Shown: positions 1 to 23,848 of the stretch, one piece after another
How positions within the stretch are numbered: the stretch's first letter is position 1
How the letters are laid out: each line of letters starts with the position of its first letter
NCBI GenBank assembly: GCA_021399395.1
Contig: JAAFKJ010000078.1
Span: 1-23,848, forward strand
Direction of reading: 5' to 3'
DNA length: 23,848 bases
From: Candidatus Heimdallarchaeota archaeon
Lineage (GTDB): Archaea; Asgardarchaeota; Heimdallarchaeia; Heimdallarchaeales; Heimdallarchaeaceae
Position numbers and translations under genes: made by a program
Notes under the pieces: generated by a model
What the model was told of the DNA's origin: nothing
What the model saw: the letters and a program-made list of their open reading frames with translations, nothing else
The model's database searches: none

Positions 1-323
1 ACATTATCAGCTAACATTGCTCTTGATGAGTCAGCTACAAAGAGTAATCCATCTACTCCTTTCAATACTAACGATCTCTGATGACGATGTCTTCTTTGTC
101 CTGCAACTGTGTAAATATCTAAAATTACTGAAGAGGTTGCCATAAATGGACTAAAATCAAAATAGATTGTTCTTCCAGAAGGATCTTCTATACTGTTCAA
201 TCCTCCTTTTTTGATTCCAGTTACATCTGTATGAAGTTTTTTCAGTAGTGTAGTTTTGCCGGCTAAACTAGGTCCTACGAAGACTAGTTTAAAGTGCATT
301 TTACCTGATGCGTCTTTTCTCAT
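1..323 (-). CDS. mglA: MglA-type small GTPase, 3' end runs off the window
   Basis: Not in the ORF track; translated manually from ATG at 323: MRKDASGKMHFKLVFVGPSLAGKTTLLKKLH...EDPSGRTIYFDFSPF...LDIYTVAGQRRH...VLKGVDGLLFVADSS. P-loop GPSLAGKTT; MglA signatures RT(I/L)xFDF, YTVxGQ and LKGVDGxxFVADS. GAGGA RBS just upstream; directly follows a roadblock gene. Confidence 0.9.
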   Translation of the reverse strand, partial: MRKDASGKMHFKLVFVGPSLAGKTTLLKKLHTDVTGIKKGGLNSIEDPSGRTIYFDFSPFMATSSVILDIYTVAGQRRHRHQRSLVLKGVDGLLFVADSSRAMLADN

Positions 324-365
324 CGTTTCCTCATCAACTTTGAATATTGTATCCGTTCTTTAGGA

Positions 366-668
366 CTACTTATTTTTTTCTCTTAGGACAATTAGTACAT
401 AATCATTTTCTGGAGCAACTAGAATCTCACCTTGACTTGTGTCTAGGGTGAAGAAATTCAATTCTCCTTCATTGAGTTCAGTAACAACTGCCTTTGCTCT
501 TCCTACTAATGAGGCAACTAAAGCTGAAACATTTTCTCTCATTTCCATACTGAGATTACTTGTGCTAGAAATTGGTAGCCCGTCATTACTAGTGATAATT
601 ACTCCTCTTACCCCGGGATGAGACTCTAATGATTTTAGTGTCTCTTCAAATTGTTTTTGTGATATCAT
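366..668 (-). CDS. mglB: Roadblock/LC7 (MglB-like) domain protein
   Basis: 100 aa with the roadblock pattern [17 protein letters not shown]...VSALVASLV...GEILVAP...YVLIVL. GGAGA RBS at 676-680 (minus strand). Co-oriented upstream of the MglA-like GTPase. Confidence 0.9.
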
Positions 669-913
669 TCGATAATCTCCTTTAATTTGGTACCATTGAT
701 TTTCAATGAATCTATTTACGTTGTTATATACTTATAATATTTCTTTTTTAAAAACTTATGATACTTCCCAAAGAATATGAGGATAATATTTTACACAATT
801 TTAGAGTGGAAAAGGTGGTATCTCTTTTAACAACTTTCTTTCAGCACCGAAATCTACATTAAGAATAAACGAAATCTAGAAATCATACCAATACCTTCTA
901 TGTGTTGTTTTAT

Positions 914-1594
914 ATGAATTCTCAAGACAAAATCCTTGAAGAGAAAAAAAGAATTCTTTCGAAATTGGGGTATCATAGAATTTCACTTAATGAAAGGATG
1001 GCAGATGCATTTCTGAAAGTTCCAAGAGAAGAGTTCGTTTTGGGAAATTATATGGATAGAGCTTATGTTGATACACCACTTCCTATTCTTGCAGGTCAGA
1101 CTATCAGTGCAATTCATATGGTTATGATTTATATCTCTCCATCTTGTACTGATCCACAAATAGGTGATAAAATACTAGAAATTGGTGCAGGAAGCGGATA
1201 TAATGCTGCAATGTTTGCAGAAATGGTTGCACCAGAAGGGTCAGATAATCCTGGGCATGTTTATGCGATTGAGATAATACCTGAATTGGTTGAATTTGCA
1301 AAGAATAACATAGAAAAGACAGGATATGGTGATAGGGTTACAATACTTCAATCCGATGGGGGTTTAGGTTTTCAACAGGAAGCACCATTTGATATTATTT
1401 CTGTAGCCGCAGCAAGTAAAACAATACCTCCTCCCTTGTTAGAACAATTAACTGTTGGCGGAAAACTGGTTATTCCTGTGGGTAAAAGGTTCTACCAAGA
1501 ATTGGTTCTGATAACTAGGGATCCAGACAATAAATACTCTGAAAGGAATATGGGTGGTGTTGCTTTTGTTCCACTCACTGGGAGATATGGTTGA
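914..1594 (+). CDS. pcm: Protein-L-isoaspartate O-methyltransferase
   Basis: AFLKVPREEF, AYVDTPLPI, GQTISAIHMV, SAM motif ILEIGAGSGY, APFDII, GGKLVIPVG, C-terminal VAFVPL. ATG 914 preferred over GTG 902. Confidence 0.95.
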   Translation: MNSQDKILEEKKRILSKLGYHRISLNERMADAFLKVPREEFVLGNYMDRAYVDTPLPILAGQTISAIHMVMIYISPSCTDPQIGDKILEIGAGSGYNAAMFAEMVAPEGSDNPGHVYAIEIIPELVEFAKNNIEKTGYGDRVTILQSDGGLGFQQEAPFDIISVAAASKTIPPPLLEQLTVGGKLVIPVGKRFYQELVLITRDPDNKYSERNMGGVAFVPLTGRYG

Positions 1595-1661
1595 TTTTCC
1601 TCTTATTAGGCAAATTTTTTAACTTTCATCAATTATATTCAATTGTTAGGAGTGCTTGAAA

Positions 1662-2699
1662 ATGGGTGTAAAGAAAATAAGTGATTTGTTTCAAGGAACC
1701 CCAATAGAAATAGACCAACTCAGGCAAAAGAAATTAGCTGTTGATGCTTACAATATTATTTACCAATTTCTTGCTTCAATCCGAGGTTTTGATGGAAGTT
1801 TATTATCAGACGGAGAAGGAACCATAACCAGCCATCTTACAGGTTTATTGTATCGAAATGCTAGATTGTTGGAGAAGGGAGTAAAACTTGTGTACGTTTT
1901 CGATGGAAAACCCTCACAATTGAAGCGAGAAGAAATAAAACGAAGATCTGAAGTTAAAGCAAAAGCTAGAGTAGAATTAGAAGAAGCACTAGAAAGAGGA
2001 GACATGGAACGTGCTCGAACTGTGGCTCAAAGAACAAGTAAATTGACCAGACCAATGGTCGAAGATAGTAAAAAACTTCTGAAACATCTTGGCATCCCTG
2101 TAGTAGAAGCCCCTCAAGAAGGTGAATCTCAAGCAGCATATTTAGTTCAACAAAAGAAGGTTTGGGGAGTGGCATCACAAGATTATGACAGTTTATTATT
2201 TGGTTCACCGACTCTAATTAGAAACTTAACTCTATCAGGTCGTAGAAAGCTCCCTAAATCAAATCGGTATATTACGGTAAATGTTGAAGAATATCGTCAG
2301 CATGAATTGCTTCAAGCTTTGGACATCTCTCGAGAACAGCTGATTGATATGTCTATTCTAATTGGAACTGATTTTAATCCCGATGGGGTTAAAGGAGTTG
2401 GTCCAAAGACGGCATATAAGTTGGTTAAGGAGCATGGAAATCTAGAAACTGTTCTGGAAAAAGAGGAAAAAATTGTTTTAGATGTTGACTATGATGCAGT
2501 TAGAGAGATTTTCTTAAATCCTGTAATCAGTAAGGAATTTGATCTTAATTTTGAACCCATAGATATTGATGGTGCTGTTGAATTCCTTTGTGATGAAAGA
2601 GGATTCAGTAAAGATCGAGTCTATGGTACCTTACAAAAAGCAAAGAAAGGTCAAGAAACTGCTTTGAAACAAAAAAGCCTTGATTCATTTTTCGGATGA
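1662..2699 (+). CDS. fen1: Flap endonuclease 1 (archaeal FEN1)
   Basis: MGV start, AVDAYNIIYQFL, VYVFDGKP, EGESQAAY, SQDYDSLLFG, GTDFNPDGVKGVGPKTA, and C-terminal PCNA-binding PIP box QKSLDSFF. AGGAG RBS at 1648-1652 favours ATG 1662. Confidence 0.97.
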   Translation: MGVKKISDLFQGTPIEIDQLRQKKLAVDAYNIIYQFLASIRGFDGSLLSDGEGTITSHLTGLLYRNARLLEKGVKLVYVFDGKPSQLKREEIKRRSEVKAKARVELEEALERGDMERARTVAQRTSKLTRPMVEDSKKLLKHLGIPVVEAPQEGESQAAYLVQQKKVWGVASQDYDSLLFGSPTLIRNLTLSGRRKLPKSNRYITVNVEEYRQHELLQALDISREQLIDMSILIGTDFNPDGVKGVGPKTAYKLVKEHGNLETVLEKEEKIVLDVDYDAVREIFLNPVISKEFDLNFEPIDIDGAVEFLCDERGFSKDRVYGTLQKAKKGQETALKQKSLDSFFG

Positions 2700-2706
2700 T
2701 GATGTT

Positions 2707-3954
2707 ATGATATCCAAATATTCTGTTTTTGTTAAATGTGGATCAAATAGAGAATTATCTAAGTTGGAGACATCATCTCTTCTCGAAAGACTAAACCCAA
2801 AGGATTTTTCTTTTCAAGAATGGAAACAAAATCTGCTTCTGAAACTTTCAGAGAATGAGAGGGGACGATTCTTTAAATTGCTTGAACATACAGGCAGTAT
2901 AGTTAAATCTGGTGTTTTAGAAATTGAAGAAAACATCCAAAGAGAAAAAGAATGGAAACTTGAGCTAAGAAAATTATTAGATAAAACCGTTCGGAAGAAA
3001 TATGCACAAACAAAAAAACAACTCAAGGTTTCAATTAGTATTCAAAGTAACTCAAATGAAGTTACAACTAAAATTCACAAAAATACTCAGAGAATACTTC
3101 GAGATTTATCAGCTGATTCCGATATACCAATAAAGATTTTGAAGCTAAAAAATGAAAACTTTGAGCAAACTCCCTTTCAATATCATAAAGAGAATATATC
3201 TAGAAGAGGGTTTGAAGTTACGGGATTTGTAATTAAATCTAAAGTCTTCTTTGGAATAACTAAATGGGTTACAAATCCATTAGTGGATATCAAACAAGAT
3301 GAAGGAAGAAAAGTACGATTCTTTACACATGGTACTTCAATAAAACTTGCAAGAAGTTTAGTGTTTCTTTCACAAATTCAGAAAGGAGGAACACTGCTTG
3401 ACCCATTCTGCGGAACTGGTACTATTCTACTTGAGGGTTTAAAGCAAGGACTAAATGTAATAGGTATAGATAAAGATCCAAAGTGTTTCAGAGCTTCAAA
3501 AGAGAATCTTAACCAATATACTCTACATTTTCCTTCAAAAAATCAAGTAAAAGAAAAATGGAAAGTGTTTAAACAAGATTCTCGTCATCTTTCAACAATA
3601 CTGACTAACAAAGTAGAAGCTATTGTTACAGAACCTTACCTCGGTCCTTTTCTGAATGAACTCCCTGAAGAGTATGAAGCAGAAAGTATAATGAGTAACT
3701 TAGAACAACTTTATGTCTCAGTTTTAAAAACAAGCAAAGAATTTCTAAAGACGAATTCGAAAGTGGTTATGATTGTACCTGAATATCAGTATTCAGATAA
3801 ATTAGTGATCAAACCAAACATAGAAAAAATAGCAAACAGAAGTTCACTGGTGCTTGAAACTGAAAGCGCATTCTTCTCACTAACAACCCCCATTTCAATA
3901 GGTCGTAAACACAACATCATTGGTAGAAGATTGGCAGTGTTTTCAAAATCTTGA
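2707..3954 (+). CDS. Trm11/TrmG10-like SAM-dependent RNA methyltransferase
   Basis: C-terminal class I MTase: KLARSLV, LLDPFCGTGTILLEG, VIGIDKD, motif IV variant IVTEPYLGP. The N-terminal half is divergent (possible THUMP-like region). ATG 2707 lies 7 nt after the fen1 stop. Confidence 0.7.
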   Translation: MISKYSVFVKCGSNRELSKLETSSLLERLNPKDFSFQEWKQNLLLKLSENERGRFFKLLEHTGSIVKSGVLEIEENIQREKEWKLELRKLLDKTVRKKYAQTKKQLKVSISIQSNSNEVTTKIHKNTQRILRDLSADSDIPIKILKLKNENFEQTPFQYHKENISRRGFEVTGFVIKSKVFFGITKWVTNPLVDIKQDEGRKVRFFTHGTSIKLARSLVFLSQIQKGGTLLDPFCGTGTILLEGLKQGLNVIGIDKDPKCFRASKENLNQYTLHFPSKNQVKEKWKVFKQDSRHLSTILTNKVEAIVTEPYLGPFLNELPEEYEAESIMSNLEQLYVSVLKTSKEFLKTNSKVVMIVPEYQYSDKLVIKPNIEKIANRSSLVLETESAFFSLTTPISIGRKHNIIGRRLAVFSKS

Positions 3955-4011
3955 TTTTTATGTAATAGAAAGAATGATATCGAACGAAAAAACAGCTTTT
4001 TTAGATATTGA

Positions 4012-4278
4012 CTAATCTTCCCCTATTGCTAAAAAGCTCATATCTTTTGTCATTTTTTGAATACGTCTTTTTGTTTTGGATATCCATCTTACATGAATCA
4101 AACCTTGGTTTTCTAATGTCATAAGTGCTTTGTTTAGCTCTGAATCAGAATAATCACCATACATATCCTTTAGAGGATTTTCAAGATCATTCTCAAGAAC
4201 TACTCCTCCTCGTTTTTCCAGTATGGCAAGAATACATGATTTCAAAGGTGTAACTTTCCACATGCCATTTGAGCTCAT
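4012..4278 (-). CDS. Small winged-helix protein
   Basis: 88 aa with wHTH pattern ILAILEKRGG...SELNKALMTLENQGLIHVRW...RRIQ. A TTTAAA TATA box at 4301-4306 is placed for a leaderless transcript. Confidence 0.75.
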   Translation of the reverse strand: MSSNGMWKVTPLKSCILAILEKRGGVVLENDLENPLKDMYGDYSDSELNKALMTLENQGLIHVRWISKTKRRIQKMTKDMSFLAIGED

Positions 4279-4300
4279 GGATAAAATTACGGCACAAGGG

Positions 4301-4306
4301 TTTAAA
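4301..4306 (-). promoter_or_regulatory. TATA box for the wHTH gene (leaderless)
   Basis: TTTAAA 22 nt upstream of ATG 4278; no RBS visible. Confidence 0.5.
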
Positions 4307-4410
4307 TGCCTTGTGTTTGAGAAAAATGTTCATAGTGATTCACATCTCCGCTAAATATACTTGGGAACAAAAAACTTATTATTAGTTAAATTTTGAGTGC
4401 TTCAGTCATC

Positions 4411-4587
4411 ATGAACGCACGAGCTAGAATATTCCTGATATTTTTTATGTCAATAGGTATTATATTTCTAATAATCGCAATAGTACAACACCAAGCATTG
4501 TATTATGATTCATTCAGTCTTTTCTCAGAGGCTAAACTGAAGGATTTCTTAGATGTTTATGTTTCTGGAATTCCTAAACCATGGTAA
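4411..4587 (+). CDS. Small single-pass membrane protein, probable partner of the downstream polyferredoxin
   Basis: One strongly hydrophobic segment IFLIFFMSIGIIFLIIAIV after a basic N-terminus. AAAAACTTATTA promoter-like element about 30 nt upstream of ATG 4411. Ends 22 nt before the next gene. Confidence 0.65.
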   Translation: MNARARIFLIFFMSIGIIFLIIAIVQHQALYYDSFSLFSEAKLKDFLDVYVSGIPKPW

Positions 4588-4609
4588 ATACAAAAAGTAA
4601 GTGAATAAA

Positions 4610-5533
4610 ATGGCAACAAAGCAATTAAAACCACTCCTTTCCAGTGCACTACGTCCATTTAAAGACCATCGTATTAGAATTGTTCGTTTCATTGTTCAAT
4701 TTATAATGTTTGGATTGATAAATGGGCTGGTTTTTGGTCTCGCAAGAATACCAGTACTTCTTCCAATAGCTTTTCCATCTGGTGGTCCATTTACCGTTGT
4801 ATGGAACGCATTTGAAGCTCTGCAGTATTTACTTACAATGTGGGTTTTCCCCTATCTAGCTTTATCTATATTCTTGCTATTTGGCTCGATTCTAGGAAAA
4901 ACAACTTGTGGATGGGTATGCCCATTTGGTTTGTTCCAAGATTTATTTAGATTGATACCCATAAAGAAGAAAAAAGTCTCACGTCCAACTGATAAAACTC
5001 TAAATAGAATGGGGATGGCTGTAACAGTCTTCATTCTGATAATGTCTTTCATAATTGGTTTAACATACTTTAATACCGGATCAAAAACCTCTTTTGGAGC
5101 AGGTAAAGACATGCCGTATAGTACAATAGATCCTTCATCTACTCTATTTGGAACTTTATACTATTACTTAGAATGGGGAATGCAGAACGCTACATTTGGA
5201 CAAGAAATTGGACAATGGACATTTGTATTCTTTCTTAGGATTATAATCTTTGCAGCCGTATTGGTACTCATCGTACTTTATCCTCGTTCATATTGTAGAT
5301 GGTTCTGCCCAACAGGAATTATGTTAGGATTATTTAGCAAATACAGTCTTTTCGGATTGCAAATAAACAAGAATAGATGTGCAAGTGGTTGTGATAGTTG
5401 CGAAAAAGCTTGTCCTACTCAAGTACCGATATTGCAATACGATAAAGATGTTACTAATAAACAGTGCATTAACTGTGGAGAGTGTATTGATGCATGTAAG
5501 GAAGGAGCTCTTAAACTGAAGTTCCGACTTTAA
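4610..5533 (+). CDS. NapH/YccM-like polytopic membrane 4Fe-4S binding protein
   Basis: Several TM helices, two CxxxCP motifs (GKTTCGWVCPFG, RSYCRWFCPTG) and a C-terminal 2x[4Fe-4S] domain (CASGCDSCEKACP, CINCGECIDAC). Start is ATG 4610 or GTG 4601. Confidence 0.88.
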   Translation: MATKQLKPLLSSALRPFKDHRIRIVRFIVQFIMFGLINGLVFGLARIPVLLPIAFPSGGPFTVVWNAFEALQYLLTMWVFPYLALSIFLLFGSILGKTTCGWVCPFGLFQDLFRLIPIKKKKVSRPTDKTLNRMGMAVTVFILIMSFIIGLTYFNTGSKTSFGAGKDMPYSTIDPSSTLFGTLYYYLEWGMQNATFGQEIGQWTFVFFLRIIIFAAVLVLIVLYPRSYCRWFCPTGIMLGLFSKYSLFGLQINKNRCASGCDSCEKACPTQVPILQYDKDVTNKQCINCGECIDACKEGALKLKFRL

Positions 5534-5563
5534 TTCTTTTCTCTTCTTTTTATACTTCTTTCT
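5534..5563 (+). terminator. Pyrimidine/T-tract archaeal terminator
   Basis: TTCTTTTCTCTTCTTTTTATACTTCTTTCT immediately after the stop codon. Confidence 0.55.
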
Positions 5564-5629
5564 CGTGTTTATGGATAGTAGAGGAAAAAAATTTGTGGTT
5601 TTATACTGAACAATCTAATTAAAGTTAAT

Positions 5630-5651
5630 CCGATAAAATAGTGTTTATAAA
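5630..5651 (+). promoter_or_regulatory. BRE/TATA promoter of cdc48
   Basis: Purine-rich CGATAAAATA followed by TTTATAAA (5644-5651). GAGGA RBS at 5699-5703 before ATG 5711. Confidence 0.6.
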
Positions 5652-5710
5652 GCTCCAATATTAAATCAAAAACAGATTAAAACTCTATATTATTACTTGA
5701 GGAATAATAA

Positions 5711-7897
5711 ATGGCTGATAAAGATATAACCCTTAGAGTGGCAGAAGCTAAACAAAGAGATGTAGGCCGAGGAAAAGTTCGACTTGATAGCATGGCCATG
5801 TCTAAAATTGGTGTTTCTACAGGAGATATTGTAGAGATTGTAGGTAAGCGTTCAACAACCGCAGTAGCCTGGCCATCATATCCTGAGGATTTGAAGAAAG
5901 AAATTGTAAGGTGTGATGGAGTTATTCGCAGAAATGCTGGTGTTTCCCTTGGAGATAAAGTTGTTGTAAAGAAAGCTAAGGTTAGTGTTGCACGTCAAGT
6001 AACTCTAGCACCTGAACAAATGTCTGTGAATATTGATTTTAGTTTCGAAAATTTTGTAAAAAGAAAATTATTAGGGCAGCCACTTTCTAGAAAAGATACT
6101 GTTCTTATTCCTATTCTTGGAAGAGCTATTCCTTTCAATGTTGTAAGTACAGTTCCCTCTGGGATAGTAGTCGTAACAGAAGGAACTCAACTCAAAGTTG
6201 CAGAAAAACCATTAGTTGAAGGAGAAAAAGCTGCTCCAAGTATTTCATATGAGGATATAGGAGGTCTTCACCAAGAAATTCTTAAGATCAGAGAAATGGT
6301 TGAACTTCCACTTAAATTCCCACAACTATTTGAAAAACTAGGAATTGACCCACCAAAGGGTGTTCTTTTGCATGGTCCTCCTGGTTGTGGAAAAACATTA
6401 ATTGCCCGTGCAGTGGCAAATGAATCAGAAGCTCATTTTATTGTTATAAACGGACCAGAAATTATGTCCAAATTCTATGGTGAGTCTGAACAGAGACTAC
6501 GAAGTATCTTCAAGGATGCTGACGAGAACTCACCAAGTATTGTATTTATAGACGAATTGGATGCAATAGCTCCAAAAAGAGAAGATGTTACTGGTGAAGT
6601 TGAACGTAGAGTTGTAGCACAATTATTAGCCTTAATGGATGGCATGGTTGGTCGTGGTCAAGTTATTGTTATCGGTGCAACCAATCGTCCTAATGCGGTT
6701 GATCCAGCTCTCAGAAGACCAGGCAGATTTGATAGAGAAATTGAGATACATGTTCCTGACAGAGATAGTAGAGAAGAGATTATGCTTATTCATACCAGAG
6801 GAATGCCATTAGCTCCAGATGTAGAACTCAAATCACTTGCTGATGTAACTCACGGATATGTGGGTGCAGATTTAGAAGCCTTATCTCGAGAAGCAGCAAT
6901 GAAAACTTTGCGTAGAGTCTTGCCATCAGTAAATCTAGAGGAAGAAAGTATTCCTGCAGATATTTTAGATAAATTAGAAGTAACTCATGATGATTTTGTC
7001 CAAGCCCGAAAAGAAATAACTCCTACAGCTGTTAGAGAAGTATACATCGAGTCTCCAGATATCCCATGGGAGGATGTTGGAGGACTTAAATCAGTAATTA
7101 ATGAAATTCGAGAAGCAATAGAATGGCCTTTAACACATCCCGAAGCATTCAAACGAATTGGGATTAAACCTCCAAGAGGAATTCTACTTTATGGTCCTCC
7201 TGGTTGTGGTAAAACACTGCTTGCTAAAGCAGTAGCAACAGAGTCTGATGCAAATTTCATTTCAGTCAAAGGTCCGGAAGTCTTGTCTAAATGGGTAGGT
7301 GAGAGTGAAAAAGCAATTCGTGAAGTTTTCAGAAAAGCTAGAATGGCATCTCCTTCGATTGTTTTCTTTGATGAAATCGACTCTCTAACACCGATTAGAG
7401 GTATGTCATCTGATAGTAATGTAACAGAAAGAGTGATCAGCCAACTATTAACTGAATTAGATGGTCTCGTAGAGCTGAAGGATATTGTAGTGATCGCAGC
7501 AACAAACAGACCAGATATTGTTGATCCTGCTTTACTCAGACCAGGACGTTTTGACAGATTAATAAATATTGATGCACCAAATCAGAAAGGAAGACTTGAG
7601 ATTCTCAAGATCTATACTCGAGATATGCCGATCGATTCTTCAGTTGTATTGAAAGATCTAGCTTCTTCAACAGAAGGTTTTGTTGGAAGTGACATAGAAG
7701 CGTTATGTAGAGAAGCAGGAATGATTGCATTAAGAACTGATTTCGAGATTGAGAAAATCACCATGGAACATTTCAATAAAGCTCTAGTGAAGGTTTTTCC
7801 AACAGTAACCCCCGATGTAATCAAATACTACAAGAAGGTTGAAGAAAAATTCAAGCAACCAAGTCACATTACTAGTCCAAAGATAGGGTACACATAA
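5711..7897 (+). CDS. cdc48: Cdc48/VAT (p97-like) AAA+ ATPase
   Basis: N-domain [17 protein letters not shown] and two AAA modules (GPPGCGKT x2; Walker B FIDELD and FFDEID; [13 protein letters not shown] and [10 protein letters not shown]). C-terminal ...IGYT with penultimate Tyr (HbYX-like). Confidence 0.98.
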
Positions 7898-7898
7898 A

Positions 7899-7920
7899 CC
7901 CCTTCCTTTTATTTTTCATT
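7899..7920 (+). terminator. Pyrimidine/T-tract terminator after cdc48
   Basis: CCCCTTCCTTTTATTTTTCATT directly after the stop codon. Confidence 0.55.
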
Positions 7921-8008
7921 AATCCTTTTGTTAATAGATTATACGAAAAATTAAACAAATTTTTAAGTATTAACACACGTTGTAGAATCTTGAAGGGTTG
8001 TTTGTACG

Positions 8009-8860
8009 TTGATGGGGTTCTATATAGTCAACAAGAAAAAAATGGAAGTTTTATTCTGTAGGCCTTTAACCGTTAATGCAGATGAAACTGAAATAGACAT
8101 GCTTATTGAGATGCTTCTAGACTTCTATGTTAAGTCAGAAGATAAAACAACATTGAAAGAGTTACAACTTCTCAAATTTGCTCAAACAAAAGTACTATTT
8201 ATGAGTAAATTTTCATTCCTTTTCATTCTTTTAAGCCCTCCTAACTACTCTACAGAAATGGTTTCATCACAATTATTCTTTTTCATGAAATTATTTCTAA
8301 ATGCATTTGAAATCAAAGATACTAAGAGCGCTGAAGAATTTTTGAATGAGCTAGAAGGTATCAAACGAAGAGAAGTATCTGAATCTCTTTCTCATTCATT
8401 TCTATTATGGAATGTACTAGATTTACACATAGAAGACATAGATAAAAGAAATATGATTGAAGTCTTTGAAAACGTATTAAATTCGATCTGGCTAGGTCTT
8501 CGCATGCATTGTGTCGAAAATGAGAAAAACCTATCATCTACTCTAATTCAAGATGTAAAGAAACAACTCAAAGGTTACATAGACAAAAATGCATTCACCA
8601 TTAGAGAATCCTATGAATTGAATGAGAGTGAGGGATTTATTTTTAGTGATATTGATATTCAGAAAGGTACAACAACAGAAATAAAAAGAGAATTTCTTTT
8701 GCTTGTAAAAACCTTTATGGAAATTATTGAAGAACAACTGACTATTGAAGGATTACGTCAGATTATAGCTTTGAAGATTCCTTCTACTATGAAAGTAGAA
8801 TGGGAAAGAATGCAAGGATTGAGCATTTTACAAGATATTCTAAATCAGGTGTGGAGGTAA
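8009..8860 (+). CDS. Putative longin-domain protein with a helical C-terminal domain
   Basis: The N-terminal ~105 aa read as beta-beta-alpha-beta-beta-beta-alpha (GFYIVN / EVLFCR / helix IDMLIEMLLDFY / LQLLKF / TKVLFM / FLFILLS / helix VSSQLFFFMKLFLNAF), the longin pattern. Its stop lies 5 nt before the Rab-like ATG. The fold call is by eye. Confidence 0.6.
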   Translation: MMGFYIVNKKKMEVLFCRPLTVNADETEIDMLIEMLLDFYVKSEDKTTLKELQLLKFAQTKVLFMSKFSFLFILLSPPNYSTEMVSSQLFFFMKLFLNAFEIKDTKSAEEFLNELEGIKRREVSESLSHSFLLWNVLDLHIEDIDKRNMIEVFENVLNSIWLGLRMHCVENEKNLSSTLIQDVKKQLKGYIDKNAFTIRESYELNESEGFIFSDIDIQKGTTTEIKREFLLLVKTFMEIIEEQLTIEGLRQIIALKIPSTMKVEWERMQGLSILQDILNQVWR

Positions 8861-8865
8861 ATAAA

Positions 8866-9453
8866 ATGAATCAATTACAAAAAATAATATGCGTTGGATC
8901 AGCATTTGTGGGTAAAACATCTTTATCTAGAAGGTTTACTTTGAACACATTCATACACAGTTATATTCCAACATTAGGTGTGAGTTGGTTAACAAAAACA
9001 ATTACCTTGACTCCAGAACAATTGAATGAGAATTTATCAAAGAAGGTTTATACAGATCCATTAACAGTGAGAACCTCAATTTGGGATACGGGCGGACAAG
9101 AAATGTTCACTTATCTTCGTCCAAAATACTACGTTGGCGCTTCTTGTGCCATTTTAGTCTTTGACATCACCAATCAAAGTTCTTTCGATGATATTGAAAT
9201 GTGGGTCAATGAAGTTACTAGTAAATGTCCTGATGTTCCTATCATCATTGTTGGTAATAAATTTGATTTGAATGAAGCTCGTTCTATCTCTCGAGATGAC
9301 ATTCTTAATTATACTAAGCTTCACAAATTTGACTATGTTGAAACTTCTGCTCTTTCTTCTTACAACGTCGACAAACTCTTCTATCATGCTTCTCGCTTGA
9401 GCATTCAATATGGTGATGAAACAGTCAAATTTAGACAAAACTATGTTATTTAG
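8866..9453 (+). CDS. Rab-like small GTPase (Ras superfamily)
   Basis: G1 GSAFVGKTS, G2 PTLG, G3 WDTGGQE, G4 NKFD, G5 ETSAL; RabF-like YYVGA and LVFDIT; no C-terminal Cys prenylation motif. GGAGG RBS at 8853-8857 supports ATG 8866 rather than 8800. Confidence 0.95.
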   Translation: MNQLQKIICVGSAFVGKTSLSRRFTLNTFIHSYIPTLGVSWLTKTITLTPEQLNENLSKKVYTDPLTVRTSIWDTGGQEMFTYLRPKYYVGASCAILVFDITNQSSFDDIEMWVNEVTSKCPDVPIIIVGNKFDLNEARSISRDDILNYTKLHKFDYVETSALSSYNVDKLFYHASRLSIQYGDETVKFRQNYVI

Positions 9454-9480
9454 TTATTTTCACTTCTCCCCTCTTTTCTT
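9454..9480 (+). terminator. Pyrimidine-rich terminator after the Rab-like gene
   Basis: TTATTTTCACTTCTCCCCTCTTTTCTT follows the stop codon. Confidence 0.45.
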
Positions 9481-9534
9481 GCCTCATAATCCTTAAAGAT
9501 ATGAAATTACTTATTTATACAATAATGTGATGAG

Positions 9535-9825
9535 ATGTCCAAGCAGAATAGTGAAGCGGGTTCTTACAAATGTGATTCCTGCAATATATACTATGAGGTA
9601 AAAAGAGAGAATTGTATAAGATGTGGAAACAAATACGATTTGAATGAAGCAAGATCTGTTTCCAAAGAAGCTGCCTTAGAATATACTAGACTTCGCAGGT
9701 TTGATTATGTTGAAACTTCCGCGTTATCTGCCTATAATGTGGATAAACTATTCTATCATGCAAGCAGGCTCTCACATCAATTTAGTGACGAAACGCTGAA
9801 ATTCAGAGAAGAATACTCTCTATGA
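9535..9825 (+). CDS. Chimeric protein: N-terminal zinc ribbon fused to the G4-G5 C-terminal part of a Rab-like GTPase (could be a pseudogene)
   Basis: CDSC-x10-CIRC then GNKYDL...ETSAL...; lacks G1-G3. Intact frame, TATA-like CTTAAA at 9492-9497 and GTGATGAG just upstream of the ATG. Confidence 0.75.
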   Translation: MSKQNSEAGSYKCDSCNIYYEVKRENCIRCGNKYDLNEARSVSKEAALEYTRLRRFDYVETSALSAYNVDKLFYHASRLSHQFSDETLKFREEYSL

Positions 9826-9868
9826 CATTTCTTATGTGATTTGAGACAAAAAACGTTAACTGTCATTA

Positions 9869-9885
9869 AAAAAATCTTTTATAAA
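9869..9885 (+). promoter_or_regulatory. BRE/TATA promoter of the CBS-HPF gene (leaderless)
   Basis: AAAAAATC followed by TTTATAAA (9878-9885), 22 nt before ATG 9908; no RBS visible. Confidence 0.6.
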
Positions 9886-9907
9886 CTTAAACTATAGATT
9901 TGGTACC

Positions 9908-11068
9908 ATGAGCGACGATACTTTATCTATTATTACAGATTATGTTTCAATTGATAGTAACGAACCTTTAACTAAAGCTCTTCACATTCTTAAAGAACAA
10001 GAACGAGAAGTGCTTGTTTTTGAACAAGGAGACGTGTTTCTTGGATATTTAACGAAAAGATACATTACTTTGCAATCAAAAATACAATCAGATGCAAAAG
10101 CATCTAGTTTAATTAAGAGAGTTCCAACAGTTCACAAAGATACTTCAAATGATGCAATTGCAAGAGCAATTCTGTCTGAAAAAATCTTTTCAGTACCTGT
10201 AGAAGAAAATGGTAAGGTTATTGGTGTTATCAGAGATATTGATCTCTTGAGATCATCTGAAGAAATATTTGGAAGCAAGAAAGTAAAGGAAGCGATGACT
10301 CATAATCCAATAACAGTCACTGAAGATACATCAGTAGCTCGTTTTATTGCCGTATCAAGGACAAACAACATTTCAAGAACTCCTGTTGTAGATTCGTCTA
10401 ACAAACTTGTTGGGATTGTAAGTCCTCATGATACTTCTACTTTAATACTCTCAGAATCTCCTGGACAAACTACTGGAGATCGCAAATCAACTCAACAGGA
10501 TATTCTCTCCGTTGGTGTTAAAGAAATCATGACTTCTAATGTAGTAACATGTAAAGAAAATGATTTTCTAATTGAGGCAATTAACCTGCTGTATAATGCT
10601 AACCATAAAGCGTTGATAGTCATAGATAAAGACAACCATCCTATTGGAATTTTGACAACAAGTGATTTACTTGAATCTGTATCTATCCCTCCACAGACAG
10701 AAGGTTATTACTTCAGAGTTTTGGGTGACGTTGATGACACTGACATGGAACAAGTAATCGAAATGGGTGTTGAGTTAGTGAAGAAATTTGCTGATATTAT
10801 AGGAAACTCAGGACAGATGTTTATTCATGCTAAGGTCTTCCCCAAAAGGAAATTTAGAGGATTTGTTTTATATCAAACCCGAGTAAGAATTTCAACTGAT
10901 AAAGGAAAAACATATGTTGCACGATCAGATGGTTACGGAATCTTTAGTGCTTATGCTGTTGCATTAGACCGTATAGAGCGAGAGATTGTTTCCGAAAGAG
11001 AATTAGAACTCGATAGAAGGCATTCAGGAAGTGTAAGATACATCTTAGAAGAAATAGATGAACTCTAA
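9908..11068 (+). CDS. Tandem CBS-domain protein with C-terminal HPF/RaiA-like domain (candidate ribosome hibernation factor)
   Basis: Four CBS repeats (FLGYLT; SVPVEENGKVIGVIRDIDLL; VKEAMTHNPITV...TPVVDSSNKLVGIVSPHD; VKEIMTSNVVT...PIGILTTSDLL). These are followed by a beta-alpha-beta-beta-beta-alpha region ending YVARSDGYGIFSAYAVALDRIEREI, like the HPF/RaiA C-terminal helix. Confidence 0.8.
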   Translation: MSDDTLSIITDYVSIDSNEPLTKALHILKEQEREVLVFEQGDVFLGYLTKRYITLQSKIQSDAKASSLIKRVPTVHKDTSNDAIARAILSEKIFSVPVEENGKVIGVIRDIDLLRSSEEIFGSKKVKEAMTHNPITVTEDTSVARFIAVSRTNNISRTPVVDSSNKLVGIVSPHDTSTLILSESPGQTTGDRKSTQQDILSVGVKEIMTSNVVTCKENDFLIEAINLLYNANHKALIVIDKDNHPIGILTTSDLLESVSIPPQTEGYYFRVLGDVDDTDMEQVIEMGVELVKKFADIIGNSGQMFIHAKVFPKRKFRGFVLYQTRVRISTDKGKTYVARSDGYGIFSAYAVALDRIEREIVSERELELDRRHSGSVRYILEEIDEL

Positions 11069-11089
11069 TTCCTTCTTTTTTCATTTTTT
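11069..11089 (+). terminator. T-tract terminator
   Basis: TTCCTTCTTTTTTCATTTTTA after the stop codon. Confidence 0.55.
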
Positions 11090-11135
11090 ATCCAAGATTT
11101 AAAGTCCCTATCGTTAATCTTTTTAATTTAGACAG

Positions 11136-12203
11136 ATGGTAAAAATTGAAATGAGTGACACAGAAGTAAAAAAGCGAAGATCTAATTTTGCTTTATTGAA
11201 TCGAACAGTTATCAAACCAGGTTATTGTACAAGCTGTGGTGGATGCGAAGCTGTCTGTCCAGTGTATGTGATTTCAATTGAGCAATTAGTTCCTAAGCTC
11301 AAAGGAGGGTGTATCTCTTGTGGTGCTTGTGTAGATGTTTGTTTAAGATATAAACAAAGAGTAGAACAACCTGCAATTGAGGAAGAAAGTTTAGGTACAA
11401 TAATTGAACTCTACAGAGGTAAATCAAAACTAGCAGATGTTAAGGAAAATTCACAGAATGGTGGAATTGTTACTACTTTACTCCTTACTGCAATGAAAAA
11501 ACAGAAAATCGATGGGGCATTGGTTACATCTCATGTTACTGATCTTCTAGGTCCTACTCCAATGCTTGCACTAAATGAACTAGACATAAGAAAAGCTTCT
11601 AGATCAAAATATACTCTTAATCCTGTTCTTACAAAGTTAACTTCAATAAAATTAAGTCTAAAAGAGAAGGTAGCATGTGTTGGACTTCCATGTCATACTG
11701 AAACCCTATCCAACGCAATCGAAATGAAGAACTTGGGTGCTGATTTCAGAGTAAAGTACAAAATAGGTCTATTCTGTATGAGTAGTTATAACCCTTCAGC
11801 ATTCCGCAGTATAATTACCCAAAACTTGGGTTTAAGTGCGGAATCATTAAATAAAACTGATTGTGCTAGAGGTAAATTCTTCTTTGTTGGACCCGATGGA
11901 ACAACTGACATCAAAATTAAAGAATGTGCAGAAGCTAAAGCTGAAGGATGCAAATATTGTTCAGATTTCTCTGCTGAATTTGCTGATATAGCTGTCGGTA
12001 ACATTGGTGTAGCCGATGATAGTAATATCATCCTCATTAGAACAGAAGCAGGAAAAGAATTGTTTGATTTTGCATTAAACGAAAATGTTCTCGATGTCGA
12101 AAAAGTACCAAAGGAGAAATGGGAAGAAGCTTTGGCTGCAGCAAAGAAACTCTCTACAACAAAGAAAAAGCATGTAAAACCCTTACCTCCTATTGAATCT
12201 TAG
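11136..12203 (+). CDS. FrhB/FdhB-family F420-binding flavoprotein with N-terminal 2x[4Fe-4S] ferredoxin (FpoF-like)
   Basis: CTSCGGCEAVCP and CISCGACVDVC, then the FrhB motifs SQNGGIVTTLL, SKY, VGLPCH, IGLFCM and GCKYCSDFSAEFADIAVG. Start may be ATG 11151. Confidence 0.9.
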   Translation: MVKIEMSDTEVKKRRSNFALLNRTVIKPGYCTSCGGCEAVCPVYVISIEQLVPKLKGGCISCGACVDVCLRYKQRVEQPAIEEESLGTIIELYRGKSKLADVKENSQNGGIVTTLLLTAMKKQKIDGALVTSHVTDLLGPTPMLALNELDIRKASRSKYTLNPVLTKLTSIKLSLKEKVACVGLPCHTETLSNAIEMKNLGADFRVKYKIGLFCMSSYNPSAFRSIITQNLGLSAESLNKTDCARGKFFFVGPDGTTDIKIKECAEAKAEGCKYCSDFSAEFADIAVGNIGVADDSNIILIRTEAGKELFDFALNENVLDVEKVPKEKWEEALAAAKKLSTTKKKHVKPLPPIES

Positions 12204-12225
12204 AATAGGTAATTCAGATAAAAAG

Positions 12226-12984
12226 GTGAGAGAAATATCCAGAGTAGAACTCATCCCTTTGAAATTACCTATAATTCAACAAGGGGATGATATCTCCAAA
12301 TTAATACTTGATTCGTTGAATGATGAGAATCTCACATTAGAAAATGGGGATGTTGTCGTTATAGCTCATACGATTATTTCTAGAGCTGAAGGAAATGAAT
12401 TTTTTATACCCTCTCTTCACTCCTCTCCTTTTGCAGAACTTATTGCAAGAAAAACTGGAAAAGATCCAGCATTAGTCCATCTCATAGTTGAAGAGGCAGA
12501 GAAAATACTAAAAGTACAAAATAACTTAATCATAACTAAAACAAAACATGGATGGATATGTGCAAATTCTGCAATAGATCAATCAAATTCTCAACCAAAT
12601 TGTGCAGTATCTTTACCAGATGATTCAAATGCTTCTGCAGAGAAAATTGGTAAAAATCTAGCAAATGAAATGGGTAAGGAAATAGCAATTATTGTTTCAG
12701 ATACTCATGGGAGGGCATTGAGGAGAGGGGCTATTAACATCGCAATAGGAGCTTTTAACTTCCCAGTTATTGATGATATTAGAGGTAGAAGAGATATTTT
12801 TGGTTATGAACTTAAATCTACAATTGTCGCTTTAGCAGATGAAGTATCTTCCGCTGCAGAATTAGTAATGGGTCAAGCCGGTGAGATGATTCCTGTTGTT
12901 ATAGTTAGAGGATTAGAGTTTAAATCGCCCATTGCTTCAATATCAGAATTACAGTTTGATGATGATAGAAGATTGTTCAAATAG
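12226..12984 (+). CDS. cofE: Coenzyme F420-0:L-glutamate ligase
   Basis: LPIIQQGDDI, GDVVVIAHTIISRAEG, GWICANSAIDQSN, IIVSDTHGRALRRG, DIFGYELKSTIVALADEVSSAAELVMGQ, PVVIVRG. Start uncertain (GTG 12226 vs TTG 12193). Confidence 0.95.
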   Translation: MREISRVELIPLKLPIIQQGDDISKLILDSLNDENLTLENGDVVVIAHTIISRAEGNEFFIPSLHSSPFAELIARKTGKDPALVHLIVEEAEKILKVQNNLIITKTKHGWICANSAIDQSNSQPNCAVSLPDDSNASAEKIGKNLANEMGKEIAIIVSDTHGRALRRGAINIAIGAFNFPVIDDIRGRRDIFGYELKSTIVALADEVSSAAELVMGQAGEMIPVVIVRGLEFKSPIASISELQFDDDRRLFK

Positions 12985-13068
12985 ATGAATTCTTGTGTCA
13001 ACAACACTACTTTAAAAACACTAAAAATTTTAAACTAGCATACATATCTTTACAATAGGTGTCCTGTC

Positions 13069-13788
13069 TTGTTTAAAGGAATGCGAAAATCTGTCACAGA
13101 AAGAGCTAATGAAGAAATAGGTAACGCAAAACAAGCTGCGCAGAGGAAGGACTATCAAACAGCTGTAGAATTCACTGAAAAAGCTCTTAATCTTCTTGAA
13201 GAAGAAAATAATCGCAAACAGCTAGATATGGTTAAAGCATTACTCAATGAATACCAGGGAATGAATGCTATTAAGTTCAATAAAGCTTTAGAAGCTGCTA
13301 ATTATTTGGGGAGGTCTGGAGGTTTTTACCATCGACTTGGAATGATGGCTGAGCACCAAAGAGTCTTTGAACAACAGGCAAAAATCTTGAGAGTAGTAGC
13401 GGGACAGTACATGAAGGATAAGAAGTTCGTTGAAGCTGCTTCATATTTTGAGAGAGCTGCTATTGCCTATCAGAAGTTCGAGAAAAAAGCAGACGAACTA
13501 GATTGTAAAGCAAAGTCCTATATATCACGAGCAGCTGCTGAAAAGAATATTTCTGGACGAAAACTCTATCTCAAGAAGGCTGTAGAACTTATGGAGGAAA
13601 AAGGATCCGATGAGCCTGTAATCAGGGCCCATTTAGCTTATTACAATGCTCTTTTTGTTGAAGATGAAAGACCAGATCTTGCTCTAAAACATTATACTGA
13701 GGCTTTACAGAACTACCAACTTGCTGGAACTCAAAGTAGAATTGAGGAGATCAAAGCAAAAATACAGAAGCTTACAGAACTTGTGTAA
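13069..13788 (+). CDS. All-helical TPR-like / SNAP-like repeat protein
   Basis: Repeated helical hairpins (KDYQTAVEFTEKALNLL, KALEAANYLGRSGGFY, KKFVEAASYFERAAIAY, PDLALKHYTEALQNY). AGGTG RBS before TTG 13069 and a TTTTAAA TATA upstream. Confidence 0.75.
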   Translation: MFKGMRKSVTERANEEIGNAKQAAQRKDYQTAVEFTEKALNLLEEENNRKQLDMVKALLNEYQGMNAIKFNKALEAANYLGRSGGFYHRLGMMAEHQRVFEQQAKILRVVAGQYMKDKKFVEAASYFERAAIAYQKFEKKADELDCKAKSYISRAAAEKNISGRKLYLKKAVELMEEKGSDEPVIRAHLAYYNALFVEDERPDLALKHYTEALQNYQLAGTQSRIEEIKAKIQKLTELV

Positions 13789-13876
13789 AAACACAACAGA
13801 CACCAACAACAGATTTAAAAGAACTTTTCTCCTAAAGAATTAATAGGAAATAATAGTGTATTAGGAGGCTAACTAT

Positions 13877-14143
13877 TTGGTAAGTATATTACAAGCTTTG
13901 AAAGTATCTATATTATTCTTATTCTTAGGCATAATACCTTTAGCAGCAGCTATTTTCTGTACAATAGCCTTTGCAATTTGGTTTACTGGCGATCTACCTA
14001 TTTGGACAACGGGTGGTGGCCAAGTATTTATTGCTGCAAGTCCATTTATCTGGCTTGGAGGTATGGTTGGAGGATTTGTCATATTCTTCGTTGGTCTATT
14101 TAAAGCAATAGGAGATATTACTGAAGCTGCATTAATTGAGTAG
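13877..14143 (+). CDS. Small two-TM membrane protein
   Basis: Two hydrophobic segments; strong AGGAGG RBS at 13863-13868 before TTG; TTTAAAA at 13814-13820. Confidence 0.75.
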   Translation: MVSILQALKVSILFLFLGIIPLAAAIFCTIAFAIWFTGDLPIWTTGGGQVFIAASPFIWLGGMVGGFVIFFVGLFKAIGDITEAALIE

Positions 14144-14148
14144 TAAGA

Positions 14149-14180
14149 GAGACCTTATGTCTCACATCCATTCTTTTTTC
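14149..14180 (+). terminator. Short hairpin plus T-tract terminator
   Basis: GAGAC-cttat-GTCTC stem followed by TTCTTTTTTC. Confidence 0.4.
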
Positions 14181-14302
14181 ATACTAGTTATTTGAAAAAC
14201 TATGTTTTGCACTTTTACACCCAAAATGATTTTAAGTGCATATTATATCCTTCAGAAAGAGAGAATCAGATTAAGCTCCCCACTGATTTTTGGAGAAATA
14301 AA

Positions 14303-15988
14303 ATGACACAGTCTATTGGTAAGTCTCAAACAGAAGAGTCAATAAGCTCCATTCTAGTGCCAGATAGACATTTGTATAATCGGATTCTCAATATCTCTAC
14401 TTTGGCTAAAATTGTTTTTTTAGGATTACTTTACGGATTTTTTTACTTTATAACATACCTTCTGAAGGTTTATTTCATATATTCTATTTATTTTCCAATA
14501 GTATCAATTTTTGTGATATTTACAGGATTCGGAGTTTGGACTACAAGTTTCTTTGTTATGTTTTCTATAACTGGATCGAAAGTTGAAAAATCTTTAGTGA
14601 AAAAAATATTCCCCCTTCTGATTATCTTGGGGGTATTGACAGCTTATTTAGCCATAGTGATGGAAAACAAGTTCTTATCACTTGTAACGATTTTGGTTGA
14701 AACTCCACTTTTCTTTGGAGTATCTGTAAATTTGACTTTTGCTCAGCTTATAAATACAATTTTCTATGTTTATGTGATTCCAGTTCTTGAAGAAATTGCA
14801 AAGATATTTCCAGTGTTAATCCTAATGGGAAACTTTGCTAAAATATCTGTAAAAGATCGTAAGATAATAACTCCCTTAACTCCTTCACATAGAATTATTG
14901 TTCTTTTTGGGGCTTTCTTTGGTGCTTGGTTTGATTTATTCGAACAACTTCTATCTTTTTCAGTTACATCAGATGTAGTTTCGTTGATTTCGAACAGAAC
15001 TGTATACCCTCTTCACAGTATAACTACAATGATAACTGCATTTGGTGTTGGATGGATATTTGTAAGTCGTAAGAACATGAATAAAATCTTGAAAATCTTA
15101 ATATTTCTGGTTTCTATAGCACTTTCAAGTGTTTTCCATAGTCTTTGGAATAACAATTATTGGATTGTAGATGATCCTGTTGTTCGGATGAATAATTTGA
15201 CAACTCTTGGGTATATCTCTTATGGACTATTTGTTTTCTTCCTTCTCTGGATATTATTCAAAATACCGAAATTATGCTCAAAATGTTATAGTGAACATTT
15301 GACAAAAGACTGTGACCCCCCTAAAACCAGTTTTCGTAAACTAGGTTTCAAGCTTAAGAGAAGCAAGATTATAAAAGAAATCTATGATGAATCAATTGAA
15401 TTAATGCGCTGTCCTGAATGTCAAGTTGTTCTATATAACGGGGAATTTTGCATGAACTGCTGGTCTTTCCCAAAATTACAATGTGAAAATTGTAATCAGG
15501 TCATACCCGCATTCTCCAGAAATTGTTGGGCATGTGGAAATGAAGTTCCTTCTCTAACCGATAAAATGTCCTCCTCTTCTCCTCCTATGTTTGTAAATAT
15601 AGCTGTAGGTTTAACCAGAATCCTTGGATTAGGGTTAATTGTTATCTTCTTTTTTGTCTTCCTTGAAGCTTCGAATACTTTAGATTTTCTTGGGAACACA
15701 ATATTTATTCTAGGAGTTCTGATCTCAATGGGTATAGCTATTTTTTGGCATAAATCAAGTAAAAATAGGGTGAAATCATTGCTTGTTTCTATCAATATAA
15801 CAGCGATTCTTGCTTTAATTGTAATCGTGATGGTCATTTATCTAGGGTTAATTGCTTCTTTCTTTATCTCATCCATAACTCAGCTTGTTCTAAGCATATT
15901 GGCTCTAATTGTACTTATTTTATTAGCTATTGGGTGTATAGTATTTCTTGTTAGAGCCATTGGAGGTACAAATTTAATAATTATATAG
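14303..15988 (+). CDS. PrsW-family intramembrane glutamic protease fused to zinc ribbons and extra TM helices
   Basis: PrsW/CPBP motifs in order: PVLEEIAK (EExxK), GAWFDLFEQ (FxxxE), YPLHS (H), VFHSLWN (HxxxN). Then CSKC..H..C and CPEC/CMNC/CENC/CWAC (double zinc ribbon), then about 4 more TM helices. ATG 14303 has a GGAGA RBS and a TTTTAAG TATA near 14230. Confidence 0.82.
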   Translation: MTQSIGKSQTEESISSILVPDRHLYNRILNISTLAKIVFLGLLYGFFYFITYLLKVYFIYSIYFPIVSIFVIFTGFGVWTTSFFVMFSITGSKVEKSLVKKIFPLLIILGVLTAYLAIVMENKFLSLVTILVETPLFFGVSVNLTFAQLINTIFYVYVIPVLEEIAKIFPVLILMGNFAKISVKDRKIITPLTPSHRIIVLFGAFFGAWFDLFEQLLSFSVTSDVVSLISNRTVYPLHSITTMITAFGVGWIFVSRKNMNKILKILIFLVSIALSSVFHSLWNNNYWIVDDPVVRMNNLTTLGYISYGLFVFFLLWILFKIPKLCSKCYSEHLTKDCDPPKTSFRKLGFKLKRSKIIKEIYDESIELMRCPECQVVLYNGEFCMNCWSFPKLQCENCNQVIPAFSRNCWACGNEVPSLTDKMSSSSPPMFVNIAVGLTRILGLGLIVIFFFVFLEASNTLDFLGNTIFILGVLISMGIAIFWHKSSKNRVKSLLVSINITAILALIVIVMVIYLGLIASFFISSITQLVLSILALIVLILLAIGCIVFLVRAIGGTNLIII

Positions 15989-15999
15989 GTGATATATGA

Positions 16000-16995
16000 A
16001 TGGACCATGATAATAGAGATGCATACGTTCCTCCAGAACCGAAAACAGACAAAGAGAGTTATAAATTCAAATTGGACGTTCGTTTTCTTGTGAGTAAGTT
16101 CCTCTTTCCCCATTTAAAAAATAGGGGAAAAAGGGAATATGCTGGAATTCTAATCAGAAGAATTTCTACATATCTTGCAATAAGTTATGCAGTATCAATT
16201 TTCTTTGGTGTCGTTCTATATTACTTGGACAACTTATCTGTAATTTCAGGAACTATATGGAACCCAGAAGAAATCTTGTATTTACCGTTCCTATTTCCCT
16301 TTATGACACAAGAAGTTGACGCGTTAATTACAAGTTATATTCTCACTGTTTTTGTACCTTTCTTGATTGCTGCCACGATCTGTGCTCTTATTTGGAGAGA
16401 CGAAGCAAGAGATTTAGTATTGATGTCTTCATTCATTACTTTTGGTCTTTTCATAGCTTTACATATATCACAAGTTATATTTTTTACAACCTTAGCTACA
16501 AGTATTGCTGTCAACATCTCCGATATTTGGTATGTTGCCTTTATTTTTCTGTTCGCTCTCTCATTTATGATTATCAGTGCGTTAGGGGGTTCTATTGGAG
16601 TCAGAATTGGTAAACTTATTACAAATCTATTCTTTTCAAAAAAAGGAGCCAAAATTTCATATTCTCATCTTCTAAATCCTGAGATGCCATTATCTGTAAG
16701 AACAATTTTCGATTTAGATAAACCTGCACCGGGAAGTACAAGACAACATAGTGCAATATCTATGGTTTATTTGCACAATCGTGTAGTAAAATTGTTAAAA
16801 TCCTCACAGAAAAAACATTGCACCTATTTCACAGAAGGGAAATGTGCTTATTTAGGTTATGTGACATCTGTTCATAAATATCAAATCTGTGTTACAGATT
16901 ATTGGCCATTGTGTAAGATATATGCTTTCTTGAGTCAAAGTAAATTCATTCTCAAAGAATCATCAGTAGGTGAAAAAGATAGCAAACAAAATTAG
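16000..16995 (+). CDS. Polytopic membrane protein with C-terminal Cys4 (putative metal-binding) domain
   Basis: About 4 TM segments, then CTYFTEGKC-x14-CVTDYWPLC. AGGTGA RBS overlaps the upstream stop. Confidence 0.75.
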   Translation: MDHDNRDAYVPPEPKTDKESYKFKLDVRFLVSKFLFPHLKNRGKREYAGILIRRISTYLAISYAVSIFFGVVLYYLDNLSVISGTIWNPEEILYLPFLFPFMTQEVDALITSYILTVFVPFLIAATICALIWRDEARDLVLMSSFITFGLFIALHISQVIFFTTLATSIAVNISDIWYVAFIFLFALSFMIISALGGSIGVRIGKLITNLFFSKKGAKISYSHLLNPEMPLSVRTIFDLDKPAPGSTRQHSAISMVYLHNRVVKLLKSSQKKHCTYFTEGKCAYLGYVTSVHKYQICVTDYWPLCKIYAFLSQSKFILKESSVGEKDSKQN

Positions 16996-17764
16996 TAAAC
17001 TCTTCAATATAAGAATCATTCTTCTAATAGCTTGCATTGTTGTCTTTATCTTACTGAATAGTAGTCAGGAAAGTTATGTTCAAATTAGTAATATGACTTC
17101 AACGACGTTAGTTACAACAGATGTTGGGTCAGAAAACTCTACTTATATAGAAACTCAGGAAGACCCTGAAGGTCCAACATTTCCAACCTATACGCCCCCT
17201 GATGGCAATAATGGGAATGGTATTGATGATCAGGATAAACCCACGATACCTTCCCAAACTATCCCTATTATCATTGGTTCAGCTATTGTTATTCTAATTA
17301 TAGTATTAGTACTTCAGAAAAGAAAGACAACCAGAAGTGGTGGTTTTTTCAAACCAAAAGAACAAGTGTCTTCTACAACCGTGAAAAGAAAAAGAGAGAA
17401 ATTTAGAACTCATATCAGCACTCTTATGGAAGTGTTGAATGAGTATCTTGATGAAGGAAAATATGCTGAGGGGATAATTTTTGGTTATCATCAACTGGAT
17501 AATAACATGAAAAGAATTCTTGGAATTCGAAGAGAAACCTATCTGACCCCTAAAGAATTTTCCCAATCAATGGATCTTCCAGAAATTGTTAAACCACTCA
17601 ACCGAATTATAGATGTTTTCTATTTGACAAGATATAGAATTTCTCCTATGAAAAATGAAGATCTGAAAGCATTCATAGAAAATTTACAGACACTTAAAGC
17701 AATGAGTGAATTTGATTCTGATATAAAAATAATCAGAACAGAGCAAGTTGGTGAAGAGAAATGA
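16970..17764 (+). CDS. DUF4129-domain membrane protein
   Basis: Signal/TM, a Thr/Pro/Asn-rich linker and a second TM, then the DUF4129-like pattern GIIFGY...LGIRRETYLTPKEF...IIDVFYLTRY. Sits upstream of DUF4350/MoxR/DUF58, as is typical. Confidence 0.75.
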   Translation: MKKIANKISKLFNIRIILLIACIVVFILLNSSQESYVQISNMTSTTLVTTDVGSENSTYIETQEDPEGPTFPTYTPPDGNNGNGIDDQDKPTIPSQTIPIIIGSAIVILIIVLVLQKRKTTRSGGFFKPKEQVSSTTVKRKREKFRTHISTLMEVLNEYLDEGKYAEGIIFGYHQLDNNMKRILGIRRETYLTPKEFSQSMDLPEIVKPLNRIIDVFYLTRYRISPMKNEDLKAFIENLQTLKAMSEFDSDIKIIRTEQVGEEK

Positions 17765-19053
17765 GCATGAAGGTAAATTTGTTTTCCAGTAAGTATTCGC
17801 CTTTCTTCAAAATGCTTATTCAAACATTGCTTCTTTTTGTTATTTTTACATTGCCCTTAAGTATCAACATAACCAGCACGCCACCTCCATACACGATGAC
17901 CGATACTGGACCAAGTGGGTTGTCAACTTTTGCCAATATGTTGGTTAATGATGGTTATAATGTAACAAGGACCTTACTGTCTACTGAACCGATACAGGAT
18001 TTACCTTCATCTTCAGTTCTTGTTGTAGTTGGAGGTGCTAAGAAATACAGGGACTCAGAAAAGGCTGTGATAGATTCATTTGTGGCTCAAGGCGGTACTT
18101 TACTGCTTTGTGCAAGTGAGGGTGCTTCTTTTGATTTAGCAGAATACCTTGGTTTTTACCTTACTTCTTCCATTCTATTAGATACGGCTGTCTCAAACAC
18201 GACTCCTTCTCCAGATTTATTATTACTAGATTCACCCCTCAATTCAACTGAAACTCTGTGTTTTTTTAGAGCTAAACACATTTCATCAATTGCAACAAGT
18301 TATCATCAATGGCTAATTTTGCCTATTTACACTCCAAATACTACATTCATAGATGAGAATAATGACTATCAATGGAATATGATCCACGAACCTCTTAGAC
18401 CATATATAGTTGCTTCTTTAATAGGTCGAGGACGAGGAAGGATTCTAATTGTTACATCAACGAGTTTCTTAACGAATGACCTTGGAGATTTAGGTTTTAG
18501 TAATATCAATACAACCATCAAGATTCTAGGGAACATAACAGCATCTTCGGAACAAAAATTGGTCTGTTTTGAAGAAAGTCATAAAAGGTGGCCTGTTACC
18601 ACTACCGAAGGTATCATCAATCAAACCTATGGATCTATAATTTTATTGTCAAAAACAAAATTGTTTGTTTTTCTAGTAATAATAATACTATTGCTTTTCT
18701 ACTATTTAACCCCTAGATTTACAGAAACATACAGAAAGAGGGATTCATATAAGAAATTTATATCAGATAGAATGTGGAGTAGGAGACGAGAACTCTATGA
18801 TACATTCGGGACAGCAATTAAACCAACAGTTGAAGAACAATATCTTTCATACCTATATTTTCAGCATGAATTATATCCAGGTAAAGCTTATAATTATTTT
18901 CTAGCAGAGAAATTAAAATTTATCCCTACACAATTAATAAACGAGGAAGAGAGAAAGCTCCTTGAGCTTGCATTAACACGAAAATTAGATCATCAAAGTT
19001 TCCTTTTTCTATTTAAGAAACTGGAAGAAATACAAAAGAGAAAGTTGATGTAA
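17761..19053 (+). CDS. DUF4350 (GldG/glutamine-amidotransferase-like fold) membrane-anchored protein
   Basis: N-terminal TM; PYTMTDTGPSGLSTFANML, FVAQGGTLLL, GRGRILIVTSTSFLTND, VCFEESH; second TM. ATGA overlap with the upstream gene. Confidence 0.78.
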   Translation: MSMKVNLFSSKYSPFFKMLIQTLLLFVIFTLPLSINITSTPPPYTMTDTGPSGLSTFANMLVNDGYNVTRTLLSTEPIQDLPSSSVLVVVGGAKKYRDSEKAVIDSFVAQGGTLLLCASEGASFDLAEYLGFYLTSSILLDTAVSNTTPSPDLLLLDSPLNSTETLCFFRAKHISSIATSYHQWLILPIYTPNTTFIDENNDYQWNMIHEPLRPYIVASLIGRGRGRILIVTSTSFLTNDLGDLGFSNINTTIKILGNITASSEQKLVCFEESHKRWPVTTTEGIINQTYGSIILLSKTKLFVFLVIIILLLFYYLTPRFTETYRKRDSYKKFISDRMWSRRRELYDTFGTAIKPTVEEQYLSYLYFQHELYPGKAYNYFLAEKLKFIPTQLINEEERKLLELALTRKLDHQSFLFLFKKLEEIQKRKLM

Positions 19054-19998
19054 ATGACACAAATACAAGAAACAAAAGAAATATTTGAAAAAATCATGGA
19101 AGAAATGAGAAAGAGAATCGTTGGAAATGATAATGTTATTGAGCTGATGTTTGCTTCGCTTCTAAGTGGAGGACATGTTCTTTTAGAGGGTGTGCCAGGT
19201 ATTGCTAAAACACTTATGGCAAGTACACTCGCAGAAGCAATGAAAGTAGGTTTCAAACGAATACAGTTCACTAGTGATTTGATGCCAGCTGATATAACAG
19301 GAGGGAACATCTATGATAGAGAAACAAGTTCCTTTAATTTCATCGAAGGACCAGTCTTCACCAATATTCTATTAACTGATGAAATCAACAGAAGTCCTCC
19401 AAAAACACAATCTGCTCTTCTTGAGGCAATGCAAGAAAAACAAGTGTCAATTGGTAAAACTACTTACAAACTTCCTGAACCATTTATGGTAATAGCTACA
19501 CAAAATCCAATTGAATCTACAGGTGTTTATCCTTTACCTGAAGCTCAAATTGACCGTTTCTTAGTTAAAATTCCTGTCTATCCTCCAACCTTACATGGGG
19601 AAGTTAAGATGCTTCTAATGAAGAAGGAAAAAATGTTTGCGGATGTAGATGCTATAACAGAGATGGAAACGATACTGAAATTGTCTGCTGAAATAGAAAA
19701 GGATGTAATCATCAGTAACCAGATTATCGAATATATTGCTAAACTAGTTGTTGCTACTCGTTCAATACCCTCCCTTGCTCTTGGTGCAAGTCCAAGAGGA
19801 TCAATTGCCCTCTTGACACTTAGTAGATCTATCGCTGCAATAAGAGGGAGAGATTTTGTTGAACCTGACGACATTAAATCAATTTTCTTCCCTGTAATGA
19901 ATCACAGATTAATTCTGTCTCCTGAAGCAGAAATTGAGCAGATAAGAATAAGAGAGATTATAGAGAACATTCTTGCTGAAGTGGAAGTAGTAATATAA
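19054..19998 (+). CDS. moxR: MoxR-family AAA+ ATPase (MoxR proper type)
   Basis: HVLLEGVPGIAKT, RIQFTSDLMPADITG, LLTDEINRSPPKTQSALLEAMQE, ATQNPIE, YPLPEAQIDRF, GASPR, HRLIL. TAAATG abutment with the upstream stop. Confidence 0.97.
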   Translation: MTQIQETKEIFEKIMEEMRKRIVGNDNVIELMFASLLSGGHVLLEGVPGIAKTLMASTLAEAMKVGFKRIQFTSDLMPADITGGNIYDRETSSFNFIEGPVFTNILLTDEINRSPPKTQSALLEAMQEKQVSIGKTTYKLPEPFMVIATQNPIESTGVYPLPEAQIDRFLVKIPVYPPTLHGEVKMLLMKKEKMFADVDAITEMETILKLSAEIEKDVIISNQIIEYIAKLVVATRSIPSLALGASPRGSIALLTLSRSIAAIRGRDFVEPDDIKSIFFPVMNHRLILSPEAEIEQIRIREIIENILAEVEVVI

Positions 19999-20020
19999 AC
20001 AAATTGCTGAGGAAAATAGA

Positions 20021-21397
20021 ATGCAAGAAGATAAGCACCTTGAACTTACAAAGAATGGGAAAGGCTTCATTTTATTTGGAAGCCTATTTGTTATTGTAGG
20101 TTTAGCTATCGACAATTATCTCTTGATAATTCCTGGTGTTTTCTTCTTATTGGTTATTTCTTCAACATTTGCCAATTTTCTTCTAACACAAAAGGCTGAG
20201 ATAACAACTGAATTAAGAATATCTAAGAATTATATGAGGAGTAGAGGATTGTTAGCTGTATCCGTTAAACTAACAAATAACTCTGATAAACTAGTAAAAT
20301 TAAAAGCAACATTAAGATTCTCATATCATTTCCAAACTGTCGAATTGCCAGAGCAAGTGTTTCTAGAATTAAAGCCTAAAGAAAACAAGAAATTAGTCTG
20401 GATTCTTATAGCAGTTAGAAGAGGAAATGCTGAAGTTGGACCAATTGAATTGGACATTGGCCCCTTTCAATACCTCTTCAAACAAACTAGAATAAAAAAT
20501 CTAGTGGAGTACATTAAGGTCCTACCTCAAAGACCTAGGATAAATATTCCTTGGAAAACAAAGAAAGAACTTCTTCTCAAAATGGTTCATGAATTTGCTA
20601 AAAGAGTTAAGGGGCGAGGTGATGAGTTTTTCGCTCTTAGGGATTATATGCCCGGAGATGAGGTTAAACATATAGACTGGCACGCAACTGCAAGACATGA
20701 TAAGCTTATTACCAAGGAATTTGAAGATGAAAGAAATCTACACTTCTTAATCTATCTAGATTTAGGGAGTACCATGTTTGGACCAAAATTTGAATATGCT
20801 CTTTCTTCAGTTGTTGAACTTTCCTCATTGATACAAGGTACAAATCATGACTTAGCAGTAATAGCCTATGGCGATAATGTAAGCCGTTTCATAGTTCCTC
20901 AAGTAGGAAAGAATGAACTGAAACTGATGCTCAATATTTTTGATGTAGAAGCAACTGGTGTTGAAAGCAATTTCATTAATGCCATTAAATTTACAAAGTC
21001 TAATCGGCTGTTACATTCTATAGCTATAATATTCTCAGACTTAGAAGGAGATCTGAAGAATAAATTCAAAGGTTTACACCTTCTGAAAACAATGGGGAGT
21101 AGAGTTATATTTGTGAACTTTTCTACTATGGGATTCAACATTCTAGCATCACCAGAGTGGGCTATTGATCAAGCACAAAGTATTGAGTATAAAGATATCA
21201 TGGAAAGTGTATTTCCCAGTTTGGTTAAGGACGACTATAAGTCTAGAGAGAAAGAAGTTAGACAAATTCTCTTTTCGGTAGGAGGAGATTTTGTGGAGAT
21301 GAGAGGGTATGAGGATAATATAATCTTGTCTCTTTATAGACTTATGAAAAAATATTCACCTTCTCAAAGGTTGGTACAACAAGCATTGGGGCGATAA
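20021..21397 (+). CDS. DUF58 / vWA-like MoxR partner protein
   Basis: N-terminal TM hairpin and Ig-like region, then the DUF58 signature GRGDEFFALRDYMPGDEVKHIDWHATAR...KEFEDE, degenerate MIDAS YLDLGSTM and IIFSD. Confidence 0.92.
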   Translation: MQEDKHLELTKNGKGFILFGSLFVIVGLAIDNYLLIIPGVFFLLVISSTFANFLLTQKAEITTELRISKNYMRSRGLLAVSVKLTNNSDKLVKLKATLRFSYHFQTVELPEQVFLELKPKENKKLVWILIAVRRGNAEVGPIELDIGPFQYLFKQTRIKNLVEYIKVLPQRPRINIPWKTKKELLLKMVHEFAKRVKGRGDEFFALRDYMPGDEVKHIDWHATARHDKLITKEFEDERNLHFLIYLDLGSTMFGPKFEYALSSVVELSSLIQGTNHDLAVIAYGDNVSRFIVPQVGKNELKLMLNIFDVEATGVESNFINAIKFTKSNRLLHSIAIIFSDLEGDLKNKFKGLHLLKTMGSRVIFVNFSTMGFNILASPEWAIDQAQSIEYKDIMESVFPSLVKDDYKSREKEVRQILFSVGGDFVEMRGYEDNIILSLYRLMKKYSPSQRLVQQALGR

Positions 21398-21399
21398 GT

Positions 21400-22248
21400 A
21401 TGAGATTTAGAGATAGAGTATTCGAAGATGATTGGGAGAAAAAAACAATAGAAACTAGAACTTTTTCTCCAATTCTTCTTGCTCATCATTTCTTTGGAGT
21501 TGCTGCAATAGCAATAATATTACTACAATCTGCAATAAGTTTGAATATCTATGTTTTTACAATTTGGTTGATTCTCGGTCTAATAATATTGTTACTAGAT
21601 TTAACAAGAGGAAATAAATTAACGTTAAGTAGCGAGTTGATATTTGGATTCTTCTTTATTTTGGGAACAGCTCTTTCTCTTCTCTTGGGTAACTTTACTT
21701 CTATGTTTTTCCCAGATTCTCTGGGCAGGATAGAAATTACTCTTTTTCAAGTTTCTGCAGGTATATGTGTTGTTATTCGTTTTATACTCAGCTTATACTT
21801 TATAGAATTCAAAGCAAATGAAGGGTTTCATATTGTCCCCACAAGTATCTATTCACAAGAACAACTGAAACATTATCAAGATAATCTTGTATTGACTGAT
21901 TTTGAAAGAAAGAAGAATGATGAAGATAGGTTTCTAAAGAAATTGGGATTTCTATTACAAAGAATGCTTTGGCCGTCTGTTATTTTATTAATTCTAGTTC
22001 TTATTGCAATTGCATATTCGTTCATGATCTATTTCGTTATTCCAAATGATTCAATAGCTGAGATAGTTGTAAGACCTTCTCTAATTGTAATAGCTATGCT
22101 CTACACTGTTTTATTAATTAGAACACATACCATTTTACCAAAAATTATTGAAAAGCAAAAACCACCAGCTGATAAGGATGAAGAGACTGAAGAAATAGCT
22201 GAAATGGTGTCTGAGGAAGATGAAGAAATTATTAAAGAAAACACGTAA
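21400..22248 (+). CDS. Polytopic membrane protein with acidic C-terminal tail
   Basis: About 6 hydrophobic segments and tail DKDEETEEIAEMVSEEDEE. Starts 2 nt after the DUF58 stop. Confidence 0.8.
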   Translation: MRFRDRVFEDDWEKKTIETRTFSPILLAHHFFGVAAIAIILLQSAISLNIYVFTIWLILGLIILLLDLTRGNKLTLSSELIFGFFFILGTALSLLLGNFTSMFFPDSLGRIEITLFQVSAGICVVIRFILSLYFIEFKANEGFHIVPTSIYSQEQLKHYQDNLVLTDFERKKNDEDRFLKKLGFLLQRMLWPSVILLILVLIAIAYSFMIYFVIPNDSIAEIVVRPSLIVIAMLYTVLLIRTHTILPKIIEKQKPPADKDEETEEIAEMVSEEDEEIIKENT

Positions 22249-22293
22249 TAGCATATAATATTGTGCACTGATTAGACAATACTCTAAAATCTA

Positions 22294-22998
22294 CTATTTC
22301 TGATTTTCCTTTATCTGTTTGAGAGTTTTAGCTCTACCACATGAGTGATCGTTTTCTGGACAATAGCCATAAAATTCACAATATGGTCCCATATCTCGGA
22401 ATATTACGGGTGAAACTTTCTTAACTTCTTTTAACATCTCTTGTGCTAATAATGTTATTTCCAGCTGTGCTCTAGTACATAATCTTCGTACAAAGAAATC
22501 TACTAAAGAATGGGCATTCATAGAAACAATCATTTGGGTTGTAGTTGCGCTAGGCAATACATATCGTGCATCTTCTTTTGGAATACCGTTCTCAACCATT
22601 TTATGATATAGATCATAACTATCTTTCATAGCTTTATCATATTCCTCATTAAAATCAGATTTTTCTATGGATTTAGGTTTAACAGTTGCAAAACTTTTCG
22701 CATCTACATATCGTTGGGATTGTTGTGAATAGCTAGCAATTCTTTTTCGCACTAGCTGGTGACTAGTTACTCTCGAGATTCCTGAAATATGGAAGACATA
22801 GACATTGTGTTCAAGTATCGATAGATGACCATTTTTGACAATTTTACTCAAATATTCATTTGGTTTCTCTTCTGCTTTGTTTCTGATTTCTTCAAAATCA
22901 TGTCCTCCGGAATAGCAGATTGCAGCTGCCATTTTAGCTATAAGATCCGTTTCTGTAGGATAAGAAATAAGCTTAACTTGAATTATTTTCACTTCCAT
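22294..22998 (-). CDS. thyX: FAD-dependent thymidylate synthase ThyX
   Basis: GHLSILEH, ISRVTSHQLVRKRIASYSQQSQRYV, GIPKEDARYVLP, MNAHSL..F...RLCTRAQLEI, C-terminal GPYC..YGYCPE..HSCG. Confidence 0.96.
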   Translation of the reverse strand: MEVKIIQVKLISYPTETDLIAKMAAAICYSGGHDFEEIRNKAEEKPNEYLSKIVKNGHLSILEHNVYVFHISGISRVTSHQLVRKRIASYSQQSQRYVDAKSFATVKPKSIEKSDFNEEYDKAMKDSYDLYHKMVENGIPKEDARYVLPSATTTQMIVSMNAHSLVDFFVRRLCTRAQLEITLLAQEMLKEVKKVSPVIFRDMGPYCEFYGYCPENDHSCGRAKTLKQIKENQK

Positions 22999-23041
22999 AT
23001 TTCCCAGATACTTTGAGTCTGAGTATTAACAACTTGTTTGA

Positions 23042-23058
23042 CAAATACTTAGTATTTG
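23042..23058. promoter_or_regulatory. Perfect palindrome, candidate transcription-factor operator upstream of thyX
   Basis: CAAATACT-T-AGTATTTG (8-bp arms, 1-nt spacer), 44-60 nt upstream of the thyX ATG. Confidence 0.45.
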
Positions 23059-23446
23059 AGTGAATGTATGACATCTCTTCGAAATTTCTTTTGTTGATGA
23101 TATGTTGGTTTATTTGATTGAACATAAAGCCTAATTTTTCAAACTGAAATCATATTCTTTCAAAGATGGTTCATAATTTTAGATATAAGTTGTTTCAATA
23201 ATATAATTAGTAAAATCATTTATTAACTCAAAAATTTTTTAGCTTTATCCTCTGAAAATGCAAGGGATTCTTTGAACTGCATTATGTGGTGTTCTACGAG
23301 ATAATCGCGCAGTTTGACATAAGGATTTTTGGCATTACCATTTTGCAAGAATTTATATCGCAAAAAGTTTTTAGGTATAGTAGAGGTATAAGATTAATTA
23401 GGGTAATAACTGGTACTCTTATATTTTATACATATGAGGAGACACG

Positions 23447-23848
23447 ATGTCAAAAGAAGTCAAACCTAGTCGAGCAAAGAGTTTGAAACAAGGTGTAAAA
23501 CTAAAGACTAAACCTGCGGTAGTTCCAAAAAGAAGGAAGATAAAATCTAAGACAGGAAAAATGCCTATGGCAGCGATGATGCCCAAAGGTATCACCAAAT
23601 GGAATATTATCTTTACAACAATTTTTGGAGCACTTCTTATTGTGACAATTGTTAATAGTTATTTTTATACATTTTTAAGAATCCCACTCCCAGATATTAT
23701 ACTTCAATTTTTAGAACCAGCAATAATGATTGTAGAAGTATTCATTGTTTTAGTAGCTTTTGAAGCAAAAGCATTCAAGTTTCCAAAAATTCATACAAGA
23801 CACAGTGTAAAAAGAATTCTGATTACAGGATTTATTCTTGGAACATTA
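23447..23848 (+). CDS. Membrane protein with basic N-terminal tail, 3' end runs off the window
   Basis: Not in the ORF track. Open from ATG 23447 (GAGGAG RBS at 23436-23441) to the window end: MSKEVKPSRAKSLKQGVKLKTKPAVVPKRRKIKSKTGK...WNIIFTTIFGALLIVTIVNSYFY...AIMIVEVFIVLVAF...ILITGFILGTL. Confidence 0.8.
   Translation, partial: MSKEVKPSRAKSLKQGVKLKTKPAVVPKRRKIKSKTGKMPMAAMMPKGITKWNIIFTTIFGALLIVTIVNSYFYTFLRIPLPDIILQFLEPAIMIVEVFIVLVAFEAKAFKFPKIHTRHSVKRILITGFILGTL

What the first reader, a model, noticed from the sequence alone, without database searches (positions are those of the whole stretch)
8866..9825. Zinc ribbon fused to a 'half-Rab': a second, diverged copy of only the G4-G5 third of the adjacent GTPase
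Seen: 9535-9825 encodes CxxC-x10-CxxC followed, with no gap, by 66 residues that are 47/66 identical to the last 66 residues of the upstream Rab-like GTPase, and both stop at the same codon position. The fusion point is shared: the ribbon's 'CG' runs into the GTPase 'GNKxD' (CIRC-GNKYD vs IIV-GNKFD). P-loop and switch regions are absent. A pyrimidine terminator and a TATA-like element separate the two genes, so the chimera appears to have its own promoter. Established: G4 and G5 bind the guanine base, while G1-G3 are needed for phosphate binding and hydrolysis. Inference: this may be a non-catalytic decoy or regulator that mimics the Rab C-terminal surface, one half of a split GTPase, or a spare C-terminal cassette (recombination across the 372-bp offset would give a full Rab with the alternative tail). 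It could equally be a deletion-derived chimeric pseudogene.
Basis: partly seen in the sequence, partly recalled or inferred. Interest (0 to 1): 0.75.

Follow-up and report, generated by a model that had tools for sequence, protein, structure and literature searches.

The report
Displaced Rab gene tail, chimeric ORF
The small zinc-ribbon/half-GTPase gene is most likely a leftover of recombination: the original end of a Rab-like gene, pushed aside by an imported replacement end and joined to the first 30 codons of a zinc-ribbon gene, so it shows how gene ends get swapped in Asgard archaea and is probably not a new regulator.

Summary
ORF 9535-9825 encodes CxxC-x10-CxxC followed by 66 residues that are 47/66 identical to the end of the Rab-like gene 8866-9453, at a 372-nt offset. 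Contigs from two studies bridge the junction.

The fused tail is the native Rab tail: it is 82/80% nt identical to the single Rab of sister species G021/G001, as are the Rab head and the downstream CBS gene. The tail on the full Rab is foreign, at 65-67% with saturated synonymous sites.

The 3' flank, promoter and zinc-ribbon head are homologous to "Rab end - flank - 5' end of a ~440-aa zinc-ribbon gene" in related contigs. That homology stops, and native Rab homology starts, within 12 nt encoding C-G-N-K in both parents (9622-9633). This explains the shared, in-frame fusion point.

The same 3'-end displacement, with 2-9 kb islands and orphaned Rab fragments, recurs in the genus.

The fusion was found only in this species. 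Verdict: a recombination scar, probably transcribed and probably not a selected gene. Function is not excluded.

The parts
8009..8860 (+). Conserved 283-aa gene of unknown family directly upstream of the Rab gene (context, probably co-transcribed)
   Evidence: ORF; no Pfam family at E<=0.1. The same gene precedes the Rab in every fetched genus locus that reaches that far.
8866..9453 (+). Complete Rab-like small GTPase gene (195 aa), mosaic of a native 5' part and an imported 3' part
   Evidence: Pfam Ras 5.9e-45. 8866-9045 is 163/180 identical to G021. Tail 9253-9450 is only 66.7/65.2% identical to G021/G001.
9133..9453 (+). Imported (xenologous) 3' part of the Rab gene ('tail A'). The left limit is uncertain, somewhere between about 9046 and 9253.
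   Evidence: Lies in the other half of the tail tree from tail B. Nearest is L041 at 77%. 80/90 identical to the G017 fragment over 9163-9252, against 71/90 to G021. Excess of lineage-specific nonsynonymous changes in 9133-9252: 6 synonymous, 10 nonsynonymous, against 13 and 4 in 8863-9132.
9454..9534 (+). Imported 3' flank of tail A (pyrimidine-rich) that runs into the promoter region of the zinc-ribbon gene (TATA-like element at about 9513-9520)
   Evidence: 9448-9527 matches the flank after the full Rab of G024 at 75%. Alignment with the G017-type and L041 flanks. 9490-9534 aligns with the upstream region of the L047 zinc-ribbon gene.
9535..9624 (+). Zinc-ribbon head: the first 30 codons of a truncated zinc-ribbon-family gene (CxxC-x10-CxxC)
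   Evidence: 14/33 identical to the N-terminus of the 440-aa protein of L047, E 2e-8. DNA 9405-9539 aligns to L047 4003-4138 at 75.5%. No paralogue in the organism's own genome.
9622..9633 (+). Joint: 12 nt encoding C-G-N-K, present in both parents (microhomology)
   Evidence: Zinc-ribbon homology runs through the K codon. Native Rab homology begins at 9621-9624 in the loci aligned. TGT precedes GGN-AAY-AAR in 17 of the 20 other Rab rows. The string was read.
9625..9825 (+). Native (displaced) Rab tail 'tail B': G4 NKxD, G5 and the C-terminal helix, with the original stop
   Evidence: 82.3/80.3% nt identical to the tails of G021/G001 and grouped with them. Collinear alignment 9622-11200 to G021. 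Lineage-specific changes: 7 synonymous, 1 nonsynonymous.
9535..9825 (+). Chimeric 96-aa ORF (zinc-ribbon head + native Rab tail)
   Evidence: Among 5.8 billion clustered proteins the only full-length match is the ORF itself.
9826..11068 (+). Native intergenic region and CBS-domain gene (9908-11068), marking the right-hand native flank
   Evidence: Collinear with G021/G001. The intergenic alignment shows a conserved TTTATAAA element. Pfam CBS 1.9e-39.

Best explanation
The 96-aa ORF is a recombination scar and is probably not a selected gene.

In the ancestor, as in sister species today, one Rab-like gene lay between the 283-aa gene and the CBS gene. DNA from another lineage of the same genus then recombined into the Rab gene. 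That DNA carried the 3' part of its own Rab, the Rab's 3' flank, and the start of the zinc-ribbon gene that follows the Rab in some genomes.

The left side joined by homology inside the Rab gene, so the Rab stayed complete but now has an imported tail. The right side joined at a 12-nt stretch that encodes C-G-N-K both in the zinc-ribbon gene and in the native Rab. This happened either in one step (homology-anchored illegitimate recombination) or as a later microhomology deletion of a larger island.

The native tail was therefore displaced downstream and fused in frame to 30 codons of the zinc-ribbon gene. The fusion inherited that gene's promoter and start codon, and the Rab's stop codon.

- Shown: the parentage of each segment, the joint, and recurrence of the same displacement in relatives.
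- Inferred: the order of events; that the ORF is transcribed; and that its product, four Cys plus beta5-alpha4-beta6-alpha5 of a G domain without the P-loop core, has no selected function.
For: 1. Sister species G021 and G001 have CDC48 - 283-aa gene - one Rab - CBS, with nothing in between. G000 aligns to G021 as 7903-9431 and 9622-11200, and both tails map onto the one tail.
2. Tail B is 82.3/80.3% nt identical to G021/G001, like the head (83.8/76.7%). Tail A is 66.7/65.2%. The tails fall on opposite sides of a split with support 95/96 (22 rows) and 88/95 (29 rows).
3. Between A and B, 33.2 of 41.8 synonymous sites differ, which is saturation. They did not arise by a recent local duplication.
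4. The flank after tail A is homologous to the flanks after the Rab in G024 and L041 and after the G017-type fragments, not to the native flank.
5. The zinc-ribbon head and its upstream region are homologous to the 5' end of a 440-aa gene in L047 (14/33 aa, E 2e-8; DNA). Upstream of that gene L047 keeps the last ~50 nt of an A-type Rab tail plus flank.
6. G004 has a full Rab followed directly, on the same strand, by a full-length member of this zinc-ribbon family.
7. The joint is at C-G-N-K, 9622-9633.
8. A clean parallel exists. Compared with its close relative G013, the full Rab of G014 is 27-30 of 30 identical per 30-nt bin up to about CDS nt 180 and 19-27 of 30 after that. The G014 downstream fragment is 26-30 of 30 from about CDS nt 240 to the stop, with a 9-kb island between them.
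9. Further orphaned Rab fragments with other 5' limits occur in G019, G024, G017/L039/L040/L042, G004:C93 (decayed) and P0002.
10. The fusion is private to this species. None of the 24 other genus genomes matches residues 1-26 next to the Rab orthologue. None spans the junction DNA (only 1 of 25, G000 itself). Of 5 proteins in the 5.8-billion set, only the ORF itself covers the head. Of 13 metagenome loci, only L047 matches the head, inside a 440-aa gene.
Against: - The ORF is intact, has an ATG, and sits behind a promoter-like region conserved with L047, so it may well be expressed.
- Tail B shows only 1 nonsynonymous among 8 lineage-specific changes. Under neutrality P = 1.2e-4. This fits either a recent event (neutral phase under about 14-18% of the terminal branch) or continuing constraint, and the two cannot be separated with one genome.
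- The AU test does not formally reject tails A and B being sisters (p = 0.07, lnL difference 27.5, 198 columns).
- The donor lineage is not sampled: the nearest tail is 77% identical. The left limit of the imported part is not sharp.
- No RNA or protein data exist.
Confidence: 0.75

Rival explanations
1. The chimera is an expressed, functional new small protein: a zinc-ribbon-tagged mimic of the Rab C-terminal surface that titrates a Rab partner (decoy or regulator). It arose from the scar and has since been kept by selection.
For: Intact ORF behind an inherited, conserved promoter-like region. Only 1 nonsynonymous among 8 lineage-specific changes in tail B. Identical sequence in contigs from two studies.
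Against: Found in one species only. In-frame fusion, start and stop all follow from the codon-level microhomology and need no selection. The low nonsynonymous count is equally explained by a recent event. A G-domain third without beta1-beta4 and the P-loop lacks most of the fold's core (established knowledge of the Ras fold, not tested here). Other orphan fragments in the genus lack a start codon or are decaying.
Confidence: 0.15
2. The orphan tail is a stored alternative C-terminal cassette. Recombination between the two tails would delete 372 nt and restore a Rab with the native tail, as happens with orphan Rhs/CDI toxin tips.
For: The layout (full gene with a new 3' end, old 3' end downstream, recurrent arrays in relatives) is the one described for Rhs loci and T6SS effector loci (passages of PMC5361080). 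Searches show such arrays here.
Against: The tails are 66% identical at nt level, with in-register exact runs of only 14, 14 and 11 nt. No deletion joint appears in contigs of 4 runs (contigs drop rare variants). Nothing suggests a benefit from switching between two tails that are 71% identical at aa level.
Confidence: 0.05
3. A site-specific integrative element that carries a replacement 3' end of its target gene (as recalled for prophages 21 and e14 in E. coli icd) integrated into the Rab gene, and was later mostly deleted in G000.
For: 3'-end duplication at an insertion with the gene kept intact is the hallmark of such elements. Islands of 2.2-9 kb or more sit at this site in relatives.
Against: Pfam finds no integrase or recombinase in the 8 ORFs of 80 aa or more of the 9-kb G014 island, nor in 5 of the proteins of the G017-like island (L047, L027, L039). 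The 5' limits of the fragments differ: switch II, beta4, alpha3, G4. The G000 joint is a coding microhomology, not a shared att core.
Confidence: 0.05
4. A local tandem duplication of the Rab 3' end, followed by divergence and de novo emergence of the zinc ribbon.
For: Same strand, same reading frame, 372-nt offset. The AU test does not reject A and B as sisters at 0.05 (p = 0.07).
Against: The sequence between the tails is homologous to a foreign Rab flank and to a zinc-ribbon gene, not to the native 3' flank or to Rab coding sequence. Synonymous sites between A and B are saturated, while tail B is as close to the sister species as the head is.
Confidence: 0.02
5. An assembly chimera.
For: Repeated sequence in a metagenome-assembled genome.
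Against: Independent contigs bridge both junctions with 0 differences in runs from two studies (X3 covers 8800-9901; X4 covers 9322-9695). The exact protein is on 3 contigs.
Confidence: 0.01

Closest known systems
C-terminal displacement with orphaned 3' regions at Rhs, CDI and T6SS effector loci (passages of PMC5361080, which cite Jackson et al. 2009 and Koskiniemi et al. 2014; I did not read those two papers)
   Same: A constant 5' part is kept. An incoming 3' part plus downstream genes replaces the resident 3' end. The old 3' end is pushed downstream, and strings of orphans build up. All of this is seen here.
   Different: The gene is a Rab-like GTPase of a Heimdall-group archaeon, not a polymorphic toxin. 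The swapped ends are 71% identical at aa level and have no cognate immunity gene. No advantage of the swap is evident.
Homology-facilitated illegitimate recombination (PMC3240628, abstract and one introduction passage; model passage in PMC5361080)
   Same: One end is anchored by homology and the other joined at a short microhomology. The introduction passage of PMC3240628 gives 3-10 bp in most cases, and the shared stretch here is up to 12 nt. Foreign DNA is inserted next to the anchor.
   Different: It was described for transformation or conjugation in bacteria. Here it is only inferred from sequence, in an archaeon. The joint lies inside the region homologous to the donor, so recipient DNA was duplicated in function and not deleted. 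A two-step route, island insertion followed by microhomology deletion, fits equally well.
Prophages that integrate into a protein-coding gene and bring a replacement 3' end (phage 21 and e14 in E. coli icd; recalled, no call)
   Same: The target gene stays intact with an element-borne 3' end, and the original 3' end remains as a fragment on the far side.
   Different: No integrase was found in the islands examined. The fragment limits vary. The G000 insertion is only 372 nt.
Asgard Rab-like small GTPases (PMC10933270; search listing and start of abstract only)
   Same: The upstream gene is a complete Ras-superfamily GTPase with G1-G5.
   Different: The 96-aa ORF has only G4-G5. Neither protein ends in a Cys prenylation motif; the C-termini were read.
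Zinc-ribbon domains (Pfam DZR PF12773, Zn_Ribbon_1 PF13240)
   Same: CxxC-x10-CxxC-G spacing. Full-length members of the parent family in G014 and G004 hit DZR at 2.1e-6 and 2.6e-5.
   Different: The 35-aa head itself gives no zinc-ribbon Pfam hit better than E 0.05, and the L047 protein gives none at E<=0.01. Metal binding is untested.

Membership tests
Ras/Rab small GTPase (Pfam PF00071) | G1 P-loop GxxxxGK[ST] | tested here: not met
   Absent from the 96-aa ORF. Its Pfam match covers only profile positions 106-158 of 162. The upstream 195-aa Rab has it (GSAFVGKT).
Ras/Rab small GTPase (Pfam PF00071) | Switch I Thr and G3 DxxGQ | tested here: not met
   Absent from the 96-aa ORF. Present in the upstream Rab (DTGGQE).
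Ras/Rab small GTPase (Pfam PF00071) | G4 NKxD and G5 SA[KL] | tested here: met
   NKYD and TSAL are in the 96-aa ORF, aligned with those of the Rabs.
Eukaryote-type Rab | C-terminal Cys prenylation motif | tested here: not met
   Both proteins end without Cys. The motif definition is recalled.
Zinc ribbon (DZR / Zn_Ribbon_1) | Four Cys as two CxxC knuckles about 10 residues apart | tested here: met
   C13, C16, C27, C30. The same spacing is found in the L047 homologue.
Zinc ribbon (DZR / Zn_Ribbon_1) | Significant match to a curated zinc-ribbon profile | tested here: not met
   Best Pfam hits of the 35-aa head are zf-HIT 0.048, HypA 0.079 and RanBP 0.079, all below their cut-offs.
Island zinc-ribbon gene family (L047 440 aa, G014 419 aa, G004 272 aa, G017 333 aa) | Homology beyond the ribbon, to the conserved C-terminal body | tested here: not met
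   Only the first 33 residues align. The body is missing in G000, and there is no match in the G000 genome at E<=1e-5.
C-terminal displacement / orphan 3' cassette | Full gene carries a foreign 3' end while the native 3' end lies downstream | tested here: met
   Parallel case G014 vs G013.
C-terminal displacement / orphan 3' cassette | Variable toxic tip with a cognate immunity gene | tested here: not met
   The tails are conserved GTPase sequence, and no toxin or immunity family was found in island ORFs.
Homology-facilitated illegitimate recombination | Microhomology at the illegitimate joint | tested here: met
   Up to 12 nt, 9622-9633.
Homology-facilitated illegitimate recombination | A single event from linear donor DNA with one homologous anchor | not testable with these tools
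   One-step and two-step routes give the same product, and no close relative with an intermediate was found.
Integrase-driven integrative element | Integrase or recombinase gene in the inserted DNA | tested here: not met
   None in the 8 ORFs of the G014 island or in the island proteins scanned. A TnpB-like protein lies beside the decayed fragment in G004:C93.

The most novel reading that the evidence does not exclude
The Rab 3' third and the zinc-ribbon gene that follows it form a co-adapted, exchangeable module. Heimdall-group archaea of this genus would diversify the C-terminal surface of this Rab by repeated cassette displacement, as polymorphic-toxin loci do. The orphan tails would be kept as a reservoir or, as in G000, expressed as zinc-ribbon-tagged half-GTPases that modulate the Rab's partners.
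Probability: 0.08. Interest if true: 0.75.

Novelty: new variant of a known kind. Interest (0 to 1): 0.4.

Why it matters
The ORF itself is most likely a by-product, so it should not be counted as a new class of Asgard GTPase regulator.

The locus does give a well-resolved natural example of 3'-end displacement of a conserved, eukaryote-like signalling gene in an Asgard archaeon. Every segment has been traced to a parent, and the joint is placed within 12 nt. The event recurs with different breakpoints in related species.

This has three uses:
- It documents inter-lineage recombination and island insertion in uncultured Heimdall-group archaea.
- It shows how an in-frame chimeric ORF with a ready-made promoter can arise in one step, as raw material for new genes.
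- It warns annotators that truncated small GTPases in these genomes can be orphaned gene ends.

I found no paper describing this for Asgard GTPases. The search found 3 papers holding at least 3 of the 4 terms and listed 1, which is on ESCRT systems. The search listed general Asgard GTPase papers. Supplementary files were not open to me.

Tried and rejected
- Structure prediction of the 96-aa protein with a 14-row alignment gave mean pLDDT 47.4 and pTM 0.24. The control, the complete Rab with the same 14 rows, gave pLDDT 43.1. The alignment is too shallow, so the result says nothing about foldability.
- No RNA holder was listed for the stretch, so expression could not be examined.
- The read-laying runs were all Logan contigs, which cannot show rare deletion variants.
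- tblastn and blastn of the zinc-ribbon head against the organism's own genome and the loci held at that time found no paralogue; the best hit was E 0.12. The parent gene was found only through the metagenome scan.
- Pfam gave no family for the 283-aa neighbour, for the L047 zinc-ribbon protein, or for several island proteins.
- The AU test of tails A + B as one clade gave p = 0.07. That is suggestive but not significant, so I rest the case on flank and head homology instead.
- The left limit of the imported segment could not be fixed.
- The bacterial promoter/terminator scanner was not used, because archaeal signals are not covered.

Rows left out of the tail trees:
- loci L001, L002 and L029, which are copies of the window;
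- duplicate sequences from overlapping loci;
- any tail not matching my pattern G-N-K-[F/Y]-D followed by 40-80 residues and a stop. This dropped G023/L022 (GNKHD), the G024 fragment that runs off its contig, the decayed G004:C93 fragment, and the distant paralogues L045 and L046;
- the Rab matches of G012 and G003, which were never fetched.
Full report
**Observation**

The window is contig C169 of a 2.8-Mb, 201-contig genome (completeness 81.8). NCBI-derived names of related proteins point to Heimdallarchaeota.

- ORF 8866-9453 is a complete Rab-like GTPase: Pfam Ras 5.9e-45, profile positions 1-158 of 162.
- ORF 9535-9825 (96 aa) begins with CxxC-x10-CxxC and continues into a sequence matching only Ras profile positions 106-158.
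- The two tails are 47/66 aa and 131/198 nt identical, ungapped, and end at the same codon. The offset is 372 nt.
- Contigs from other samples bridge the junctions without a difference. X3, from a second study, covers 8800-9901, and X4 covers 9322-9695. The exact protein was seen on 3 contigs.

**Which tail is the original**

In sister species G021 and G001 the neighbourhood is CDC48 - 283-aa gene - one Rab - CBS gene - FrhB-like gene, with no ORF between the Rab and CBS genes.

G000 aligns to G021 in two blocks, 7903-9431 and 9622-11200, at about 80% identity. Both tails fall on the single G021 tail.

| Segment | nt identity to G021 / G001 |
|---|---|
| Zinc-ribbon-fused tail (B) | 82.3 / 80.3% |
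| Rab head | 83.8 / 76.7% |
| Tail on the full Rab (A) | 66.7 / 65.2% |

- In trees of 22 and 29 tails, B sits with G021/G001 (and L036). A sits in the other half, with the nearest sequence 77% identical. The split has support 95/96 and 88/95.
- An AU test of A + B as sisters gives p = 0.07.
- Synonymous sites between A and B are saturated: 33.2 of 41.8 differ.

Tail B is therefore the native end of the gene, and tail A was imported from another lineage of the genus. The left limit of the import is not sharp. Over 9163-9252 the gene is 80/90 identical to a G017 fragment against 71/90 to G021. Lineage-specific nonsynonymous changes pile up from about 9133.

**Where the 162 nt between the tails come from**

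- 9448-9527 matches the flank that follows the full Rab of G024. It also aligns with the flanks after the Rab of L041 and after the G017-type fragments.
- The metagenome scan returned one locus, L047, that matches the head. L047 carries a roughly 440-aa gene whose N-terminus is 14/33 identical to the head with the same Cys spacing, E 2e-8.
- At DNA level 9405-9539 aligns to L047 4003-4138 at 75.5%. L047 therefore keeps the last ~50 nt of an A-type Rab tail, the flank, a well-conserved TATA-like promoter stretch and the start codon.
- This zinc-ribbon family occurs in 5 of 30 other family genomes, all in the genus, and not in G000.
- In G004 a full-length member follows a full Rab directly on the same strand. 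In the G017-type loci a ribbon-less member follows a Rab fragment.

The unit "Rab end - flank - zinc-ribbon gene" therefore exists elsewhere, and G000 holds its left part only.

**The joint**

Homology to the zinc-ribbon gene runs through the codons C-G-N-K and then stops. Homology to native Rab genes begins at 9621-9624 in the loci aligned. Seventeen of the 20 other Rab rows have a Cys codon before G-N-K.

Both parents therefore share up to 12 nt at 9622-9633. The intact ORF, its start, its promoter and its stop are all inherited and need no selection.

**Recurrence**

G014 compared with its close relative G013 gives a clean picture:
- The full Rab is 27-30 of 30 identical per bin up to about CDS nt 180, then 19-27 of 30.
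- A 9-kb island follows.
- The downstream fragment is 26-30 of 30 identical to G013 from about CDS nt 240 to the stop.

G019 and G024 have the same type of fragment, starting near switch II with the G3 Asp replaced; the G024 island is 2.2 kb.

A G017-like organism shows the layout: full Rab - two island genes - fragment from beta4 without a start codon - more island genes - remnant of a tail - zinc-ribbon gene - CBS. This is an array of orphans.

G004:C93 holds a decayed fragment beside ABC-transporter genes and a TnpB-like gene. P0002 is another chimeric Rab-tail ORF, with a different head.

No integrase was found in the island ORFs scanned.

**Mechanism and status**

[quoted passage not shown] An introduction passage of PMC3240628 gives 3-10 bp microhomology at such joints.

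I cannot tell a one-step event from island insertion followed by a microhomology deletion.

Tail B has 7 synonymous and 1 nonsynonymous lineage-specific changes. That is incompatible with a long neutral phase (P = 1.2e-4). If the tail is neutral, the neutral phase covers less than about 14-18% of the terminal branch. Continuing constraint is the alternative.

The fusion was found in no other genome or protein set searched.

I therefore put about 0.75 on "scar, possibly transcribed, no selected function" and 0.15 on a functional new small protein. Structure prediction was uninformative, because the full-Rab control failed as well. No RNA data were available.

The search of earlier findings and the protein-atlas search were closed or unable to answer. 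Supplementary files of papers were not consulted.

Noticed in passing
window 8009-8860 (+): A 283-aa gene with no Pfam family ends 5 nt before the Rab start codon. It precedes the Rab in every related locus that reaches that far (CDC48 - 283 aa - Rab synteny). It is a candidate dedicated Rab partner of unknown fold.
   Followed up: partly
window 8800-8865 (+): The Rab frame is open from an upstream ATG at 8800 (217-aa reading), overlapping the end of the 283-aa gene. G001, G021 and L036 have the same extended frame, while other species start at MNQLQK.
   Followed up: no
L024 (G014:C101) 3887-12882: The 9-kb island between the full Rab and the orphan fragment encodes a subtilase-like protein, a Schlafen AlbA_2 fragment, two zinc-ribbon proteins and several predicted membrane proteins of unknown family. 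No integrase was found.
   Followed up: partly
L039 / L042 / L047 (metagenome contigs): An island of at least 13 kb between the Rab and CBS genes holds three paralogues of the zinc-ribbon-family gene, an ABC ATPase plus a 786-aa permease-like protein, an internal Rab fragment, and duplicated gene-end fragments at L047 5479-5698. The region is highly rearranged.
   Followed up: partly
L055 (G004:C93) 2620-2823 (-) and 3450-4880 (+): A decayed Rab fragment (alpha3 to beta6, C-terminally truncated) lies about 630 nt from a 476-aa TnpB/Cas12f1-like protein (Pfam TNB domain, 8e-17).
   Followed up: partly
P0002 (129 aa, on a 481-nt contig): Another annotated small protein consists of an unrelated ~40-aa head joined to the Rab from alpha3 to the end. 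It is a second, independent chimeric Rab-tail ORF.
   Followed up: no
window 9198: Contigs of X1 and X4 read G where the window has A. This is a single-nucleotide variant inside the Rab gene.
   Followed up: no
window 9625-9822 vs G021/G001: Tail B has a near-zero terminal branch (0.029, then 0), while the tails of G021 and G001 have 0.16-0.24 and carry 9 and 8 lineage-specific nonsynonymous changes. The displaced tail looks more ancestral than the working tails of its sister species. This is unexplained; those tails may themselves have been exchanged.
   Followed up: no
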